Assembly: GCA_963719085.1 (NCBI GenBank)
Contig: CAVRAL010000005.1
Location: forward strand, 64,001-128,000
DNA length: 64,000 bases
Origin: a candidate division FCPU426 bacterium
Lineage (GTDB): Bacteria; Oederibacteriota; Muellerivitia; Muellerivitales; Muellerivitaceae
Direction of reading: 5' to 3'
In this document: positions 1 to 64,000 of the stretch, piece by piece
Numbering within the stretch: position 1 is the first letter of the stretch
Layout: the number at the start of each line of letters is the position of its first letter
The notes under the pieces: model-generated
What the model was told of the DNA's origin: nothing
What the model saw: the letters and a program-made list of their open reading frames with translations, nothing else
Database searches by the model: none
Translations under genes and position numbers: made by a program

Positions 1-527
1 CCCACGCGGAAAATACTGTCGATGGCTGAAGGTGTGAATTTCCGAAAAATATTCATCACCAATATCATCATGAAAAAACCCAAAACCATTCCCAGGACGG
101 GCGCGATAAAAATAAAAAGAATCGTCTTTTGAAACCCCGCCAAAATAAGGACCTTCCAACCGCTTTGAGCTACTGCCGCCCCGCCGAATCCGCCAATCAA
201 GGCGTGGGAAGAGCTCGTGGGCAAGCCATAAACCCAGGTAATCAAATCCCAAAGAATCGCGCCGATAAGCGCCGAAAGGATCACGAAGACCGTGATGCCG
301 ATCGGATCCACTAGCCCCTTGCCCACGGTTTTCGCCACCGGGGTTCCAATCGTAAAAGCTGCCAAAAAATTAAAAAAAGCCGCCCAAACCACGGCTTGGC
401 CCGGGCTGAGGACCCGGGTGGAAACCACGGTAGCGATCGAATTGGCCGCGTCATGGAATCCGTTTAAAAAATCAAAAGCCAGGGCGACCACGATCACGAA
501 AAAAATGAGGACTAAGTCAGGGCTCAA
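1..527 (-). CDS. pit: Inorganic phosphate transporter, PiT family (5' part; runs off window start)
   Basis: Not in the ORF track. Manual translation from TTG at 527 (GAGG upstream): MSPDLVLIFFVIVVALAFDFLNGFHDAANSIATVVSTRVLSP..., with the GFHDAAN PiT signature; follows the DUF47 gene. Confidence 0.92.
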   Translation of the reverse strand, partial: MSPDLVLIFFVIVVALAFDFLNGFHDAANSIATVVSTRVLSPGQAVVWAAFFNFLAAFTIGTPVAKTVGKGLVDPIGITVFVILSALIGAILWDLITWVYGLPTSSSHALIGGFGGAAVAQSGWKVLILAGFQKTILFIFIAPVLGMVLGFFMMILVMNIFRKFTPSAIDSIFRV

Positions 528-551
528 GACGTAACCTCGCAGAGTCAGGAT

Positions 552-1178
552 TCAAGCGTTTTCTAACACAACCCCTTCAATGATATTGGCCACGTCCTCA
601 CAACGATCGATAGCCATCTCCACGTCCTCATAGATTTCTTTCCAAACAATCACCTGAACCGCGTTTGTCTCTTCTTTGAAAAGACGGGCAATGGCCGCGT
701 CGCGCAAGGCATCGCCGTCGTTTTCCAACTTATTAATCTCAATACAGGACTTCAGGATTTCCTTGGCGTTTTTCAGATTCCGCAAATTCCTCACGGCTTT
801 TTGCAACTCGAGGGTCGAGTAATACAAGACCTTCGACATTTCAACGAGATCCGAAGGCGCTTCCTTCACCCCGTAAAGCATCATTCGACGGGCCGAGCCG
901 TCAATAAAATCCATGACGTCGTCCATGAGGGTGATTAATTGATGGATTTGGTCCCGGTCAATTGGGGTAATGAAGGTTTTATGCAATACTTCGGCCATTC
1001 GATGGGTGATCTCGTCAGCTTGGTGCTCCACATCTTTGATGCGCCGGGCTTTCGCGGGGGCATCAGCGAAATGTTCGAGCATTTCCACCAAGATACGCGA
1101 ACCCTCCACACAACAATCCGCGTGCCGGTCAAATTCATCAAAAAAGCCGTACTCTTTTGGAATCAGGAAACCAAACAT
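552..1178 (-). CDS. DUF47 family phosphate transport regulator (Pit accessory)
   Basis: EHQADEITH...FITPIDR, ENDGD and DRCEDVANIIEGV motifs; upstream of pit; start moved to ATG 1178. Confidence 0.9.
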   Translation of the reverse strand: MFGFLIPKEYGFFDEFDRHADCCVEGSRILVEMLEHFADAPAKARRIKDVEHQADEITHRMAEVLHKTFITPIDRDQIHQLITLMDDVMDFIDGSARRMMLYGVKEAPSDLVEMSKVLYYSTLELQKAVRNLRNLKNAKEILKSCIEINKLENDGDALRDAAIARLFKEETNAVQVIVWKEIYEDVEMAIDRCEDVANIIEGVVLENA

Positions 1179-1327
1179 GGGAGCCCCCGGGACCGGAATT
1201 GAAAAAACCGGGGAGAGATTGCCATAAGCGCCCCTGGGGGTCAATTCGAAACCAAGGTCGAAAACTTAGATTTCGGCTCTTTTTAGAAAATTAATGGGCT
1301 CCAGGGGTCTATTGAGCCCTAAATAAT

Positions 1328-1354
1328 AAAGGACCGGGGGTCCCGGTCCTTTTT
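1328..1354. terminator. Intrinsic terminator downstream of phoU
   Basis: AAAGGACCGGG-ggt-CCCGGTCCTTT(TT) hairpin with A/T flanks. Confidence 0.75.
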
Positions 1355-1389
1355 AAAAACGAACGCTTTTTCTATTCTATATAGAAGGA

Positions 1390-2046
1390 TTAACCCCGGC
1401 GATGCCGGATATCCTTCCCCTGCACCATGTAAATCACGTCTTCCGCCACATTGGTGGCGTGATCGGCGATCCGCTCCAAATGACGGGAGATCAAAATCAA
1501 ATCAAGCGCCCGCTTAATGTTCGCCCGGTCTTCCAACATATAGCTGATGAGTTCCCGGATGATCTGGTCGTTCAGGTTATCGACCTCGTCATCCCTTTCG
1601 CAGACCTTTTTGGCCGCCTCAGGATCCCGGTTGACTAAGGAGTCCAAGGAAACCTTCACCATCTCCTGCGCGATGGAAGCCATGCGCGGAATGTCGATAA
1701 AGGGTTTCAGTGGAGCCACCTCATTGAGGGTCAAGGCCCGCTCCGCGATGTTGCTGGACAAATCGCCGATGCGCTCCAGGTCGGAGTTGATCTTCATCGA
1801 ACTGGTGATGAAACGCATGTCCCCCGCCATGGGCTGATGCAGCGCCAAGAGCCGGTGGCAAATCTCGTCCACTTCGATCTCAAGATCGTTGATCTCGTGA
1901 TCGCTCTGGATCACCCGGCGGGCGAGCTTGGAATCCCGGTCCACCAACGACTTCATAGCCAGACGGATCGCTTCTTCCACCTTGCTGCCCATGAACAGAA
2001 GCTTTTCTTTTAAACCGGCCAGTTCCTCGTCGAATGATATTTGCAT
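1390..2046 (-). CDS. phoU: Phosphate signalling protein PhoU
   Basis: QPMAGDMR, DLERIGD and HLERIADHATNVAE motifs; follows pstB. Confidence 0.97.
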   Translation of the reverse strand: MQISFDEELAGLKEKLLFMGSKVEEAIRLAMKSLVDRDSKLARRVIQSDHEINDLEIEVDEICHRLLALHQPMAGDMRFITSSMKINSDLERIGDLSSNIAERALTLNEVAPLKPFIDIPRMASIAQEMVKVSLDSLVNRDPEAAKKVCERDDEVDNLNDQIIRELISYMLEDRANIKRALDLILISRHLERIADHATNVAEDVIYMVQGKDIRHRRG

Positions 2047-2924
2047 CAGCCGAATCTCCCTGTGATGTAGTCTTCCGTCAGTTTGTTGTCCGGATTAGTG
2101 AACACTTTTTCTGTCGGGTTAAATTCAATCAGCTTTCCATTCAACATGAAGGCGGTCTTTTGCGAAACCCGGGCGGCTTGCTGCATATTGTGGGTCACGA
2201 TGATGATGGTGTAGTTCTGGCGAAGCTCGTGGATGAGCTCCTCAATTTTCGAGGTCGAGATCGGGTCCAAGGCCGAGCAGGGCTCGTCCATCAAGAGCAC
2301 TTCCAGGTCAATCGCCAAGGCCCTCGCGATACAAAGCCTCTGCTGCTGGCCGCCCGACAGGGCCGCGCCCGGCCGATGGAGCGAGTCCTTCACTTCTTCC
2401 CATAAGGCGGCCTTGCGCAGGCTTTTCTCGACGACCTCATCCAACACTTTTTTATCGCGGATGCCGTTCAACCGAAGCCCTACCACGACGTTGTCGTAAA
2501 TGGACAGGGTCGGAAAAGGCGTGGGCTTTTGGAAAACCATGCCGATGCGGCGCCGAACCTCGACCGGATCAATCGCGCTGGAAAAAATGCTCTTTTGTTC
2601 CAGCAAAATGTCCCCGTCATGCCGGGCCGAAGGGACGGTTTCGTGCATGCGGTTGAAACAACGGATCAGGGTCGATTTGCCGCAGCCCGAGGGGCCGATG
2701 ATGGCGGTGACTTCCTTCTCGAGAATGTCCATGTTGATGTCAAAAAGCGCCTGCTTCTCGCCGAACCAGCCGTTCAGGTGGTTCACCTTGATCTTAATGG
2801 GTTTCACCGGGCCGGAAGCGGATTCGGCTTGACCCTGCGGCACCTCGATCTTCCGGGTCTCGCCTTGCGGATGATTTGAGCTCACTTTTTTTTCCTTTTC
2901 CACTAATTCTTCCATCATAGCCAT
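2046..2924 (-). CDS. pstB: Phosphate ABC transporter ATPase
   Basis: [34 protein letters not shown]-terminal YITGRFG. Confidence 0.97.
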
Positions 2925-2927
2925 TCC

Positions 2928-3782
2928 TTACCTCAGCGACTGTCTGGGGTTTTTAAAGAAAATTTTCGCCAGCGCGTTGACCAGCAAAACCATCAACAAA
3001 AGCACCAACGCCCCGGTCCAGGCCTGATCCTGCCAGTCCTTGAAGGGCGAAATAGCGTAAGTGAACACCTGCACGGTTAGGGAAGCCGTCGGCTCGTCGA
3101 TACTGGAGGCGCGGTACTGGTTGTTGAAGGCGGTAAACAACAAAGGCGCCGTTTCCCCGGCGATACGGGACAAGGATAGCAAAACCCCGGTCAAGATGCC
3201 GTTCTTGGCGGTGCGGATGACAATTTGAAGGATGGTTTTCCATTGGGGGATTCCCAAGGCCCAGGAAGCTTCCCGGATGGAGTGCGGGACCAATTTCACC
3301 AATTCTTCGGTGGTTCGGGTCACGATCGGGATCATCATAAAGCCCAGCGCGCAGCCCCCCGCGATGGCCGAGAAATGCCCCATGCTCCGCACGATCAACT
3401 GATAAGCCACGATGCCCGTCACGATGGAAGGAACCCCCGACAGCACGTCCGACGTAAAACGCACGGCCCAGGCGAACTGGTTCTTTTTGCCGTATTCGGC
3501 CAAGTAGACTCCCGAGAAAATACCGATCGGCAAGCCCACGCAGGAAGCGATCAAAACCAAAGTCATGGTTCCCACGATGGCGTTGCTCATTCCGCCGCCC
3601 GGAACCCCGACCGGCGTCGGCAGGTGGGTGAAAAAAGTCCAATCCAACCGATGGATGCCCTGAAACACCACGTAAATAATCAGGCTGACCAAGGGAATCA
3701 TGACTAGAAACGAGGCGATCCCGCACAGGAAAACCATCAATCGGTCAATGAACTTCCGACGGGTTTGAAAATCAAAATTCAT
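2928..3782 (-). CDS. pstA: Phosphate ABC permease PstA
   Basis: GVPSIV, EASWALG, RIAGETAPLL motifs; operon position. Confidence 0.96.
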   Translation of the reverse strand: MNFDFQTRRKFIDRLMVFLCGIASFLVMIPLVSLIIYVVFQGIHRLDWTFFTHLPTPVGVPGGGMSNAIVGTMTLVLIASCVGLPIGIFSGVYLAEYGKKNQFAWAVRFTSDVLSGVPSIVTGIVAYQLIVRSMGHFSAIAGGCALGFMMIPIVTRTTEELVKLVPHSIREASWALGIPQWKTILQIVIRTAKNGILTGVLLSLSRIAGETAPLLFTAFNNQYRASSIDEPTASLTVQVFTYAISPFKDWQDQAWTGALVLLLMVLLVNALAKIFFKNPRQSLR

Positions 3783-3785
3783 AAG

Positions 3786-4769
3786 TTATCCCTTCCCGTG
3801 GCTGAATTGCTTGGTGGTGGCCCAAACTAAAAGGTTGGCGATAACATTTAAAACCAGGGTAATCACCATCAACAAAAGCCCGATTTCGGCCAAGGCCGAG
3901 AGATAAAGGTCGCTATTGGCCTCCGAAAATTCATTGGCGATCACGCTGGCCATACTATGGGAAGGGGCCAAAAGATTCATCGAAACTAAGGGCGTATTAC
4001 CGATTACCATGGTGACCGCCATGGTCTCGCCTAAAGCGCGTCCTAAAGCCAGCATGATGGCCCCCAACACCCCCACTTTCGAGGGCTTCAAAACCGCCAG
4101 CGCCATGGTTTCCCAACTGGTGGCGCCAAGCGCCCGGGCCGCTTCCCGGTAAGGATTCGGAACCGCCTCAAACACCTCCCGGCTGATGGCCGTGATGGTC
4201 GGCAAAATCATGATCGCGAGAATCACACCCGCGGTCAAAAGCGAAAGCCCCGTCGAGGGTCCTTTAAAAAAAGGTCCGCCGATGACCTTGGCTAAAAACG
4301 GATCCACATAAACCCGCATAAAAGGCGCCAGCATGAAAATACCCCACAAACCATAAACCACCGAAGGAATCGCGGCGAGGATTTCAATGATGAAAGCCAC
4401 CGGATCTCGAAGCTTTAAGGGAGCCAATTCGGTTAAAAAGAGCGAGATGCCCAATCCCAAGGGGGTCGCGATCAATAAAGCCAAGAAGGAAGACGCCAGG
4501 GTTCCGTAAACAAAGGAAACCGACCCGAAAACCTGATTAACCGGATCCCAATCCTGTGTCTGGAGAAACTTCCAACCCATTGTATGAATGGAAAGCGAGG
4601 CGGCTTTCCACAAGGTAAAGGCGGTCAAAAAGGCCAGGAACAAGATCAAAAACGCGAAAAAAGCGGTCATGCCGTGGAAAAGTTTGTCGCCCAAAGCGGA
4701 CTTCGTTAGGCCAAATAAAGTAAAAGGCTTTACGGGCTGCTCAGGCGCGGATTCGGAAGAGTAACTCAC
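3786..4769 (-). CDS. pstC: Phosphate ABC permease PstC
   Basis: AIPSVVYGLWG, RALGETMAV, IANEFSEA motifs. Confidence 0.96.
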   Translation of the reverse strand: MSYSSESAPEQPVKPFTLFGLTKSALGDKLFHGMTAFFAFLILFLAFLTAFTLWKAASLSIHTMGWKFLQTQDWDPVNQVFGSVSFVYGTLASSFLALLIATPLGLGISLFLTELAPLKLRDPVAFIIEILAAIPSVVYGLWGIFMLAPFMRVYVDPFLAKVIGGPFFKGPSTGLSLLTAGVILAIMILPTITAISREVFEAVPNPYREAARALGATSWETMALAVLKPSKVGVLGAIMLALGRALGETMAVTMVIGNTPLVSMNLLAPSHSMASVIANEFSEANSDLYLSALAEIGLLLMVITLVLNVIANLLVWATTKQFSHGKG

Positions 4770-4893
4770 CTAGGGTCTCGCTTTCACGGCTTCAGCTTTT
4801 AAGGATCAAAATCAGAAAGACGGACTCACCAAACACTTCGAGTCAATCCGTCTTCCTGATTCAACCTTGCTTCCCAACTACTTTTAAAAAAAA

Positions 4894-5003
4894 ACGGAAT
4901 TATTCACTTCACAACGCAAACCCTATTGAAACATTGATGGAGGCTGATGATGCCGATTTTTGGCACAAATATCAGTCTTCATCGGCATTTATCGTTGTTT
5001 CAA
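4894..5003 (-). repeat. Gene-less GxxExxY-type palindromic element (subfamily 1, no insert)
   Basis: Minus strand TTGAAACAACGATAAATGCCGATGAAGACTGAT...ATCAGCCTCCATCAATGTTTCAA plus tail TTGCGTTGTGAAGTGAATAATTCCGT; aligns by eye with 47103-47215 and 21445-21636. Confidence 0.85.
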
Positions 5004-5043
5004 AAGCCGGTCACCGCTCTCTTTGTCAAAGGCATTGTTCCAT

Positions 5044-5078
5044 AAAAAAATAAAGAAGAGCGGGCTCATCGCCCGCTC
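5044..5078 (-). terminator. Terminator/stabiliser hairpin after pstS
   Basis: GAGCGGGC-N5-GCCCGCTC followed on the minus strand by TTCTTTATTTTTTT. Confidence 0.7.
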
Positions 5079-5092
5079 CCCGGTTTACAACC

Positions 5093-6115
5093 TTAGTACT
5101 TAATTTGCGAAATCTTGTCCTGCACCTTGGCGATCAAAGAATCCGGCAAAGGAGCGTAGTACAAATCCTTCACTTCGGATTCCCCGGCGCTCAAATACCA
5201 GGTCAAGAAATCAACGATGGCCTTGCCCGTAGCGTGGTCGCTATAGTTGCGATAAACCAGCAACCAAGTGAACCCGCAGATCGGGTAGGAATCGGCTCCC
5301 GCCGCGTTGGTGATCATCACGCGGAAATCGGACGGCATGTGCTTCAAGGCGCCGGCGGCCGCCGCGGTGGTTGACTCAATGGTCGGCTCCACGAAATTAC
5401 CCGACTTGTTCTTGACCAAAGCGTAGGTCAAGTTGTTCTTGATCGCGTAAGCCAATTCGACGTAACCGATGGTTCCCGGAATCTGGGAGATCAAACCGGC
5501 CACTCCCTCGTTACCCTTACCACCCACGCCGACCGGCCACTTCACGGAAGTGCCAAAACCCACCGACCCGGCCCATTTGGTGCTGACCTTGGTCAAGTAG
5601 TTCGTGAAGATGTTGGAGGTTCCGCTTCCATCGGAGCGGTGCGCCACCGTGATGTCCAAGCTGGGCAAAGTCACGCCCGGGTTCTCATCGGCGATCTCAG
5701 CGTCATTCCACTTGGTCACGACGCCCATATAGATGTCCGCGATCGCGGCGGGAGTCAGCTTCAGCTTTGTCGTCACGCCCGGCACGTTGTAGGCCAAAGC
5801 CACGGCCCCGGCCACGGTCGGGAAATGCAACACGCCCGCGCTGATCTTGGAGATCTGGTCGTCGGTCATCGGAGCGTCGGAGGCGCCGAAATTAACGGTG
5901 CCCGCCGTCAGCTGTTGGATGCCGCCGCCCGAACCGATCGACTGGTAGTTGATCTGAACCCCGGTCTTTTGGTTGTACTCATAGAACCACTTCGAATAGA
6001 TCGGATAAGGGAAAGTCGCGCCCGCCCCGTTCACGGTCAAGGCTTGGACCACTTGGGCTCCGGAGAGCGTCAAGGCGGCCACAGCTCCTAACATGATTTT
6101 TTTCAAATTTTTCAT
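5093..6115 (-). CDS. pstS: Phosphate-binding protein PstS
   Basis: Signal peptide, GAGATFPYP, YQSIGSGGG, HRSDGSGTS, GGKGNEGV. Confidence 0.98.
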   Translation of the reverse strand: MKNLKKIMLGAVAALTLSGAQVVQALTVNGAGATFPYPIYSKWFYEYNQKTGVQINYQSIGSGGGIQQLTAGTVNFGASDAPMTDDQISKISAGVLHFPTVAGAVALAYNVPGVTTKLKLTPAAIADIYMGVVTKWNDAEIADENPGVTLPSLDITVAHRSDGSGTSNIFTNYLTKVSTKWAGSVGFGTSVKWPVGVGGKGNEGVAGLISQIPGTIGYVELAYAIKNNLTYALVKNKSGNFVEPTIESTTAAAAGALKHMPSDFRVMITNAAGADSYPICGFTWLLVYRNYSDHATGKAIVDFLTWYLSAGESEVKDLYYAPLPDSLIAKVQDKISQIKY

Positions 6116-6168
6116 CGATATTCCTCGCTTTTGGTTTGTAGATTCTAGGTTTTAGAATCCAACTTCAA

Positions 6169-6185
6169 TGTTACATAATTGTTAA
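6169..6185 (-). promoter_or_regulatory. Putative Pho box upstream of pstS
   Basis: Minus strand TTAACA-ATTAT-GTAACA (11-bp period). Confidence 0.75.
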
Positions 6186-6271
6186 TTAAAGCCCTCCCTC
6201 AACCGAAGGAGGAGGAGGCCCGTTCCGCCCCTGATGAACGGAACGGCCTCCAAGATTTATCGTTACGTGCC

Positions 6272-7669
6272 TTAGAAACGATACCAAGTAGACAATTGCA
6301 CCCGATGATCAATCGCCGTGGCGCCCGACAAATAATGATCATCAAATCGGGAATATTCGACACCGGCACGGACATTATTCGTAAAGTCCTGCACCACGTT
6401 GAAGAATACACCGTTCACATCATCGCAAGTCCCACCGAGGAGGGCGACATTCTGTCCGAATGTTTCGCCGTATCCCAACGTCATATAAGTCCCAATGGAT
6501 TGCGGCAAATGGAACTGTAATTGAGCGTTCCAGCTTTGGTCATCAACCAACGTGAAAGTCGTGCCATTAAAAGCGGCAATACCCGCGTCAATCGTCGGCG
6601 CCGGTGGCGCCGCCACTCCGCCGCCATTCCATCCATTCAAAGCGTCCGCAACACCCTGGCCGATCATCCATTCCCCGGTCAAAATCAGGGTCGAATTATC
6701 GGTCTGGGACGTACCCATCAAAACGGGAATCTGGGTGTCCACAGCCACACCTTGTCCCGTGGTGTCTTTATAATTCGTCAAGCCGACCGGCAAATAAGCG
6801 TAATTGCGCAAAGTGCCCGAAATGCCCACGCTGAAAGGCACCAGTTTCGAGGCCCCGGTCGCGTAGGCGAATTGGGCTTTCCAATCGTTAAAGATAAAGC
6901 GAACGCCACCATTAAAATTCGGGATCATCGAGAAAGCCTGTTCCGGGCGTTCCGCGTCGACCGCGATTTGAACCTGGACATTGGAGCCGATAGTCTTCAT
7001 CACACCGATTCGCGGGGTCCTTTCATACAAAGTTCCCATGATCGGGGACACATCCAAAGTGGCCAAGACGTTATCCATGTTCCAACCAAAGAGAGTCCAG
7101 TACTGTCCAGCCATAATGTCCCACCCATCCTTTTGGGCGTCCAAATAAGCGTGCCGGATGCGGAAAGTAGGCTGGGTGTATTCTTTGTTTTCATTGCCGC
7201 CAACGGCCGTATTCGCGCTACCGCTCGTAACCGCCGCGCCGTTCAATCCGTTGGTAATACCCAAAAAGTCCGCTTCCAAGTAACCCTTGGTCACCCAACC
7301 ATCAATCGTCTGTTGGGCTAAAGCCGACAACCGGCTATTGCGGGGCGAGAACTGGGCTTGTCCATTTCGCTGGGCAACCGAACCGGATTTCGGAATTTGG
7401 GCGTTATCACCTATCGTTTCCGTCCCTAAACCCATTTGGGTGTCGTCAAAAATAGCGTCCAATTCCGCGAATCCATGTATTTCAACTTTCGGCGCATTTT
7501 CCATCGCCGAAACCCGGCTTGAAAGGCTTCCCAAGGCCGAATTTAAATCGTCCTGCATCTGCGACATATCATCGCTGCTTGACTGCGTGTCATCCTTGGC
7601 GATTGCGGGCGCGGTTAAAACCGCCAGGGACCCGGCCGCCAAAAACATCCATAACCAAAGCCGTTTCAT
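6272..7669 (-). CDS. Outer-membrane porin, DcaP-like, phosphate-associated
   Basis: Signal peptide, short N-terminal coiled coil, RNSRL / YLEADF / FRIRHAY / AGQYWTLF motifs, C-terminal YRF; directly upstream of pstS. Confidence 0.75.
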   Translation of the reverse strand: MKRLWLWMFLAAGSLAVLTAPAIAKDDTQSSSDDMSQMQDDLNSALGSLSSRVSAMENAPKVEIHGFAELDAIFDDTQMGLGTETIGDNAQIPKSGSVAQRNGQAQFSPRNSRLSALAQQTIDGWVTKGYLEADFLGITNGLNGAAVTSGSANTAVGGNENKEYTQPTFRIRHAYLDAQKDGWDIMAGQYWTLFGWNMDNVLATLDVSPIMGTLYERTPRIGVMKTIGSNVQVQIAVDAERPEQAFSMIPNFNGGVRFIFNDWKAQFAYATGASKLVPFSVGISGTLRNYAYLPVGLTNYKDTTGQGVAVDTQIPVLMGTSQTDNSTLILTGEWMIGQGVADALNGWNGGGVAAPPAPTIDAGIAAFNGTTFTLVDDQSWNAQLQFHLPQSIGTYMTLGYGETFGQNVALLGGTCDDVNGVFFNVVQDFTNNVRAGVEYSRFDDHYLSGATAIDHRVQLSTWYRF

Positions 7670-7794
7670 ATTCGCTCCTTTGAATTTTAAATTCCTTTAC
7701 TTCTTCTCCGGCACCACTCGGCGCGAACGCGCCTTTGACTGCCGGTCAGGAAGCAAAGGATGCGCGGAACTATAGAGGGAAGCCGCTGTCCGAC

Positions 7795-7822
7795 TGTTGC
7801 AGGATTGTTAAATCAAGGTAAA
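7795..7822 (-). promoter_or_regulatory. Putative Pho box (3 units) upstream of the porin
   Basis: Minus strand TTTACC-N5-TTAACA-N5-GCAACA; TATAGT -10-like element at 7769-7774. Confidence 0.7.
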
Positions 7823-7948
7823 CTTTGCCCGTTTCGTGTCAAGCATACGAGTAGCGGTAAAATTCAATTCCGTTTTAACCGCGATTGAACTGGAAGGATT
7901 AAAACAGCTGAACCAAAAATGGTTCCACCTAAAAGGCGAAACCTCATT

Positions 7949-8173
7949 TCAATTACAGCTAAAACCAGCTGTACCAAACTGTTGGGAAATAAGGCTTTCG
8001 ATCATCTCCAGAACGACTCGCGGCGCCCGGTCCGGAATGGTGATCTGGAGTTCCATGATTTCACCCAAAGCCACCGGCCAAAAATTCATTTCAAGCGGAT
8101 AGTTTCGCTTCCGGCTCTTTTCCACGACCTTAATACGGCATTGAAGGAATTCGGAAAGTTTTGAAATCTCCAT
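7949..8173 (-). CDS. Small hypothetical protein
   Basis: 74-aa ORF downstream of tolC in the same orientation; no recognisable motif. Confidence 0.35.
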   Translation of the reverse strand: MEISKLSEFLQCRIKVVEKSRKRNYPLEMNFWPVALGEIMELQITIPDRAPRVVLEMIESLISQQFGTAGFSCN

Positions 8174-8253
8174 GAAAAATGAGGCCAGCACATGGGGTTT
8201 ATTGCAAACAATAATTTTATAGATTGTCGATTCGGACTCCACCGAGCCCCCCC

Positions 8254-9555
8254 TTAAGGAAGGGCGGCAACAGTGCCGCCATTTACAAGATATTGATTTC
8301 CCTCCGCCAACCAAAGCCGCGTCTTGACTTCCGCCAGCTGAACATCCACGTCGACCTTGTCTTTCAAAGCTTGTTGTAAATCCGAGAGCGGCCCCAAGAA
8401 ACTCAAATAGCGCTGTTTCGCCAAATCCGCCGCCCGATCAGCGTTTCCCTGTTCCTCTAAAAGTGTTTTCAATTCCACTTGAAACTGCTGGATGGACTCG
8501 CTGTAACCTATATTCAAATCATCCAAGTCCAATTGGGCCGCCGCCACATCCGAGTCCCGGGCTTGGGCCTCGGCTTCGGCGCCTTTTTCTTCGGCGTCGA
8601 TCCGAAAACCCTCGAAAATCGGAAGGGTCACTCCCACGAAAACCGAATAGTCCTGGGAAGGTTCCAAACGCGTCTCGTCCATGAATCCCGCGCTTCCGGC
8701 CACTTCCAGTTTCGGTAGATTCTCCATTGAGTATTTGGAAACAACTGCGCGGGCGGTTTTGGCCTCCAACTTCGTCAAGGAAATGAGGGGGCTAGCGCCC
8801 AGATTTTGAATTGAGCCTAGTTCCTCGCCCGCGAATTGCGTCGGGGAAGGACAGGAAAAACTTTTATCTGCCAATCCGGTCAAAAGGGCGATTCGGGCTA
8901 ATCCCGCCTGATATTGGCGGTCATAATCGTCCACCTGCAATAATGCTTCCGAAAGCTGGTCTTGAATTAACAATCCTTGAACCTCGGAATATTGGCCATT
9001 CCGGACAAAACGCCTAACCGTATTTTGAATTTCAGTCAATTCATCGGCCAGACTCTGCCAAGCGTCCCGGTTACCCCGCAGAAGGACCGTTCCCAAATAT
9101 ATCTCCAGCGCTTTCTGGTCCACCAATGACGTTTGTAATTTGGTCTTTTCCCGGATAGCGTCAACTTCATCATGGGCTGCCGCGGACCGACTCCACTGAG
9201 AAAGGTCAAGCAGATCCCATTTAATAAAGGCGTCGGCGGCCGCTCCCTTTCGATAGGGGGAAGCCACCAATCCGGAAAACCCATCCAATCCCGAAGCAGA
9301 GCCCGGAAAACCTGAACTGTCCACGGCACTAGCGTCCAAGGTTGGAAAAAAACCGGAATCTTCGGCGCGCGCGGATTGGTTAACTTCTTCTTCCCGGTAA
9401 TTTTCCGCCTTTAAGGAAGGGCTGTTTTGCTCCGTCAAACTTAAAAATTGTTTCAATCCCAGCTCCTCGTTTTGGGACCATCCTTTCCCAGAGCAAACCA
9501 ATATCCATCCTCCGAAAAGAACAATCGACCACTTGAATCCTGATTTATTTTTCAT
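8254..9555 (-). CDS. TolC family outer-membrane efflux protein
   Basis: Signal peptide, FFPTLD / LPKLEV and GVTLPIFEG repeat motifs; overlaps the RND stop. Confidence 0.88.
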   Translation of the reverse strand: MKNKSGFKWSIVLFGGWILVCSGKGWSQNEELGLKQFLSLTEQNSPSLKAENYREEEVNQSARAEDSGFFPTLDASAVDSSGFPGSASGLDGFSGLVASPYRKGAAADAFIKWDLLDLSQWSRSAAAHDEVDAIREKTKLQTSLVDQKALEIYLGTVLLRGNRDAWQSLADELTEIQNTVRRFVRNGQYSEVQGLLIQDQLSEALLQVDDYDRQYQAGLARIALLTGLADKSFSCPSPTQFAGEELGSIQNLGASPLISLTKLEAKTARAVVSKYSMENLPKLEVAGSAGFMDETRLEPSQDYSVFVGVTLPIFEGFRIDAEEKGAEAEAQARDSDVAAAQLDLDDLNIGYSESIQQFQVELKTLLEEQGNADRAADLAKQRYLSFLGPLSDLQQALKDKVDVDVQLAEVKTRLWLAEGNQYLVNGGTVAALP

Positions 9556-12500
9556 TTTTTCCCCTTCTCGTGGAATGCGCTGTGAGGATCCAAGGGATCC
9601 AAGGAAGCCGTATAAGTCGGTTTATCCCGGTGCACAATGGCGTAAATGACCGGCATGATCAAAAGTGTAGTGCAGGTGGAGCCCATCAACCCTCCGATCA
9701 CGGCCCTAGCCAGGGGGGCGGTTTGTTGTCCGCTATCGCTCAAACCCAACGCCATGGGAATCATTCCCACGATCATGGCAATGGCGGTCATCAGGACCGG
9801 CCTTAAACGGCTTTGCGCTCCGTAGACCGCCGATTCCCAAGAATGCTTTCCAGCCCGTCGGGTCAAATCCGCGAAAGTGACCAAGAGAATGGAGTTGGCC
9901 ACGGAAACACCCACGGACATGATGATGCCCATGAAGGATTCGATATTGAGCGTGGAACCTGTAAAAAAAAGGAGAATCAGGGCCCCCGAAAGCACAGCCG
10001 GGACATTCGAAATAACAATTAAAGCGATGGGAAAGGACTCAAAACTCCCGGCCAACAGCAACAGGATGACCACCACGGAGATGACCAACCCGGATACCAA
10101 CCCATCCGTCATCTGGGATAAAGTAGCGCTTTGTCCCCGAATCCTGACCTTTACCCCTTTTGGGAGATTTTTGAGAATCGGTTCCAAAATTTTTTGCACT
10201 TTTTCAGAAGCGTGGCCCAAATCCAATCCAAATAAATTGGCTGTGACGGACACCATACGGGCCAAGTTGTAACGGTCATATTCAGCCACCTGGATTCCCG
10301 GCTCAATATCGGCGAAAGTTTTCAACGGAAGCGCTCCACCGTTCACAGCGATGGGGATATCCTTCAAATCGTCCACTGTTTGGACATCCTCCGGTGGAAC
10401 TTCCACCTGCACCTGGTAGTTCACCCCATCCTTTGGATCCTCCCAATAATTGGGCAATGTAAAACGGCTGGAAGAGGTCACGGGGATCAACGACCTGCCG
10501 ATATCGGTCACATGCACCCCCCGCAACCCCGCCTTTTCCCGGTCCACATTCACTTTCAAGTTGGGATAATCGAAAGGTTCCCCGAATCCCAAGTCCCTGA
10601 TCGCCGGCAGGGCCGCCAAGGCTGTTTTAACCTGAGTGGCAACCTGTCGGTCCTGTTCAAGGTTTTGTCCGTTCACATCCACGTCCAACAAGGTCGGCGC
10701 CCCGGCGCTCATGACCTTGTCCACTAAACCACTGGCCTCAAAAGAAATTTCCACACCCGGCAGTTCCTTTTGGAAAACCGACCGTAACTGCTCTTTTAGC
10801 AAAGCGGTTGAAACCTTGAAATCTTTCTTGAAAGCTACTTGGAGGACCGCTTCCTGCGGACCCGAAGTCCATAAAAAAATGGTATTAATCGCGTATTGTG
10901 TTGGTTGGGTCCCGACATAGCCCAGTGTGGTGTCCAAACTGTCCGCGCCGGCGGTCCTTTTAATCAATTCAATGGCCTTTAGGAGGACCTGTTCGGTCTG
11001 GTCAATGGGTGTGCCTGTTGGCGCTCGTAGTCGCAGTTGTAATTCGTGGCTTTCCACTTGCGGAAAGATCTCCCGACCGATATGGGTTCCCAGGAATCCA
11101 ATGGCCCCGGCCGCCATAATGGCGTAAGCGGCCAAAAAAACATGTTTGTGTTTATAGATAAACCTCAAAATCCGGCCGTGGATCCGTTTCATTTTTTCCA
11201 AAACCGTTTCCCCTCCGCCTTTGTGACCTTGCTCTTTTCTCAAAAACCAAGTCGCCAAGATCGGGACCAAGGTCATGGAAAGAAAAAAAGCCGAAATAAT
11301 GGAAAACCCCACCGACAAGGTTAGAGGCACAAAAAGGGCCTTGGACATCCCCCCCATGAAAAAGGCCGGAATGAAAACCGCCAGGATGCAAAACATCGTT
11401 AAAAGCGCGGGGCTGAAAATCTCGCTGGTGCCGTTAATGGCCGCATCGGCCAAGCTGTCCCCTTTGGCCAGCCGCACATGGATGTTCTCAATGGTGATCG
11501 TACTTTCATCCACCAATATCCCGATAGCGAGCGCCAGCCCGCCCAAGGTCATGATGTTGATCGTTTGATGGGCGATTTTCAGACCCACGATCGCGCCCAT
11601 CAAGGCCAAGGGAATATTGATGATGACGATAACGGCGCTCCTCCAGTCCCCTAGGAAAAGCAGCACCATGAGGCCGGTTAAAAGAGCCCCCATCAGCCCT
11701 TCAAAGGCCAACGAGGTAATGGAATCCTTGACTGCCCCGGATTGATCGAACTCATATTTCACCCGGATATCGTCCGGCAGTACATTTTGGAAGGAACTCA
11801 GATTGTCTTTGACCTCATTCACCACGGTCAAGGTGGAGGCATCGGAGCGTTTGATGACCGGAAGGTAAATGGTCCGTTTGCCGTTCAAGAGCGCGTATCC
11901 CACCTGGATATCAGTGGAGTCCTGGACGGTCGCCACGTCCCCAATCAAGACGGTTGGATAGGTCCCCAACCGGATCGGGACTTTCAACAAATCGTCGATA
12001 TTGGTGACGATCGAATTCATGGGGACAATGGGATATTGGTTCCCGATCTTGATCCTTCCCGAAGGAATGATCTGGTTTGATTTGGCCAAAGCTTCCACCA
12101 CATCCTCAGGTGAAATGTTGTAACGTCCCAACTTCTTGGGATCCACACTGATGACAATGGCGCGGGGACTGGAGCCGAAGGAATCCGAAACCAAAAGTCC
12201 GGGCAGGGTCGCCACCAACGGACGCACGTAGTTCAGGGCGTAGTCCTCCACCTCCCCTAGCCCTCTCGTGTCGCTGGAAAAAACCAAGTCACCGACGGGC
12301 AGGTTTCCGCTGTCAAACCGCATAATCAGGGGCGGAAGAGTCCCCGGCGGCATATTCTTCAAGGCTCGGGTGGAGCGGGACACCACTTCTCCCATCGCGC
12401 TCGACATGTCGGTATCGGGATGAAACTGAAGCTTGATTAAGGTGACTTCTCCGATGCTTTTGGACTCGATATGCTCAATTCCGTTAACATAAGAAAACTG

Positions 12501-12755
12501 TTTCTCAAAGTTATAAGCCACGAAACTTTCCATTTGGCTTGGATCCAAGCCCCCAAATGGTTCCACTACGTAAATACTCGGCGTGCCCAAGCTCGGAAAA
12601 ATATCGAATTGCATGTTTAAAAGATTGTCAATCGCTCCCAAGGCAATAGCGACCGCCAGCACTACAACGGTGATCGGCCGTCGCATAGCCCACTGGACCA
12701 GCCCCACACGGGAGAAACGATCGAGTGATTCACGAACTTTTTCTTTGACGGACAT
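9552..12755 (-). CDS. RND efflux transporter permease (AcrB/CusA superfamily)
   Basis: About 1070 aa; INIMTLGGLALAIGILVDE, SRLRPVLMT, APLARAVIGGL. Confidence 0.95.
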   Translation of the reverse strand: MSVKEKVRESLDRFSRVGLVQWAMRRPITVVVLAVAIALGAIDNLLNMQFDIFPSLGTPSIYVVEPFGGLDPSQMESFVAYNFEKQFSYVNGIEHIESKSIGEVTLIKLQFHPDTDMSSAMGEVVSRSTRALKNMPPGTLPPLIMRFDSGNLPVGDLVFSSDTRGLGEVEDYALNYVRPLVATLPGLLVSDSFGSSPRAIVISVDPKKLGRYNISPEDVVEALAKSNQIIPSGRIKIGNQYPIVPMNSIVTNIDDLLKVPIRLGTYPTVLIGDVATVQDSTDIQVGYALLNGKRTIYLPVIKRSDASTLTVVNEVKDNLSSFQNVLPDDIRVKYEFDQSGAVKDSITSLAFEGLMGALLTGLMVLLFLGDWRSAVIVIINIPLALMGAIVGLKIAHQTINIMTLGGLALAIGILVDESTITIENIHVRLAKGDSLADAAINGTSEIFSPALLTMFCILAVFIPAFFMGGMSKALFVPLTLSVGFSIISAFFLSMTLVPILATWFLRKEQGHKGGGETVLEKMKRIHGRILRFIYKHKHVFLAAYAIMAAGAIGFLGTHIGREIFPQVESHELQLRLRAPTGTPIDQTEQVLLKAIELIKRTAGADSLDTTLGYVGTQPTQYAINTIFLWTSGPQEAVLQVAFKKDFKVSTALLKEQLRSVFQKELPGVEISFEASGLVDKVMSAGAPTLLDVDVNGQNLEQDRQVATQVKTALAALPAIRDLGFGEPFDYPNLKVNVDREKAGLRGVHVTDIGRSLIPVTSSSRFTLPNYWEDPKDGVNYQVQVEVPPEDVQTVDDLKDIPIAVNGGALPLKTFADIEPGIQVAEYDRYNLARMVSVTANLFGLDLGHASEKVQKILEPILKNLPKGVKVRIRGQSATLSQMTDGLVSGLVISVVVILLLLAGSFESFPIALIVISNVPAVLSGALILLFFTGSTLNIESFMGIIMSVGVSVANSILLVTFADLTRRAGKHSWESAVYGAQSRLRPVLMTAIAMIVGMIPMALGLSDSGQQTAPLARAVIGGLMGSTCTTLLIMPVIYAIVHRDKPTYTASLDPLDPHSAFHEKGKK

Positions 12756-12970
12756 GATTTTCCTCAAATGAACTGAAATAGTTGTGTGCGCTTATTTTCG
12801 GTTAAAGGGATGTGGCATGGATTCGGCGGCCCACGGAGCTAGGCTTTGGCTTTTTTCGGAAAACCACGAATAAGCGGAAACCCCTCCAAGGGCCAAAACG
12901 ATCCCCCATGAATGAAAACAGGATATTTCGCAACACCCGCTTCACTCTTAACGGAATCCCGGGTCCAGCG

Positions 12971-13687
12971 TCACTGAACCTTCGCGATATCCGCAGATGT
13001 TTTATTGTCCGCTTCCGCTTTTTCTTTAGCCGGCATTTCGGCGAGGTTTTTACGCCATTGGGCAAAGGCACCGTTTTTGAAATAGTCATCCGAAACATAA
13101 ATCAAAAAACCGGCAGCCGGCTTCATGGGATCCGAAAGATCCTCATAGTAGCTGTTAGCCTTCACAAAATAGGCTCTCGACCCGGGATCAACCGCATAAC
13201 GCGTATAAAGCAGTTGGAGCATATTCCAGCCATCATCAGCGCTATCGTGATTCAGAAAAGAACGGTAATCAGAGGAATCCAAACGTTTGCGCTTTTCCCC
13301 AATCGCCTTTTGGACTTTATCGCAATCTTTTTCAGCGATGGGTGTCAAAGCCATGCAATATTTTCCGTCGTAAAAAACATAACGGGTGTCGTCATTCCGA
13401 GCTTTGAGCACGGAAAAGTTTCGAGGTCTTGCCGGATCATCCGGTTTCACTTCGTGAAAATCCATCAGCAGATAATCCGCGGCCCTGGCCGCAACCGGAT
13501 CCAAATCTACCGTCGCCGAAAGGCTCTTTTCTTTTCGGGCATCCGCTAAGGAGGTCCCCCAATCCATGCCCAGATAGCCCTTTACCTCCGGAGTCGGATC
13601 GCCGAACGACATCATTGGACCCAAGCTTAAAAAAAGCATGGCTAAAAAAATAAAAAAAGAACTATTGAACAGAAATTTTTTTTTCAT
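12971..13687 (-). CDS. Hypothetical exported protein
   Basis: AAGGAG RBS before ATG 13687; N-terminal signal/TM segment. Confidence 0.7.
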   Translation of the reverse strand: MKKKFLFNSSFFIFLAMLFLSLGPMMSFGDPTPEVKGYLGMDWGTSLADARKEKSLSATVDLDPVAARAADYLLMDFHEVKPDDPARPRNFSVLKARNDDTRYVFYDGKYCMALTPIAEKDCDKVQKAIGEKRKRLDSSDYRSFLNHDSADDGWNMLQLLYTRYAVDPGSRAYFVKANSYYEDLSDPMKPAAGFLIYVSDDYFKNGAFAQWRKNLAEMPAKEKAEADNKTSADIAKVQ

Positions 13688-13825
13688 TGAAAGGCTCCTT
13701 AAGAAATTGACCCAATCCCGAATCGAACGGGATTTTGGCCTTTTGGTTCCACAAACAAACAAGTCTGTAACCGGGGAAATTAAAACGAACCCCGGTTAAA
13801 GCGCTTCGTTATTTTGCGGAACTTT

Positions 13826-14170
13826 TCAGATTCTTAAGGTAAGAAACCGGCTCGGAACGGAAGGTGAAAATCGAGGAGAAGTTGACGAAAAAAAATTCTC
13901 TCTTATTCCCCAGGAAAATTCAGTCATTTTTCCCGAGGGCAAAAAAGAATGTACAAAAACATCATTTTGTTTCTTGTTGTCCAAAAAAGAGCAACGACAA
14001 GAATCAAGATGAACCTCCGAAGAGGGAGATAATCCATGGCTTGAGACGGGATGGCTCAAATTGGTTAAAAAAGAAATTTGCGAGGCATTCGTTATGCTCG
14101 GCCTCATTGAAAAAAGGAAAAACGCCATTACCAATACGAAATAGTTAAAGATTTTCAGCGAATGACGCAT
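13826..14170 (-). CDS. Small hypothetical exported/leader protein
   Basis: N-terminal hydrophobic segment, His/Cys patch (SHPVSSH...HLDSCRC), C-terminal FLTLRI; first gene of the RND block. Confidence 0.5.
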   Translation of the reverse strand: MRHSLKIFNYFVLVMAFFLFSMRPSITNASQISFLTNLSHPVSSHGLSPSSEVHLDSCRCSFLDNKKQNDVFVHSFLPSGKMTEFSWGIRENFFSSTSPRFSPSVPSRFLTLRI

Positions 14171-14269
14171 ATGGGCATAAAACCTTATTAAAAATTTACG
14201 GTTGAGGCCACTGGAGATTAGACGGTTTAATATTCTCTCAAGTTTCACAATAAATTACCCGCCAAACAC

Positions 14270-14809
14270 TCAAACACATAAGTGACTAACCATCAAACCT
14301 ACCTGCGCGCTGAGCAGTCCCAGAATCATTCCGGCCAAGACATCGGTCGGGTAATGAACACCCAAATAAACCCTGGAAAAGCCGACTAAAAAGGCCCAGA
14401 GCATCGCGGGCAAAGCCAGGATGGGAAAAGCCGTCATGGCGATGGAAGCCATGAGAAAAGCCGCGGCGGTATGGCCTGAGGGAAAACTAAACTCATCCGG
14501 CGGGGCGATTAAAAACCGGACACCCTCGAGCGTTTTAAAGGGACGGGGGCGGCGGATTCCTTTTTTCAAAAGGTAATAAAGGCTTAACTCCAGACTAAAA
14601 GCAGCCAAACCCGCTAAAAGAAACGGGAGCGTCACCGAAGGTTTGATCGCCAGACCCAAGAGGGCCAGAAGCGCGCAAGAAAAACCATCGGCGCTCTTGG
14701 AAAGGCCGTAAAAAAAACGCTTCAATGTTTTCCGATCCATTTGGCCGAAAATCCATTGAAACACTTGGGTATCCCAAGCCGTCATTTGTTGAATCCAAAT
14801 CCGAACCAT
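14270..14809 (-). CDS. PAP2 family membrane phosphatase
   Basis: KKGIRRPRP, SFPSGH, SRVYLGVHYPTDV motifs. Confidence 0.95.
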   Translation of the reverse strand: MVRIWIQQMTAWDTQVFQWIFGQMDRKTLKRFFYGLSKSADGFSCALLALLGLAIKPSVTLPFLLAGLAAFSLELSLYYLLKKGIRRPRPFKTLEGVRFLIAPPDEFSFPSGHTAAAFLMASIAMTAFPILALPAMLWAFLVGFSRVYLGVHYPTDVLAGMILGLLSAQVGLMVSHLCV

Positions 14810-14869
14810 AACGATTCCCTTTTCCCCGATGAAATACGGGCTTTCGACGGGGTAAGTGTAGAATTCGCG

Positions 14870-14886
14870 TGTTTCGGGCTTGTAAA
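14870..14886 (-). promoter_or_regulatory. Possible Pho box upstream of PAP2
   Basis: Minus strand TTTACA-AGCCC-GAAACA; TACACT at 14855-14860. Confidence 0.5.
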
Positions 14887-14995
14887 AAGCTCATCAAAAG
14901 GCCGGAAACTTATCCACATTTTCATCAACCCAAAATCTCTATATTTTCGGGGCAAAGTCCTGTTAAAAAACCCCCAAAAACGGTGGTTTTAAGGC

Positions 14996-15012
14996 TTTAC
15001 AGTGAATTAACA
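14996..15012 (+). promoter_or_regulatory. Putative Pho box upstream of the ppx operon
   Basis: TTTACA-GTGAA-TTAACA. Confidence 0.72.
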
Positions 15013-15101
15013 TAGAAACTTCGAAAATCCTCTTATATATCAGGTTCATTCGCGGGATTTTTCCGCGTTTTTAATGAATCACTCTTATTCGAAGGACTGC
15101 C

Positions 15102-16613
15102 ATGCCGACCTTAGGTTCTATTGACGTCGGATCCAACGCCATGCGTTTGGCCGTTGGGTTCGTGGACCGAAACCGCAACCTTCATGTCGTGGAGGATATC
15201 CGCGAGCCGGTTCGTTTGGGACAAGACGTTTTCACCAAAGGTTCCATCAGCCGGGAAACCACCCAAAAAGCCGTGGAAGCTTTCAAACGTTTCCGGGAAG
15301 TGCTCGAACAGCACCAGGTCGTCCAGGTTCGGGCCGTCGGAACCAGCGCCCTGCGGGAAGCCCGCAACCGGGATATTTTCCTCAAAAAAATAGCGCAAAC
15401 CAGCGGCCTAGAGCTCAAGACCATCGGGTCCGAGGAAGAAGCCCTCTTGGTTTACCTGGCTGTCTCCAAAAAAATAGCCCTCGAGGACAAGACCGCCATG
15501 CTGATTGATATCGGCGGCGGCAGCGTGGAAGTGACCCTGGCCCGCAACGCCAAGATTTTGGCCACCGAAAGCTTCAAAATGGGCGCGGTGCGCCTGATGC
15601 AGGTTTTGGAACAAAAAACCTACGGCGAAAAAAAATTCAACCTGATGCTCCAAGAATACGTGGAAGCCGCGCGCAAACGGTTCAATCAAAAATTGGCGGG
15701 GCAAAAAGCGGAAATCTGCGTGGGCACCGGCGGCAACGTGGACGCCCTCTCGGATTTAAAGGGCCAGCTTTTGCGCTCCACCGACACCGGCTTCGTCACC
15801 CAAAAGGAATTGGATCTTTTAATCGCCAAGCTTCGCAAACTTTCCTATGAAGACCGCATCCTGAAGCTACGCCTGCGTCCGGACCGCGCGGACGTCATTT
15901 TACCCGCAGCCATCGTGCTTCGGGAAATTATGAAGGTCGGCAAAGCCACCCGGGTCTACATTCCCCATGTGGGCTTGAAGGAAGGCATCCTGATCGACAT
16001 GGTGTCCGAGCTTCTAAGCGGCAAGCCTCCCCTGCACCGGGACGAGGTATTGGCCGCCGCCAAGTTGCTGGGACAGAAATACCAATACGACGAACCGCAC
16101 GCCCAGCAAGTGGCCAAACTGTCCGTTGAGTTGTTCGACAAAACCAAAAAACTCCACCGCCTGGGCGACGACAACCGTTTGCTTTTGGAAGCCGCCGCCT
16201 ATGTGCATGACATCGGCCAATTCGTCAATTACGCCGCCCATCACAAACATTCCTATTACCTGATCCGTTCCTCACAAATCATGGGGCTCAACGACCATCA
16301 GCTGGAACTGGTGGCCAATATCGCCCGCTACCACCGCAAAGCCGTACCCCTTTTAAAACATGAGTCTTACCGCGCGCTGGAACCCAAAGACCGGGTCCTG
16401 GTCGCCAAGCTCGCTTCCCTTTTGCGCGTCGCCGACGCCATGGACCACGAGCACGCGTCCAAAGTCCAAGGCTTTAAAGTGCAGTATAAACGGCCCCATT
16501 TTTCCGTGACCCTGCGCGGGCATGACGATCTTCTTCTAGAAAAATGGTCCTTGCTAAAAAAATCCGATTTGTTCCAAAAGACTTTCAAGCTTAAATTTTC
16601 AGTAAGAAGCTGA
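15102..16613 (+). CDS. ppx: Ppx/GppA exopolyphosphatase with HD domain
   Basis: IDVGSNA, GTSALREA, DIGGGSVE, DRADVI, HDIG and RYHRK motifs. Confidence 0.95.
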   Translation: MPTLGSIDVGSNAMRLAVGFVDRNRNLHVVEDIREPVRLGQDVFTKGSISRETTQKAVEAFKRFREVLEQHQVVQVRAVGTSALREARNRDIFLKKIAQTSGLELKTIGSEEEALLVYLAVSKKIALEDKTAMLIDIGGGSVEVTLARNAKILATESFKMGAVRLMQVLEQKTYGEKKFNLMLQEYVEAARKRFNQKLAGQKAEICVGTGGNVDALSDLKGQLLRSTDTGFVTQKELDLLIAKLRKLSYEDRILKLRLRPDRADVILPAAIVLREIMKVGKATRVYIPHVGLKEGILIDMVSELLSGKPPLHRDEVLAAAKLLGQKYQYDEPHAQQVAKLSVELFDKTKKLHRLGDDNRLLLEAAAYVHDIGQFVNYAAHHKHSYYLIRSSQIMGLNDHQLELVANIARYHRKAVPLLKHESYRALEPKDRVLVAKLASLLRVADAMDHEHASKVQGFKVQYKRPHFSVTLRGHDDLLLEKWSLLKKSDLFQKTFKLKFSVRS

Positions 16614-16620
16614 GGCATTC

Positions 16621-17053
16621 AACAATGATGGACGCAGATGAACGCGGATGAGAACTATGGAAATAAATGAAATAACGGAAAAGACGATTGGAGCCGCCTA
16701 TAAAGTGAGCAACGCCTTGGGAGCGGGGTTTTTGGAAAAGGTTTACGAAAACGCCCTTTTCCTTGAATTACAAAAAATTGGTTTGAAAGTTAACCGGCAG
16801 CATCCGATTGTCGTCCGATACGAAGCTAATATTGTCGGGGAATATTTCGCGGATTTGCTAGTCGAGGATAAGGTCCTTATCGAACTAAAGACGGTCGAAA
16901 GTCTCTCGTCTATTCATTCAGCACAATGTTTAAATTATTTGAAAGCAACCGGTTTTAATGTGTGTCTTCTAATGAATTTTGCGGAAAGAAAATTGAAAAT
17001 AAAACGTTTAGTGAATCATTTTTAATCTGCGTTCATCTGCGTTCATCATTGTT
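16621..17053. mobile_element. Putative mobile cassette: GxxExxY gene bracketed by 29-bp inverted repeats
   Basis: Left AACAATGATGGACGCAGATGAACGCGGAT (16621-16649), right ATCTGCGTTCATCTGCGTTCATCATTGTT (17025-17053), 27/29 complementary; visibly AT-rich; sits between ppx and the tmk-like genes. Confidence 0.7.
16657..17025 (+). CDS. GxxExxY protein (PD-(D/E)xK nuclease superfamily)
   Basis: LGAGFLEKVYENAL (GxxExxY), ADLLVEDKVLIELK catalytic-type motif, AQCLNYLKATG. Confidence 0.95.
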   Translation: MEINEITEKTIGAAYKVSNALGAGFLEKVYENALFLELQKIGLKVNRQHPIVVRYEANIVGEYFADLLVEDKVLIELKTVESLSSIHSAQCLNYLKATGFNVCLLMNFAERKLKIKRLVNHF

Positions 17054-17073
17054 AATTGAAGGAGTGTTTTATT

Positions 17074-17772
17074 ATGGTCACAAAAGCGAAGCCCAAAGAA
17101 ATTGAAGGCAAGTTGATCGCGGTGGAAGGCCTGGACGGCTCGGGTAAATCCACCCAAATCCGCCTTTTGAAGCGTTGGCTGGAATTGGAAGGCTATAAGG
17201 TTTTTTTCACCGAGTGGAATTCCTCCGAGTTGGTGAAAAAAGCCACCCGTAAGGGGAAAAAGAAAAAACTTTTGACGCCCACCACCTTTTCCTTGATCCA
17301 TTGCACCGATTTCGCCGACCGTTACGAAAGACAAATTTTACCCCTGCTGAAGGGCGGCTATATTGTTTTGGCCGACCGCTATGTCTACACCGCCTTCGCC
17401 CGAGACGCGGTGCGCGGCTGCGATAAGGATTGGCTGCGGAAGCTCTATCGTTTCGCCCGCAAACCCGACATCACCTTCTTTTTCGAGGTTCCCCTGGACG
17501 TCGCCCTGGGCCGCATTTTGGACGGACGGCCGGCCTTGAAATACCACGAAGCCGGTATGGACATGGGCTTTTCCAAGGACCCTTATGAATCCTTTAAAAT
17601 TTTCCAGGGCAAGATTTATGAGGAATACGGGCGCATCTTCAAGGAATTCCCGGCTGAAAAAGTGAACGCCACCGAGCCTTCCGAAATCCAACAGGCCAAG
17701 ATGCGGGACATCGTCAAAAAACGAATCGACCTAAAATCCTTTAAATTGAAGACCCAGGGAGCGCGCGTATGA
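17074..17772 (+). CDS. Thymidylate-kinase-like protein 1 (probable PPK3 subunit)
   Basis: EGLDGSGKST P-loop, ADRYVYT; AAGGAG RBS; ppx operon. Confidence 0.85.
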   Translation: MVTKAKPKEIEGKLIAVEGLDGSGKSTQIRLLKRWLELEGYKVFFTEWNSSELVKKATRKGKKKKLLTPTTFSLIHCTDFADRYERQILPLLKGGYIVLADRYVYTAFARDAVRGCDKDWLRKLYRFARKPDITFFFEVPLDVALGRILDGRPALKYHEAGMDMGFSKDPYESFKIFQGKIYEEYGRIFKEFPAEKVNATEPSEIQQAKMRDIVKKRIDLKSFKLKTQGARV

Positions 17773-18557
17773 GATCCAAACGTTTTTACGGCAAAGGATT
17801 GCCGAATGTGGACCCGAGCCAGCTGAAAGGAACCCTGATTGTGCTGGAAGGATCCGATGGCAGCGGCCGCTCCACCCAAATCGGGCTTCTTCAAAATTGG
17901 CTGGAACGCCGGGGATTCCCCACGGTCGTCGTCGGGCTGAAGCGCTCCGAGTTGGTGGGGGAAGCCCTCGCCGAGGCCATGCGGGGAAACACGCTGAACG
18001 CCATCACCTTGAATCTTTTTTACGCCACCGATTTCGCCGACCAGTTGGAGCGGGTGCTTTTACCGGCCTTGAAATCAGGTTTCGTGGTTTTGGCCGACCG
18101 CTATATCTATACCTTAATGGCCCGGGACATTGTGCGCGGGTCATCTTTGGAATGGCTGAAAGAAATCTACGGCATCGCCCTGGTGCCGGACGCGGTTTTT
18201 TACTTGAACGTCAGCCCCAAGCTTTTGGCCGAACGCAATTTCCGCAAACGGGGATTTTTGGACTATTGGGAATCGGGAATGGACATCCAGCGGGTGGGCG
18301 GCATGTACGATAATTTCATAAAGTACCAGTCCAAGCTGCACCGCATCTTCGAGACGCTTCAAAAAGAATACGCTTTTACCACCATCCAAGGCGGCCGGTC
18401 CGTCCGGGCCGTCTTCAAAGAAATTAAAACCAAGGTGGAAAAGATATTGACCGCTTCCTCCGCGGCGGAAAAGTCGGCCATGGCCTTGGAAATCTCAGCC
18501 GTCACCGTGGAGCCGACCGAGCACCCCTCCGAAAGCGACGACTCCACAGCCAAATAA
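17769..18557 (+). CDS. Thymidylate-kinase-like protein 2 (probable second PPK3 subunit)
   Basis: EGSDGSGRST (Lys to Arg P-loop), ADRYIYT; ATGA overlap with its paralog. Confidence 0.85.
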   Translation: MRSKRFYGKGLPNVDPSQLKGTLIVLEGSDGSGRSTQIGLLQNWLERRGFPTVVVGLKRSELVGEALAEAMRGNTLNAITLNLFYATDFADQLERVLLPALKSGFVVLADRYIYTLMARDIVRGSSLEWLKEIYGIALVPDAVFYLNVSPKLLAERNFRKRGFLDYWESGMDIQRVGGMYDNFIKYQSKLHRIFETLQKEYAFTTIQGGRSVRAVFKEIKTKVEKILTASSAAEKSAMALEISAVTVEPTEHPSESDDSTAK

Positions 18558-18581
18558 CGGACAAGACTCAAAAAGGCGTTT

Positions 18582-18665
18582 ACCACGAAGTTACGCGGAG
18601 TGAACCGAGTCAGGCCTTCGACATAATTGTTTTTTAACTCCGCGTAACTCGGTTAACTCCGTGGT
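18582..18665. repeat. Intergenic palindromic element (ACCACG/GAGTT family)
   Basis: ACCACGAAGTTACGCGGAGTGAACCGAGT ... AACTCCGCGTAACTCGGTTAACTCCGTGGT between convergent genes. Confidence 0.75.
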
Positions 18666-18683
18666 TCAATCGATTTAAGGTCC

Positions 18684-20003
18684 TTAAGCTTCATTCACGG
18701 CGGGCAGGACGATTCTAAAAACGCTTCCTTTTCCCACCTCGCTGGCCAAATGAATCTCGCCGCCCATGCGGTCCACCAAATGCTTGACGATTGAGAGTCC
18801 CAGCCCCGTTCCCCCCGCCTCGCGGTTGCGGGCGGCGTCCACCCTGAAAAAACGCTCAAAAACACGGCCCTGGGCCTCCGCCGGAATCCCCGGCCCCTCG
18901 TCTTCCACCGACAATTCCACGCGTCCATCGGCCAAGATGCGCGAGCGGATAAAAACCTTGCTTTTAGCCGGCGAATATTTGATCGCGTTGTCCAATAAAT
19001 TTTCCATCACATGAAAAATCCCCTCTTTTTGCGTAAGGGCCTTGCGTCCCGCCGGGATTTCTTGAAGCACCTGGATTCGCCGCGCCTCCCACTTGGCTTT
19101 TAATAATTCAACGGCTTGTTGAGCGACTTCGGACAGATCCACCGGTTCCACCGCTTCCAGGTAAGCCCCGCTCTCAATGGCAGAAAGTTGGAGCACGTCG
19201 GCGATCAAAGCGTGAAGGCGCTGGGCCTGTCCCGAAATTTTTTCCAAGAATTGAACCCGGTTTTTTTTATCATCAATGGCGCCTTCCAGCAGGGTTTCCA
19301 CATAGCCCAGGATGGCGGTTAAAGGCGTCTTTAGCTCATGGGAAACATTGGCGGCAAAATCGGTGCGCATGCGCATTAGTTTTTTGAGGGAACTGATATC
19401 GGAAAAAACCATGATTTGGCCCAACAAATGGCCCCGCTCCACCCGGATGGCGGCCACGCTGACTGCGAAGGTCCGCTCATCCTTACTGGAAAACTCAATT
19501 TCCGCGCTGGCCGGGTCCCCCTCGGTCCTCGCCCGGGTTAAAAGATCGGACAAAACCGGGTGCCGGACAACTTCCAAATAATTCTTTCCCATGGCTTCTT
19601 TTTCAGAGGTTCCCAGGATTTTTTCAGCCGAGGGGTTCATCAAAACAACCCGGTTCGCCTGGTTTAAAAGAAGAACACCCTCTCCCATGCTGTTGAGGAT
19701 GACATTGAGCATGGATTCGTTGGAACCCAGCCGCTGGAGCATCTCGTCAAAATTGCGTCCCGGGATAAAAATATCCCTTTCGCTCGGCTCCACGGCAGGC
19801 GGGGGGGCCTGCGGCGGGGCGGACGACAGTTCCGGCGGATCCGAGGAGAAGGGATAAAAGACATAAAGGAGAAACGCGGCCAGGAATCCCGCCGCGAAGG
19901 CGAAAAACAGTTTGCTTTCGCCCGCGCGGAAAGCGGCGATGGAAAAAATGATTAAAACACCCATCAGTCCGGCCCATAGCAACAGATGCTGAGGCCTTTT
20001 CAT
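18684..20003 (-). CDS. phoR: Sensor histidine kinase PhoR
   Basis: TM segments, PAS, NVSHELKTPLT H-box, ERFFRVD and GGTGLGL. Confidence 0.92.
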   Translation of the reverse strand: MKRPQHLLLWAGLMGVLIIFSIAAFRAGESKLFFAFAAGFLAAFLLYVFYPFSSDPPELSSAPPQAPPPAVEPSERDIFIPGRNFDEMLQRLGSNESMLNVILNSMGEGVLLLNQANRVVLMNPSAEKILGTSEKEAMGKNYLEVVRHPVLSDLLTRARTEGDPASAEIEFSSKDERTFAVSVAAIRVERGHLLGQIMVFSDISSLKKLMRMRTDFAANVSHELKTPLTAILGYVETLLEGAIDDKKNRVQFLEKISGQAQRLHALIADVLQLSAIESGAYLEAVEPVDLSEVAQQAVELLKAKWEARRIQVLQEIPAGRKALTQKEGIFHVMENLLDNAIKYSPAKSKVFIRSRILADGRVELSVEDEGPGIPAEAQGRVFERFFRVDAARNREAGGTGLGLSIVKHLVDRMGGEIHLASEVGKGSVFRIVLPAVNEA

Positions 20004-20042
20004 GGCGCCGTCCTTGGTTTAAATGGAATAAGCGAAGGGAAA

Positions 20043-20726
20043 TTACTTCTCGTCTTTGAAAAGGTAGCCGTAACCCTTGACCGTATGGATGTATTTTTGA
20101 TAGGTCCCCAACTTTTCCCGGAGCCGGCGGACATGGACATCCACCGTTCGGGTGGTCCCAAAATAATCATACCCCCAAACATTGTTCAGGAGAATATCCC
20201 GGGAAAGAACCCGGTCCGAGTGGGTTAAAAAATAATCCAAAAGCTCGAATTCCTTGGCGGTCAGGTCCAGGCCCTGGTTTTTCAGGGTGACCTCGTGTTT
20301 TTGGCGGTTCAGGACCAGATCCTTGAACTTTTGAAGCGGTTCTCCTTCCTGCGCTTTATCAAAGCGGCGCAAAACCGCCCGAACCCGGGCCAGGAGCTCT
20401 TTCACGGAAAAGGGCTTGGTAATGTAATCATCCGCGCCTAATTCCAGCCCAACGATCTTATCCGATTCCTCTCCCTTGGCGGTCAACATGACCACGGGGA
20501 TATGGGCGGTTTTGGGATTTGATTTTAAGGTCTTGCAGACGGTCAATCCATCCGTCTTGGGCAGCATCAGGTCCAAAAGAACCAAGTCCGGCATCTTGTC
20601 CGGGATTTTCTTGAGAGCCGTTTCCCCGTCCATCTCGCTTAAAACCCGGTATCCGTCTTTTTCCAGGTTATAGGTTAAAAGCTCCACCAGGTCTTTTTCG
20701 TCTTCCACCACAAAAATTTGTTTCAT
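20043..20726 (-). CDS. phoB: Response regulator PhoB/PhoP (OmpR family)
   Basis: LLDLMLP, GADDYITKPF, TRTVDVHVRRLREKL; upstream of phoR in the pst neighbourhood. Confidence 0.92.
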   Translation of the reverse strand: MKQIFVVEDEKDLVELLTYNLEKDGYRVLSEMDGETALKKIPDKMPDLVLLDLMLPKTDGLTVCKTLKSNPKTAHIPVVMLTAKGEESDKIVGLELGADDYITKPFSVKELLARVRAVLRRFDKAQEGEPLQKFKDLVLNRQKHEVTLKNQGLDLTAKEFELLDYFLTHSDRVLSRDILLNNVWGYDYFGTTRTVDVHVRRLREKLGTYQKYIHTVKGYGYLFKDEK

Positions 20727-20814
20727 GTTGTTTACCGATTTTCCTTCCCGGACACCCGGGCCGCTTTTGCGCTTCTTATTTTCGAGGGATTATAACCAAG
20801 CCTCCCCCGGATCA

Positions 20815-20831
20815 TGTTAAAAGCTTGTAAA
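20815..20831 (-). promoter_or_regulatory. Putative autoregulatory Pho box of phoB
   Basis: Minus strand TTTACA-AGCTT-TTAACA; perfect TATAAT at 20789-20794. Confidence 0.75.
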
Positions 20832-20935
20832 ACCCCGCGGAGGCCCAATCATAAAATAGGCAATTTAGGCCGTTTTTTTCAGCCTGAACTCTCGTTTTTA
20901 TCCGTCGGGCAGGTCTCGTCATTTGTCTTTTCAAA

Positions 20936-20963
20936 TTAACTTTTAATTAACCCCTGCTTTAAA
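20936..20963 (+). promoter_or_regulatory. Possible Pho box upstream of the lone receiver gene
   Basis: TTAACT-N5-TTAACC-N5-TTTAAA (11-bp period). Confidence 0.5.
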
Positions 20964-21027
20964 ACCCGGACCCGCCGCGGCCCTATTTTGGCGCTCATCA
21001 AAAATAAAGAGCGAAAAAGGAACCCCA

Positions 21028-21426
21028 ATGTTCAAAGTCATGGTCATCGACGAGGATGTGCGTCAAATCCGGGAAATCACCGATGAGATCGGTTTGCACT
21101 ACGCGTTATTAAATTGCAGCCGGGGAATGAAGGCGTTGGAATTGTTGAAAGCCTTTCAACCCGACGCCGTGATCCTGGATCCCGCGACCCCGGATCTGAA
21201 CGTCCAAGAACTGATTACGGAAGCCCGGCGCCTGCCCGGAACCTCCCGCACCCCGATCCTGCTTCTCACCCAGTTCACCACCATCCGGCACATTGAGAAA
21301 AGCTTCGATTGGGGCGTGGACTTTGTTTTCTCGAAACCTTGCTCCACCGACCGCATTGGCCGCAAATTGGCCGAATGCCTGGAAAAAGCCCACCGATACC
21401 GCCATAGCCAGCTCGTGGAACTCTGA
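21028..21426 (+). CDS. Single-domain response regulator receiver
   Basis: VMVIDED, VILD, PILLLT, FSKP receiver pattern; no output domain. Confidence 0.85.
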   Translation: MFKVMVIDEDVRQIREITDEIGLHYALLNCSRGMKALELLKAFQPDAVILDPATPDLNVQELITEARRLPGTSRTPILLLTQFTTIRHIEKSFDWGVDFVFSKPCSTDRIGRKLAECLEKAHRYRHSQLVEL

Positions 21427-21444
21427 AAGCGACGGCAAATTCTA

Positions 21445-21675
21445 TTTAACATTGATAAATGCTGATGAAGACTGATGTGTGAAACACAAAAAATCGGGCC
21501 CTATCAGCCTCCGCATCGCTTCCCCATATAGAAGTTAGGGGAGAGCGACATTGTCCCGGGCATCCTCGACTTCGATATAGAGCCCCGGGGCATCAATGTT
21601 TCAATATGTCTTGCTTTGCGAAGTCAATGATTCCGTAAATATTTATCTGCGTAAATCTGCGTCTATCACTGCTAA
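21445..21675 (+). repeat. Gene-less GxxExxY-type element (subfamily 1) with 79-nt insert (21513-21591) and an extra right arm (21645-21675)
   Basis: TTTAACATTGATAAATGCTGATGAAGACTGAT...ATCAGCCTCC[79 nt]ATCAATGTTTCAA...AATGATTCCGT...ATCTGCGTAAATCTGCGTCTATCACTGCTAA. Confidence 0.85.
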
Positions 21676-21777
21676 TTGCCCTGGTTGGAGACCCCAGCCC
21701 TGGGGTATTTGTTACTGGAACGTAACAGGGCGTTTCACGATGCCTTACAAGCAAATCTTAGACTCATCCCCGACAAC

Positions 21778-22482
21778 ATGAAAAAAGCCGACCTCCACCT
21801 TCACACGGATTTCTCCGACGGGCTCCACAGCCCCCGGGAAATGGTTCAAGCGGCCTCCCGGGCCGGACTTGAGTTTATGGCGGTGACGGATCATGACACC
21901 ATGGAAGGGGCTTTCCGGGCCCAGGAATACGCCAAGCGCCGGCCGGACTTAAAAGTCGAAGTGATCTTGGGCGAGGAAATCAGCACGCTCAACGGCCATG
22001 TGGTCGGTTTATTTTTGAAAAGTTTCATCCCGCCCCGCCTCAGCGCCAAAAGAACCGTTGAGTTGATCCACGCCCAAGGCGGCGTGGCGGTCTTAGCCCA
22101 CCCTTTTCATCTATACACCGGCAAGTACCCGGGCCACGAAAGGGCCGTCGATATCCTGCCGGACATTCACTTTGACGGCATTGAAACCGTCAACCACGGC
22201 GACGCGCTTTCTTTTTGGAGCAACCGCAAGGCCGAGAAGGTGATGACTCAATCCCGGTTATCGAATATCGGCTGCAGCGACGCCCACAGTTCCCGCTTCA
22301 TCGGAATGGGCTATACCGAGTTTGCCGGTTCCACCCAGCAAGACTTAAGGCAAGCCATCCTCGATCAAACCACCCAAGCCCGTTACGCCCGGTCCTGGAA
22401 GCTGAATGACATCCTGGTTCATTTGCGAAACGCGGCGCCCGTACTTTCCCGCTACTCGAAAGTCCTTGAAACCCAAGCCTAA
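21778..22482 (+). CDS. PHP-domain metal-dependent phosphoesterase
   Basis: DLHLHTDFSDG, VTDHD, GEE, AHP, SDAH motifs; start moved to ATG 21778. Confidence 0.92.
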   Translation: MKKADLHLHTDFSDGLHSPREMVQAASRAGLEFMAVTDHDTMEGAFRAQEYAKRRPDLKVEVILGEEISTLNGHVVGLFLKSFIPPRLSAKRTVELIHAQGGVAVLAHPFHLYTGKYPGHERAVDILPDIHFDGIETVNHGDALSFWSNRKAEKVMTQSRLSNIGCSDAHSSRFIGMGYTEFAGSTQQDLRQAILDQTTQARYARSWKLNDILVHLRNAAPVLSRYSKVLETQA

Positions 22483-22494
22483 CCCCCCCAAACC

Positions 22495-22644
22495 AATTTA
22501 CAATGATGAACGCTGATAAATCCAGAACCTCTGTTTTAGTCATCTGCGTCCGCGTCGCTTCTCCACATAACAGTTAGAGGAGGGCGACATTGTCCCGGGC
22601 ATCCATGACTGCAATAGGGTGCCCCGGGACATCATTGTAAAATT
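22495..22644. repeat. Gene-less GxxExxY-type element (subfamily 2) with 79-nt insert (22552-22630)
   Basis: AATTTACAATGATGAACGCTGAT...CATCTGCGTCC[79 nt]ATCATTGTAAAATT; removing the insert restores 19 nt identical (reverse complement) to the GxxExxY left IR. Confidence 0.87.
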
Positions 22645-22657
22645 ATTCGTTTTGTCT

Positions 22658-23368
22658 TCACCAGCTGGAACATTGGTTATGAAGCGTCACGTAGTTTTGA
22701 TAGGTGTCCAGCTGGCCCTGCTCGTCCGCCACTTCCTGCCTAAACTGCTGGAAAATCGGGTCGAGGACCGAAGAAATCTCCTGATCCAGTTGGGCTTTCC
22801 CAGCCTCATAAGACGCGGCCGTCACAGCGTGATCGTGATCGGAAAAAGCCGGGTTCTTCTCAAGCGCTTGCCGCAGGATCTGCTGATACTTCAGGTAAAG
22901 CCGCCGGTGGATCGCCACATGGTCGTTCTCGTGGCTGAGCGTCACTTGGTAGGCACAGGTGCCTTCACCATAATCCCTGGTCACATAAACCGCCAAAGAC
23001 TTATAGGCGAAATGAACCGTCACCTGTTCCAGCCACAGGGAATATTTCGAGCTAAACCAAGAATGGTCATAATCCAGCTGATAGCTGGAATCCAAAGTAA
23101 AGTCCGCCACGGTCAAACCTGAAATCCGGCCGTCCTCTGAGGACTGCCCGTCCGACTTTAAGGCTCCAATCTCGTCGTTGCCCAGCTCATGATGATAAAC
23201 CGGATCCGCGAAACTAAAGTCATAACGGATCAAGGCGCCCGACGAGGGCGTCTGACCCAGATCCGCCGGCTCCTGGGCCTGGACTTGGTTTCGCTCATAA
23301 ACCAAAAAGGCGAAGAAGCCGGCCACAAAAATCCCCGCGGCGAGAATGAAATGAAGGCCCCTAGGCAA
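22658..23368 (-). CDS. Membrane-anchored DUF922-like putative Zn-dependent protease
   Basis: N-terminal TM, GLT motif, HENDH (HExxH), EQxxLD. Confidence 0.6.
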   Translation of the reverse strand: MPRGLHFILAAGIFVAGFFAFLVYERNQVQAQEPADLGQTPSSGALIRYDFSFADPVYHHELGNDEIGALKSDGQSSEDGRISGLTVADFTLDSSYQLDYDHSWFSSKYSLWLEQVTVHFAYKSLAVYVTRDYGEGTCAYQVTLSHENDHVAIHRRLYLKYQQILRQALEKNPAFSDHDHAVTAASYEAGKAQLDQEISSVLDPIFQQFRQEVADEQGQLDTYQNYVTLHNQCSSW

Positions 23369-24119
23369 GCGCGCCCTCTTTCCATAAGGCGATGCCTCCC
23401 AATAGACCGGCCTGGTTGGAAACCACTTTCATGTTTTTATCGAGCTTAAAATCCAAATGAGTGGCGTTGCCTCCGCCGATATAGATCCAGTCATAGTTGA
23501 CCAGGGTCCGCAATTGATCCAGGGCGCGGCGCACGCGCCGGTTCCATTTCTTTTTTCCTTTTTGGAGAAGGACCTTATCCCCGATATATTCATTATAGGT
23601 TTTATCATCGCGCGCCGGATGCTGGGCCAGTTCCAAGTGCGGCATCAGTTGGCCGTTTCTAAAAAGAGCGGTCCCAACGCCCGTTCCCAAGGTCACCACC
23701 AGTTCCAATCCTTTTCCCTGAATGACGGCCAGCCCCTGCATATCGGCGTCATTGAGAATTCGGGCCGGTTTACCCCACTTTTTTTGAAGGGTTTCGGCCA
23801 AGGGGAAGCGGCTCCAAACCTCGTTTCCAAAATGAGGCGCTGTGATGATGAGTCCATCCCGAACCACGCCGGGAAACCCAACCGAAACCCGGTCGAACGC
23901 GGGCAGGGGTTTTATTAACTGGGAGAGGGTTTCCACCATGACCTTCGGCGAACAGGGATAAGGCGTTTCCACCCGGACCCGTTCAACCTCCATGGCGCCC
24001 TTGGCGTCCAAAACGGATGCCTTTAAGCCCGTGCCCCCGATATCAATGGCCAGGGTATGGGGCCCGGCGAAAGGCTTGGGTGATTTGGGGATCGTCGACG
24101 GCTTTTCGGAAGAAGGCAT
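23361..24119 (-). CDS. ppgK: ROK family kinase, polyphosphate glucokinase-like
   Basis: IDIGGTGLK, VGFPGVV, NDADMQG, TLGTGVG, PHLELAQ, IGGGN; lacks the ROK Cys/Zn motif. Confidence 0.7.
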   Translation of the reverse strand: MPSSEKPSTIPKSPKPFAGPHTLAIDIGGTGLKASVLDAKGAMEVERVRVETPYPCSPKVMVETLSQLIKPLPAFDRVSVGFPGVVRDGLIITAPHFGNEVWSRFPLAETLQKKWGKPARILNDADMQGLAVIQGKGLELVVTLGTGVGTALFRNGQLMPHLELAQHPARDDKTYNEYIGDKVLLQKGKKKWNRRVRRALDQLRTLVNYDWIYIGGGNATHLDFKLDKNMKVVSNQAGLLGGIALWKEGALA

Positions 24120-24164
24120 AGGGTTCCTCGCGCGAATGATTTTCCCTATGGTAGCCCAACCCAA

Positions 24165-24196
24165 ATAAAAGAGGGAGGCCTTCCGGCCCCCCTCTT
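24165..24196 (-). terminator. Intrinsic terminator between the DUF4430 gene and ppgK
   Basis: Minus strand AAGAGGGGGGCC-GGAA-GGCCTCCCTCTT-TTATT. Confidence 0.75.
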
Positions 24197-24285
24197 AACC
24201 GAGCGGATCCCCCCCCGGCGGCACTGCGCCCCAACCGCCGTTTCCGCGTTAACCTGTTAAAACCTGAAACTTTGGTTACCTCTTT

Positions 24286-24690
24286 TTACCTTTTTAAACC
24301 AGCCACCGCTTCATACCGCCAAGACACCCGATCCCCTTCCCGAAGGTGAAACTGAAAGGCGGGTATCGGCCCCTTCTTGCCATTCACTGAATAAAGCCAA
24401 AAACGTCCGTTTTTTTTGTCGCAAACCACCCCGCCGATCGCTAATACATCCTTGGCGTTGCAACAAACCACTCCTTGTTTAACCAAAACCACATTCCGGG
24501 TTGCTTCCACTACCGTGCTTCCCGGATTGATGGAAACTTTTTGACGTATCAATGGTTTTCCTGCAGGCCCGTAATCGATGTCCACTTCGACGCCCATCTT
24601 TCCCGCCGGGGCGCCCTGGACTGAATGAAAATTTCCAAGGGTCAAAACCGTCATCATAAGAACAATTTTCCAGTTCCCGTTCATTTTCAA
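24286..24690 (-). CDS. DUF4430 (transcobalamin-like C-terminal domain) exported protein
   Basis: Signal peptide, V-x-x-IGGV, FWLYSVNGK, LREGDRVSWRY; overlaps the btuB stop. Confidence 0.75.
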   Translation of the reverse strand: MKMNGNWKIVLMMTVLTLGNFHSVQGAPAGKMGVEVDIDYGPAGKPLIRQKVSINPGSTVVEATRNVVLVKQGVVCCNAKDVLAIGGVVCDKKNGRFWLYSVNGKKGPIPAFQFHLREGDRVSWRYEAVAGLKR

Positions 24691-26684
24691 AGCGAAACTT
24701 TAATTCCGCCGTAGGCCGAAAGTCCGGGAGTCCTGTAACCCAAGACTTCCTCGTAGGATTGGTCGAAAAGATTGTCCACTCGGGCGAATAATTTCACTTG
24801 ATCGTCCAATTGGAAGGAACCGCGCAGGTTGACCAAAAGGTAAGCCGGCATGGTCACCAAGCTGGAGGTGTTGAAATCCTCATCCAACCGGGTTCCCACA
24901 TAATCCAGTGAGCCGCCCAATTCGAATTTTCCAAATTGGTAGGACCCGTCTAAGTCGCCTTGGTGCGCCGGACGGCGAATCAGGGGTAATCCCGCGTCTA
25001 GATCACTGGGGCTCGTGGAAAGGTCTTCGCTGTCAAGATAGGTATAGTCAACCTTCAGCTGTAAATTTCGTACTCCCACCAATTCCAAGAAAGCCTCCAC
25101 CCCTTGGGTGCGGGCCAAGGCCACATTGATGTACTGAAAGGTCAAAGGATCCGAACCGAAAAGATTGGTGTAATCATCGTGATAAAAGGTGGCACCGGCC
25201 TTGAAAAGCCCCAGGGGCTGTTCAATCCCGAAATCAACCCCGGCGTTGGTTTCTGGCCGAAGGGAAGGATTTCCGTAAGAAGGGTCGTAAAGCTGGTATA
25301 AGTTCGGCGCTTCAAAACCCGTTCCCACATTGGCCGTCAACTTGGTTTCCGGTCCCGGCACAAAATAAGCCGCCCCAGCCTGGAAAGTCGCGTGGGTTCC
25401 GAACTGGTTGTGCGCGTCCACCCGCCCGCCTAGATTCAGGAAAAACCTGTCCGCGGCCTTTGTCTGACTCTGCAGGAAGGCACTGGCCATTTCAGCGTTG
25501 GCGGAAACATAATCCGAATAGGTGGCGTCATTGACGTAGCCCCACTCCTTATAACCCTCGACACCCAACACCAGAGTCTCCTCGGGAGCCAGCCTCAGGT
25601 TGTTCTGCCAGGTCACCTTGGCCATTTGCCCATCGTAATTCTCAGTCGAATCGGACGAGGCGGAATAGGCCGCGTCGAATTTGTCCGTGTAGACACGGTT
25701 GTCGTCGACAAAGGATATTCCCAGGACCTGTTCCCAATCCCCCAGGGTCAGCTTAGATTGACTGCCCAGGGTCAATTGTTTTTGATCGGCGAAGTAGTTG
25801 GGGTCCGCCCCGCCCACTCCCGCGTACTGCAAAATATTCGTGTGGGATTGGCTGTAACGCGCCACGAGGTCGGTCGTGAGGTTCGATACCGGGGACGCGC
25901 CCACCTTCAAAAGGCCGCTGGTGTCCTGGTCCGGATTGTTCAAAGTATCCCCAGTGGATTGATCCCCGTTGGGAAAACCATCGGTGTCAAAACGGGAAGC
26001 GGTTAGCGAAAAATTAGCTTCCGCGTCACCACCCTGGGCCGAAGCCTGCTCTTGGAAAGTCCCGTAAGAACCGCCGTCAAATAACAGCGACCCGCTCAGA
26101 GGACCGTTTCCATTACGGGTGATAATATTCACCACGCCCGCCATCGCGGCGGAGCCGTAAAGAGCGCTTTGCGGCCCGCGGACCACCTCAATTTGTTGGA
26201 CGCCGTCCAAGGACAGCTGATCCAAATAATCGTAGGACCTGGAAGCGTCAATCGGATTGTTCAACGGAATCCCATCCATCATGACCAAAGTGGAGTCGTC
26301 GTTTCCCCCCCGGGTGTAGAGCGAAGTAGTCTCGCCGGGCCCGCCGGTCTGGGCCATATGCATTCCCGGAACGTCCTGCAATGCGTCAAAAACAGTGGCA
26401 TCTTGTTTTTGCTCGAAATCTTTGGCCGTCAAAACGGTCAAGGAACCGGTAACCTGGCTGGCCGGCGTATCCAGCCGATTCGCGGTGACCACCACCGGCT
26501 CCAAGGTGGTCTTATCGGCGGCGATCGTATTGGAAGAAGCTTCCGCCGGGAGAGAGCCAACGACGGTTTGAGTCATGGTTGAACTAGGCGTCAATTGCGG
26601 CAAGGTGTTTTGAGCGAAAAGAACGGCGGGATAAAACAGGAAAAAACCAAAAAAATAACGGCAAAAACGGCTGAATTGAGTCAT
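24687..26684 (-). CDS. btuB: TonB-dependent cobalamin receptor
   Basis: EPVVVTANR TonB box, IEVVRGPQSALYGS plug, RVDNLFD; under a B12 riboswitch. Confidence 0.9.
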   Translation of the reverse strand: MTQFSRFCRYFFGFFLFYPAVLFAQNTLPQLTPSSTMTQTVVGSLPAEASSNTIAADKTTLEPVVVTANRLDTPASQVTGSLTVLTAKDFEQKQDATVFDALQDVPGMHMAQTGGPGETTSLYTRGGNDDSTLVMMDGIPLNNPIDASRSYDYLDQLSLDGVQQIEVVRGPQSALYGSAAMAGVVNIITRNGNGPLSGSLLFDGGSYGTFQEQASAQGGDAEANFSLTASRFDTDGFPNGDQSTGDTLNNPDQDTSGLLKVGASPVSNLTTDLVARYSQSHTNILQYAGVGGADPNYFADQKQLTLGSQSKLTLGDWEQVLGISFVDDNRVYTDKFDAAYSASSDSTENYDGQMAKVTWQNNLRLAPEETLVLGVEGYKEWGYVNDATYSDYVSANAEMASAFLQSQTKAADRFFLNLGGRVDAHNQFGTHATFQAGAAYFVPGPETKLTANVGTGFEAPNLYQLYDPSYGNPSLRPETNAGVDFGIEQPLGLFKAGATFYHDDYTNLFGSDPLTFQYINVALARTQGVEAFLELVGVRNLQLKVDYTYLDSEDLSTSPSDLDAGLPLIRRPAHQGDLDGSYQFGKFELGGSLDYVGTRLDEDFNTSSLVTMPAYLLVNLRGSFQLDDQVKLFARVDNLFDQSYEEVLGYRTPGLSAYGGIKVSL

Positions 26685-26789
26685 GGCCCACTCCCCGAGG
26701 CAGAATTGGCTTAAACGGGAGCTCGAACGGAGGGACCTTCGAAAGAAGGCATTACTCCGCTTCTTACACCCGAAGAAGCATCAACAACG

Positions 26790-26943
26790 CTCAAGGCCGG
26801 TCTCCTGACTTGGGAATCTGACGTTCGCCTTCCCGGGCTTTCACCCAGTGGCCGCCTCATTGAAGAGGCCTGAACGGTAGAATTGCTTCCCTTACAGTGG
26901 CGGGTCCGCGCCGGATTCTCACCGGCTTCCCGATCACCTTGAG
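26790..26943 (-). ncRNA. Cobalamin riboswitch (btuB leader)
   Basis: Minus strand GGGAAGCCGGTGAGAATCCGGCGCGGACCCGCCACTGT...GCCACTGGG...GGGAAGGC...AGTCAGGAGACCGGCC. Confidence 0.95.
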
Positions 26944-27015
26944 TTGTGCGTACTTAATACCTGCCTTTTCAAAAACTGTCAACGGAATTTAAATCCTCTA
27001 ATAAAAATTAATTTC

Positions 27016-27172
27016 ACAATGATAAATGCTGATGAAGACTGATATTTGAAAAACACAAAATCAGACCCCATCAGCCTCCGCATCGCTTTTCCATATAACC
27101 GTTAGGGGAAAGCGATATTGTCCCGGGCATCTTTCACTTTGATATGGAATCCCGGGACATCAATGATTCCGT
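27016..27172 (+). repeat. Gene-less GxxExxY-type element (subfamily 1) with 79-nt insert (27080-27158)
   Basis: ACAATGATAAATGCTGATGAAGACTGAT...ATCAGCCTCC[79 nt]ATCAATGATTCCGT; abuts the btuF stop. Confidence 0.85.
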
Positions 27173-28042
27173 TTAATTTTGGGACTCGTCAAATATTTTC
27201 GAAAGATATTCCGCCAGCCCCACCATGGTAGGACCGGGAATGAGAAACTCATCTTGTTTCAGGAAATAAATATGGTTTTCGCGCACAGCCTTCAAAGAAG
27301 GCAGGGTGGCCCACGCCTCTTTCGCTTTAGCGATGGTGTCCCCCGTCGCCTCATCGCTGGGCATGGAATCCACGATCACGTCCGGATCACGCTTGATCAA
27401 TTGTTCTTTGGAAACCAAAGGAAAAGCAATGGCGGTTCCGGTCAGAACATTACGTCCCCCGGACAAGGCGATAATTTCCCCCACAAAACAGTGGTCTCCC
27501 GCCGCGTAAATCCGCTGGAGCTCACCCACGTTGTGCCCCACGACGAAAAGAATCGTCACCGGCTTCCGGGCCCCCGCGTGTTTTCGGACCCGATCCAACC
27601 GCGCCTGCAGTTTTTGTTTAGCCGCCCGGGCCCGGACTTCACACCCCAAGGTTTTCCCCAAGCGATCGTAGGTATCAAAAATATCCTGGAGGCTGGAATT
27701 GTTTTGGACTAACACCGGAATTCCCAGCTTTTTAAAACTTTGAATCGTTTGACCGTAAAAAGGAACCAACAAAACCAAATCAGGCCTGAGCGAAACGATC
27801 GTCTCAAAGTTAGGATTAAAAAAACCGCCCACCTTCGTTTTCTTTTGCGCCTCCGGGGGAAACTTACAAAAATCAGTGACGCCGATCAACTGATCTTGCG
27901 CGCCGATGTCATAAATAATCTCGGTAAAATGAGGCGACATGGAAATAACCCTTTGGGGAATGGGGCTAGCCGCTCCCGCGGGCAGAATCCAAGCGCTCAT
28001 CCACCCCAAAATAAATAGTCCCATTCTTAGTCTCATCGCCAT
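27173..28042 (-). CDS. btuF: Cobalamin ABC substrate-binding protein
   Basis: QRVISMSPHFTE, GVTDFC, PNFE, EQLIKRDPDVI, PGP. Confidence 0.88.
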   Translation of the reverse strand: MAMRLRMGLFILGWMSAWILPAGAASPIPQRVISMSPHFTEIIYDIGAQDQLIGVTDFCKFPPEAQKKTKVGGFFNPNFETIVSLRPDLVLLVPFYGQTIQSFKKLGIPVLVQNNSSLQDIFDTYDRLGKTLGCEVRARAAKQKLQARLDRVRKHAGARKPVTILFVVGHNVGELQRIYAAGDHCFVGEIIALSGGRNVLTGTAIAFPLVSKEQLIKRDPDVIVDSMPSDEATGDTIAKAKEAWATLPSLKAVRENHIYFLKQDEFLIPGPTMVGLAEYLSKIFDESQN

Positions 28043-28048
28043 TCCTTT

Positions 28049-28696
28049 TTACGAAGCGTCCATAACTTTCAATACGGCCTTCCCCACCAACTCCGCCAAA
28101 ACCGTATGTTTGCCGGCGTAAACCCGTACACCTTTCCCAACTGGGCAAGCTATTGTCACACAATCGGTCCCGGTTCCCGTAGCCGGGGCCCCCGTGGCGC
28201 GGCTTTTCACCTTGAGGTCCAACACGGCCAAGGTTCTGGCTTCCGTGGCGATTTGGAGAATCTCGAAAAGCGTAGGCAAGGCCAAAGACTTGGAAACCCA
28301 GATCAATAAATTAATCGTCCCGACTTTTTTAGAATCGTGGGCGGTCTTTTCGCCCACCCGGACCGCGTTGGAAAAGCCAGCGGTTCCCGCCGCGAAAACC
28401 GTCCAGCCCTTTTTCGACAGGATCACCTTTTTAAATTTCCGGATATCGCCGCTGGTCATTTGACCTACTACATTGCCGGGCAGGTTCAACCGCCTCGATT
28501 CCCGCCTTAAGGTTTGGGCCGGCGGCTCCAAATCCTTGCGCAGTTTACGGGCTTCTTTCACTTGGAGATTCATCCAGGACCGGGCCACGGTGATTCCCCC
28601 GCCCAAAGGCGCCCAACCAATGGCCCGGGACAATCCAGGCAACCGAACCGTTAAGGCGTCACCTTGAAGCGAAATGCCGGGCAATTTTATTTTCAT
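28049..28696 (-). CDS. cbiZ: Adenosylcobinamide amidohydrolase
   Basis: TAGFSNA, GTINL, TEAR, ATGTGTDC, AGKHT; start moved to ATG 28696. Confidence 0.85.
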   Translation of the reverse strand: MKIKLPGISLQGDALTVRLPGLSRAIGWAPLGGGITVARSWMNLQVKEARKLRKDLEPPAQTLRRESRRLNLPGNVVGQMTSGDIRKFKKVILSKKGWTVFAAGTAGFSNAVRVGEKTAHDSKKVGTINLLIWVSKSLALPTLFEILQIATEARTLAVLDLKVKSRATGAPATGTGTDCVTIACPVGKGVRVYAGKHTVLAELVGKAVLKVMDAS

Positions 28697-29658
28697 TAAA
28701 ACAGCATCCCCGTTCCGATCAAATAGGCCAAGGTTACACCCGCCCCCGTCCAAAGCAAGCGAACCGCCAAGCCAATATCCCGGGGTCCACAAGGCCGCCC
28801 GGAGGCATTCAACAGCGCCTGGCGGTGTGCCTTTCCGCCATAAAAGTTAGTCCCTCCCAACTTCACACCCAAAGTCCCGGCGAAAGCCGCTTCCCCATGG
28901 GCGGCGTTAGGGCTTAAGTGTTTCAACCGATCTTGTCCAAAAGCCCGGACTAATCCCGTAAAAGATAATCCGGACAAAAAAGACGCCGGCGCCAAAACCA
29001 AAAAACTCAGCCGGGCTGGAATAAAATTCATCGCGTCATCTAACCGGGCGGCGGCCCAGCCAAACTTCCGGTAAGGCGGCTCCGGATGGCCGATCATGGA
29101 ATCCCCTGTGCTCACCGCCTTGAAAAAATAAGCCGCCGCGGGCCCGCCCCAAAAACCCCAAAAAACCGGGGATAGAAATCCATCCACAAAACTCTCGCCA
29201 ATGGTCTCCACCGCCGCCCTTGAAACTTCAGACGCCGAAAGCTTTCCGGTGTCGCGCCCCACCACCCGCGCCAAAAGTCTTCGGGCCCGGCCCAAACGCT
29301 TTTGGGCCAGGCTTTCTTGAATTTGAAGCGCCTCATCCGACAAACCCCGGACGGATAGGCACCAATAAAAGAGAAAGGCTTCCAAACATACCCGTCCCAC
29401 ACCTGATAAGGGAATGAGAAGCATCAAACCAGGGATCAACCCGGAAATTCCACCCACCGCGAGTACGGTCAGAATCCCCGGAAACAGGCCCAAGTTTTTT
29501 TTACTTTTCCAGAAATTTTCCAACCAAGCGTAACCCCAACCCATCCAACGAGCCGGATGGGGCCAAGTTTCCCGGTCTCCCAGCCAAAAATCCAGCAAGA
29601 AGGCGCCGGCCAGAGCCAGGGCCTGCTCCCGGACCCACACCTCCAAAAAGTCAAACAT
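28696..29658 (-). CDS. cbiB: Adenosylcobinamide-phosphate synthase
   Basis: GD...HP, VVGRDT, DSMIG, FGWAAARLDDAMNFIPARL, SPNA. Confidence 0.95.
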   Translation of the reverse strand: MFDFLEVWVREQALALAGAFLLDFWLGDRETWPHPARWMGWGYAWLENFWKSKKNLGLFPGILTVLAVGGISGLIPGLMLLIPLSGVGRVCLEAFLFYWCLSVRGLSDEALQIQESLAQKRLGRARRLLARVVGRDTGKLSASEVSRAAVETIGESFVDGFLSPVFWGFWGGPAAAYFFKAVSTGDSMIGHPEPPYRKFGWAAARLDDAMNFIPARLSFLVLAPASFLSGLSFTGLVRAFGQDRLKHLSPNAAHGEAAFAGTLGVKLGGTNFYGGKAHRQALLNASGRPCGPRDIGLAVRLLWTGAGVTLAYLIGTGMLF

Positions 29659-30736
29659 GCTTTTTCAACGCGGCGACAAGCCTGTCGTTTTCCGTGGGCG
29701 TCCTTAATCCGACCCTAAAATAAGAAGTTCCCAAACCCGGATGCCGCCCCAGGCTTCGAATCAACAGCTTCTGGTCAATCAACAACCGGCTTAAAAGAGC
29801 GTCTGAGGAGAATCCCGCCGTCATTCCCTTAATCGTAAAGGCCGGAATCGGCGCGGGAAAAATTTCCAAGTTTTTAATTTCCGAAAGTTCGGCGAAGACC
29901 CGCTCTTTTTCTTTTTTGTTTTTGATCGAGGTCTCAGCGGCCCAAGCATCCAATTCAGCCAGATAAAGGCCCGCCGCTTGGGCAAAAGGCGATACGGTCC
30001 AAGGTGCCTGGGACTTTCGTAAAAGTTCGGCCAGTGAAGCCGGGGCCGCCATCCAACCCAGCCGCAGTCCCGGTGCCGCGTAGGCCTTGGAAAAAGACCT
30101 TAAAACCGCCAGGTTCGACGGCATGTCCGGCCCCGCCAGGCTATCCCGCGGGTCTTCTGAAATTTCCAAACAAGTCTCATCCACCATAAAAAAAGTCCCT
30201 GGATGATTTTCCATTGATTTGAGCAACCATTCTTTAGGCCAAGAGGTAAAAGGCGGGTTATTGGGCCTGGCTAAAATTACAAAATCGGGATTCTTAGCCA
30301 AGCCGTGCTCCCATTCATCACTCGGAAAGGCCCAGCCATCCCCGTCACGGGCCAAGATAAAAACCGGATCAATCCCCAAATTCCGAAGGGCGGGTTCGTA
30401 ATCTCCGTAAGTCGGGCCCAAAATGACCGCGCGGCGAGGCCGTAAAACGCGGGGGAGTAGATGGATAAACTCAGTCGTTCCCGCCCCTAAAAGAATACGA
30501 TCGGCCGGTATTTTCATTTTTTCGGAAATCTTATTTTGAAGGGTTTGGCCGGAAGCGGGATGCTTTAAAAAATCCCCGGTTTTTTCCGCCAAATACCCGG
30601 CCAACCCCGGCGGCGGGCCTTGGGGATTTAATAGATTTGAAAAATCGACAATCTCGCCCGGCGCGCAGCCAACCGCCTGAGCCGCCCCTTCCAAATCACC
30701 GCCATGTTCGAACTTCAGGGTTTGAGTAAGCCTCAC
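29651..30736 (-). CDS. cobD: Threonine-phosphate decarboxylase (PLP-dependent)
   Basis: HGG, DFS..NP.G, PNNP, RSFSKAYAAPGLRLG; cob cluster. Confidence 0.85.
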   Translation of the reverse strand: MRLTQTLKFEHGGDLEGAAQAVGCAPGEIVDFSNLLNPQGPPPGLAGYLAEKTGDFLKHPASGQTLQNKISEKMKIPADRILLGAGTTEFIHLLPRVLRPRRAVILGPTYGDYEPALRNLGIDPVFILARDGDGWAFPSDEWEHGLAKNPDFVILARPNNPPFTSWPKEWLLKSMENHPGTFFMVDETCLEISEDPRDSLAGPDMPSNLAVLRSFSKAYAAPGLRLGWMAAPASLAELLRKSQAPWTVSPFAQAAGLYLAELDAWAAETSIKNKKEKERVFAELSEIKNLEIFPAPIPAFTIKGMTAGFSSDALLSRLLIDQKLLIRSLGRHPGLGTSYFRVGLRTPTENDRLVAALKKHV

Positions 30737-32250
30737 TTCAAAACCTCTTCGAGGCCGACAATCCGGTTAAGCCAGGCGGTATCCACATAGGCTTCAACCA
30801 TCTGAGCCAAGCGGTCATAATCAGCTTGTTTGGAAAAGCTTTCAGTTGAAACCACCGCATTTTTTCGTTTCGCTAAAAAGTTCAAGAGACCGGCCCGAAC
30901 CTCCTCGTTCTCAAAAAGGCCGTGCAGGATCGTACCCATCACATATCCGCGAACCGCGCCTTCCGCCTTTCCGGTCAATTTTTTATTCCGGGTCCGGATA
31001 TGAAAAAGCGGCTTTGTGCCTTTATCGACGATGACCTGGCCCGCGTGAATTTCATAAGCTTGAATCGACATTTTTAGACTCGGACCAAAAAAAGAACCAT
31101 TTTCCGAAACCGACGCTTCCACTTGGGCCGTTTGTTTTACATTTTCAAAATGGGTGGTCACCGGCAATAAAGAGAGCCCGGGCGTAACTGATTCATTGGT
31201 TTCGATGTGATGAAGGTCCTCGATCTCCCTCCCTAACATTTGATAGCCGCCGCAGATCCCCAAAATCGGCTGATCGGTCTTCATTCTCTCCTGAAGAACC
31301 GGCTCAAAACCTTTTTCCCGAAGCCATTGAAGGTCCGCCACTGTGGTTTTGGTTCCCGGAAGGATCACCAAATCCGCGCCCCTCAATTCTTCGGGCTTTT
31401 GCGCGTAAATGAGACTGACGGATTTTTCCCGTTCCAAGGGCTGAAAATCATCGAAATTCGAGATGTGGGGAAAACGAATGACGGCGATTCGCAAAACCGC
31501 GTCCCGGGAAAGCCCTCGGGGATTTTCAAGGGCGGTCGAGTCTTCTTCCGCCAGCGCGACTTGCGCGAGGTAAGGCAAGACACCCAATACAGGCAGGCCG
31601 GTTTTTTGCCTCAAAAAATCGAGGCCTGGCTTCAAGATTTCCAAGTTTCCGCGAAACTTGTTAATAAGAAGACCCTTCACCCGGACGCGGTCCTCCGAAC
31701 GCATTAATTCCAGCGTTCCCCACAGCGAGGCGAAAACTCCGCCTCGGTCAATATCCCCCACCAATAATACCGGCGCGTCCGCCAATTGAGCCGCGAAACC
31801 ATTGGCCAAATCCCGGGATTGAAGATTGACTTCAGCGGGGCTCCCGGCGCCTTCCAAAATCACCAGTTCATACCGGCGTCGAAGCCGCTCCAATGATTCG
31901 GCGATGACCGGCCGCAACCGTTCGGCGTAACCGTAATAGGCCTCCCCGGTCATGGACTCCACCGCCCTGCCCCGCGCCACGATCTGAACCCTTTGATCCG
32001 ACTCGCACTTGAGCAAAACCGGATTCATGTCCACGTGCGGTTCAATGCCGCAGGCTTCGGCTTGGGCGGCTTGGGCCCGGCCAATCTCAAACCCCTCAGC
32101 GGTCACGAAAGAATTCAAGGCCATATTCTGCGCCTTGAAAGGCGCGACCTTGACCCCCTGCCGGTAAAAGTAGCGGCACAAGGCCGCCGTCACCAGGCTT
32201 TTACCGACCGAAGAGGCCGTCCCTTGAATCATCAGGGTGCGGGCCAGCAT
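30733..32250 (-). CDS. cobQ: Cobyric acid synthase
   Basis: QGTASSVGKS, PFKAQNMALNS, EGAGSPAEVNL, DIDRGG, GICGGYQMLG. Confidence 0.97.
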   Translation of the reverse strand: MLARTLMIQGTASSVGKSLVTAALCRYFYRQGVKVAPFKAQNMALNSFVTAEGFEIGRAQAAQAEACGIEPHVDMNPVLLKCESDQRVQIVARGRAVESMTGEAYYGYAERLRPVIAESLERLRRRYELVILEGAGSPAEVNLQSRDLANGFAAQLADAPVLLVGDIDRGGVFASLWGTLELMRSEDRVRVKGLLINKFRGNLEILKPGLDFLRQKTGLPVLGVLPYLAQVALAEEDSTALENPRGLSRDAVLRIAVIRFPHISNFDDFQPLEREKSVSLIYAQKPEELRGADLVILPGTKTTVADLQWLREKGFEPVLQERMKTDQPILGICGGYQMLGREIEDLHHIETNESVTPGLSLLPVTTHFENVKQTAQVEASVSENGSFFGPSLKMSIQAYEIHAGQVIVDKGTKPLFHIRTRNKKLTGKAEGAVRGYVMGTILHGLFENEEVRAGLLNFLAKRKNAVVSTESFSKQADYDRLAQMVEAYVDTAWLNRIVGLEEVLK

Positions 32251-32837
32251 TAAAAATCGACTCCCGGTTTGGCGGGCCAGCCTTCATCAAATGGATGTTT
32301 TACTTTTTTCATTTCAGTCACAAGATCGGCCATTGCCAAAAGTTCGGGCGGGGCGTTGCGCCCCGTCAAAACCACGGTTAAATTTTTCGGGCGGTCCCGC
32401 AGGGCTTCTAAAACCTCGGACAGGGGTAAAAAACCATGCTGAAAGGTGTAGGTCATCTCATCCAAAACCAAAAGAAAGTATTCTCCCGAAGTCATCAAGC
32501 CCTTCGCCTTTTCCCAAGCCGCCCGGGCCGCCGCCTTGTCGATGTTTAAATCCTGGCTTTCCCAAGTAAACCCTTCCCCCATCGTGGAAAAGTCAAGTTC
32601 GGCAAGCCCCGGGGTTGAGCTCAAGACCCCGGCAAAATCCCTTTCCCCGGTCTTCCATTTGCCTTTAATGAATTGAACCACGGCTACTTTTTCACGGCGG
32701 CCCAGCGCCCGAAAAACCATGCCTAAAGCCGCGGTCGTCTTACCCTTGCCTTCGCCGGTATAAACCACCAGCAGGCCTTTTTCGATGATGTCTTTGGCGG
32801 TTTTCCGGGTCTCACTCACGATAGTTTCTTTCCCCAA
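32250..32837 (-). CDS. cobO: Cob(I)yrinic acid a,c-diamide adenosyltransferase
   Basis: YTGEGKGKTTAALG, QFIKG, LDE, TGR, ADLVTEM, KHPF. Confidence 0.96.
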   Translation of the reverse strand: MGKETIVSETRKTAKDIIEKGLLVVYTGEGKGKTTAALGMVFRALGRREKVAVVQFIKGKWKTGERDFAGVLSSTPGLAELDFSTMGEGFTWESQDLNIDKAAARAAWEKAKGLMTSGEYFLLVLDEMTYTFQHGFLPLSEVLEALRDRPKNLTVVLTGRNAPPELLAMADLVTEMKKVKHPFDEGWPAKPGVDF

Positions 32838-33484
32838 CGGTCATAAAAAACCAGGTCCGACTTGGGGATTTCGGGAAGCCATTTGGCGGTTTTAAGCTCC
32901 GGCTCGGGCGCGAAAACATCGGTATACCCCACGCAAAGATAAGCCACCGGCACCACACCCTCCGGTAATTCCAGGATGGCGGAAAGTTCTTCCGGTTTGA
33001 TGATGCTGACCCAGCCCACCCCCACCCCCTCGCAACGGGCGGCTAGCCAAAGATTTTGGACGGCACAAACCGCGCTATAAAGATCCATTTCAGGCTGGCA
33101 GGTGCGGCCCAACACCACCGGGCCAAAGCGGTTACGGTCGCAGGTCACGCAGATATTAAGGGCCGAATCCAAAATGCCCTCAAGTTTGAGCGTGGAATAT
33201 TTTTCGGCCCGTTCGTCTTGGAATAATTTTTGGGCTTCGGCGTTCGCGCGGCTGAAAGCTTCTTTGACTTGGGTCCGGATGGCGGAATCAGAAATAAGGA
33301 TGAGGTTCCAAGGTTGGCTGTAGCCTACCGAAGGGGCTTGGAGGGCGGCCTGAACTAATCGGGCCAAGACTTCCGGTGGAATCGGGTCTTTTTTAAACCG
33401 GCGCACGTCCCGCCGTTCCCGGATGACCCGGTAAACCGCGTCCCGCTCTTCGGGACTATAAGAGGCCTGAGGTTCCATATTCAT
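32816..33484 (-). CDS. bluB: 5,6-dimethylbenzimidazole synthase
   Basis: RRDVRRF, APSVGYSQPW, LKLEGI, QNLWLAARCEGVGVGWVS. Confidence 0.93.
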   Translation of the reverse strand: MNMEPQASYSPEERDAVYRVIRERRDVRRFKKDPIPPEVLARLVQAALQAPSVGYSQPWNLILISDSAIRTQVKEAFSRANAEAQKLFQDERAEKYSTLKLEGILDSALNICVTCDRNRFGPVVLGRTCQPEMDLYSAVCAVQNLWLAARCEGVGVGWVSIIKPEELSAILELPEGVVPVAYLCVGYTDVFAPEPELKTAKWLPEIPKSDLVFYDRWGKKLS

Positions 33485-33584
33485 CCTTCCCCTGGGGGTC
33501 AGGCTTTTTCAGGGGAAGGGGTGGTGAGCTTTTATAAAAAAGGCTCTCCGCCGCTTCTTACACCCGAAGAAGCCGACAATAAAG

Positions 33585-33812
33585 CTCAAGGCCGGTCTCC
33601 TGGCTTGAAAGCTTGCCCTCCGCCTTCCCAGGCTTTTGCCCAGTGGCCGCCTCTTTAAAAAAGAGGCCCGGACGACAATTAGCTTTCTCACAGTGGCGGG
33701 TCCGCGTATCGCCTTCTTTTCAGTTACTTCCTGAAGACGATATGTTCCGTCCCCGGACTTTAAATCCAGGGACTTCACAACCGGAATTTCACCGGCTTCC
33801 CAAACACCTTGA
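33585..33812 (-). ncRNA. Cobalamin riboswitch (bluB-cob leader) with a 74-nt internal insertion
   Basis: Same core as 26790-26943, but 33707-33780 is inserted between TCCGG and CGCGGACCCGCCACTG (minus strand). Confidence 0.88.
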
Positions 33813-33848
33813 ACGATGGTGCCTTGATACTCCGGTTTTAAGGGGAAG

Positions 33849-34862
33849 TCAATTAAGAAGGTAGGTGCGCTTGCGAAAGAGCAGAAATAACAATACCGGA
33901 ACGCCCAGGATGGCGGTCAGCACACCCACCGGAATTTCCGTGGGGCCAAAACAAGACCTTGCCGCGGTGTCGCATAGCATGAGAAAGGCCGCTCCCCCTA
34001 AGGCGCTGCAGATTAAAAGGAACCGGTGATCGTTGCCGACCCAAATGCGGAAAATATGGGGCACGATGAGCCCGACAAAAGCGATCGGCCCCGTCACCGC
34101 CACGACCGAACTGGTCAAGAGCGAGGCCGCCAACACGCTGAGCACAATGGTTCGAAAAGCCGGCACGCCCTTGACCTGGGCCATCTCCTCGCCCGCGGCT
34201 AAAAGGTTCAAATCCCGGCCGAGGGCGAAAAGAAATAAAAGAATCACGGCTTCCAGCACGGCCAGCCTCACCACCGAACTCCACTCCACCACATCCAAAC
34301 TTCCCATGAGCCAATGCATCATGGCGTAACTTTGGGTGAAATCGGCGAGGAAATAAAAGAGCAGCACGAGGGCGTTGAAAAAATAGTTGATCCCCACCCC
34401 GGCCAAAAGCAGGGTGATGGCCGAATAAGACCGGATCACCGCGGCCAATAGGTAAACCAAGGCCACCGAAAGCAGCGCGCCCGCGAAGGCGAATAGGGTC
34501 ACCCAGGAAAATCCAAACCAATCCGCCGTCAACCCCAACGCCAGGGCCGCGACCGCGCCGAAAGAGCTTCCCCCCGCCACGCCCAAGGTAAAGGGGCAAG
34601 CCAAAGGATTTCGCAGCACCGCCTGGAAAACCACCCCCGCCGACGCCATGGCCGCCCCCGTGAGCCCGGCTAAAAAAACCCGGGGCAGGCGGACCGCGAA
34701 AAATATTTGCGCGTCCTGGTTATAAGGGTCCGGCGGCCAGCTTTGAAAAACAGAATGGAATGAAAGTTTCGCGGAACCCAAGAGCGGGCATACCAAAAGA
34801 GCGGCCAAAAAAAATAGCGCGGTCAAAAACAGCACGCCGCCCTTAAGGGCCCCGGTTTTCAC
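33849..34862 (-). CDS. btuC: Cobalamin/iron-chelate ABC permease (FecCD family)
   Basis: VRLPRV, RNPLA, GPIAFVGLIVPH, EIPVG. Confidence 0.85.
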   Translation of the reverse strand: MKTGALKGGVLFLTALFFLAALLVCPLLGSAKLSFHSVFQSWPPDPYNQDAQIFFAVRLPRVFLAGLTGAAMASAGVVFQAVLRNPLACPFTLGVAGGSSFGAVAALALGLTADWFGFSWVTLFAFAGALLSVALVYLLAAVIRSYSAITLLLAGVGINYFFNALVLLFYFLADFTQSYAMMHWLMGSLDVVEWSSVVRLAVLEAVILLFLFALGRDLNLLAAGEEMAQVKGVPAFRTIVLSVLAASLLTSSVVAVTGPIAFVGLIVPHIFRIWVGNDHRFLLICSALGGAAFLMLCDTAARSCFGPTEIPVGVLTAILGVPVLLFLLFRKRTYLLN

Positions 34863-35657
34863 GCGAGTTCCGCTTGGTTCGGTTTAGGCACGAAGTAAGG
34901 CGCCCCGCCCTGCCGCCGGACCTTCTCAACTTCCACGCCGTGAACCGCCTTGATCCGGCCGGGGGTCAAGACCTGTCCGGGGGACCCTTCGGCCACCACC
35001 TTGCCCCGGCGCATCAAAACCAGCCGCCTCAAATATTGTCCGGCCAAATTCATCTCATGGGTGGCCACCACCACGCTCACGCCTTCTTCCCGATGAAGCT
35101 TTTGGATGATCTCAAATAAAAGAATTTGGTGGGCCAAATCCAGCGACAAGGTGGGCTCATCCAGCAGCAAAACCTCCGGCGTTTGGGCCAAAGCCGAAGC
35201 CAGCAAAACCCTTTGCCGCTCCCCGCCGGATAGTTGCTCGTAAGATCTTTCGCGAAATTCCCAGGCGTCGCAAAGTTTTAGCGCCCTTTCGCAAATGGAT
35301 CGGTCTTTGGAGCCCAATGGCTCAAATCGCCCCAAATAGGGATGCCTTCCCATTTCGACGATTTCCTTGACCGAAAGCGGAAATTGGAAATGAACCGATT
35401 GGGGCACGAAAGCGATTTTCCGGGCCCTTTCCCGGACCGAAAGATCGGTCAAGGATTCACCCTCGAATAAAACCTTTCCCGCGCCGGGCCTCAAGAGCCC
35501 CGCCAATAGGCGCAAAAGGGTCGACTTCCCGGCGCCATTCGGGCCCAAGAGCCCGAGCAAAGCGCCCTTGTCCATCGAAAGGTTAATCGCGCTGAGTCTC
35601 AAATTGGGTGTGGTCGGGATATCGGAATGAAAGCTTTTGAATTTGAAAAAGGGGCAA
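34859..35657 (-). CDS. btuD: Cobalamin ABC ATPase, apparently frameshifted near the 5' end (main ORF 34859-35602)
   Basis: GPNGAGKST, LSGGERQRV, LLLDEPT; the expected N-terminus (M)PLFQIQKLSFRY from TTG 35657 is in a different frame. Confidence 0.75.
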
Positions 35658-35791
35658 GGGTTCCCGCTTCAAAAATGGTTTGTTGAGGTGGGTTAGTTTA
35701 GAAAGCTTTTAAAAACGCGTCAACTTATAGCTGGAACCCCAAATTCCGCTTAAAATACCCGCAAGCTATTAAGAGCCTCTAACAAAAACCA

Positions 35792-35889
35792 ATTTAACAA
35801 TGATAAACGCTGATGAACGCGGGAATGAAATATCTTAAATCCTATGATTTTCCCAAATCTGCGTTCATCAGCGTTCATCATTGTTAAAT
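35792..35889. repeat. Gene-less GxxExxY-type palindromic element (subfamily 2, no insert)
   Basis: ATTTAACAATGATAAACGCTGATGAACGCGG (35792-35822) / CTGCGTTCATCAGCGTTCATCATTGTTAAAT (35859-35889), 29/31 complementary, 36-nt spacer. Confidence 0.92.
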
Positions 35890-35928
35890 GCCTTTGAGTT
35901 TTTTGGGGGGATTCTAAGAAAGGCCTAC

Positions 35929-36396
35929 ATGAAATTCCGAATCAGCGGTTTGATCCTTTTACTCACGCTCGTTGGCTGCTCCCCGAAACCCATGACGAAC
36001 GGCAGTCTTTACAACAAGGCCCAAGGACCGGCGGGCGGCACCCTGCTCTTAGGGACCTTTCAGGGCACCCTTCCTTGCGCCGATTGTCCCGGCATCCTGA
36101 CCGAACTATCCCTTTACCATCCTAACCTCTATACGGACGAGGGAACCTATGTTTTAAAGCTGACCACTCTTGACCGTGATGTGAAGCCCCTCGTGGCCCA
36201 GGGCGAATGGACGATTTTGCGCGGCGACGCCGCCGATGAAAACGCCTCGGTTTACCAGCTGGAGCCCGACCACCCGGAAAAATCGACTTATTACCTGCGG
36301 GTTAACTCGAACGAACTACGGCAATTGGATAAGGACGAAAAAGAGATGACCTCGAAGCTTAACTTCACCTTGAAAAGGGTGCCGTCCGGACTATAA
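35929..36396 (+). CDS. NlpE/CutF N-terminal-domain lipoprotein
   Basis: LVGC lipobox, FQGTLPCADCPGI motif. Confidence 0.88.
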   Translation: MKFRISGLILLLTLVGCSPKPMTNGSLYNKAQGPAGGTLLLGTFQGTLPCADCPGILTELSLYHPNLYTDEGTYVLKLTTLDRDVKPLVAQGEWTILRGDAADENASVYQLEPDHPEKSTYYLRVNSNELRQLDKDEKEMTSKLNFTLKRVPSGL

Positions 36397-36439
36397 TTTC
36401 AACCATCGCCGACTTCCATTTTATTTAAAAGGGGCTTTT

Positions 36440-37498
36440 ATGAAAAAGTGGCTATTTCTACTCGCGGTTATCACTTCTATTCCAGCGGCTGTCCTCGCTT
36501 CGGACGCCGGTGATTATTACACCGCCGGATTGCATTACTACCAACAGGGCCAAAACGACCAGGCCATTCAATATTGCCAAAACGCTATTCAGGCCGATCC
36601 TAACTTTTGGCAGGCCTACCAAGTGCTCGGCTATTGTTATTACGCCGAGAAGAACAACGCCCAAGCCATTCTGGCCTTGGACAAAAGCCTCGAGATAAAT
36701 CCCAACAATCCCCAGTTACAGCAATTCGACAATCAACTTCATGCCGCTAATCCGGCCCCGGCCGCGGTCGCGCCCTCCGCCTCACCGCAAACCACCGCGT
36801 CTGATGCTCCGATGCCGCCCGCCTCCCTCAGCACGTCATCCTTTACCAACACGCCTTCCCGCAACCGCAATCTGCCGAAAGCCGGGAGCTTTAATCTCGA
36901 GGGAACCGTGGCCTATGTTTATCCCGGCTACCAGGATTTGACCGACTTTTATGGCAACGCTTATTTCACCGGCATCGAGGAAGCCGTTGAGTTGAACTTA
37001 GGCGGCGCCTACTCCCTCTCGCCCAACCTCCAGTTGGACGCGCTCTTTGAATTCGGCGGCAAAATCCCGGTCGACGTGGCGGATTATGGTACGGGAGACA
37101 ACGAGGAATGGGACGAGTACTATATCGGCGGAGCCGCGGGCCTCAATATTCTCCTACCCATTTCCGATGGCACGAATTTCGTCTTGCACGGCGAGGGCGG
37201 CTATTACGCCCTGGTCGGAAGCAGCATCACCTACAGTGGATTTGACGATGGCACCGTCAACTTAGACGGCTCGGGCCCAGGTTTCGCGGTCGCGGCGGGT
37301 TTGGAATTTTTAATGAACCGGCAAAAAAACTGGGCCATCGACATCGAGCTGGGTTACCGCTACTTGAAGTTTTCTCCAGTTACCGGAAACGGGGAGATTA
37401 ATGGAAATCCAGTTTCAGGCACCCTCACCAACGCCGACAACACCGACGCCTCGATCGATTTCTCGGGCCCCCGTTTGAGCGCGGGAGTCAGGCTCTAA
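36440..37498 (+). CDS. TPR + outer-membrane beta-barrel protein
   Basis: Signal peptide, TPR repeats, Pro/Ala linker, amphipathic strands ending ELGYRY...FSGPRLSAGVRL. Confidence 0.75.
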   Translation: MKKWLFLLAVITSIPAAVLASDAGDYYTAGLHYYQQGQNDQAIQYCQNAIQADPNFWQAYQVLGYCYYAEKNNAQAILALDKSLEINPNNPQLQQFDNQLHAANPAPAAVAPSASPQTTASDAPMPPASLSTSSFTNTPSRNRNLPKAGSFNLEGTVAYVYPGYQDLTDFYGNAYFTGIEEAVELNLGGAYSLSPNLQLDALFEFGGKIPVDVADYGTGDNEEWDEYYIGGAAGLNILLPISDGTNFVLHGEGGYYALVGSSITYSGFDDGTVNLDGSGPGFAVAAGLEFLMNRQKNWAIDIELGYRYLKFSPVTGNGEINGNPVSGTLTNADNTDASIDFSGPRLSAGVRL

Positions 37499-37537
37499 GT
37501 TCAGCGGCAAAGTTTCTTTTCGATCCATTCACATTCA

Positions 37538-37564
37538 AGGCGCGGCCCCAGCCGCGCCTTTTTT
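37538..37564 (+). terminator. Intrinsic terminator
   Basis: AGGCGCGGC-ccca-GCCGCGCCT followed by a T run. Confidence 0.8.
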
Positions 37565-37593
37565 ATTGGCCACGCTTTGAAAAAATCAGGAAG

Positions 37594-38466
37594 TTATGCT
37601 TCTTTCACGACCCGGGTGGAACAAATCCGGTTTTGCAGGGTGAAGAGCGATAAAAATTCCACCGCGCAGCGGGCCAGCGCCATTTCATAGGAAACCGCGG
37701 AACCGTCCTGATTCACCACCTTCAAATGAAAGGCCAATTTCCCCGCAGTAGCGCCATAGCGTCCGGTAAAAAAAACGCTGTAAAACAAGGTCAAGCCAAT
37801 GCCCCAAAGCAGATTCGGACCCAAGGGATCCAATAGGCCTCCTGTCCCCGTCGGTTTTCCTCCATTAAACAAGAGTCCGATGACCGGCACTTGGACCATC
37901 AGAAAAAAAAGAATCAGCAAGATCAAGTCCATCATTTTGGCCGCCGCCCTTGAACCCCAACCCGCTTTCGCCAGTCCCGAATCGGCCATAATTTCCTCGC
38001 GGAGCTTTTGAAAAAAAGCGGGCTTACAACCTTCGCAAACCCAAACCTCCTCGTAAGTAATCATCTCTTCTTCGGGAAAAATTTTTCCGCATTGGTCACA
38101 AGCGTGTCGAATAATCTCTTGTTCCACAACGGCCGGCGTCAAAGGTTTATCAGCGGGGCCGTCCAGAGCCTGGATTTTCGGGGGGGCGTTGTCCGGTTTT
38201 TCTTCTGGTTGGGATGCCGCCGCCTTCACTTTGGCCAGGGCCAGTTCCAAATCCGAGGTGTCAAAATTAATGGCTTTCCCCGGGGAAGCAGTCTCCACTT
38301 CGGTTATAAAGTCCGCGTCGACTTCCCCATAATCTTTCCAATCCCCCATCCCTTCCTTCCAAACGGAAGTTTGAGGGGTAATCTCGCCTTCCGCCACCAG
38401 GGCCTTGAATTTGGCCTCCGGTATCGGCCCCAGAGATTGACCGTCTTTTGAATAATAAAAGTCCAT
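37594..38466 (-). CDS. GYF_2 (DUF4339) + Zn-ribbon + RDD family membrane protein
   Basis: GP...VWKEGMGDW, CxxC...CxxC, AGWGSRAAA..D, GATAGK. Confidence 0.8.
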   Translation of the reverse strand: MDFYYSKDGQSLGPIPEAKFKALVAEGEITPQTSVWKEGMGDWKDYGEVDADFITEVETASPGKAINFDTSDLELALAKVKAAASQPEEKPDNAPPKIQALDGPADKPLTPAVVEQEIIRHACDQCGKIFPEEEMITYEEVWVCEGCKPAFFQKLREEIMADSGLAKAGWGSRAAAKMMDLILLILFFLMVQVPVIGLLFNGGKPTGTGGLLDPLGPNLLWGIGLTLFYSVFFTGRYGATAGKLAFHLKVVNQDGSAVSYEMALARCAVEFLSLFTLQNRICSTRVVKEA

Positions 38467-38632
38467 GCCGAAACCTTTTCGCCCAAAATGGAGTCAAAAC
38501 GATAGGTATTATATCAACTTGATCTTCGGGACTCCCGAAATTCATCGCCTGCGGGATTTTTTGATACGCCGGTCTTTTGTTTTTAAAATGAAATGCCTTA
38601 TTCTTTAATAAGCCTTTATCCGGAAGGAACCT

Positions 38633-39580
38633 ATGAAAACCCAAGCCATCGCTTCAGGCCTATTGGCAGCGGCTTTTATGCTGATCATCGCCGGCTGTAC
38701 TACCAACGACAGCCCCACCGTCACCGGCGGGCTTAACATCAGCGGCTCCAACCCTCCGGGCGGCCCCCTGACCCTCAGCGCCTTCGCCACCATTGGCAGC
38801 ACCGCCACCTTCCAGGATCCGGACGGCATTCAATATACCAACGGCAATTTATGGATAGCCGATGGAGTCAAGAACAACCTTCAAGAATGGACCACCAGCG
38901 GCGCCGGCCCCGTCACCACCCTGTCCAGTTACGCCGCGGGCGTGTCCACCTTTTTCTCCCCGGAAGAGGTCAGCCGTGATCCCGCCAGCGGAAACATTTA
39001 TCTGGCGGACCCCGGCAACAGCCAAATCGAGGTTTTTAATTCCACCGGGGGGTATCTCGCCTCGCTTTCCAGCGGATTGTCGGGCGCCCTGCCCACGGGG
39101 GTCGCCGTCAATTCGGCGGGCACCACGGTTTATGTGGCCGGAAATTTCTCCGATACGGTTTACGTCTACTCCATTTCCGCGGGCCCTTCCTTTTTACCTG
39201 TGACAACCTTCGGTGCCAGCGGAACCACGGGAACCACCTTGAGTAATCCCCAAAATATCCATTTGGACTCCAGCGGAAATGTCTGGGTCGCGGATTTGGG
39301 CAATCAGCGCCTGGCCGAGTTTAGCGCCGCCGGAACCTTTACAAAATCCATCACCGGTACCAGCGGATTCTCGCCCGCGGATTTCGCTTTCGACTCGAGC
39401 GGCAATCTTTACGCCACCGACACCAACACCAGCACGATTATTGAGTTTAATAAAGCGGGCACACAGATCAGCCAGGCGGGCGCCGGAATCCTGAGTAATC
39501 CCCAAGCGATTACAGGCGACGGGAGCGGGACCTTTTACGTGGCCGACACCAATAACAGCCGGATCATCGCGTTTCATTAA
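38633..39580 (+). CDS. NHL-repeat lipoprotein
   Basis: IAGC lipobox; repeated P..I..D..G.IY.AD..N.RI units. Confidence 0.85.
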   Translation: MKTQAIASGLLAAAFMLIIAGCTTNDSPTVTGGLNISGSNPPGGPLTLSAFATIGSTATFQDPDGIQYTNGNLWIADGVKNNLQEWTTSGAGPVTTLSSYAAGVSTFFSPEEVSRDPASGNIYLADPGNSQIEVFNSTGGYLASLSSGLSGALPTGVAVNSAGTTVYVAGNFSDTVYVYSISAGPSFLPVTTFGASGTTGTTLSNPQNIHLDSSGNVWVADLGNQRLAEFSAAGTFTKSITGTSGFSPADFAFDSSGNLYATDTNTSTIIEFNKAGTQISQAGAGILSNPQAITGDGSGTFYVADTNNSRIIAFH

Positions 39581-39590
39581 GCCGGCCGCG

Positions 39591-39626
39591 AAAAAGCCCC
39601 GCCTTTCCCAAGGCCGGGGGCTTTTT
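39591..39626. terminator. Bidirectional terminator
   Basis: AAAAAGCCCC...GGGGCTTTTT between convergent genes. Confidence 0.75.
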
Positions 39627-39630
39627 GATT

Positions 39631-40971
39631 TCAGACGATGACTTGAGAGCTTTTCGCGGCCTCGGCGTAGAAAAAACCTGAATCCTTCACCGTCCGCTTT
39701 TGTGTCTTGAAATCAACATGCGTGATCCCGAATTGCGGTCCGTAGCCGTAAGCCCACTCAAAATTGTCCATGAAAGTCCAAACGAAATAACCCCGAAGAT
39801 CCACTCCCTTTTCCAGCGCTTCCCCCGCCGCCGCCAAGTAACGTTTTAAATAATCAACCCGGGCCCCGTCATGGAGCTTTCCGTCGTCCCCCGGTTTTTC
39901 ATTGAAGTAAGCCGCGCCGTTTTCCGAAATATAATAGGGCCTTTTCCCATAGCGCTTATCCAGCTCCAAAAGAACATCCCGAAGTCCCTCGGGATGGACC
40001 GGCCAGTCGAGCCCCGTTTTTTCCCGGAGATTCCGGTTTTTGGTCTCATTCCCATTCCCGTCATGGCCCCAAACCGTTGAAAAATAGTGGTTTACCGCCA
40101 GAAAATCGACAGGCTGCCGGATCAATTGAAAGTCTTCCGGAGAAACCCGCGGCGTGATTTTCTTTTGTTCCCAATCCGCCCAAAGCGAGGCCGGATACCG
40201 CCCCCAAAAGCAAGGCTCCAAATGCCAACCATTGGATTCCGTCCAGGCCCACTCGGCCCGCGCCTCATCCTTGGGTGTTTTAGTTTCGGCGTATTCCATG
40301 GAGACACTGGGCGCCAAGCCCAATTTGATTTTGGGATTCACGGCCCGTAAGGCTTGGACGGCCTTTCCATGGGCGGTTAAAAGATTATGTAAAACTTGAA
40401 GCGAGGTGGCTTTGTCCTTCACCCCCGGCGCGTGGACGCCGGATTCAAAACCGCAAATGGCCACGATATTCGGCTCGTTCAAAGTCATGAGGGCCGGCAC
40501 CCGGTCGCCCAAGGTCTTGGCCACGAGGGCCGCGTACTCCGCGAACCAGTCGCCGGTACGGCGGTTCAACCAACCGCCCGCGTCCTGAAGCGCCTGGGGC
40601 AGGTCCCAATGGTAAAGCGTGGCCGCCGGACTGATGCCCCGCGCTAAAAGCCCATCCACCAACCGGGAATAAAAATCCAAACCCTTTTGATTGATCGATC
40701 CCCGCCCTTGAGGGTAAATCCGGGGCCAGGCGATGGAAAAACGATAGGCGTTCAAATTCAACGACTTCATTAAATCCAGGTCCGATTCCCACCGGTGATA
40801 ATGATCGCAGGCCACGTCACCCGTGTGGCCGTCGCGCACCCGGCCTGGCGTGTGGGCGAAACGGTCCCAGATGGACTCGCCCCGGCCGTCCTCGTTCCAG
40901 GCTCCCTCAATTTGATAGGAAGCGGTGGCGGTTCCCCAAAGAAATCCCTTTGGAAATTTTCGTGTGGTCAT
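39631..40971 (-). CDS. GH1 beta-glucosidase
   Basis: FLWGTATASYQIEG, TLNEP, ISENG, WTFMDNFEW. Confidence 0.96.
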   Translation of the reverse strand: MTTRKFPKGFLWGTATASYQIEGAWNEDGRGESIWDRFAHTPGRVRDGHTGDVACDHYHRWESDLDLMKSLNLNAYRFSIAWPRIYPQGRGSINQKGLDFYSRLVDGLLARGISPAATLYHWDLPQALQDAGGWLNRRTGDWFAEYAALVAKTLGDRVPALMTLNEPNIVAICGFESGVHAPGVKDKATSLQVLHNLLTAHGKAVQALRAVNPKIKLGLAPSVSMEYAETKTPKDEARAEWAWTESNGWHLEPCFWGRYPASLWADWEQKKITPRVSPEDFQLIRQPVDFLAVNHYFSTVWGHDGNGNETKNRNLREKTGLDWPVHPEGLRDVLLELDKRYGKRPYYISENGAAYFNEKPGDDGKLHDGARVDYLKRYLAAAGEALEKGVDLRGYFVWTFMDNFEWAYGYGPQFGITHVDFKTQKRTVKDSGFFYAEAAKSSQVIV

Positions 40972-41007
40972 GGATTTTTCCTGAATCGGTTAAATGAGCG
41001 GATACAG

Positions 41008-41034
41008 AAAAGCCCTTCTCGAAGAAGGGCTTTT
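41008..41034. terminator. Terminator-like hairpin between the SDR and GH1 genes
   Basis: AAAAGCCCTTCT-cga-AGAAGGGCTTTT. Confidence 0.7.
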
Positions 41035-41094
41035 GGAAAGACAGCCTACGATAGTAGAGGAATTTAAACCCGTCAAGGTCGGCGCGTTGAGCGC

Positions 41095-41850
41095 CTAACC
41101 CTTTGAAGGATTCAAGATTCCAAAGGCGAAACTGGGTGATAGGCGGCTCATCAGCTTGAGCATTTTGGATTGGCCGATCGGCAGCTCGGTTTTCCCCGAT
41201 TCCAACGCCTTTAAGGTTTGGTCGATAAAAACATCCAATTTCATCTTGGGATATTCAAAGGACGAGGGCCCTTCGGCCTTACCCAGGTCGGATTCCACGG
41301 CCGGGGGGGCCAGCTCAATCACCCGGACCGAACTATGGCGCAATTGGTGCCGCAGGCTCATCGTAAAGGAATGCACGGCGGCTTTAGTGGCGCAATAGAT
41401 TGGGCTCATGGAAAGCGGCATGTAGGCAAGACCCGAGCTCACATTGATCAAAGTCGCCTCCGGCTGGCTGGATAATAAGGGCAAAAAAGCCGCCGTCATC
41501 CGGATCAGGCCCTTCACGTTGATTTCAATCTCATCAAAAAGACGCCCATCCAGGGTTTCGGGTTTGGTGAAGTCGGGCCATTGCATGATGCCGGCGTTGT
41601 TCACCAATAGATCCAGCTGGGGGTGATTTTGGGAAATCCATCCGGCCAGTTGTTGAACATCCGCCTCTTTGGCCACATCCATCGTGTAGGTCAGCATTCC
41701 GGGGTATTTTGCCGCGAAACTTTTAAGCACCTCTTCCCGCCGTCCCGTAATGATAACCTGGTTGCCTTTGGCGTGCAGCGCCGCCGCCAAACCGCTTCCC
41801 AAGCCCGTACCTGCGCCCGTGATTAAAGCCGTGTGTCCCGTGAGTTTCAT
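41095..41850 (-). CDS. Short-chain dehydrogenase (DltE-like)
   Basis: TGAGTGLG, NNAG, YCATK; GGAGG RBS before ATG 41850. Confidence 0.92.
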   Translation of the reverse strand: MKLTGHTALITGAGTGLGSGLAAALHAKGNQVIITGRREEVLKSFAAKYPGMLTYTMDVAKEADVQQLAGWISQNHPQLDLLVNNAGIMQWPDFTKPETLDGRLFDEIEINVKGLIRMTAAFLPLLSSQPEATLINVSSGLAYMPLSMSPIYCATKAAVHSFTMSLRHQLRHSSVRVIELAPPAVESDLGKAEGPSSFEYPKMKLDVFIDQTLKALESGKTELPIGQSKMLKLMSRLSPSFAFGILNPSKG

Positions 41851-42211
41851 GTAGCCTCCTGGATGAACCGAATGCCTGATTATCAAAAGCCCTCCCGATC
41901 GAAAGCAAGGCCCGGGCGGGCTTTATTAAAGGAAAGCGGTCCGCGCCGACCCGTTAAAGCTTTAACAGTCCCCCGTCTTACCGGGACATCTTCAAAAACG
42001 GCTCGTTTTTTAAACGAATTAATTTTTCAAAAAATAAACACCAAAGAAACACTCCGGCGTCTAAAAGAAGTGGGATAATTGATAGGAAGTTGTTTCTCTT
42101 TTTTAAAAGAACCAGCCCGCCCCCCTGCCCCTCAAGCCGGACGGACCTTTTCACCTTTTCCGTTCCAAGCCCCTCTCGGACTTCTGGAACCTCTTTTTTC
42201 GGAGGTGACTC

Positions 42212-42400
42212 ATGGACGACAAAAAAAACCTAATTGACGCTTATTTCACCCGCCATAAAAACCAGTGGAAGACCAAGATCCATCAAGAACTAAAAGCGGT
42301 GGTTTCCATCCATAAGTTTTTTAAGCCTTCCGCGGTCTATAAGCTGGATCGGCTGGATGACACGCCCACCGACGAAAAAAGACCTCGGAAACCTTCTTAA
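42212..42400 (+). CDS. Small hypothetical protein
   Basis: 62 aa with a strong GGAGGTG RBS. Confidence 0.6.
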   Translation: MDDKKNLIDAYFTRHKNQWKTKIHQELKAVVSIHKFFKPSAVYKLDRLDDTPTDEKRPRKPS

Positions 42401-42548
42401 ACCCAATCCGCTAAAAGCCGTTTAAACAGCCGGGGAATTGATTTTTCATTAAAACAAAAGTTGTCTTTTTAAAGGCTTCCGCCTTGAGTCCCCTGGGCCC
42501 CTCCACTATGATCGTCCCAAGTTTCGAGCCTAATTCCCGGGAGACACC

Positions 42549-43271
42549 ATGCCCCCCCATCACGCGCACCCCCATCATCACACCCATCACCACGAAAAGC
42601 ATAGCGGCAACACCATCGCCTTGCGGGACATTGTGGTCGGCTTTTCCGACGGCCTCACGGTCCCCTTCGCCTTGGCCGCGGGCCTCAGCGGCGCGGTTCA
42701 CAGCAACGCCATCATCATCACCGCCGGCATGGCGGAAATCGTGGCCGGCACCATTTCCATGGGGCTGGGCGGTTTTTTGGCCGGACAAACCGAGGTGGAA
42801 TATTACGCCGGCGAAAAGAAACGGGAAGAAAAAGAAGTAAAGGAAATACCCCAGGAAGAAGAAAAGGAAGTGAAGGAAATCCTCTCGGCTTACGGCATCT
42901 CGCCCAAGCTTCAAGACGAGGTGGCCTCCGAGCTCTCCAAAGACCATTCCAAATGGGTGGACTTCATGATGCGCTTTGAGCTGGGATTGGAAAAACCCGA
43001 TCCCCGTCAGGGTTTTTTCAGCGCCCTTCGGATCGGATTTTCCTATATGGCGGGGGGGTTGGTCCCCCTGTCGGCTTATTTTTTTTCCGCCGATCCCCTC
43101 CAGGGCCTCAAGGTTTCCGCCGCCATGACCATCGCGTCGCTGCTTTTATTCGGTTACTGGAAGGCCCAATTGAGCGGCCAGGATCGTCTAAAAAGCACCT
43201 TCACCGTGGCCTTCACGGGAATCGCCGCCGCGGGCGCGGCCTATTGGATCGCCCGCCTGATCAATCGTTGA
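42549..43271 (+). CDS. VIT1/CCC1 family Fe/Mn transporter with His-rich N-terminus
   Basis: RDIVVGFSDGLTVPFALAAG, SMGLGG, FMMRFELGL. Confidence 0.93.
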   Translation: MPPHHAHPHHHTHHHEKHSGNTIALRDIVVGFSDGLTVPFALAAGLSGAVHSNAIIITAGMAEIVAGTISMGLGGFLAGQTEVEYYAGEKKREEKEVKEIPQEEEKEVKEILSAYGISPKLQDEVASELSKDHSKWVDFMMRFELGLEKPDPRQGFFSALRIGFSYMAGGLVPLSAYFFSADPLQGLKVSAAMTIASLLLFGYWKAQLSGQDRLKSTFTVAFTGIAAAGAAYWIARLINR

Positions 43272-43310
43272 TCCGCGATTTTCCCATCCTCGTTCATAAA
43301 GGACAAATTC

Positions 43311-43883
43311 ATGCCGACAAAATCAAATTTCTCCAGCGATCGGCCGACCCGTATTTTTCAAGTTCTTCAGTTGACCGCCAATATTTTCACCGTGGTCGGG
43401 GTCTTTATCGCGATTTCCCAAACCAGCGGGACCAATAACATCGTCAACGCCATTTACCAATCCCAGGAAAAGATCGCCTCCTACCGGCTGCTGGCGGTCA
43501 AAACCGAGATCGAGTCGAATTTAAAGATCATCGATCTCGGGCTCCAAGGAAAAAATCAGTACGAGTCCGGTTATAAAATCCCCGAATTACCGCTCTCCAC
43601 CACCGCTTATTTCGCCAGCCCCACGATTTTCAAACTGGACCATCTCAATGAGGCCGAAAACCAAAAAATAAACCTTGAGATCGCCCAAATTTACCCGCTT
43701 TGGCAAATGGCGAACTCCTTGATTCAAACCAATATGCAAATTTTATTATCGAGCAACAATCTGGATCCCGGCTTGAAACAGCGTTATCTAGTCGCGAACA
43801 ATGACAACATCCTCAAAATTTTCGAGAAGACCCGGGACATGGCCGCCGATATTGATCAAAAGATCGGCGGCGAAGCGATTTGA
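43311..43883 (+). CDS. Hypothetical membrane-anchored protein
   Basis: 190 aa, one N-terminal TM; stop overlaps the ABC ATPase start. Confidence 0.6.
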   Translation: MPTKSNFSSDRPTRIFQVLQLTANIFTVVGVFIAISQTSGTNNIVNAIYQSQEKIASYRLLAVKTEIESNLKIIDLGLQGKNQYESGYKIPELPLSTTAYFASPTIFKLDHLNEAENQKINLEIAQIYPLWQMANSLIQTNMQILLSSNNLDPGLKQRYLVANNDNILKIFEKTRDMAADIDQKIGGEAI

Positions 43884-44704
43884 GCTCCATCCCCGGCCGG
43901 CCGGCCAGCCCTTTCGCCATTCAAACCCGGGATTTGACCCGGGCCTTCGGCGCCATGACCGCCTTGGACCACCTCAACTTAACCGTCGACCAGGGAAAAA
44001 TTTTCGGGCTGCTCGGTCCCAACGGCGCCGGCAAGAGCACCACCATCAAGATGCTCACCACGCTCCTGGAACCCACCTCCGGAACCGCGACGGTCGCCGG
44101 TTTTGACATTGTGGGTGATCCCGCGCGGGTGCGCCGAAGCATCGGCTATGTCCCCCAAGCGCTGTCCGCCGATGGAGCCTTGACGGGTTTTGAGAATCTG
44201 CGGCTTTCCGCCAGGCTTTACGGGATTCCGGGTCCTGAACGGCTGTCACGGATCGAGGAATCCCTCGCCTTCATGAGCTTGGAGGATTCCCGAAACAAAC
44301 TCGTCAAACAATACTCCGGCGGCATGATCCGGCGCCTGGAACTGGCGCAGGCCATGCTCCATCGCCCTTCGATTCTTTTTTTGGATGAGCCCACCATCGG
44401 ACTGGATCCGGTGGCCCGCCAGAGCGTCTGGGACAGGCTCCATGACCTGAATCAAACCTACCGGATGACCATCCTCATTACCACCCATGACATGGTTGAG
44501 GCCGATAACTTGTGCGATGAATTGGCCCTGCTCCACCAGGGAACGGTGGCGGTGACGGGGAAACCCGCCGAGCTTAAAAAAAACCTGGGCCCGGACGCCG
44601 ATCTTAACGATGTTTTCGCCCATTACGCCGGCAGCACCATTCAGGAAGGAGGCAATTACCGTGACGCCCAACAATCCCGCCGCGCCGCCAGCCGGCATAG
44701 CTGA
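43880..44704 (+). CDS. ABC exporter ATPase (DrrA-like)
   Basis: GPNGAGKST, YSGGMIRRLE, LDEPTIGLDP. Confidence 0.93.
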   Translation: MSSIPGRPASPFAIQTRDLTRAFGAMTALDHLNLTVDQGKIFGLLGPNGAGKSTTIKMLTTLLEPTSGTATVAGFDIVGDPARVRRSIGYVPQALSADGALTGFENLRLSARLYGIPGPERLSRIEESLAFMSLEDSRNKLVKQYSGGMIRRLELAQAMLHRPSILFLDEPTIGLDPVARQSVWDRLHDLNQTYRMTILITTHDMVEADNLCDELALLHQGTVAVTGKPAELKKNLGPDADLNDVFAHYAGSTIQEGGNYRDAQQSRRAASRHS

Positions 44705-45491
44705 ACCGGGTTCGGATCTTAAGCCCCGCTACCTGGACCAGGTCTTGGCCATCGCGGATACCGAAATCCTTAAAATCCGCCGGGACCCGGTTGAGCTTCT
44801 TACCCGGGCCGCCCAACCCATCCTCTGGCTTCTGGTCTTCGGCCAGGTCCTGGGCCGGGTGAAAGGAATCTCAACCGGCACCGAAAACTACCTGGCCTTT
44901 TTCGCCCCCGGCGTCCTGGCCCAAAGCGTTCTTTTCAGCGCCATCTTTTACGGCATCGCCGTCATTTGGGAAAGGGATTTGGGGATCATCCACAAATTAT
45001 TGGTCAGCCCCGCGCCCCGCAGTACCTTGGTTTTGGGCAAAGCCATCGCCTCCGGCCTCCGGGGTTTGGTCCAAGCCGTGATTATTTATCTCGTGGTATT
45101 GCTGGCCGGGATTCCGGTCAGTTTGAATCCCCTGGATGTGGCGGGCGTATTCGCGGCGGTCCTATTGGGATCGGCGATTTTCTCGACTTTTTCCCTGATC
45201 GTCGCCTGCTGGGTCAAGACCCGTGAAAAGTTCATGGGCATCGGCCAGCTTTTGACCATGCCGCTTTTTTTCGCCAGCAACGCCATTTACCCCCTCACGC
45301 TCATGCCGGGTTGGCTGCAAACCATCGCCCGTTTGAATCCCCTGACCTACCTGGTGGACGCCTGCCGGAGTTTGATGATCCCCGGAACGATCGGCATGAC
45401 AAGCCTGCCGGTGGATTTTGCCGTGATGGCGCTCGTATTGGCCGTCATGGTGGTCATCGCCACTAAAATCTATCCCAACCTGATCCGGTAA
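44661..45491 (+). CDS. ABC-2 type permease (DrrB-like)
   Basis: Six TM segments, WERDLG, NPLTY; GTG start after AGGAGG. Confidence 0.9.
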   Translation: MTPNNPAAPPAGIAEPGSDLKPRYLDQVLAIADTEILKIRRDPVELLTRAAQPILWLLVFGQVLGRVKGISTGTENYLAFFAPGVLAQSVLFSAIFYGIAVIWERDLGIIHKLLVSPAPRSTLVLGKAIASGLRGLVQAVIIYLVVLLAGIPVSLNPLDVAGVFAAVLLGSAIFSTFSLIVACWVKTREKFMGIGQLLTMPLFFASNAIYPLTLMPGWLQTIARLNPLTYLVDACRSLMIPGTIGMTSLPVDFAVMALVLAVMVVIATKIYPNLIR

Positions 45492-45496
45492 TAAAA

Positions 45497-45536
45497 AAAG
45501 CCCCGTCATTTGGTTCATCCCAAATGACGGGGCTTT
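45497..45536. terminator. Bidirectional terminator
   Basis: AAAGCCCCGTCATTTGG...CCAAATGACGGGGCTTT. Confidence 0.8.
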
Positions 45537-45587
45537 AATCACGCTTTTAAAATTCAAGCCTTTCTCGGCCCAAACGGATTTTACTGA

Positions 45588-46895
45588 TTATTGGCTTTGA
45601 GTAGACCCATCCGGCGGAGCCGGAGGCGCGGCCACCCCATTGTCCTGCGCGTCTTGGTCGGCGTCATAACTACCGGGATTGTAGGTGTTGCCTTCCGCGT
45701 CAAACATGTCGAAAGTGCCGTCCCCCAAGGACAGGACGATTTCCAAAGGCCTTCCCGGGTTGCTGGAAAACTGCACATTGGAAACTTTCGAGGCCAGGTA
45801 GATCGGCGCGAAGGAGGGCGTCGCGGCCGTGTCGTACAGGAAGGCGTCCTGCGAATCACCCATCACCTTGACCTGCCGGGTTCCGTCCGGGCTGGTGTAA
45901 ACCACCCCGTTGCCGGATGGATTATTGACGGTTACGACAATCTGGTCCTCCGCCGAGTTGCAAGGAACATAGGCGTCGTCGTTATAACAGTAGAGATCGC
46001 CGACATGGGCCGGATCCTGCCACCACCAGAAGCCCGCGTTCCAGAAGCACCAACGGTTGTAATCCGTGTCATACCACCACCAGCGGTTCGCGTAATTGCG
46101 GGTCCAGAAACATTGGGATCCCACGTACCAGCCATACCAGTGGTAGCCCCAATCATCCACATAGTGGCAGTAATTAAACCCATTGTCCGTATGCCAATAG
46201 TAATGATCGCGTTGAATTTCAATCTGGTTGTATTGGATCACCCTTTGGCGCATGGAACTCTGGAAGACAATCTTCATCTGGTTACGAACCACCGGGTCAT
46301 TGTAATGCCGGGACGAAATGGCGACCGCGCTCAGGCGTCCGCCTTGGGGACCGGTTTGGGGAAAACGAATCGTGGAATGAGCCCGGTCCGTATCGATAAT
46401 CTCCTGCCGGTCGGTGATGTAGCCGGGCTCTTTCGTCACGCCGATCTTTTGAAGCCTCTGGCGCACATAGCCGGCCGTATAGGGATGATGATGGACCGCC
46501 GCCGCGGCCTGGGTGCCCGCCGGCGCGTAAGAACGGATGTTTTGCTGCTGCTGCTGGTAATTATGGGTTTGGACGCCATAGGTACCGTTGGACGACGGGG
46601 CCTTCGAGCCATTCCAATGGACTTGGCCGTAGGTCGGCGCCTGGTTGGCCGCCGGTTTGGGAGCCTGATTGAAATTACGGTTATTCGTCCCGCTGCCCGA
46701 ATGGGAGAGGTCGATATGGACCGGGTGAAAGTTTTTCGCGGGGGCCGAATGAGCCGGGCGGACCGCCGGCGCGGAATGATTGCCCCCACCCCTAGAAACG
46801 GGGTTCGAATGGTTGCCGCCTCCCGCGCGATTATCAGCCCAGGCGGGGAAACTGACCGCCAAAAGCGCCAGTAAAAAAGCCAAATTTCGTTTCAT
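45588..46895 (-). CDS. Hypothetical secreted protein with Trp/Tyr/Cys-rich central region
   Basis: Signal peptide, low-complexity N-terminus, YYWH..YCHY..WGYHWYGWY..WWWY..WCFW..WWW. Confidence 0.75.
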   Translation of the reverse strand: MKRNLAFLLALLAVSFPAWADNRAGGGNHSNPVSRGGGNHSAPAVRPAHSAPAKNFHPVHIDLSHSGSGTNNRNFNQAPKPAANQAPTYGQVHWNGSKAPSSNGTYGVQTHNYQQQQQNIRSYAPAGTQAAAAVHHHPYTAGYVRQRLQKIGVTKEPGYITDRQEIIDTDRAHSTIRFPQTGPQGGRLSAVAISSRHYNDPVVRNQMKIVFQSSMRQRVIQYNQIEIQRDHYYWHTDNGFNYCHYVDDWGYHWYGWYVGSQCFWTRNYANRWWWYDTDYNRWCFWNAGFWWWQDPAHVGDLYCYNDDAYVPCNSAEDQIVVTVNNPSGNGVVYTSPDGTRQVKVMGDSQDAFLYDTAATPSFAPIYLASKVSNVQFSSNPGRPLEIVLSLGDGTFDMFDAEGNTYNPGSYDADQDAQDNGVAAPPAPPDGSTQSQ

Positions 46896-47102
46896 CGCTT
46901 CCTCTTTCTTGCGACTCAAAAATGCTGTAATAAATGCCTTCGATAGGTTAGACGAACCAAGGTTCCAAAAAGAAGCAGAATTTTCGGTGGATTATTTTTT
47001 TCGGCCATTTTAAAGAGATTTAAAAAAGATACCCCGGCTAGTGGCTTCCCGAAAATATGAATTCGGAACTATGCCTTTGACAAAGCAGGCAAGGCCCGTC
47101 TT

Positions 47103-47215
47103 TTGAAACAATGATAAATGCGGATGAAGACTGATGTTTGAAACACAAAAATCGGGCTTTATCAGCCTTCATCAATGTTTTAACAGCTCTTGCTTTGCGA
47201 AGTGAATGATTCCGT
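47103..47215 (+). repeat. Gene-less GxxExxY-type element (subfamily 1, no insert)
   Basis: TTGAAACAATGATAAATGCGGATGAAGACTGAT...ATCAGCCTTCATCAATGTTTTAA...TCTTGCTTTGCGAAGTGAATGATTCCGT. Confidence 0.88.
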
Positions 47216-47221
47216 ATGAAT

Positions 47222-48184
47222 TTAATCACCGATATAACCCTTGGCGTTTTCCTGGAACTTAAACCGCGCGGCGCCTTCATCCAGTGAAGGATCTTCCGGA
47301 AAGCGGTGTCCCGTAATCCAAATTAAATTATCTTTATCCAGTCGATAAAGATCGGTCCAGGTGATTCCCCGCCCGGTCTGGGTAATCGCTAAGTAACTTT
47401 TTCCCGCCCATTGAAAAGCTTGGTCGATTTGGTTGTGGGGCAATCGGTTCCAAACCCGCAATTGGTCCCCCACCCGGCAAAGCACGGTCTGGTTGGTTTG
47501 TTTGGTGGGGTACTTATATTTCAGCTCAAGCCATTCGATGCCGGACGCCTTATCGCAAAAAGATTGGCCGTAATTCGACTCGGTCATCCAGCGTTTGATT
47601 TGCCAATCCGGCGGCGGATTTTTCAAGCCCGCCAGCATTTGGGTGAATATCTGCTGGGATGAATATTCGGGAAGGAGAATGGGGCCAAAGTCCGTGGCGC
47701 GGTCCGAAGCGACCGTTCGCGGCGAGGAAGAAGCGTCCTCCAAATAAACCGCCCGTTCGGTCCAACGGCTGGTGCCGTCAAGGGTGGCGGGCAAAGAGGC
47801 GGCCTCAAAATGAAACCAAGCGCAAACCGGGATTTTACCGATTATTTTTTGCGCTTTGAACCCGCCGACCTCGACGCTTCCCCGGCAAACCGAGTCATAA
47901 AAGACCCAAAGCTTTTCATTTTTCAGGGGTGACAGCGAAAGCGAGGGCGCCAAGTCATGGGGAAATGCCCCCATGGTCTTTTTCATCCGTTGGAGCAGGG
48001 CCGCTTCCCGGCGTTCTTCGCGCGCCGTGTCGCCCTCCCGGGGAGCGCACCCCTGGACTTCCACAAGACGGTCCAGGAAAAACCGGGGCGCCGGCTGGGC
48101 GAAGGCCGCATCGCCGACGAACCAGGCGAGAATCAACGCCCCTGCCGCGAAGCCGATTTCTTTTCGAAACATCCTGAACCCCAA
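47222..48184 (-). CDS. Hypothetical exported protein
   Basis: 320-aa ORF with signal peptide, directly downstream of GH94. Confidence 0.65.
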   Translation of the reverse strand: MGFRMFRKEIGFAAGALILAWFVGDAAFAQPAPRFFLDRLVEVQGCAPREGDTAREERREAALLQRMKKTMGAFPHDLAPSLSLSPLKNEKLWVFYDSVCRGSVEVGGFKAQKIIGKIPVCAWFHFEAASLPATLDGTSRWTERAVYLEDASSSPRTVASDRATDFGPILLPEYSSQQIFTQMLAGLKNPPPDWQIKRWMTESNYGQSFCDKASGIEWLELKYKYPTKQTNQTVLCRVGDQLRVWNRLPHNQIDQAFQWAGKSYLAITQTGRGITWTDLYRLDKDNLIWITGHRFPEDPSLDEGAARFKFQENAKGYIGD

Positions 48185-48198
48185 ATCTTTTTAACGGC

Positions 48199-50643
48199 TT
48201 ATTGGCCCAAAACCACTTCGACCTGGACGCTTTTCTTATTCTTGGCCGGCGGAATGATGTCGCCTTGAACGGTTTGTCCGTCCACCTTGATCGACTTCAC
48301 CCCCCGGGACAAACCCTTTGGGTTTGAGACCGTGATTTTATATTCCACACCCCGGTATTCCCGCGTGACCTTAAATTCTTTCCAACCCTTCGGGACGCAA
48401 GGATCAATCCTCAGGCCGACAAAATCCGGCTTCACCCCGAGCAAACCTTGGGACACCGTCAAGAAGGTCCAGGCCGCGGTTCCGGTCAACCAGGAATTTT
48501 TCGCCTCGCCCGGCGTGGCCGCGTCCCGGCCCGCGATCATCTGGGCGTAGACATAAGGCTCGCTTCGGTAGGTCTCAATCTGTTCCTCTTTGGCCGAGGG
48601 GCAAATCGAAAGATAATATTCCAAGGCCCGGTCCCCTTCGCCGAGCAAACACCAACCCAGATTGATCCAGGTATTGTTATGGCAGAAAATGCCGGCGTTT
48701 TCTTTATAGCCCGGCGGATAGCTGGTCACTTCACCCAATTCCAAGTGATAGGTGCTGTAGGCCGGCTGTTGGAGAATGACGCCGTTGGACGTGTAGAGAA
48801 GCTTGTGGACGCTTTCCAGGGCCTGCTGGGCCCGTCCATTATTCATCCCCGCCCCGCCCAACACGCACCAGCCCTGGCTTTCGATGAAAATTTTGCCTTC
48901 CTCGCAAACTTTGGAACCTACCGGGTTCCCCTTGGCGTCAAAAGCGCGGGTATACCATTCACCATCCCAAGCCTGCTCCTCCACCACTTTCAACATGTCG
49001 TCATAGGCCTTTTGAAGGCGGCTTTGGTCTTGGGCCTTCCCCATATACTTATAGAGCGAAACCATTTCCCGCGACGCGTAAAGGAAAAGCCCGGCGATCA
49101 TGACGGATTCCGCCTTGGACCCCTTCACGTCGCCCGCGGTCTGGAAGGACTCGTTTGGCTCGGTGGAAAAGCAATTTAGGTTCAAGCAATCGTTCCAATC
49201 AGCGTGCCCGATCAAGGGTAGACCATGATCCCCCCGGTTTTTCAAGGTGTAAGCGATGCTGGTTTCCAAATGATGAAGCAGGTTTTCTTTGCTTCCCGGC
49301 TTATCGGCGTAACCCACCGGCTCTTCCAAAATCGAAAGGTCGCCCGTTTCTTTTATATAGGCGCAAGTGGACAGGATCAGCCAAAGATGGTCGTCATAAA
49401 AGTCGCCGCCCACCTCAGCGTTCCCCTTTTTGGTGAGAGGTTGGTATTGGTGGTAGCAGGTTCCATCGGACAATTGGGTGCCCGCGATATCTAAAATCCG
49501 CTGGCGGGCCCGGCCCGGAATCAGGTGTACGAAGCCGAGCAAATCCTGGTTGCTGTCACGAAAACCCATGCCCCGGCCGATGCCCGTCTCATAAAGGCTC
49601 GCCGAACGGGACAAATTGAATGTGGCCATACATTGATACTGGTTCCAAGTGTTGAGCATCCGCTGGGCGTGCGGGTCGGGGCAATCCACCTGGAACTTGG
49701 ACAAAAGCCCCTGCCACATACCTTGGATGGACTTCAAAGCCTCATCCACCGCGCCGGCCTTTTGATACTTGGCCAAAAGCGCTTGGCCCTTCGATTTGTT
49801 CATCACAAAAGGCTTGTCGAATTTCGGAAGCTCACCTTGATCCACGTAAGCCAAAAGGAACGAAAAGCTTTCCGAAGCGCCGGGCGCCAGCTTTAAATGA
49901 ATCTCGTGGGAGCCGATCGGGTTCCACCCATGGGCCACGCTTTTCGCCGACTTTCCGGCGAAAGGAACGGCGGCTTCATGCAAGCCGTTATGAACGCCCA
50001 CGAAAGCGTCCCGGGAGGTGTCAAAGCCGGCGACTTCCTTCGTACAGGCGAAAAGCGCGTAGTGGTTGCGGCGTTCGCGGTATTCGGTTTTGTGATAAAT
50101 GGCCGAGCCCTCCACTTCCACCTCGCCGATGGAATAGGTCCGCTGATAGTTCGTCATGTCGTTCAAAGCCTCGAACAGGCAGAACTCCACATAAGAATAA
50201 AGCTTGAGGTCTTTCACCGTCTTGCCCGTGTTCGTGACGGTCGTTTTCCAAATTTCAACGTTTTCGCCCGGAGGCACAAAGAACAACATCTCGACTTCCA
50301 CGCCGCCCTTGGCGCCCAAAATTTTGGTGTAGCCCAGCCCATGGCGGCATTCGTATTTGTCCAGCTTGGCCTTTACCGGTTTCCAACCCGGATTCCAGAC
50401 CGAACCACCGTCATTGACGTAAAGGTAGCGCCCGCCCAAGTCCATCGGCACATTGTTGTAGCGGTAGCGGGTCAATCGGCGAAGCTTGGCGTCCTTCCAA
50501 AAGGTGTAGCCGCCGGCGGTATTGGTGCAAAGCCCGAAAAACTCGTCCTGGCCCAAGTAGTTGAGCCAAGGCAGGGGCGTATCGGGCCGGGTAATCACAT
50601 ATTCCCGGTTGGAATCGTCGAAATGGCCATAGGGGTTTTTCAC
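48199..50643 (-). CDS. GH94 glycoside phosphorylase, probably cellobiose phosphorylase
   Basis: YGHFDD..REYVI..PDTP.PW.NY, GRGMGFRDSNQD, DWNDCLNL...ESFQT, KENAGIFCH, WLTGTA. Confidence 0.9.
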   Translation of the reverse strand: MKNPYGHFDDSNREYVITRPDTPLPWLNYLGQDEFFGLCTNTAGGYTFWKDAKLRRLTRYRYNNVPMDLGGRYLYVNDGGSVWNPGWKPVKAKLDKYECRHGLGYTKILGAKGGVEVEMLFFVPPGENVEIWKTTVTNTGKTVKDLKLYSYVEFCLFEALNDMTNYQRTYSIGEVEVEGSAIYHKTEYRERRNHYALFACTKEVAGFDTSRDAFVGVHNGLHEAAVPFAGKSAKSVAHGWNPIGSHEIHLKLAPGASESFSFLLAYVDQGELPKFDKPFVMNKSKGQALLAKYQKAGAVDEALKSIQGMWQGLLSKFQVDCPDPHAQRMLNTWNQYQCMATFNLSRSASLYETGIGRGMGFRDSNQDLLGFVHLIPGRARQRILDIAGTQLSDGTCYHQYQPLTKKGNAEVGGDFYDDHLWLILSTCAYIKETGDLSILEEPVGYADKPGSKENLLHHLETSIAYTLKNRGDHGLPLIGHADWNDCLNLNCFSTEPNESFQTAGDVKGSKAESVMIAGLFLYASREMVSLYKYMGKAQDQSRLQKAYDDMLKVVEEQAWDGEWYTRAFDAKGNPVGSKVCEEGKIFIESQGWCVLGGAGMNNGRAQQALESVHKLLYTSNGVILQQPAYSTYHLELGEVTSYPPGYKENAGIFCHNNTWINLGWCLLGEGDRALEYYLSICPSAKEEQIETYRSEPYVYAQMIAGRDAATPGEAKNSWLTGTAAWTFLTVSQGLLGVKPDFVGLRIDPCVPKGWKEFKVTREYRGVEYKITVSNPKGLSRGVKSIKVDGQTVQGDIIPPAKNKKSVQVEVVLGQ

Positions 50644-50762
50644 GCGAGCTCCTTGAGGATAAAGGGTTGGTGGACAAGGGATTTTACAGGGAGGGCCGGG
50701 TGGAGACCAGCCGATTTTTTAGCCGCATTGACTTCCCCCTTTATTCCTGCTTCAATCAACCC

Positions 50763-50837
50763 ATGAGCCGCCCAAACCCTATCCTCATTCGAATTACCAA
50801 AGCCTCCTTCGGGCGCCGGGATGGTTTCCGCTTTTAG
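50763..50837 (+). CDS. ilvA attenuator leader peptide
   Basis: MSRPNPILIRITKASFGRRDGFRF*, with an Ile-Leu-Ile-Arg-Ile-Thr codon cluster. Confidence 0.75.
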   Translation: MSRPNPILIRITKASFGRRDGFRF

Positions 50838-50857
50838 TGTGACCTTTACTCACCTTC

Positions 50858-50892
50858 AAGCCCATCCCCGGACTCCCGGGGGTGGGCTTTTT
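50858..50892 (+). terminator. Attenuator terminator upstream of ilvA
   Basis: AAGCCCATCCCCGG-actc-CCGGGGGTGGGCTT-TTT; leader GGGATGG can pair with the CCATCCC arm. Confidence 0.82.
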
Positions 50893-51019
50893 CGTTTGCG
50901 GACAAAAAAAGCCTGGATTTTTAAAAACCCTAATTCATCGGACAATATTGAAACCGAATATAAAAAATGAGCGGGAGCACAAGCCGGCGGTGTAATTTTT
51001 AATTCGTCAGGAGCTTTTC

Positions 51020-52564
51020 ATGAAAAAAAACAATGACTTCGCCAAATCCAAGCGGGGCCGCGATTACCTGAAGCGGATCCTGAACACCCGGGTTTACGAC
51101 GTGGCCATCCAATCCCCCTTGGAAAAGGCCCCGGCGCTTTCCCGGCGGCTCCACAATACCGTTCTTTTAAAACGGGAAGATCTCCAGCCTGTTTTTTCCT
51201 TCAAGTTGCGGGGAGCCTACAACAAAATGTCGGGCCTTTCGCGCCAAAGCCTGAAAGCGGGTGTCGTGGCGGCCTCCGCGGGCAATCACGCCCAGGGGGT
51301 CGCCTTGGCCGCGCAAAAACTCAAGTGCCGGGCTCTGATCGTCATGCCCGTTACCACGCCGGACATCAAGATCAAGGCGGTCGTGAACCGGGGCGCCCAG
51401 GTCATCCTCAAAGGCGACTCGTATGACGACGCCTACCAGTTCGCCCTGACACTGGCGCGCAAAAGAAAATTAACTTTCATCCACCCTTACGATGACCCGG
51501 CGGTCATCGCGGGCCAAGGTACGGTGGGGCTTGAGCTGTTGAGCCAGCATCCCGAGCCGATTCAGGCTCTGTTCGTCGCCATCGGCGGAGGCGGACTTAT
51601 TTCCGGCATCGCCGCTTACGTCAAACAACTGCGGCCCGAGATCAAAATCATCGGCGTGGAACCCGTGGATTCCGACGCCATGCGCCGCTCCCTTTTGGCC
51701 GGCCGCCGGGTGCGCTTGCCCCATGTGGGTCTTTTCGCCGACGGCGTGGCGGTCAAAAAAGTCGGGAAAGAAACCTTTGAACTATGCCGGGAATTGGTGG
51801 ATGAAATTTTGTTGGTCGACACGGACGACATTTGCGCCGCCATCAAGGACGTTTTCGAGGATACCCGCTCCATCTTGGAACCCGCCGGGGCCCTGGCGGT
51901 GGCCGGGCTCAAGCAGTATGTGGAAAAGCGCGGCATCAAAAACCAAACCTTGGCGGCGGTGGCTTGCGGAGCCAATATGAACTTTGACCGCTTGCGCTTC
52001 GTGGCCGAACGCGCCGAATTGGGCGAGCGCCGGGAATCGCTTTGGGCCGTCACCATTCCGGAAAAACCCGGTAGTTTTAAAGCCTTCTGCCGGCTCTTAG
52101 GGAACCGCAATGTGACCGAGTTTAATTACCGCTACGCCGACCCGGCTCAAGCCCGTGTTTTCGTCGGACTCCAAGTGAAAAACAGATCCGAAACCAAAAC
52201 CTTAAACGCCAAACTTAAAAAAGCGGGGCTTCCCGCCGTCGACCTGAGCCTGAATGAAATGGCCAAGCTCCATATCCGCCACTTGGTGGGCGGCCGCGCG
52301 CCAGGCCTGAAAGACGAGCGCTTGTTCCGTTTTGAGTTCCCGGAAAAACCGGGCGCTTTGATGACCTTCCTGACCCGCATGGGGAAAAACTGGAACATCA
52401 GCCTGTTCCATTACCGAAACCACGGCGCGGACTATGGGCGGGTCCTGGCGGGTATCCAGGTACCGCCAAAAGAGAACCATGCGTTTGGGTTTTTTTTGAA
52501 AAAACTGGGGTATGAGTTCACCGAAGAAACCAACAATCCGGCCTATCGGTTATTTTTGGAATAA
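51020..52564 (+). CDS. ilvA: Threonine ammonia-lyase, biosynthetic (long form)
   Basis: KREDLQPVFSFKLRGAYN, SAGNHAQG, GANMNFDRL, two regulatory domains ending LFHYRNHG. Confidence 0.97.
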   Translation: MKKNNDFAKSKRGRDYLKRILNTRVYDVAIQSPLEKAPALSRRLHNTVLLKREDLQPVFSFKLRGAYNKMSGLSRQSLKAGVVAASAGNHAQGVALAAQKLKCRALIVMPVTTPDIKIKAVVNRGAQVILKGDSYDDAYQFALTLARKRKLTFIHPYDDPAVIAGQGTVGLELLSQHPEPIQALFVAIGGGGLISGIAAYVKQLRPEIKIIGVEPVDSDAMRRSLLAGRRVRLPHVGLFADGVAVKKVGKETFELCRELVDEILLVDTDDICAAIKDVFEDTRSILEPAGALAVAGLKQYVEKRGIKNQTLAAVACGANMNFDRLRFVAERAELGERRESLWAVTIPEKPGSFKAFCRLLGNRNVTEFNYRYADPAQARVFVGLQVKNRSETKTLNAKLKKAGLPAVDLSLNEMAKLHIRHLVGGRAPGLKDERLFRFEFPEKPGALMTFLTRMGKNWNISLFHYRNHGADYGRVLAGIQVPPKENHAFGFFLKKLGYEFTEETNNPAYRLFLE

Positions 52565-52575
52565 AAGAAAAACCT

Positions 52576-52694
52576 CATTTACCGCAAAGACGCAAAGTCC
52601 CCAAGTGAGACAAGAATTTTTTTGGTTCTTGCACAAGACCATTACTTGAAGTCTAAATGATGGCCTTGGCGACTTTGCGTCTTTGCGGTAAATG
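52576..52694. repeat. Intergenic palindromic element (CGCAAAG family)
   Basis: CATTTACCGCAAAGACGCAAAGTCCCCAAG / CTTGGCGACTTTGCGTCTTTGCGGTAAATG, 29/30 complementary. Confidence 0.88.
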
Positions 52695-52705
52695 GGTTCC
52701 CAAAA

Positions 52706-52738
52706 TAAAAAAGGGGAAGGGCTTTCGCCCTTCCCCTT
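52706..52738 (-). terminator. Terminator after glnK
   Basis: AAGGGGAAGGGC-tttc-GCCCTTCCCCTT with a T run on the minus strand. Confidence 0.78.
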
Positions 52739-52761
52739 CTCTCTCTCGAACAAAAACCCGA

Positions 52762-53100
52762 TTAGCTGAGGGCTTTGTTTCCTTTTTCACCAGTCCGGAT
52801 ACGGAAGGCGTTGGCGATATCCGAAACGAATATCTTTCCGTCGCCGATCTCACCGGTCTTGGCCGCTTTGCTGATGGTTTCGACCACTTCTTCCACTTGG
52901 CCGTCCTCAACCACCGCGACCAACAGCAGCTTGGGCAAGAGCCCTTCCACGGTCTGTCCGCGGTAGGATTCGGTAATGCCCTTTTGCTTCCCGTGCCCCT
53001 GCACCGGGATCACCGTCAAACCGGGGTATCCAACCTTGTTCAATCCATCCAGCACAGACTTCAACGCGCTGGGACGGACAATCGCTTCAATCTTTTTCAT
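52762..53100 (-). CDS. glnK: P-II nitrogen regulatory protein
   Basis: MKKIEAIVRP, TGEIGDGKIFV, RIRTGE; downstream of amtB. Confidence 0.92.
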   Translation of the reverse strand: MKKIEAIVRPSALKSVLDGLNKVGYPGLTVIPVQGHGKQKGITESYRGQTVEGLLPKLLLVAVVEDGQVEEVVETISKAAKTGEIGDGKIFVSDIANAFRIRTGEKGNKALS

Positions 53101-53136
53101 TTCGTTCCCTCCATCATGGGTAAATGACCAACGCTG

Positions 53137-54519
53137 TTAAAGAATGTATCCTTCTTCTCCGTGCTGAGACAAGTCCAATCCCAATTCCTCTTCCTTCGGG
53201 GTGGCCTTAAGACCAATGGTCTTTTCCACCAAGAAGTAGAGGATCGTGGTAGCGACCAGCGAAAACACCGCCACAAATCCAATGGTTTTGAATTGGATAA
53301 TCATTTGAGGGAAGTTACCGTGCACCCAACCGTTCGCCCCGGCGCTATTCACAGCCGTGGTCGCGAAAATACCGGTCGAGATGGCTCCCCAGGTTCCGCC
53401 GATGCCGTGAACCCCGAAGGTATCCAACGAATCGTCATAACCCAATTTGATCTTCACTTGGATGGCCAGGTAGCAGACAATCGAAACAACGCCGCCGACC
53501 CATAACGAGCCAAACAAGTCAACGAAACCGCAAGCCGGGGTGATCGCCACGAGCCCAGCGACGGCTCCCGAAGCGGCGCCCAAGGAAGTAGCTTTACCCT
53601 TGTGAAGCAACTCGATCAAGTTCCACATCAAAGCGCCCATCGCGGTCGCCGTGTTCGTGGTCACGAAAGCGTTGCTAGCCAAGTAATCATGCGATTCGAC
53701 CGCGGAGCCGGCGTTAAAGCCGAACCAGCCGAACCAGAGGAGCGAAGCTCCCAAAAGAACCAAGGTCAGATTGTGGGGAACCATGGCTTCCTTGCCATAA
53801 CCTTTGCGGGTTCCTAAGAGCAGGGCCAAAGCCAAGGCGGAGTAACCGGAAGACATATGAACGACGGTTCCACCGGCAAAGTCCAAAGCTCCCAAGGAAG
53901 CAAAGTAACCGCCGCCCCACACCATGTGGGCGATCGGGTCATAAACGAACGTGGCCCACAAGAGTGAGAACACGGCGAAACCGATGAACTTCACCCGTTC
54001 CGCGTAACCACCCGTGATCAAAGCCGGGGTGATGACCGCGAACATGGCTTGGAAGATCATGTAAGCGTAATGCGGAATCGTCGGAGCCAAGGGGCTAACG
54101 AGGGGCATATTGTTCAGCATGACCCAGCTCAATCCCCCGAACCAGGGATTACCGGGGCCGAAGGCGATCGAGTAACCGAAGATCACCCATTGAACGCTGA
54201 CCAAGCAGAGAATAAAGAAGCTCTGCATGATGGTCGCCATCACGTTCTTCTTGCGAACCATACCGCCGTAGAAAAAAGCCAATCCGGGGGTCATCAACAT
54301 GACCAAGGCGGCCGAAGCCAAAACCCAAGCCGTGTCACCGGAATCAATTTTCGGGGGAGCCGGAGCCGCCGTCGTCGCCGGAGCAGCGGCAGCCGTCGCC
54401 GGAGCAGCGGCCGTCGTCGCCGGAGCGGACTGAGCTCCAACCGAACTGGCAATGAAGAAAGAGAAGGCCAAGACAAAAAGCGCCATGGCTCCCTTTTTCA
54501 TGAAACTAAGATCTTTCAT
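53137..54519 (-). CDS. amtB: Ammonium transporter
   Basis: MTPGLAFFYGG, DFAGGTVVH, WFGWFGFNAGS, DDSLDTFGVHG; AAGGAGG RBS; Ala/Pro/Thr linker after the signal peptide. Confidence 0.97.
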   Translation of the reverse strand: MKDLSFMKKGAMALFVLAFSFFIASSVGAQSAPATTAAAPATAAAAPATTAAPAPPKIDSGDTAWVLASAALVMLMTPGLAFFYGGMVRKKNVMATIMQSFFILCLVSVQWVIFGYSIAFGPGNPWFGGLSWVMLNNMPLVSPLAPTIPHYAYMIFQAMFAVITPALITGGYAERVKFIGFAVFSLLWATFVYDPIAHMVWGGGYFASLGALDFAGGTVVHMSSGYSALALALLLGTRKGYGKEAMVPHNLTLVLLGASLLWFGWFGFNAGSAVESHDYLASNAFVTTNTATAMGALMWNLIELLHKGKATSLGAASGAVAGLVAITPACGFVDLFGSLWVGGVVSIVCYLAIQVKIKLGYDDSLDTFGVHGIGGTWGAISTGIFATTAVNSAGANGWVHGNFPQMIIQFKTIGFVAVFSLVATTILYFLVEKTIGLKATPKEEELGLDLSQHGEEGYIL

Positions 54520-54822
54520 AATCATCCTCCTTCGTTGATGGTGCGACAAAACCGCAACAACATGGGGCGGAGTATACTTTGCTTTTGCGGACCGCCAAGT
54601 CTCAAAAGGCCTTCCCGTTAAATCTTAACGCCCTCTTTACGCTCGGTTTTGTCAATTAATTCAATTTTGAGTCTATTTCTACATTAATGTCGTTGTTTCG
54701 TTTTTTTGCCTTAAAGCCGTCCAGTGCCGTTTTATAAAAAAAGATGTCCCTGGACCGTGAACTTAAAGGGTCCCAGAGTAAAATGCGGAGGTCGCTAAAG
54801 TCGCACAAACGGAAAACATATT

Positions 54823-57489
54823 ATGAAGATTCAATCCACCAACCCGGACTTTTCCAATCCATATGACCCGAAACGGGGCAAATTAAGGGTTTTTTTCAGC
54901 TATTCCAGCCAGGCCGGCAAAACCACCGCCATGCTTCAAGCCGCCCGGGACCGGGACGCCCAGGGCGTGGATGTTTGTATCGGGCTCGTGGAAGCGCGGC
55001 CTTGGGAGCCGGTTCAAGTTCTATTGCGCGGCTTGCCCAGTATTCCTCTAAAGGAGTTTATAAGAGGAGACGAAGTGCTGCGGGAATTTGACCTACTGGG
55101 CGCCCTGGAACGCCGGCCCCGGCTTTTGGTCCTCGACGACCTGGCCCACACCAATGTTCCCGGCGCCCGAAATCCCAAACGGTGGCAGGACGTCGACGAG
55201 CTTTTGGAAAAAGGCATCGATATCTACTGCACCTTGAACCTCCAGAATCTCGAGAGCCTCAACGGCATCATGTCCCAAATCACCGGAACCCCGATCGCCG
55301 AAACGGTCCCGGACAGTTTCATTGAACAAGCCGAGGAAGTGACCTTCGTGGATGTTTCGCCCGAAGACCTCGTGCGCCGGTTGGAGCGCCAGGGAAAATC
55401 CGACGCCGGCATGCCCAAGCGCTCCCTCCGGAATTTTTTCAAGGACCGTAATCTGGCGCTCTTGCGGGAGATGGCTTTGCGCTTCGTGGTGGACCGCGCC
55501 GAAAACGTCGGCGAACGGCAATCCCGAGATTCCAAAACCTCCGTCATCCAGACCCCCGCCGACCGCCTGATGGTTTGCGTCACCTCCAGCCCCACTTCCT
55601 CCAAACTGGTCCGAACGGCCCACCGGCTGGCTCGCGCCCTGCGCATCGAATGGATGGCAGTCTATGTCGAGACGCTTTCCCACATGCACGCCCCCGAAAA
55701 AGAAAGGGATGTGGCCTTGAGGCATTTGGCCTTGGCCGAAAAACTCGGCGCCGAAACCACCATGCTCAGCGGATTGGACCTAGCCACCGAGGTTCTCCAT
55801 TTTGCCCGGGCCCGTTCGGTGAACAAAATCATGGTGGAAAAGCCGTCCCCCGTTCGGCATTTCATGGGACGCTTTTTCGGCTCCCCCCTGGAAGACCTAA
55901 TTCAAAAAAGCGGCGAGATTGACATCTATGTCATCAAGGAAACCCAGGATGAGCAGCCGCCCCCGAAGATGCCTGTCAGTTATCGCCCCCCGGCTTGGAG
56001 ACATTACCTTTTCGCCGTGATCAGCATGGGCTTTTGCAACGCCATCGCTTGGCTTTTTTTCAGGAGTTTTGATCCCACCAATATCCTGATGATCTATATT
56101 TTAGGGATTTTGGTCGTGGCGTCCAAAACCAGCAAGGGCCCCTCGGTCTTGGCCACCGCCTTGGGGGTTTTTAGTTTTGATTTTTTCATGGTCACTCCCC
56201 GCGTCAGCCTATCCCTAAATGATTTTCAATATCTGATCACTTTCGTGGTGGTCTTGATGATCGCCCTGGCGATCAGCGAGCTGCTCAGCCGCACCCGCTA
56301 CCAAGCCGAAACCGCCCGCCTGCGCGAGCGGCGGGACGCCTCCCTCTATGGCTTAAGCCGGGACTTGGCCTCCCACCGGGGCGCGGATGTATTGGTTTCC
56401 ATCGCGGCGCGGCATATCGCGGATCTATTTGATTGCCGCACGGTCGCCCTGCTTCCCGACGCCGGGGGTAAACTGGAAGTGCGGGCCGGCCAATGGGAAG
56501 AATTCGGCCGAAAAATCCAGGAGCAAAGGGTCGCCCAATGGGTCTATGACTTGGGCCATTCGGCGGGCCGGGGCATGGATACCCTGCCGGAAGCCGAGGC
56601 CCTTTACGTGCCGTTGCTGGCCTCCGGAGGCCCGGTGGGAGTTTTAGGCGTGCGGCTTTATGATCAAAGGCCCTTGTCGGCGGAGCAATTACGCCTCTTG
56701 GAGGCCTTCGCCAACCAAACCGGGGCCTCGGTTGAAAACGAGCGTCTGGGTGAAGAAAGCGAAAAAGCCCGGCTTCAAGCCGAGACCGAGCGCCTGAGAA
56801 GCTCGCTTTTAAGCTCGGTTTCCCATGATCTTCGAACTCCCCTGGCCGTCATTACGGGATCGGCCAGCGTGCTGTTGGATTCCAAGAAACCTTTGAATGA
56901 CCAAACCCAAAAACTGTTGATCCAGGATATTTACGATGAGGCCGACCGCCTCAACCGCCTTCTGAGCAATCTTTTGGACATGACCAAACTCAGTTCCGGC
57001 GGACTCACCTTGAAAAAAGAAACCCAGCCCTTGGAAGAAGTGGTCGGCTCCGCCTTGGCCCGCATGCAAAAAAAACTGGGTGACCATCCGGTGAAGGCCC
57101 GCCTGCCGGAGGATCTGCCGATGCTTCCCCTGGACAGCTTATTAATGGAGCAGGTTTTCATCAATCTATTGGACAACGCGGCCAAGTACACGCCCAAGGG
57201 CTCCGCCATTGAGATCGTGGCCAAAATCCAAAATGACTTTTTGCGGGTCGAGGTGGCCGACCGGGGGCCGGGCCTGGCCAAGGGCGACGAGGATAAGATC
57301 TTCGAGAAGTTTTACCGGGGTTCGCAAATCGGGAAACAAAGCGGCGCCGGCCTGGGACTCGCCATCTGCCGGGGCGCGGTGGAGGCCCATGGCGGCGAGA
57401 TTTGGGCCGAGAACCGGGCGAACGGCGGCACGCGTTTTTGTTTCACCCTGCCCCTGGATTTAGAAATCGCCGCCGCGGAGACACCTTAG
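54823..57489 (+). CDS. kdpD: Sensor histidine kinase KdpD
   Basis: RGKLRVF, LAHTN...KRWQDV.ELL, Usp, 4 TM, GAF, SVSHDLRTPL, HATPase. Confidence 0.93.
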   Translation: MKIQSTNPDFSNPYDPKRGKLRVFFSYSSQAGKTTAMLQAARDRDAQGVDVCIGLVEARPWEPVQVLLRGLPSIPLKEFIRGDEVLREFDLLGALERRPRLLVLDDLAHTNVPGARNPKRWQDVDELLEKGIDIYCTLNLQNLESLNGIMSQITGTPIAETVPDSFIEQAEEVTFVDVSPEDLVRRLERQGKSDAGMPKRSLRNFFKDRNLALLREMALRFVVDRAENVGERQSRDSKTSVIQTPADRLMVCVTSSPTSSKLVRTAHRLARALRIEWMAVYVETLSHMHAPEKERDVALRHLALAEKLGAETTMLSGLDLATEVLHFARARSVNKIMVEKPSPVRHFMGRFFGSPLEDLIQKSGEIDIYVIKETQDEQPPPKMPVSYRPPAWRHYLFAVISMGFCNAIAWLFFRSFDPTNILMIYILGILVVASKTSKGPSVLATALGVFSFDFFMVTPRVSLSLNDFQYLITFVVVLMIALAISELLSRTRYQAETARLRERRDASLYGLSRDLASHRGADVLVSIAARHIADLFDCRTVALLPDAGGKLEVRAGQWEEFGRKIQEQRVAQWVYDLGHSAGRGMDTLPEAEALYVPLLASGGPVGVLGVRLYDQRPLSAEQLRLLEAFANQTGASVENERLGEESEKARLQAETERLRSSLLSSVSHDLRTPLAVITGSASVLLDSKKPLNDQTQKLLIQDIYDEADRLNRLLSNLLDMTKLSSGGLTLKKETQPLEEVVGSALARMQKKLGDHPVKARLPEDLPMLPLDSLLMEQVFINLLDNAAKYTPKGSAIEIVAKIQNDFLRVEVADRGPGLAKGDEDKIFEKFYRGSQIGKQSGAGLGLAICRGAVEAHGGEIWAENRANGGTRFCFTLPLDLEIAAAETP

Positions 57490-57500
57490 TCGGGCAATTA

Positions 57501-57771
57501 ACCACCAAGGCGCCAAGACACCAAGTTCACCAATCTAAGAAATTCAATTTTTTAAACGGAGCTGCGCGCTTAGCAAAAATCGTCTTTTAAATTCCCCTCT
57601 CCCCTTGAGGGAGAGGGTCAGGGTGAGGGGTAAAAGTTAATTAGATCACCCTCATCCCGTCCTTCTCCCCTCGAGGGAGAAGGAGAAAACCAAGATTCTT
57701 GGCTGATTTTCCAAATGCGTGGTTCCTTTTTTGAATGATTATCTTCCTTGGAGTCTTGGTGCCTTGGTGGT
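57501..57771. repeat. Composite palindromic element (CCAAG family) enclosing a CCCTCTCCC-type REP pair
   Basis: ACCACCAAGGCGCCAAGACACCAAG / CTTGGAGTCTTGGTGCCTTGGTGGT (23/25); inside, inverted pair TCCCCTCTCCCCTTGAGGGAGAGGGTCAGGGTGAGGGG (57593-57630) and CACCCTCATCCCGTCCTTCTCCCCTCGAGGGAGAAGGAGA (57647-57686). Confidence 0.85.
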
Positions 57772-57804
57772 GAAATAGGTTTAATTATAAGATTGGAGTC
57801 ATTC

Positions 57805-58503
57805 ATGGCGGAAGCCAATCCAACTGTCTTGGTCATTGAGGACGAACCGCCCATCCGGCGTTTTTTACGGGTGTCGCTGGAAAACCGTAATTTAAAAACC
57901 TTGGAAGCCGCCACCGGCGAGGAAGGGCTGGCCCTGGCCGCGTCCCATAACCCCGATATCATCCTGTTGGACTTAGGATTGCCGGACATTGACGGCCTGG
58001 TCGTGATTGAGCGCCTGCGTCAATGGGCGGTCACGCCCATCATCATCCTTTCGGCCCGGGGCAAGGAAGAAGACAAGGTCAAGGCGTTGGAATCAGGAGC
58101 GGATGATTACCTGACCAAACCCATTGGGGTTGAGGAACTCAACGCCCGCATTAAGGTGGCGCTTCGCCACGCGAACCGCGTCGCCGGCGGGCCCGTGGAG
58201 CCGGTTTTAAGATCCGGGTCGTTAAAGGTCGACCTGGAAAAACGCCAGGTTTTCGTGGGCAAAAAGGAAATCCACCTCACGCCCATCCAATACAAGCTTC
58301 TCAGTATCTTGGCGCGCCACGCGGGAAAATTGGTGACCCAGGCGGAATTGCTCCGGGAAATCTGGGGGCCGGTGGGCGGAGCTTCGAGCCATTACCTTCG
58401 CATTTACATTCATCAGTTAAGGCATAAGCTCGAGGAGAACCCGGCCAATCCTCAGTTTCTCATCACGGAAACGGGCATTGGCTACCGGTTAAAGGTGGAT
58501 TAA
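57805..58503 (+). CDS. kdpE: Response regulator KdpE
   Basis: LLDLGLPDIDG, LSAR, HYLRIYIHQLRHKLE.NPANP, TETGIGYR. Confidence 0.93.
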   Translation: MAEANPTVLVIEDEPPIRRFLRVSLENRNLKTLEAATGEEGLALAASHNPDIILLDLGLPDIDGLVVIERLRQWAVTPIIILSARGKEEDKVKALESGADDYLTKPIGVEELNARIKVALRHANRVAGGPVEPVLRSGSLKVDLEKRQVFVGKKEIHLTPIQYKLLSILARHAGKLVTQAELLREIWGPVGGASSHYLRIYIHQLRHKLEENPANPQFLITETGIGYRLKVD

Positions 58504-58518
58504 GTTTCTAAAATTAAT

Positions 58519-59334
58519 TCACGGGGTAGACGGCGGAGCCTGGATTTGCGTCGCGAAGTTTCCCACGAAGCTCATGGGCCCCACGTGGGTGAGTTGGCTT
58601 TTCAGGTCCATCCAAATTTCCCCGCCCATGTCAGTCCAGCGGCGGCAAAAGCTGTAGTCCTCGCTTAAATAAACCCCGGTCTCGGGCTCGATAAAACAAT
58701 TGAACAAGGCGTAGCGGAATTCGCTTCCCTTGAAGGGGTCCTGGGCCAAATGCTGGCCGCTATATTTTAATTCGGGGTATTTCGCGATCATTTTCAACAG
58801 CGTTTCCCGGGTGATCATTAAAAAACCGGTCCCGGCGTATTTCACCTTGCCGAAACCATTTTTCATCTCAATTTTTTTCGGATCGGTGAATTCCACCACA
58901 TAAGAAAGGGCCGAGGATTTTAGGTCTTTGACGCCGGACTGGGAAAGCACCCGGGCCTTATCCCAATCCACTTTTTTAGTGGGATAGGCGGCCGCCGACA
59001 TCTCGGCGTTGAAATCCAAAAGACGGAAAAACTGGTCGGGCTCAAATACGATGTCGGCGTCGATGAATAAAAGATGGGTCGCGGTCGCGTCATCCAGGAA
59101 CTGGGTGACGATATTCTGCCGGGCCCGGGTAATGAGGGCGTCGCCCCACATCATATTGACGCTTAAATCCACTCCGCCCCTTTTGGCGCAGGCGGCTTGA
59201 AGTTTGAGGAGCGAATTGGCGAAATTACTGTAAACCTGTCCCCCATAGCAGGGGGTGCCGATCACGACATGGGGACGCGGGGCCAAGGATTCCTCCGGTG
59301 CAGCGGAAATGGACTGGGGCCAGTTTAAACCCAA
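58519..59334 (-). CDS. Hypothetical glycosyltransferase-like protein (GT-A type DxD)
   Basis: TPCYGG, LITRARQ, THLLFIDAD, GTGFLMI, YLSEDYSFC.RW. Confidence 0.7.
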   Translation of the reverse strand: MGLNWPQSISAAPEESLAPRPHVVIGTPCYGGQVYSNFANSLLKLQAACAKRGGVDLSVNMMWGDALITRARQNIVTQFLDDATATHLLFIDADIVFEPDQFFRLLDFNAEMSAAAYPTKKVDWDKARVLSQSGVKDLKSSALSYVVEFTDPKKIEMKNGFGKVKYAGTGFLMITRETLLKMIAKYPELKYSGQHLAQDPFKGSEFRYALFNCFIEPETGVYLSEDYSFCRRWTDMGGEIWMDLKSQLTHVGPMSFVGNFATQIQAPPSTP

Positions 59335-59367
59335 GTCCCTTCACGGACAACGCCTCAGTTCCCGCCC

Positions 59368-60585
59368 TTAAGGGAAGGTTTCCCAAATAATCGTGGAGGG
59401 CGCCGGGGTCGTGTAGGTAGGCGCGTCTAAGCCATAGACCAAATTTCCACCCTTTGAAAAACGAGTCCTCTCAAGTTCGTAAATGTTATAGGGCACGCCG
59501 CCGCTTCCCGCCGAAGCCCCCGTCCAAGTGGTCTTGCTGGCCGCGTGGGTGGAAACACCGAAGACCTGAAGATCGGCGCCGTTGGTCGTGGTGATATTGT
59601 TTGAATCGGGCGAAAAGCCGGCTGAGATGGGATAGGGGCCCGTATTAAAGGAGCCGTAAGAATTATTGATGTCGGATGAAAAAAGATCATAAATCGTATA
59701 GCCGCTTCCGTTGCCGCCTCCATTGACCCAAACCACATGATTTTGATCCGGTGAAAGGGTCATTTCTTCCCCATTGGACGTGAATGTTCCGGTGATCGAG
59801 TACTGCTGAGTTAAGGCGTAAGTACTCGTGTTGAACGCGTATTGATAGACCGTGCATCCCGAACAACCGCCCGCGCCGACATAAAGCGTCGTCCCCGCCG
59901 AATTACAGGCCAGGTACGCGTCCGAATTGAAGGAGGCGATGGAAACAGTCCCCAGAACGCTTCCCGAGGTGGCGTTGATATAACTGATTTGCTCGTTCGG
60001 CCACATATAACTGGAATCCATGGAAACAAACAGATAGCCGTTACTGGCCGCGGCCAAATGAACCCCTTGAGCCGGCAAGGGGATGTTCGTGACCGTCCCA
60101 TTGTTCAAATTGATCTTGGCGACGAAAGAGGCGCTGGTCAAAATCGCGTACAAGAAGCCCGTGGAAGGATCGTAGGCCAAATCCCCCGGGGTGGCGCTCA
60201 GCTGATAGCTATTTCCGACGACCCCATAAACAGCGTTCACCGCCTGGATCTTGTTATTGGTCAAATCACCATAGAGAACCCAGCCGTCGCACAAGGGAAC
60301 GATGGAGGTGGCGTAATCAATCCCATATTTCCCGGTCGAAGCCGCGGGCGAAATGCTGTCGGCGGAACAGTTAATGTTCATCGCGGGAGCGCTGCCGTTT
60401 GGCGTGCTCGTCACAATCGGCGTACTGGTCGGGATCACGGTGGAGCTGGGGGTGGCGGCAACAGTGGGGGTGTTGGGGGCCGACGGGCTTATGGGACCGA
60501 GCGAATAGGGCTTCACACAGCTCAAGAAGGCCGCGCCAAACAAGGTAAAAACCGAAAATAAGATGACGACCCGGAAATAACTCAC
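59368..60585 (-). CDS. Lipoprotein with Pro/Thr linker and beta-propeller-like domain
   Basis: FLSC lipobox, TPT linker, repeated SPD/blade-like units. Confidence 0.7.
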   Translation of the reverse strand: MSYFRVVILFSVFTLFGAAFLSCVKPYSLGPISPSAPNTPTVAATPSSTVIPTSTPIVTSTPNGSAPAMNINCSADSISPAASTGKYGIDYATSIVPLCDGWVLYGDLTNNKIQAVNAVYGVVGNSYQLSATPGDLAYDPSTGFLYAILTSASFVAKINLNNGTVTNIPLPAQGVHLAAASNGYLFVSMDSSYMWPNEQISYINATSGSVLGTVSIASFNSDAYLACNSAGTTLYVGAGGCSGCTVYQYAFNTSTYALTQQYSITGTFTSNGEEMTLSPDQNHVVWVNGGGNGSGYTIYDLFSSDINNSYGSFNTGPYPISAGFSPDSNNITTTNGADLQVFGVSTHAASKTTWTGASAGSGGVPYNIYELERTRFSKGGNLVYGLDAPTYTTPAPSTIIWETFP

Positions 60586-60945
60586 AATCGTTCCATATGG
60601 ATGAGAATAAAAAAAAACGGCGTTTAATAAATAGGTGGCCCATTATAACCGTAGCGCCACCTAAGTAAACTTCTTTACGGACAATCCCGATTGTTGAATT
60701 TAAATAAAAGATTATGGAATCGATACGGCCATCCGCTTTCTATCCCTTAACGCCCCCAAGATGGCGAAGACGCCAAATGGCCGCAATGGCCTTGGGGTGG
60801 CGAGGAAAATCTATTGCGCCTTTGTTCCACGCGTTTTTTTTGGAGGATGGATCAAAATTCCTGCGCAAAACCGAAAACAAATTCAGGAACAGTTAAGGCG
60901 CGAGCCTCCCTCCGGACGGCCGCCGGTTTGCCGGCGCCCTCACCC

Positions 60946-63864
60946 TTAATGGTGAGGCGTTGGAGTAGGAAGCGGGATGCTCCCGGCGCATAACGGCGAA
61001 TTGATGGAGGCGCTGACCGTGTGGCCGTCCAGGGTCCACGAAACCGTCACGTTATAGGGGAACGTAATCCGGAACGCGTCTCCATCACGGCCGGGAACGA
61101 ACTCCGTGGGTTGTTGCCCGTTTCCATAACTCAACGCGTTATCAGCCCCAACCGGAATGGTGACCGCCGTCGGATTGTAGCAATCCTTCATACTGTTGTT
61201 CTGGTAGCCAAAATGGGCGATTACTTGGCTGCCCTGGTCTTCCACGCAATTCAAGAAGGGTTCCACATCGACCCTTGCGCAGCCATTGGCCGTAGGCGTC
61301 GCCGTGGGAGGGACCGGCACCGGGGTGTCGGTATTGGTGGCCGGCACAGGAGTATAGGTGTTCGTCGGCGCGGGCACCGTATTGGTGAAAGTGGGCAAGG
61401 CCATGGTAGGCGTGTTGGTCGGAAGCGGCGCGACCAGGGTAAAGGTCGGCGTGGCGGAAGGCGGTACCGCCGTGGGCGTCAAGGACGGAGTCACAGCCGT
61501 ATTCGTGGCTGTCGCCGGCGGCACCGTGGCCGTATCCGTTGGCGCGAACATCACTGGCGTTTGGGTAATCGTGTCGTCCGGGGTATCCGTGGCGGTTGGA
61601 GGCACCACCGTGTCCGTATCCGTCGGCACCGCGATGACCGGCGTTTGTGTGGCCGTGTCAGCCGGAGTATTCGTATCCGTCGGGGAAACCACTGTGGCTG
61701 TTTCGGTCACGACCGGCGTAGCCGTCCAAGTGGCTCCGGGTTCAGGCGTATCCGTGGGTGTTTCAAACGGGGTCACCCCGGCCGTGGGCGTACCGGTGGC
61801 GGCCGGCGTTGGAGTTTGCGGTGTAGCCGCCCCGGTGGACGACAAGACCAACAACAATTGGGCCTGGACCTGCTGACCCTGGGCTTGCGCCGTCAAGGTG
61901 GCTTGATAGGTTCCGTCCGGCAAAGCCGTCCCCTGGCTCAAAGCGTCCCAACCCAATTGATTGCGGCCGGACTGGCCGCCAAAGTTCCCCGCGGGGTAAT
62001 CCTGCTGGTAGACCACTTGGCCCGAAGGCGATTGAATGGCCAGGTGCACGGAGGCGGCTTCCGACAATTGATAGCTGATATCGGTGGATGAAAATTCCGG
62101 ATCAAAGGGATTTGGATCGGCCGTGAACCCCGAAAGGGCCAATACGATAGGCGTCGGTGTCGTTGGGATGGCTCCGGCGGACAAGGCGAACTTTTCGACC
62201 CGGGCGTTTCCGGTATCCGAAACGAAAAGATTTCCTTGTCCGTCGGGAATGGCGCAGTAAGGCTGGTCGAATTGGGCGCCGCCCGATCCGTAACCCCCGA
62301 AAACCGCCAAGGGATTTCCGTCCAGCCCGAGTTTAATCACCAAATCATGGACACTGTCCGTTATCCAAAGCCGTCCTTGGGCGTAAACCAGTGAGGTCGG
62401 GGTCCAGTCTTGGGAAAGCCCGGTCCAAGTGGTGACCGGATCAAACCCCGGGTCATAAACCTCCACCACGTGGGTCAATCCGTTGAGGGCGTAAACCAAG
62501 CCCGCGTCATCCACGGCCATGCCCGCGTAAGAGGTGCCGCCTTGCAATCGGCCGGAATAAAGGTATTGGCCGTTGAAACCGAAACGATGGAGGGTCCCGC
62601 CATCCAACGCGTAGATCCCGGAAGCGGCTGTCTTGACGTCCGTAGGCGCCAACAATATCTGGTTTCCGAGCACCGAATCGCCGTCGGGATCAAGGCTTTC
62701 GACACGGTTGTTTCCGTCATCCGCGACATAAATCACGCCCGCGGGATCCACCGCTAAATTAACCGCTTGGTCCATTTCGCCCAGCCGATTTCCATATTGG
62801 CCCTCATTGCCCTGCCAACCTTCCACCGGTCCCCATTCCTGCACGGTTTGGTTCTTCTGGTCCAAAACAAAAAGATTATTTTGGGATATCGCCAATCCAG
62901 CCGGAATACCCCCGTTCGGGAGGATGAGCGATTGGCTGAAAGCTGGCGTGCCGACCTGCACCGAAATTTTTTCAACCGCCGCCTGTTTTTGTGAATCCAA
63001 AAATTGCAAATCATAGGCCCCCGCCGGCAAGGCGCGGGTATCCCAATCGGTGGACCAGAAAGCGCCCTGGTTTTGGGACGACAAGTCGTTCCATTGGTCC
63101 TTCCCCGACACGGACCACTGTATTTTCCATTGGGGCACGGAAGGCCGGACGGCAATCTGGACCAAACCGCAAACCTGCTCCCCATTCCAGGGTGATGAGA
63201 TGGGACTTGTTTCGGACTCCACCCCGGTGACATCCAGGGGCGGCCGGGGATCCTTCCCGCTTTGGGGATCGATGTCCTGCCCGTCGATCCATTCGGCGAC
63301 CAAGTTACCCCGGTAATAAAGGCCCACAGTAGGATTCTCGAAATAAACCGTTCCATCCCCGCACTCGGGAGCCTTGCTGTAATCCATCTCCGGTTCCATG
63401 TTGTCCCAGCCCGAATAATGGTAGGAGAAATAACTGTCTTGCCAGACGCCCCCGGGCGGAAGCGCGGACGCGTCGGTATTTTTCACCGCCACTTCCCAAT
63501 CCGCTAATTGGTCCAAGGGGTAAGCCATAAACCGGTTCATAGGCGAGGTGACGACCGTGACACCCTGCACCGACCAAACCCCCTGCGGGGTGGTCAAAGA
63601 TCCCGCGGTCCAAGACTGGGACTGGATGGGTTCGGCCCCATGGACCCAAAGATGGACTTCCAAATCCGACAAAACTATTGGCTGGGTCCCCAGATTCTTG
63701 ACGAGGAACCTCCAACCGGAAAAATCCGTGGCGCATTCCACCCGGCGCATCTCCAAGTCCAAAACAGGGGCGGTGGAAGTTTGAGCCCCTCCCCGGCCAA
63801 CCAGGGCCATGAAGAGGGCTAGGCCCAGGAGCATGTTTGTCTTTTTCATGGTTTTATTCCTCAT
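60946..63864 (-). CDS. Large secreted multidomain protein (CBM3-like, NHL repeats, FlgD-Ig-like, Pro/Thr linker)
   Basis: Signal peptide; VKNLGT.PI.LSDL...W...ADW...DYS...NPTVGLYYRG (CBM3-like); YVADDGNNRV / FVSDTGNARV; PNPFDP...WDA...PDGTY; long TPT linker. Confidence 0.78.
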   Translation of the reverse strand: MRNKTMKKTNMLLGLALFMALVGRGGAQTSTAPVLDLEMRRVECATDFSGWRFLVKNLGTQPIVLSDLEVHLWVHGAEPIQSQSWTAGSLTTPQGVWSVQGVTVVTSPMNRFMAYPLDQLADWEVAVKNTDASALPPGGVWQDSYFSYHYSGWDNMEPEMDYSKAPECGDGTVYFENPTVGLYYRGNLVAEWIDGQDIDPQSGKDPRPPLDVTGVESETSPISSPWNGEQVCGLVQIAVRPSVPQWKIQWSVSGKDQWNDLSSQNQGAFWSTDWDTRALPAGAYDLQFLDSQKQAAVEKISVQVGTPAFSQSLILPNGGIPAGLAISQNNLFVLDQKNQTVQEWGPVEGWQGNEGQYGNRLGEMDQAVNLAVDPAGVIYVADDGNNRVESLDPDGDSVLGNQILLAPTDVKTAASGIYALDGGTLHRFGFNGQYLYSGRLQGGTSYAGMAVDDAGLVYALNGLTHVVEVYDPGFDPVTTWTGLSQDWTPTSLVYAQGRLWITDSVHDLVIKLGLDGNPLAVFGGYGSGGAQFDQPYCAIPDGQGNLFVSDTGNARVEKFALSAGAIPTTPTPIVLALSGFTADPNPFDPEFSSTDISYQLSEAASVHLAIQSPSGQVVYQQDYPAGNFGGQSGRNQLGWDALSQGTALPDGTYQATLTAQAQGQQVQAQLLLVLSSTGAATPQTPTPAATGTPTAGVTPFETPTDTPEPGATWTATPVVTETATVVSPTDTNTPADTATQTPVIAVPTDTDTVVPPTATDTPDDTITQTPVMFAPTDTATVPPATATNTAVTPSLTPTAVPPSATPTFTLVAPLPTNTPTMALPTFTNTVPAPTNTYTPVPATNTDTPVPVPPTATPTANGCARVDVEPFLNCVEDQGSQVIAHFGYQNNSMKDCYNPTAVTIPVGADNALSYGNGQQPTEFVPGRDGDAFRITFPYNVTVSWTLDGHTVSASINSPLCAGSIPLPTPTPHH

Positions 63865-64000
63865 GGGGTCGCCGTAGGCGTAAAGGTTTTGGTAAAGGAT
63901 GGGTTCACCGTCGGCGTCTTGGTAGGCGTCCGCGTCACGGTAGGCGTGAAAGTCTTGGTAAAGGACGGGTTGACCGTCGGAGTCTTAGTAGGCGTCTGCG
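63861..64000 (-). CDS. 3' end of an upstream Pro/Thr-rich protein (partial)
   Basis: QTPTKTPTVNPSFTKTFTPTVTRTPTKTPTVNPSFTKTFTPTATP*; 22-aa (66-bp) tandem repeat; ATGA overlap with the next gene. Confidence 0.75.
   Translation of the reverse strand, partial: QTPTKTPTVNPSFTKTFTPTVTRTPTKTPTVNPSFTKTFTPTATP

Follow-up and report, generated by a model that had tools for sequence, protein, structure and literature searches.

A GxxExxY nuclease gene enclosed by inverted repeats: a candidate REPIN/RAYT-like system with a PD-(D/E)XK enzyme

Introduction

In REPIN/RAYT systems, as described in published accounts (PMC3116915, PMC3337134, PMC5581495, bioRxiv 10.1101/2021.07.10.451892), the enzyme gene is present in single copy between copies of the repeat to which it is tied, and one genome may contain several such repeat families, each served by a gene of its own. 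The gene-less copies are intergenic inverted doublets, about 70-130 bp in length. The gene descends vertically over long periods, and genomes without it have hardly any of the repeats. These features recur in the element described here, a cassette between the genes ppx and tmk of a bacterial genome (G000). It differs from REPIN/RAYT systems in that the enzyme is a PD-(D/E)XK nuclease and not a HUH Y1 transposase, of which no gene was found in G000; that each arm consists of tandem 8-10-nt units without self-folding, unlike a REP, which is an imperfect palindrome in its own right; that the two arms of a doublet are no more complementary than arms from different doublets; and that the gene is tightly packed inside one doublet, within an operon.

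Intervening sequences of 23S rRNA carry a small ORF of about 120 aa (S23p, a four-helix bundle) between inverted repeats, within the host transcript. The cassette resembles them as a small ORF of about 120 aa boxed by inverted repeats within a host transcript, but it lies between ppx and tmk and not in rRNA, holds another gene family (TIGR02436 has no match in G000) and is accompanied by many gene-less copies. With MITEs and their parent TIR transposons, and with mobile insertion cassettes, it shares terminal inverted repeats, autonomous and shorter gene-less copies, and one deletion derivative (in the relative G009). In contrast to MITE/TIR transposon pairs, the search for DDE transposases turned up none with these ends, and the inner sequences of the gene-less copies are unrelated, except in one subfamily, A2, which has a shared loop and flanks. 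PD-(D/E)XK enzymes of mobile DNA include TnsA of Tn7, the homing endonuclease I-Ssp6803I and Hjc-type junction resolvases. The nuclease described here has the same minimal restriction-endonuclease-like fold and a similar size; to our knowledge, none of these enzymes is tied to inverted repeats of phased units.

GxxExxY proteins form a very widespread family with no known function, for which a defined DNA partner is now proposed. The catalogue entry for the family itself gives the function as unknown (PMC3424549). The preliminary description of this DNA knew of no formal account of such a system, and our literature searches on GxxExxY, PDDEXK_3, PF13366 and TIGR04256, and on REPINs with RAYT and endonuclease, likewise found none, nor any paper pairing the family with flanking repeats.

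Results and discussion

Anatomy of the cassette

The window, by which we mean the whole 64-kb stretch of DNA that was analysed (G000:C5:64001-128000), belongs to a genome of 3.04 Mb that is 99% complete. Within it, a 39-nt inverted repeat (16616-16654 and 17020-17058; 85% complementary, spacing 365 nt) encloses a plus-strand gene for a GxxExxY/PDDEXK_3 nuclease of 122 aa at 16657-17025 (38% GC; alternative ATG at 16648). The upstream neighbour, a Ppx/GppA phosphatase gene (ppx, 15102-16613), and the downstream neighbour, a thymidylate-kinase-like gene (tmk, 17074-17772), are on the same strand as the nuclease gene, and a second thymidylate-kinase-like gene follows tmk at 17769-18557. Both arms are made of an outer AACAATGAT followed by GATGAACGCN units. 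In the left arm, on the plus strand, AACAATGAT is outermost, followed by the units GATGGACGCA and GATGAACGCG GATGA, with AGGCA immediately outside; the right arm, on the minus strand, begins at the stop codon and is followed by AAGGAG and the tmk start. The packing is tight on the other side too, where a few bases separate the end of the left arm from the start codon. When the 19-nt double unit was searched with up to three mismatches, 4 matches were found in the 64-kb window versus 0.03 expected. The preliminary description, which had placed this 122-aa gene between 29-bp inverted repeats of tandem 10-nt units, was borne out: the core of the arms matches at 27 of 29 nt (by eye), the cassette is AT-richer than its neighbours (39% GC versus 54% for ppx and 51% for tmk), and it splits a ppx/tmk operon whose two genes lie 2-40 nt apart in six relatives.

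The product of 16657-17025 matches PF13366 (PDDEXK_3) with an E-value of 3.5e-40 and 137.5 bits (cut-off 22), and TIGR04256 (GxxExxY) with an E-value of 1.2e-41 and 141.7 bits (cut-off 35). The residues G24, E27, Y30, D66, E76, K78, Q90, Y94, N107 and R117 are invariant in 64 sequences from relatives; G24, E27 and Y30 form the GxxExxY motif, and D66, E76 and K78 are the catalytic residues of D...ExK. The predicted structure (pLDDT 96.8) shows a minimal restriction-endonuclease-like fold, and its best structural matches are all PD-(D/E)XK nucleases, among them the BpuSI nuclease domain and 3ijm (VIA-align Z 8.6 each), Cas4 SSO0001 (8.3) and Hjc (7.0), scores that fall in the tool's own 'common arrangement' range. 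A sequence search of the PDB gave no relative, the best match being partial with an E-value of 0.016. Because D66, E76 and K78 are invariant and the restriction-endonuclease-like model is confident, the nuclease looks active.

Arm families and resident genes in the host genome

Four GxxExxY genes are present in G000; all four are bracketed by inverted arms and lie in sense orientation between co-directional genes. The window cassette is the one gene of family A, which numbers 133 arms genome-wide, as against 0 for the reversed pattern. Families B and C have 47 and 44 arms, again with 0 for the reversed patterns, and the arms form 36 (A), 18 (B) and 15 (C) inverted pairs; 35 of the family-A pairs measure 71-217 bp, and the remaining one is the 431-bp gene copy. 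Family B (CACCAAGR units) also has one gene, at C4:972859, and family C (CGCAAAGA and CGCTAAGA units) has two, at C4:283823 and C4:693749. The latter gene, C4:693749-694099, has an in-frame TGA and, among the gene-bearing copies, the lowest likeness between its arms (0.71); it may be a pseudogene. Two traits of REPINs are found here: hairpin-capable intergenic inverted doublets, in the numbers just given, and about one gene per family (A one, B one, C two with the TGA-containing gene included).

At C4:1219859-1220542, a 154-aa ORF without a Pfam family (L182:949-1413, minus strand) lies between family-C arms in the place of the GxxExxY gene; its Atlas neighbours are unnamed bacterial and phage clusters (score 0.97).

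The preliminary description had supposed that the repeats spread without a classical transposase. Four transposase families were searched: Y1_Tnp (PF01797), DDE_Tnp_1 and TnpB have no match in the 99% complete genome, while PF01797, as a control, found matches in 6 of 14 genomes. The fourth, rve, has a single match at C1:1141950, about 25 kb from the nearest listed arm, in line with the supposition as far as these families go. The four-helix-bundle protein of rRNA intervening sequences (TIGR02436), considered as an alternative cargo, has no match in G000. Excision products were also considered, on the strength of gene-skipping 'joints' in public contigs; these carry other letters between the arms and are therefore gene-less doublets of other loci.

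Gene-less copies in the window

Six gene-less copies of the repeat had been described in the window. All six are present and all are intergenic, but they are not uniform, falling into canonical, A2 and insert-broken types. The canonical family-A doublet is at 35792-35889 and folds strongly as single-stranded DNA (-32 kcal/mol, z -10.6). The doublets at 4894-5003 (a weak hairpin, z -1.6) and 47103-47215 (z -2.1) belong to subfamily A2, whose unit letters differ from those of family A (GATAAATGCC GATGAAGACT) and within which the outer flanks are conserved. The other three are broken by a two-hairpin insert: 21445-21675 has an A2-like left and an A-like right arm with about 80 nt of insert between them, 22495-22644 has a family-A left arm and a truncated, partly kept right arm, and 27016-27172 has an A2-like left arm and a short right end. 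The sites of the first two of these are empty in the relative G001. Two further doublets in the window belong to the other families, namely a family-B doublet of CACCAAG units at 57498-57774 (277 bp, with a different inserted sequence; the resident gene, C4:972859, is outside the window) and a family-C-like doublet of CGCAAAGA units at 52584-52686 (resident genes C4:283823 and C4:693749).

The insert of about 80 nt, found inside A/A2 arms at about 21510-21595, 22535-22625 and 27075-27160, recurs at other G000 loci and consists of two short hairpins, ...CGCATCGCTTCCCC...GGGGAGAGCGA... and ...CCCGGGCATC...CCCGGGG.... In the A2 doublets, including those at about 12 further G000 loci, the loop and the outer flanks (CTTTGACAAAGCAGGCAAGGCCCG...) are conserved, unlike in A, B and C. 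The behaviour of this subfamily resembles that of a younger burst of MITE type, and no cassette with A2 units was found in the G000 genome. Cobalamin riboswitches (Rfam RF00174) lie on the minus strand at 26778-26956 (96.9 bits) and 33573-33841 (63.9 bits), the former 60 nt from the element at 27016-27172.

Co-occurrence of gene and repeats in relatives and other phyla

We compared G000 with 40 relatives; among these 41 genomes the gene is present in 26 and absent from 15. Flanking inverted repeats scored above every shuffle (maximum 12) at 63 of 67 full-length genes from the 26 genomes, and at 55 of the 67 the score was 16 or more; several relatives also have truncated GxxExxY genes. A second sample comprised 80 loci, 78 of them testable, from Acidobacteriota, Planctomycetota, Verrucomicrobiota, Bacteroidota, Chloroflexota, several Proteobacteria, a cyanobacterium and three archaeal bins; since the query was a 22-sequence alignment of one protein subfamily, the sample is limited to that subfamily. 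Here 43 of 78 loci exceeded the shuffle maximum of 13, and many of the lower-scoring loci have the same CNCNAAG or CNCAGAG units. In both samples the well-scoring arms are all made of phased units. The layout of autonomous and gene-less copies proposed in the preliminary description is real, with repeats at 4/4 genes in G000, 63/67 in relatives and at least 43/78 in many phyla. Where enough context was available, the GC content of the cassette was below that of its flanks in 31 of 31 cases (mean difference 12.8 points); by a crude longest-ORF rule, both neighbours are on the strand of the gene in 21 of these 31 cassettes and both on the opposite strand in 1. A cultured carrier is Brevundimonas kwangchunensis JCM 12928, with a single cassette and some six gene-less doublets.

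Arm type and protein are linked. On a tree of 64 proteins, the unit class of the arms takes 10 changes, compared with 25-32 in the ten printed of 200 shuffles, in agreement with the predicted covariation of repeat sequence and protein phylogeny. The genome label takes 54 changes on the same tree, and arm type therefore tracks the protein lineage and not the host. Such covariation is expected whenever gene and arms are linked and the cassette is inherited as a unit; gene-less arms that match the resident cassette are stronger evidence. Arms of type GATRAACGCNGATRAACGC number 69 in G000, 34 in G015, 25 in G013, 22 in G019, 10 in G006 and 9 in G014, with at most 4 elsewhere, and cassettes of type A are found in G000, G015, G014 and G013, with related GATGAATG types in G019 and G006. 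Arms of type GATRAATGRGAT number 17 in G006, 15 in G005, 13 in G020, 8 in G024, 7 in G015 and 6 in G019, with none in G000 and at most 2 elsewhere; as the relatives are kin, counts across genomes are not independent. For this second type the match with each genome's own cassette is exact to the base, the gene-less arms being mostly GATGAATGAGAT in G006 (17 arms), GATGAATGGGAT in G005 (15) and GATGCATGGGAT in G020 (13). Matches to the B. kwangchunensis cassette unit number 31 in that species and 2 in B. intermedia, whose own cassette has other units.

Genomes that lack the gene do not carry the repeat at equal frequency; an equal frequency would have spoken against the preliminary proposal. In the 15 gene-free relatives, counts for four arm families are 0, except for G001 (4, family B) and G007 (2, family A). 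G001, which is the sister of G000 within the same genus, lacks the gene; its family-A arm count is 0, and two of the window sites are empty there. Arm families without a matching resident cassette do exist. G003 has 18 ACAGAGT arms and no ACAGAGT cassette among its four, G021 has 88 CACCAAG arms and two cassettes with CGCCAAG and CACAGAGT units, and subfamily A2 in G000 is a third case.

The G021 arms could be followed in the congeneric G010 (70-87% nucleotide identity) in two syntenic blocks, which were chosen as arm-dense; a third G021 block, L184, also has its match in G010. For seven of the eight assessable CACCAAG elements of G021, the corresponding intergenic site of G010 is occupied by an element too, and at all seven the unit type differs, being CGCGRAG, CGCCAAG or CACGAAG/CACAAAG in G010; the CGCGRAG and CGCCAAG types also occur on G010's own cassettes. 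One site is ambiguous, two are filled in G010 only, and no alignment is seen between the loops. The pattern would follow either from repeated hits on permissive sites or from the rewriting of arms at fixed loci. A repeat of about 100 nt other than the arms is found at L183:19265-19372 in G021 and at no fewer than 12 places in G010 (74-88% identity).

The proposed system and a passive alternative

We read the cassette and its gene-less copies as a REPIN/RAYT-like gene-plus-repeat system run by a PD-(D/E)XK nuclease, with a probability of about 0.55. What is observed, and forms the basis of this reading, is the anatomy of the cassette, three arm families with resident genes, one site seen with the cassette, without it and with an internally deleted copy, an arm type that tracks protein clade across hosts, gene-less arms that match the resident cassette genome by genome, conserved catalytic residues, and sense orientation within operons. 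In the mechanism that we propose, the GxxExxY product likely binds the phased 8-10-nt units of the arms, possibly as a multimer that engages the tandem arrays on both sides, and would cleave the DNA at these units or close to them. Cleavage followed by copying or repair would then spread the arms or re-homogenise them, and the nuclease would in this way keep gene-less doublets with the same units alive in trans. The gene itself would move rarely and be inherited vertically, as RAYTs are. If the nuclease maintains the repeats, a system of the REPIN/RAYT kind would have evolved a second time, independently and from another enzyme fold. Cassettes of this sort range from Proteobacteria to archaeal bins; if the reading is true, it would account for a large part of the intergenic palindromes that so far have no explanation in many uncultured lineages, and would put short programmable recognition units on offer.

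In a more far-reaching proposal, GxxExxY proteins would drive a novel kind of genomic replicator: the nuclease would read the phased 8-10-nt units and cut its own arms, break repair would copy or rewrite arms at many fixed loci, and the repeats of a genome would be continually re-homogenised to the specificity of its resident nuclease. We offer it as a tentative idea, more doubtful than probable. If true, it would explain why arms are conserved and loops are free, why the arms of a doublet do not covary, and why different families occupy the same intergenic sites in congeneric species (7/8, G021 versus G010).

Cassette and doublets might instead be passive, moved or maintained by some other enzyme, for example a host recombinase, a repair pathway or an IS in trans, with the nuclease as cargo, perhaps in defence or addiction. 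The arm families that lack a matching cassette (G003, G021, A2) fit such an account, as does the 154-aa non-GxxExxY ORF between family-C arms at C4:1219859-1220542. Four observations make it improbable, however: GxxExxY is the only gene systematically inside the arms, in G000 as in the relatives; arms are nearly absent from gene-free genomes; variants of the arms agree with the resident cassette base for base; and the four transposase families searched yielded only one rve match.

Arms as probable sequence-specific sites

Information in the arms is periodic, with fixed letters alternating with free ones, and the loops of the A, B and C doublets are unrelated. Position-specific, periodic conservation of the arms together with unrelated loops fits protein sites, as judged from the sequences. 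Arms of the same doublet are no more complementary to each other than arms of different doublets: the values are 0.708 versus 0.717 in family A, 0.789 versus 0.796 in B and 0.757 versus 0.777 in C, without excess complementarity within gene-less doublets of the three families (permutation p 0.75-0.96), which argues against selection for a hairpin. In the gene-bearing copies, the complementarity of the arms is 0.85 (A), 0.91 (B), and 0.82 and 0.71 (the two C genes). Single arms showed no self-folding (z -0.48 and +1.22). This pattern fits arms that are kept as sequence-specific sites and not as stems.

These data bear directly on another explanation, in which the arms act as RNA or DNA hairpins for termination, stabilisation or RNase III processing and are REP-like elements useful to the host; around the gene, they would insulate the operon from the inserted ORF, as may be compared with 23S rRNA intervening sequences. 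Indeed, the canonical doublet folds strongly, the cassettes lie in sense orientation within operons (21/31 versus 1/31 opposite; 4/4 in G000), and the arms hug the ORF and leave no space for a promoter of its own. Yet complementarity within doublets does not exceed that between doublets, the A2 doublets fold weakly, conservation is sequence-specific and periodic, arm sequence tracks protein clade across phyla, and Rfam has no match at any repeat element (nor is there rRNA in the window). We regard a hairpin role as an unlikely explanation of the repeats.

History of the ppx-tmk junction

The ppx-tmk junction was read in 15 genomes. It holds the GxxExxY cassette in G000, G005, G006, G014 and G015, and an internally deleted cassette in G009, where both arms and N- and C-terminal pieces of the gene are left. 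The empty orthologous sites that the preliminary description proposed to look for are found in six relatives in which ppx adjoins tmk at a distance of 2-40 nt (G001, G002, G004, G011, G013 and G029); in G008, G010 and G012 the gap is 47-197 nt. G000 and G001 are sisters (support 100/100), and G002 groups with G005 (88/85), inside a clade that also contains G009 (100/99).

Monophyly of the five cassette proteins of this junction is not rejected (AU test, p 0.78), and the tree constrained to this clade is better than the tree from the free search. The identities between pairs of these proteins, 0.60-0.72, broadly follow those seen for the flanking genes. Along the lineage, the arms on both sides have changed together, from GATGAACGCN to GATGAATGG to GATGAATGA. 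A recent insertion was considered and set aside in view of the five-genome distribution, the cassette-protein clade and the identities paralleling those of the flanking genes; the cassette is probably an old resident that has been inherited vertically. The simplest reading is that the cassette was inserted once, long ago, has since descended vertically under purifying selection and has been lost cleanly several times; repeated insertion at this junction is a possible alternative.

The internally deleted copy also invites the view that all gene-less doublets are relics of full cassettes that lost their gene by internal deletion, with nothing acting in trans; although G009 has exactly such a relic at this junction and several relatives have truncated genes, this is very unlikely, for none of 64 gene-less G000 doublets contains a gene remnant (tblastn, all E-values above 0.1), no further pseudogene fragments were found in the G000 genome, and, with about 110 doublet-equivalents to 4 genes, cassettes would have had to insert independently a great many times.

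No target duplication was resolved between filled and empty sites, which are only 70-87% identical in the G000/G001 and G010/G021 comparisons. Many copies have an AAGG-like motif at both outer ends. The family-A doublets are asymmetric: AGGC[AT] lies just outside one arm (left in 12, right in 9, both in 0 and neither in 15 of the 36), and in the doublets that have it the opposite end carries AAGG on the same strand. The AGGC[AT] and AAGG ends may be a target resembling a ribosome-binding site, or a signal carried by the element.

Follow-up and report, generated by a model that had tools for sequence, protein, structure and literature searches.

A family of gene-less two-hairpin DNA modules lodged in palindromic repeats and other sites of one bacterial lineage

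Few parts of bacterial genomes are as poorly understood as small hairpin repeats, and to our knowledge REPIN/RAYT is almost the only hairpin-repeat system with a known mechanism. REPINs carry a GTAG-type tag, the orientation of REPIN/RAYT elements is tied to the replication strand, and a replication-strand orientation bias is likewise shown by IS200/REP-type single-strand-DNA elements. PATEs are miniature IS200/IS605 derivatives, and IS200/IS605 miniatures insert 3′ of a conserved 4–5-nt target with Y1 TnpA acting in trans. In enterobacteria, repeats are mosaics of hairpin motifs, and the short and long forms of ERIC/IRU as well as BIME mosaics present an intergenic palindromic repeat with or without a ~70-nt internal block at a fixed site. 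In the work of Bertels and Rainey (2011, PMC3116915), REPINs are REP doublets that RAYT tyrosine transposases mobilise; Ton-Hoang et al. (2012, PMC3333891) connect REP sequences with the hairpins found sub-terminally in IS200/605; and REP-targeting insertion sequences are represented by IS1397 and ISPpu9/10 (Tobes and Pareja 2006, PMC1525189; ISPpu9, PMC12288879). Here we describe a family of gene-less DNA modules of ~72–87 nt that is restricted to one bacterial lineage and resides largely inside another repeat family.

The window, by which we mean the whole 64,000-nt stretch analysed (contig CAVRAL010000005.1 of a candidate division FCPU426 bacterium, positions 64,001 to 128,000), holds three 79-nt copies on the plus strand: copy 1 at 21513–21591 (hairpin 1 at ~21516–21548, linker ACATT, hairpin 2 at 21553–21591), copy 2 at 22552–22630 (hairpins at ~22554–22588 and 22592–22630) and copy 3 at 27080–27158 (hairpins at ~27082–27116 and 27120–27158). 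Model R2 scores them at 63.9, 65.4 and 73.3 bits on the plus strand and 36.5, 30.4 and 43.8 bits on the minus strand, respectively; all six covariance model matches in the window are these three sites on both strands, the plus strand being the stronger, with no further sites. A repeat finder joins the three copies in a 97-nt family with 81–84% identity to the first copy. The initial annotation had placed 79-nt inserts at TCC^ATC in the right arm of three repeat copies; this is confirmed, the repeats being palindromic and decamer-armed.

Host repeat 1 (21448–21600, no strand assigned), of the GATAAATGCT/GATGAAGACT subfamily and with a conserved outer extension reaching ~21645, holds the module between ...ATCAGCCTCC and ATCAATGT. 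Host repeat 2 (22500–22638, no strand assigned), of the GATGAACGCT subfamily, holds it between ...ATCTGCGTCC and ATCATTGT, and host repeat 3 (27015–27166, no strand assigned), of the same subfamily as repeat 1, between ...ATCAGCCTCC and ATCAATGA; both host subfamilies carry the module, as had been claimed. At the intergenic site orthologous to host repeat 2 in genome G001, of the same genus, there is no repeat whatsoever. Three further hosts, at 4930–4999 (minus strand), 35796–35888 (no strand assigned) and 47107–47178 (plus strand; subfamily and outer extension as in repeats 1 and 3), are module-free as first described, the arm ...TTC running straight into ATCA(A/T)TG. Also without a module is a gene-carrying host at 16621–17054 on the plus strand, in which decamer arms surround a 125-aa gene (16648–17025) for a GxxExxY protein of the PD-(D/E)XK type (TIGR04256, E = 1.3e-41; PF13366, E = 3.8e-40). 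Computational removal of the 79 nt from the 22.5-kb copy leaves a 19-mer that, once reverse-complemented, exactly matches window positions 16622–16640 in the left arm of this GxxExxY element, in line with the earlier reading.

Each window copy folds into two hairpins, with z-scores relative to shuffled sequences of −3.0 to −4.8 as RNA and −2.3 to −4.8 as DNA, and the minus strands fold about as well as the plus strands. Among the copies in the source genome, 93% of 633 stem cells are paired, compared with 36–59% when the partners are slid. Across 60 sequences from 14 genomes, changes on both sides are seen at 13 of 15 pairs, and compensatory cells number 103 against 30.8 in shuffles, a count reached by none of 500 shuffles; both hairpins are therefore kept by compensatory changes. 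The earlier statement that stems are conserved and loops vary is only partly correct: stem sequences covary, and the loops hold conserved motifs, a conservation that extends across genera. The loop of hairpin 1 carries ATA(T/A)A..GTTA(G/A)G and that of hairpin 2 its approximate complement; ATAAAG..GTTAA in one loop and TTAAC..CTTTAT in the other make up an inverted repeat. Identity between loop 1 and reverse-complemented loop 2 is 57%, compared with 48% in shuffles, and of the 47 sequences with a two-domain fold 12 reach z ≥ 2. The hairpins are spaced by 3–4 nt and differ from each other in stem sequence, making the symmetry only partial; the module ends are RTGCCGA...TCGGCAY in relatives and GCGTCGC...CCCGGGAC in the subfamily of the window, the latter matching each other weakly. 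By hand pairing, the whole module of the GACC/GATT subfamily could fold as one long hairpin. The stems of the source-genome copies contain 95 G.T cells against 19 A.C cells, whereas the host arms have no such bias (17 G.T and 32 A.C). Across genera the excess is weaker, at 45 against 23, with one fixed G.T pair contributing 32 of the 45 and one fixed pair 16 of the 23 A.C cells.

Iterated nhmmer searches recovered 36 copies of the window's module subfamily in the source genome, 30 of them near full length. All 36 occupy one slot of a host with decamer arms, bounded on one side by the last arm unit and on the other by the terminal ATCA(T/A)TG, and none lies outside a host arm. At least eight diverged variants (L034–L036 and L061–L065) occupy other slots or repeat families of the same genome, that is, one unit deeper in the decamer host family, in an octamer-armed family or in a further host, and two-hairpin inserts of the octamer-armed family, at C1:365896 and C4:218790, are among the matches of model R1. 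Of the ~133 arm ends in this genome, 36 are filled. In no element are both ends occupied by a module, although by our arithmetic ~4.8 would be expected if ends were filled independently, and no filled/empty polymorphism was seen within the genome. Near-identical composites of host and module, such as those at C4:148364 and C4:604777 and a series in G005, indicate that composite copies clearly also multiply as units, and much of the copy number may stem from the spread of the host and not from movement of the module itself.

Beyond the source genome, model R1 has matches in 12 of 24 genomes of the same family and in none of 16 others, and the broader model R2 in 28 of 30 other genomes of the family and in 1 of 68 from the rest of the phylum, with 13 matches in G006, 29 in G019, 41 in G020 and 38 in G023. 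In relatives, at least six seemingly unrelated arm types, told apart by eye, contain modules; these also occur as tandem doubles in G022 and G012 and, in G001, within a tRNA-Pro-like pseudo-copy. The similarity of hosts is hardly correlated with that of the modules that they carry (Spearman 0.065). Two protein-coding genes are interrupted, in both cases by a module in the sense of the gene. An ORF6N-family gene of G023 is split by a 76-nt copy, and its flanking residues NIEI|IRAFVRLRQ align with NIEIMRAFVRLRQ of an uninterrupted homolog in G012. In G022, a 79-nt copy splits a parE toxin gene into halves that cover ParE profile positions 1–32 and 37–88; the filled site reads ...MVDRL[79 nt]TARS compared with ...MVDRL|TGRS in the uninterrupted ortholog of G012, from the same genus, a net gain of exactly 79 nt. 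Because the block also occurs in unrelated-looking repeat families and in genes, with a filled/empty pair, we regard the module as an element in its own right. The initial annotation had interpreted the insert as a further mobile module, specific in its site and parasitic on the repeat; this proposal withstands the refutation test set out with it, both covariation and occurrence in other contexts having been found.

The module is preceded by C and followed by A in 23 of 24 full copies in the source genome. Among 68 other contexts, 49 show the same two bases when the flanks play no part in calling the strand; as the module is pseudo-symmetric, strand calls are marginal for some subfamilies and 10 of the 68 disagreed with flank-based orientation. 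Conservation of the flanks is confined to this one base on each side (C^A). Both parE junctions are C|A, which is as compatible with insertion without target duplication as with a duplicated CA of 2 bp.

None of five transposase families searched (Y1/RAYT, IS110, IS4-type, TnpB and IS3-type) is intact in the source genome, which is 99% complete: it contains no Y1/RAYT (PF01797), IS110, IS4-type or TnpB gene and no match to PF01548, PF01609 or PF07282, and its only IS3-type trace is an rve fragment of 110–130 aa. Y1/RAYT, IS110, IS4-type and TnpB proteins of this genome were accordingly discarded as candidate mobilising enzymes. The module-carrying genomes G006, G019, G020 and G023 likewise have no Y1/RAYT gene. 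An ORF-bearing long version, which had been suggested as something to look for, was not found: none of 41 hairpin-1 matches in the source genome has a hairpin 2 at a distance of 25–5,000 nt.

Like REPINs, the modules are tiny and gene-less, number dozens of copies per genome, consist of two roughly inverted hairpin units with a short spacer and persist vertically within one lineage. Unlike REPINs, they lack a GTAG-type tag, occur in genomes without a Y1/RAYT gene (the source genome, G019, G020, G023 and G006), have two stems of different sequence, show no replication-strand bias and reside inside another repeat family. With the REP-targeting insertion sequences the module shares specific insertion, always in a given orientation, into intergenic repeats that are palindromic, but these sequences are kilobase-sized and encode their own transposase, whereas the module of 72–87 nt codes for nothing and no parent IS was found in the genome. 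As in PATEs, there is a hairpin near each end, insertion is consistent with no target duplication and orientation is fixed relative to the target; unlike in PATEs, the source genome has no Y1 transposase, only C^A and not a tetra- or pentanucleotide is conserved around the module, and the hairpins extend to its very ends. The resemblance to ERIC/BIME lies in a palindromic repeat with or without an internal block at a fixed site. In the source genome the block is confined to the repeat (36 of 36), but in relatives it is also present in unrelated-looking repeat families, two genes and a tRNA-like segment. With respect to classical MITEs, filled and empty sites exist (parE in G022 and G012; the ORF6N-family gene in G023 and its homolog in G012), but no parent IS that shares the module's ends and encodes a transposase was found in the source genome among the five families searched.

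Alongside the anatomy, covariation, distribution, variety of contexts and one filled/empty pair observed directly, we propose that the module is probably a REPIN/MITE-like non-autonomous insertion element that targets GxxExxY-type repeat arms and then spreads with them. Its layout, two adjacent hairpins with loops that are roughly reverse complements, resembles a REPIN doublet. The module would enter DNA in one orientation at a 5′-C^A-3′ step without loss of target bases and with a strong preference for the unit junction near the outer end of GxxExxY-type repeat arms, after which host and module would be copied together as a composite. We infer that what maintains the hairpins is recognition of the element by its mobilising enzyme as a folded single-stranded nucleic acid, most likely DNA. 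Counting against single-stranded DNA are the lack of replication-strand bias (15 modules on the G-rich and 21 on the C-rich strand, p = 0.41), the nearly equal folding of both strands and the weaker G.T excess across genera. A more speculative version, which we put forward tentatively and think rather unlikely, is that of a hyperparasite, a transposase-less two-hairpin DNA inserted at C^A by the machinery of the GxxExxY repeat (the small PD-(D/E)XK nuclease) or by an undescribed host enzyme. If true, it would explain the targeting of repeat unit junctions, success without an intact gene of the five searched transposase families and why the interrupted genes look otherwise intact.

The module might instead not be separately mobile but an optional internal domain, a long form comparable to those of ERIC/BIME mosaics, that arose on a few occasions through local duplication or template switching and spread only with the whole repeat, module-free copies being short forms or losses. 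This we consider unlikely. It would accommodate the single slot in a single host family of all 36 source-genome copies, the lack of elements filled at both ends, the near-identity of composites with their flanks included and a genome with no intact gene of the transposase families searched; moreover, copies with a collapsed hairpin 2 (C4:927463, C4:1208521 and C4:407020) show that internal deletions between the CCCGGG halves occur. It is at odds with the same module family in arm types unrelated by eye and in different slots, with the tRNA-Pro-like pseudo-copy of G001, with host and module similarities that are nearly uncorrelated and with the interruption of two arm-less protein-coding genes, one with an empty ortholog in a sister species; the parE pair argues against its strict form.

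That the module acts as RNA, either as a cis element on read-through transcripts or as a small RNA with a role in stability, processing or protein binding, the repeat being a mere carrier, appears improbable to us. Covariation in both helices, the one-strand G.U-type excess in the source subfamily (95 against 19), loop motifs conserved across genera and the sense orientation of both gene interruptions are compatible with such a role, as is the gene on the 5′ side, which has the same sense in 25 of 36 cases (p ~0.03 by our arithmetic, with copies that are not independent). Yet where the setting is unambiguous, 12 modules point the same way as both neighbours and 9 the opposite way to both. In addition, 13 modules lie between convergent genes, hairpin 2 is not followed by a T-run in the window copies, the pseudo-palindromic other strand folds equally well, and breaking reading frames by insertion is the behaviour of a mobile element and not of a regulatory RNA. 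No Rfam family (Rfam 15) matches the module at threshold: the window yields only two cobalamin riboswitches at the gathering threshold, the region 21400–22700 gives one chance miRNA match at E ≤ 10, and seven loci with other module subfamilies give nothing on the module. The structured-RNA half of the original suggestion thus has nothing in its favour beyond the fold itself, orientation lending no support. Still less credible, and in our view very improbable, is a protein-binding site in duplex DNA added for host function, for example one at which a dimeric nucleoid- or repeat-binding protein would contact the inverted pair of loop motifs; these motifs do form an inverted repeat and orientation is unbiased relative to replication, but a duplex site needs no intramolecular pairing, which compensatory changes keep across subfamilies of differing sequence, and copies interrupt genes.

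The REPIN/MITE-like reading points to a second tier of tiny mobile DNA inside another repeat family for which we found no description. The module offers a clean structural signature, a range of one family and a simple junction rule. The question of its mobiliser is testable, with the module, the arm junction and the parE site as substrates and a short list of candidate proteins headed by the GxxExxY nuclease. In genome annotation, the sites flagged by the covariance models, dozens per family-f1 genome, should not be taken for regulatory RNAs or promoters.

All three copies of the 79-nt, two-hairpin module are present in the window where the initial annotation placed them (copies 1, 2 and 3 at 21513–21591, 22552–22630 and 27080–27158, plus strand), and a repeat finder joins them in one family with 81–84% identity to the first copy. 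Each occupies the same slot in the right arm of a decamer-armed palindromic repeat, between the last decamer unit (...ATCnGCcTCC or ...GCGTCC) and a terminal ATCA(A/T)TG. In the repeats at 4.93, 35.8 and 47.1 kb, said to lack the module, the terminal octamer indeed follows the arm unit directly, and a script that removed the 79 nt from the 22.5-kb copy recreated, on the other strand, the 19-mer of 16622–16640, confirming the predicted identity with the left inverted repeat of the gene-carrying form. The latter (16621–17054) holds a 125-aa ORF between the same arms as the module hosts, and its product is a GxxExxY/PDDEXK_3 protein. Each window module folds into two hairpins that are more stable than shuffles both as RNA and as DNA, about equally on the two strands.

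The hosts of copies 1 and 3 belong to a subfamily with a conserved outer extension of around 55 nt (TTTCAACAGGTCTTGCTTTGCGAAGTGAATGATTCCG-like; window 21591–21645 and 47170–47224, and also C4:148443, C4:604856 and C1:266671 on the other contigs), which has an inverted counterpart on the left, making this subfamily a longer composite palindrome. About 50 nt past host repeat 1 (21448–21600) lies a lone right-arm fragment of two decamer units and the terminal octamer (21644–21678), for which no matching left arm was seen. Just upstream of copy 3 is a cobalamin riboswitch (26778–26956, minus strand; Rfam RF00174, 96.9 bits) belonging to the minus-strand gene 24687–26684; another lies at 33573–33841 (minus strand; RF00174, 63.9 bits). 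The window ends in two tandem 66-nt units that the repeat finder scores as 85% identical (63868–63999). Over window positions 20800–27600, contigs from four sequencing runs revealed no module polymorphism; the runs listed include no RNA data set. A single joint bypassing the module (from 21492 to 21591 across 18 other letters; side 28) was considered as a module-less allele, but its letters are those of the module-less subfamily, as in the 47.1-kb copy, and we take it to be a paralog. In G001, a relative from the same genus, the intergenic sites orthologous to those of copies 1 and 2 contain no repeat whatsoever.

The own genome (3.04 Mb in 5 contigs, C1 to C5, 99% complete; the window is C5:64001–128000) contains 36 module copies by iterated nhmmer, 30 of them near full length, all in decamer-armed hosts and all in the identical slot. 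Among the 6 partial copies, 3 lack the hairpin 2 loop between two CCCGGG halves, and one (C1:1032954) is hairpin 2 alone, set between two terminal octamers. R1, a covariance model built on the 30 full copies, also matches diverged two-hairpin inserts in the same genome: a second module type one decamer deeper (C1:1035034, C4:340700, C4:968664 and C1:266587), another insert in a decamer-armed host (C4:1143511), two in the octamer-armed 'CGCCAAG' family (C1:365896 and C4:218790) and one in another octamer-type arm (C4:192695), so that decamer-armed and octamer-armed host families are joined by one model. The host subfamily with the long outer extension occurs in three states: empty, with type 1 in slot 1 and, in one copy, with type 2 in slot 2. 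A count with a strict motif gives 97 empty and 36 filled arm ends; no element in this genome is filled at both ends, where by our arithmetic about 4.8 would be expected if ends filled independently.

The hairpins covary. Among the 30 own copies, 93% of 633 cells are paired, compared with 36–59% when the partners are slid, and 7 of 22 pairs have changes on both sides. A wider alignment of 60 sequences combined 10 of the 30 own full copies with 8 own variants and 42 modules from 13 other genomes, the variants and relatives' modules being 50 of the 51 sequences left after removal of near-duplicates from 68 contexts (one locus, L099, was omitted). Over the 15 pairs with safe register, to which the counts were limited, 93% pair and 13 show compensatory changes; 103 cells are changed on both sides as against 30.8 in shuffles, and none of 500 shuffles reached any of five measures. 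Stem sequences differ outright between subfamilies (GCGTCGCTT/GAGCGAC, GCCGACC/GGTCGG, GCCACTT/AAGTGG, GCCGATC/GATCGG and others), which indicates that the hairpins are under selection. The original description of conserved stems and variable loops is thus right only in part: the stems covary, and the loops are constrained and carry conserved motifs, CCATA(A/T)AG..GTTA(A/G)GG in hairpin 1 and approximately its complement in hairpin 2.

Loop 1 is 57% identical to the reverse complement of loop 2 (shuffles, 48%). Among the 47 sequences whose fold has two domains, 12 reach z ≥ 2. The module is a pseudo-palindrome; as a result, the models score both strands closely in some subfamilies and 10 of the 68 strand calls are marginal. 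Kissing loops were considered for the complementary motifs, but the central bases are often not complementary and the excess over shuffles is modest; we read the complementarity as inherited pseudo-palindromy. In the own subfamily, 95 cells of the stems are G.T and 19 are A.C, an excess suggesting that it is one particular strand that folds. The host arms are free of this bias (17 G.T versus 32 A.C in 14 elements). Across genera the excess is weaker, at 45 versus 23, and is largely due to a single fixed G.T pair, which supplies 32 of the G.T cells; a single fixed pair likewise accounts for 16 of the A.C cells. Strand asymmetry across genera is weak.

The 68 contexts read in own variants and relatives support the reading of the module as a separate element. 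Most are palindromic-repeat arms built of units with no visible resemblance to one another: decamers, CACnAAG octamers, CACAGAG units, GAGTT units, ATCCCATGC/ATCTGTGGC arms and arms adjoining a CGCAATGAC palindrome. The module typically lies close to the outer end of the arm, either splitting a unit or at a unit junction. Two different modules stand in tandem in one arm at L051 (G022) and L052 (G012, of the same genus), about 1426–1582. In G005, many loci share a common module together with its host arms, indicating that composites multiply as units. A further palindromic motif, GTCATTGCG...CGCAATGAC, turns up repeatedly next to or within the repeats (L053, L072, L075, L087 and L111, and own C1:966424 and C4:821621), giving the repeats the look of mosaics of several hairpin units. 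At L109 (G004:C133, 285–287), a module ends in the start codon of a guaB-like ORF, supplying the AT of its ATG.

Three contexts, in G023, G022 and G001, are other than repeat arms. In G023, a 76-nt module splits an ORF6N-family gene whose N-terminal piece matches ORF6N (E = 1.3e-33); the flanking residues NIEI and IRAFVRLRQ align residue for residue with NIEIMRAFVRLRQ of the uninterrupted G012 homolog. In G022, a 79-nt module splits the toxin gene parE into halves matching ParE profile positions 1–32 and 37–88, and G012 has an uninterrupted ortholog with 87% identity over the C-terminal part. The sequences, read directly, are ...CGC CTT ACC GGC... in G012 and ...CGC CTC [79 nt] ACT GCC... in G022, a filled/empty pair in which the net gain is exactly the module. 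The ORF6N module is flanked by ATC at either end, which might suggest translational bypass or intron-like removal; matching codons are absent from the parE site and nothing else favours the idea, which we reject. The single copy in G001 lies at L039 (G001:C133, 520–840), where tandem tRNA-Pro-like pseudo-copies, each bearing an additional hairpin around the anticodon loop, adjoin a real tRNA-Pro(TGG) gene; the module is in one pseudo-copy, where it separates the two tandem GCGCTAC units of the D-arm region. Other slots, other arm types, two genes and an empty parE ortholog together support the original proposal of a second mobile module in the repeat.

With strands called by an HMM trained solely on sequences of clear R1 orientation, 49 of the 68 contexts have C immediately ahead of the module and A immediately behind it. 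T precedes it in 11 and G follows in 11; where the two coincide, this is the C^A pattern on the opposite strand. Own full copies have C before in 24/24 and A after in 23/24, and the junction between the tandem modules of L051 and L052 likewise reads ...C^A.... Since most modules begin in A or G and finish in C, the junctions are as compatible with a 2-bp CA duplication as with none.

R1 matches 12 of 24 other genomes of the family and none of 16 taken from elsewhere in the order and phylum. The broader model R2 (E ≤ 1e-4) has matches in 28 of the 30 other genomes of the family; outside the family it matches 1 of 68, G048, where both matches are weak. R2 matches total more than 700, and per genome they are lower bounds, not copy numbers. 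A pattern scan of the genome contigs with a 25-mer of the GACC/GATT subfamily found at least 2 loci while missing known G005 copies. Of 24 family genomes, 21 have GxxExxY genes, which are found too in f4 and f9, two families without the module; the four in the own genome are each flanked by arms of a different kind (decamers, CACCAAG and two CGCnAAG variants). Similarities of hosts and of modules are barely correlated (Spearman 0.065; 36 of 2000 Mantel permutations reach the observed value). Module orientation shows no replication-strand bias among the 36 own copies (15 versus 21) and is weakly related to neighbouring genes: 13 copies are between convergent genes, 12 co-directional, 9 antisense to both and 2 between divergent genes, with the upstream gene in the same sense in 25 of 36.

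A profile search of the own genome for five families found no match to Y1_Tnp (RAYT/IS200), DEDD_Tnp_IS110, DDE_Tnp_1 or the TnpB zinc-ribbon domain, and for rve a sole 110–130-aa fragment; these families are absent or fragmentary, yet the genome has well over a hundred palindromic repeats. Y1 genes are likewise missing from four module-bearing genomes (G006, G019, G020 and G023), and a half-model search of the own genome found no ORF-bearing long version. The module differs from REPIN/RAYT systems, IS200/IS605-derived elements and classical MITEs wherever membership rests on a known transposase, and from ERIC/BIME-type long forms in not being only part of the repeat. It has no match in Rfam. 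A hammerhead was considered for the CTGATGA...GAAAC of the host arm, which derives from the decamer units and gave no hammerhead match in Rfam. Full-text searches of the GxxExxY/PDDEXK_3 literature found nothing on the host repeats, and the non-subscription literature covered on REPIN/RAYT, IS targeting of REPs and nested MITEs held no description of the module.

Taken together, the module is probably a REPIN/MITE-like, non-autonomous insertion element. It would enter at C^A steps with a strong preference for the arms of GxxExxY-type repeats, its hairpins perhaps being recognised by an enzyme as a folded single strand, and would then be carried along as the composite is copied.

Follow-up and report, generated by a model that had tools for sequence, protein, structure and literature searches.

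A 74-nt two-hairpin insert between P4 and P5 of a predicted cobalamin riboswitch and its homologs in one bacterial family

Classical cobalamin riboswitches (AdoCbl, Cbl-I type, RF00174) are built around a P3-P6 four-way junction, with a P4 loop, a P5/L5 carrying CCC and a P6 extension, and are associated with B12 genes. In the portion of PMC7367189 consulted here, which reports crystal-structure work with T. tengcongensis 4GMA among the solved examples, P4 and P5 form a coaxial stack, the differences between riboswitch types centre on P1/P3 and P6, and the four-way junction is treated as an invariant ligand-binding core, classification being based on the periphery at P1/P3 and P6. The same portion covers the atypical B. 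subtilis yvrC riboswitch, the periphery of which departs from the Cbl-I/Cbl-II scheme around a conserved core. Our literature search for an insert in J4/5, the junction between P4 and P5, of cobalamin riboswitches found no description of one; older surveys may draw such a stem. Vitreschak 2003 reportedly mentions facultative extra stem-loops. A second group of systems to be compared comprises repeats of the REP/BIME/ERIC type and MITEs, short DNA repeats that fold by themselves and for that reason are tolerated when they lie within untranslated RNA; they are multi-copy and not bound to one site of one RNA family.

The riboswitch upstream of bluB described here is like the classical form in its P3-P6 four-way junction, P4 loop, P5/L5 CCC, P6 extension and B12 genes, and unlike it in having a two-hairpin domain (74-83 nt in the family of inserts reported below) between P4 and P5. 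It is like yvrC in departing from the Cbl-I/Cbl-II scheme with the core kept, whereas the variation in yvrC, as the consulted portion of PMC7367189 describes it, lies in the P2 arm and the P6/P7 extension and here the helices arise inside the junction, in J4/5. Like REP/BIME/ERIC repeats and MITEs, the insert is short, self-folding and located within untranslated RNA; unlike them, it has no transposase link, terminal repeats or target duplication that we could see, and it is not present in several dispersed copies per genome as a REP or MITE family is. Our preferred reading, to which we give a probability of about two in three, is that the 74 nt form an RNA-level expansion domain of a cobalamin riboswitch predicted to work, that they belong to a family of homologous inserts for which recombination between paralogs is the likeliest route, and that they are no recognisable copy of the two-hairpin module dispersed in the same genome.

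The window, by which we mean the whole 64,000-nt stretch analysed (G000:C5:64001-128000, G000 being the source genome), contains two cobalamin aptamers as identified by an Rfam RF00174 scan, both on the minus strand. The relevant features, in window coordinates, are the following.

26778..26956, minus strand: short paralog of the cobalamin riboswitch, preceding the gene of a BtuB-like TonB receptor (RF00174, 96.9 bits)
Between 26910 and 26911, minus strand: empty insert site in the short btuB riboswitch (comparison with the bluB copy)
32816..33484, minus strand: bluB, first gene of the regulated cob operon (TIGR02476 BluB equivalog, 261.6 bits against a cut-off of 150; operon Pfam matches)
33551..33573, minus strand: expression-platform hairpin GCUUCUUCGGGUGUAAGAAGCGG (identical 23-mer in both leaders)
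33573..33841, minus strand: long-variant aptamer of the cobalamin riboswitch that precedes bluB-cobO-cobQ (RF00174, 63.9 bits; gathering score 31.5)
33696..33705, minus strand: P5/L5, GCGGACCCGC (Rfam alignment; invariant in alignment A3)
33707..33780, minus strand: 74-nt insert between P4 and P5, J4/5 (comparison with the paralog and Rfam alignment)
33707..33742, minus strand: hairpin B (P4b), UAUCGUCUUC ... GAAGGCGAUA (minimum free energy fold; 4 of the 7 pairs of helix 4 changed on both sides)
33743..33779, minus strand: hairpin A (P4a), with UGU/ACA closing pairs, a purine-purine internal loop and the stem GUCCCUGGA/UCCGGGGAC (minimum free energy fold; homologous covarying helix in four relatives)
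33780..33796, minus strand: P4 and its loop, the closing pair being G-U in the long variant (Rfam alignment; A3 columns 6-22)

The Rfam Cobalamin model, when run on both leaders, recognised each of them. In the long bluB aptamer, all of model positions 1-189 are matched, including the P3-P6 junction, the loop of P4, P5/L5 and both the GCCACUG and the AGCCAGGAGACC box, which align to the consensus, and the insertion is the sole defect; the score over the whole model lies above the curated gathering threshold. The gene context agrees with membership of RF00174 in that the aptamer precedes genes for the B12 proteins BluB, CobO, CobQ, CobD, CbiB and CbiZ, the order after bluB being cobO, cobQ, an aminotransferase gene, cbiB, cbiZ and a gene for a periplasmic binding protein. 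As the earlier note on this DNA, made from the sequence alone, had held, the two switches are paralogs: the 23-mer CCGCTTCTTACACCCGAAGAAGC (repeat D14) is identical in both leaders, and the repeats D6, D14 and D17 are 81-88% identical between them. In the bluB leader, L5 ACCC and the platform loop CGGGUGU are complementary when read by eye from the sequence only, and the GGG of the platform-hairpin loop may pair with the CCC of L5 in a putative kissing loop.

We note that at 33849-35602 (minus strand), immediately upstream of the bluB switch, G000 has genes for a FecCD permease and an ABC ATPase that lack a riboswitch of their own; in G041, L095, G015 and G008, a cobalamin switch is followed by an ABC ATPase gene. 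A DUF4430 protein is encoded at 24286-24690 (minus strand), right behind the BtuB-like receptor of the short riboswitch.

The sequence CCGG-C-GCGGACCCGC of the btuB copy is interrupted in the bluB copy, where 74 additional nt stand between CCGG and C-GCGGACCCGC. Direct reading and the Rfam alignment, in which 85 nt separate P4 from P6 compared with 12 model positions, confirm this difference as it had been described. The insert costs about 30 bits of Rfam score in comparison with the short paralogs. It is not an assembly artefact, because a DNA contig from a different study (run X2) carries it, with four differences over 33710-34000. Its assignment by the earlier note to the conserved four-way junction also holds: since P4 and P5 stack coaxially in the solved structures as far as PMC7367189 was consulted, an insert between them leaves the strand that runs through this stack.

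On the transcribed strand, the insert reads UUGUGAA-GUCCCUGGA...UCCGGGGAC-GGAACA-UAUCGUCUUC...GAAGGCGAUA and folds into two hairpins at -31.6 kcal/mol (z -5.29; none of 200 shuffles equally stable). The opposite (plus) strand reaches -19.7 kcal/mol (z -2.84), the lower stability being due to a G-U pair in each stem of the insert that becomes an A-C mismatch on that strand. The minimum free energy fold thus bears out the two-hairpin layout that had been proposed; the TCCGCG that had been counted as part of the same layout, and as shared with the module, is native P5 sequence also found in the short paralog.

Based on this architecture, two self-contained hairpins, P4a and P4b, would project from the strand that connects the 3' side of P4 with the 5' side of P5. 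As each hairpin folds alone with its own ends together, P4 and P5 could still stack, and the junction, L5 and the expression platform would stay intact. The long switch would then still sense cobalamin and repress bluB-cobO-cobQ. Among the fates suggested for the insert in the earlier note (toleration, removal from the RNA or inactivation of the switch), we uphold toleration as the probable one, considering that the same domain recurs in related switches and that the aptamer core is otherwise fully matched.

The search for related leaders comprised RF00174 scans of 41 relatives, of the whole family (31 genomes) and of the phylum (99 genomes). Riboswitch lengths were about 115-217 nt, except for five of 240-289 nt. 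Inserts at the same site between P4 and P5 were identified in G000, G024, G016 and G041 as well as in the metagenome contig L095, so that 4 of the 99 phylum genomes searched have the insert, all of them within one family of 31; the bearers other than G000 include members of other genera. These inserts are 74-83 nt long, have identical boundaries and share the linkers GUGA(A/G)G and (A/G)AA(C/U)AU. In the four relatives, hairpin A combines closing GU/AC pairs and tandem purine pairs with a 7-bp stem, and its inner stem ends in a GAGA, GAAA, GAAG or GGAUA cap; the G000 copy has no inner stem. Four of the five inserts fold better in the riboswitch sense. In an alignment of the five sequences, 94.1% of the cells pair, compared with 32-43% when the partners are slid, and 13 of the 28 pairs have changed on both sides, a count that none of 500 shuffles reaches and that overstates independence because the five sequences are few and related. 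Conserved pairing is equally expected of an insert that is merely tolerated, and a positive function of the domain is putative.

A covariance model of the long variant (R3), run over the 99 phylum genomes, gave only four full matches (89.8-135.3 bits). Its remaining matches correspond to the 41-nt P4+P5 of short switches (at most 28.4 bits), together with one 72-nt match of 23.6 bits inside an ordinary riboswitch of G070, and copies of the insert outside riboswitches were absent from these genomes. BLAST of the G000 and G024 inserts returned in each case only the query itself, making both single-copy. A pattern scan of genome contigs yielded one stretch, the long variant of G041 (in a record named Candidatus Firestonebacteria), while a metagenome scan yielded 12 stretches, consisting of 3 long variants (1 new, L095) and 9 chance matches of the short linker motifs. 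The results with R3 and BLAST, along with the recurrence at one site, support that the insert is a rare, family-restricted riboswitch variant rather than a dispersed element. A lineage variant is one of the two outcomes that the earlier note itself had named as speaking against kinship with the module, although the note had in mind a common one and this one is rare, and the comparison with relatives' leaders that returned it located the homologous domain at the identical site in G024, G016, G041 and L095.

Two other riboswitches with insertions were considered. The 289-nt riboswitch of G054 (L124 333-621) was rejected as a carrier of a J4/5 insert, its extra 125 nt lying instead in the P6 extension. 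In G008 (L043 1030-1246), a 57-nt insertion lies in the P6 extension, a known variable region. The only genome of the same genus as G000, G001, has no RF00174 match and shows the FecCD gene followed by a convergent gene; for these reasons it offers no orthologous leader for comparison.

The long forms precede bluB (G000), a TonB receptor gene (G024 and G016) or an ABC-transporter ATPase gene (G041 and L095), and in other genomes genes of these kinds lie behind short forms. Within genus g3, G024 has the long form and G003, G019 and G046 have the short one. A tree of the 29 aptamer cores for which loci were available, out of about 50 family matches, built with the insert removed (170 columns), was mostly unresolved. 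On this tree, the long label requires 4 changes, at least 3 of which are forced by well-supported branches: the long G000 switch is sister to the G000 btuB switch (97/96) and the long G041 switch is sister to G008b (96/81). A single clade of insert-bearing backbones was rejected (AU p 0.0105). Pairwise identities of inserts and cores showed no clear conflict and are uninformative.

Two RNA-library contigs from two studies, representing relatives 90-92% identical in the flanks, show the bluB leader without the insert. Read by eye, they end at 33781 and 33707 with loose ends, one of 24 letters matching 33683-33706 with 3 differences and the other of 11 letters matching 33782-33792 with 1 difference. 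On this reading, the loose ends probably represent the other side of an empty site, in which the sequence runs straight from P5 to P4. The RNA runs X9 and X11 hold only 0.04 of the sampled words, and stretches that no run covers carry no weight.

The origin of both insert-free sequences in RNA libraries, together with the presence of the insert in the DNA contig from X2, would fit an intron-like element that is removed from the RNA to leave a normal riboswitch in the mature leader. The insert-free contigs, however, differ from G000 by about 8-10% in the flanks and for that reason derive from other organisms rather than from spliced G000 RNA; insert-free forms also exist as DNA in the same family. 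Moreover, the region 33700-33790 has no Rfam match at E≤5, whether to a described intron, a ribozyme or another catalytic RNA family, and self-splicing elements of such a size and shape are not known. We regard RNA-level removal as a remote rival and as extremely improbable.

The non-clade backbones and the insert-free near relatives suggest that the domain has been gained, lost or exchanged precisely. The conflict on the tree, together with the similarity of the paralogs and their near-identical flanks, points to recombination or gene conversion between riboswitch paralogs as the simplest and most likely cause. The domain belongs to a small family of homologous inserts confined to this one cobalamin-riboswitch site in one bacterial family, and its presence varies among orthologous and paralogous switches, probably through such exchange.

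A site-specific mobile element, in which the unit of hairpins A and B transposes or homes into J4/5 and is gained independently, would explain why five switches share one site although their backbones are not monophyletic and their operons are of three types, and why presence differs between near relatives and inside genus g3. Against it, the insert never exceeds one copy per genome despite one to three target switches and has no copies elsewhere. Neither terminal inverted repeats nor a target-site duplication were visible by eye at the five pairs of boundaries, and no associated gene was seen. Gene conversion between paralogs would account for this pattern and needs no novel mechanism. We consider a homing-type element the weaker rival, and an improbable one.

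The earlier note had proposed that the insert is a relative of a dispersed two-hairpin module (79/97 nt) that had landed in the riboswitch core. The window contains three copies of this module, each of 97 nt, as detected with a covariance model (R1) of the module.

21503..21599, plus strand: dispersed two-hairpin module, copy 1 (R1, 100.2 bits)
22542..22638, plus strand: dispersed two-hairpin module, copy 2, the 22.5-kb copy containing CAGTTA (R1, 103.8 bits)
27070..27166, plus strand: dispersed two-hairpin module, third copy, located immediately upstream of the promoter region of the btuB riboswitch (R1, 106.1 bits)

The G000 genome gave 39 nhmmer matches to the module at E<0.001. The 31 copies aligned in A1 adopt a two-hairpin fold with 19 predicted pairs, 10 of which have compensatory changes, and U-G pairs are numerous on the strand in which ATCnGCG comes first. 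Related modules are present in G024 (14 matches), G016 (12), G003 (4) and G001 (1), and a search of G002 found none; 30 modules from other genomes form the alignment A4, the covariance model of which (R2) recovers the three window modules at 38-53 bits. The ATCnGCG-first strand folds better in 25 of the 31 copies and in 20 of the 30. Compared with Rfam, the module copies match no family beyond chance hairpin matches.

Several observations concern the module and other repeats as such. Palindromic intergenic repeats with units of ~10 nt, ATCnGCGTTC / GATGAAnGCn, are found at 4884-5041, 16613-17058, 21437-21690, 22494-22526, 27004-27169, 35781-35900 and 47065-47225; some of them house the module, and module-free arms read ATCTGCGTTCATCTGCGTTCATCATTGTT. 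At both the G000 btuB switch (27070-27166) and the long switch of G024 (L041 1348-1447), the riboswitch promoter region has a module copy immediately upstream. Some listed module copies carry the first hairpin only, and the two natural G000 hairpins most like the module's first hairpin (profile scores 26.8 and 26.3) look like lone first-hairpin copies missed by the module searches. A weak R2 match at 43759-43881 (minus strand; 13.9 bits, E 0.087) may be a degenerate copy. Tandem repeats of 84 nt (61499-61666, 73% identical) and 66 nt (63868-63999, 85%) probably lie within a large repetitive coding region.

The insert and the module are alike in having a similar size and two hairpins. They differ in that the module occurs in about 39 copies per genome within palindromic intergenic repeats, whereas the insert is single-copy, restricted to riboswitches and flanked differently, namely by P5 and P4 rather than by the ATCnGCGT... 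/ ...ATCATTG of the module slots. With filters off, R1 gave 39 matches at E≤10 over the whole window, none of which overlaps 33707-33780. When the search was restricted to 33680-33800, the best score of the insert was 5.1 bits, in an alignment that fails to pair the module's first hairpin in register, compared with 100-106 bits for the window copies. R2 over the window had no match on the insert, nor did nhmmer with an HMM of 61 modules, and a profile of three copies run over the genome found module copies and not the insert.

We used as a null the windows centred on natural hairpins of G000 with the known modules masked. The whole insert is matched or exceeded in its score against the module by 604 of 7,959 such windows. 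In comparisons with the genome's own modules, 2,106 of 7,960 natural hairpins do as well as the G000 hairpin B does against the first hairpin, and 170 of 7,960 as well as hairpin A does against the second (p 0.02, post hoc). These per-hairpin profile tests were used in place of pairwise local alignment against the 61 modules, which we discarded after it returned weak signals in both orientations and left homology inseparable from general hairpin likeness. The loop word CAGTTA that had been cited as shared with the 22.5-kb copy does occur in both (at 33721 in the insert and at 22571 in the module copy), but it has 15 occurrences in the window compared with 10.4 expected, and by reading it is in only 2 of the 31 copies of A1.

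The scenario in which the 79-nt module was recently inserted at the DNA level into the G000 riboswitch, and was tolerated or inactivated the switch, can draw on the similar two-hairpin layout and the TCCGCG that both have on the left flank, on the resemblance of the stem GTCCCCGG/CCAGGGAC in hairpin A to the G000 module stem, which carries the post hoc p value given above, and on the existence of close relatives without the insert. In the profile alignment to the G000 modules, 39 of 1,000 structure-preserving shuffles reach the insert's real score, which counts in favour of this scenario. Over all the comparisons with the module, however, the other outcome that had been named as speaking against kinship, an insert scoring no better than shuffled two-hairpin sequences, holds in substance. 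The score of 5.1 bits lies below the 39 background matches in the window, and TCCGCG belongs to P5. The linkers and the site are common to four further inserts, which belong to other genera, and strand asymmetry is opposite in the two: the insert folds 11 kcal/mol better on the strand opposite to the one in the earlier alignment, which pairs the better-folding strand of the module with the worse-folding strand of the insert. Thus, the G000 insert is no recognisable copy of the dispersed module, kinship is not supported for this copy, and we regard its recent insertion as largely refuted and very unlikely. The proposed kinship is further weakened by the domain being single-copy, found in cobalamin riboswitches only and recurrent at one site in four other sequences of the family.

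The inserts of the relatives gave a different picture for hairpin B. With R1, the G024 insert scored 17.1 bits (E 2.3e-4 in 7.8 kb); the scores were 7.5 bits for L095 and 5.1 bits for G041, and the G016 insert had no match. With nhmmer, G024 reached 10.5 bits (0 of 1,000 shuffles as high) and G016 2.0 bits (7 of 1,000), in a coarse test that reports only about 1% of sequences. Against a first-hairpin profile made from non-G000 modules, hairpin B of the four relatives had z-scores of 7.4, 4.3, 4.2 and 4.7 in the sense orientation (1,000 structure-preserving shuffles), while hairpin A, as the internal control, had z-scores of about -1.3 to 1.1 against the relatives' module profiles. Only 2, 34, 6 and 5 of 6,785 natural G000 hairpins score as well as these four; for the G000 hairpin B, the corresponding number is 673. 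In L087, L095 and L042, R2 matches hairpin B, in the riboswitch sense, better than any other non-module sequence (8.7-11.8 bits; E 0.04-0.25); the covariance-model E-values are marginal (0.04-0.28 in 15 kb). The module's first hairpin and the relatives' hairpin B share the form AUGCCGC-pyrimidine arm ... purine arm-GCGGUAU. Because the five inserts are kin, these likenesses amount to close to one observation.

Since hairpin B of the relatives is significantly like the module's first hairpin, a distant relationship of this one hairpin, through an old common origin or a shared function, is possible although less likely than not. An ancient capture, in which the first hairpin of a module-family member landed in an ancestral J4/5 and was kept as hairpin B while the G000 copy drifted, would account for the z-scores of hairpin B against its control, for the few natural hairpins that equal it and for the R1 and R2 matches, and modules occur in G024, G016, G003 and G001. 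The E-values are nevertheless marginal for kin inserts, the orientation is ambiguous, the relatives' hairpin A is unlike the module's second hairpin and the G000 hairpin B is unremarkable in both hairpin comparisons; pyrimidine-rich GC stems that share a function or have converged by chance would give the same picture. We hold such a capture to be possible but the less probable account of hairpin B. It concerns the origin of the domain and is compatible with the expansion-domain reading, under which the 3' hairpin would at most descend from, or share a function with, the module's first hairpin. The fuller scenario, in which a repeat-family hairpin was captured in the core junction of a riboswitch, became a heritable P4a/P4b and was passed between paralogs or re-inserted, always at the same phosphodiester bond, is slightly less likely again and remains tentative.

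Taken as an RNA-level expansion domain, the insert makes the bluB leader a real and unusual variant of a known riboswitch, for which a function of the long form and a mechanism of gain and loss can be proposed from the comparisons above. In the consulted portion of PMC7367189, the four-way junction figures as invariant; a conserved, covarying two-helix domain leaving the P4/P5 stack indicates that this core tolerates more than the current scheme allows, and because of this J4/5 domain such switches lose about 30 bits of Rfam score. The on/off distribution among near relatives and paralogs is a natural experiment in how RNA domains are gained and lost and in whether hairpins of genomic repeats contribute to RNA evolution. 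Should the two forms, long and short, have different affinities or ligand preferences, the domain would represent a new tuning of B12 regulation; if they are equal, it would be a clean case of a neutral passenger domain in a riboswitch core. Should hairpin B have been captured, the family would show a structured RNA in the act of growing through the addition of hairpins derived from repeats, and the form common to about 40 genomic repeats per genome might be a shared binding site that gives the riboswitch a second input.
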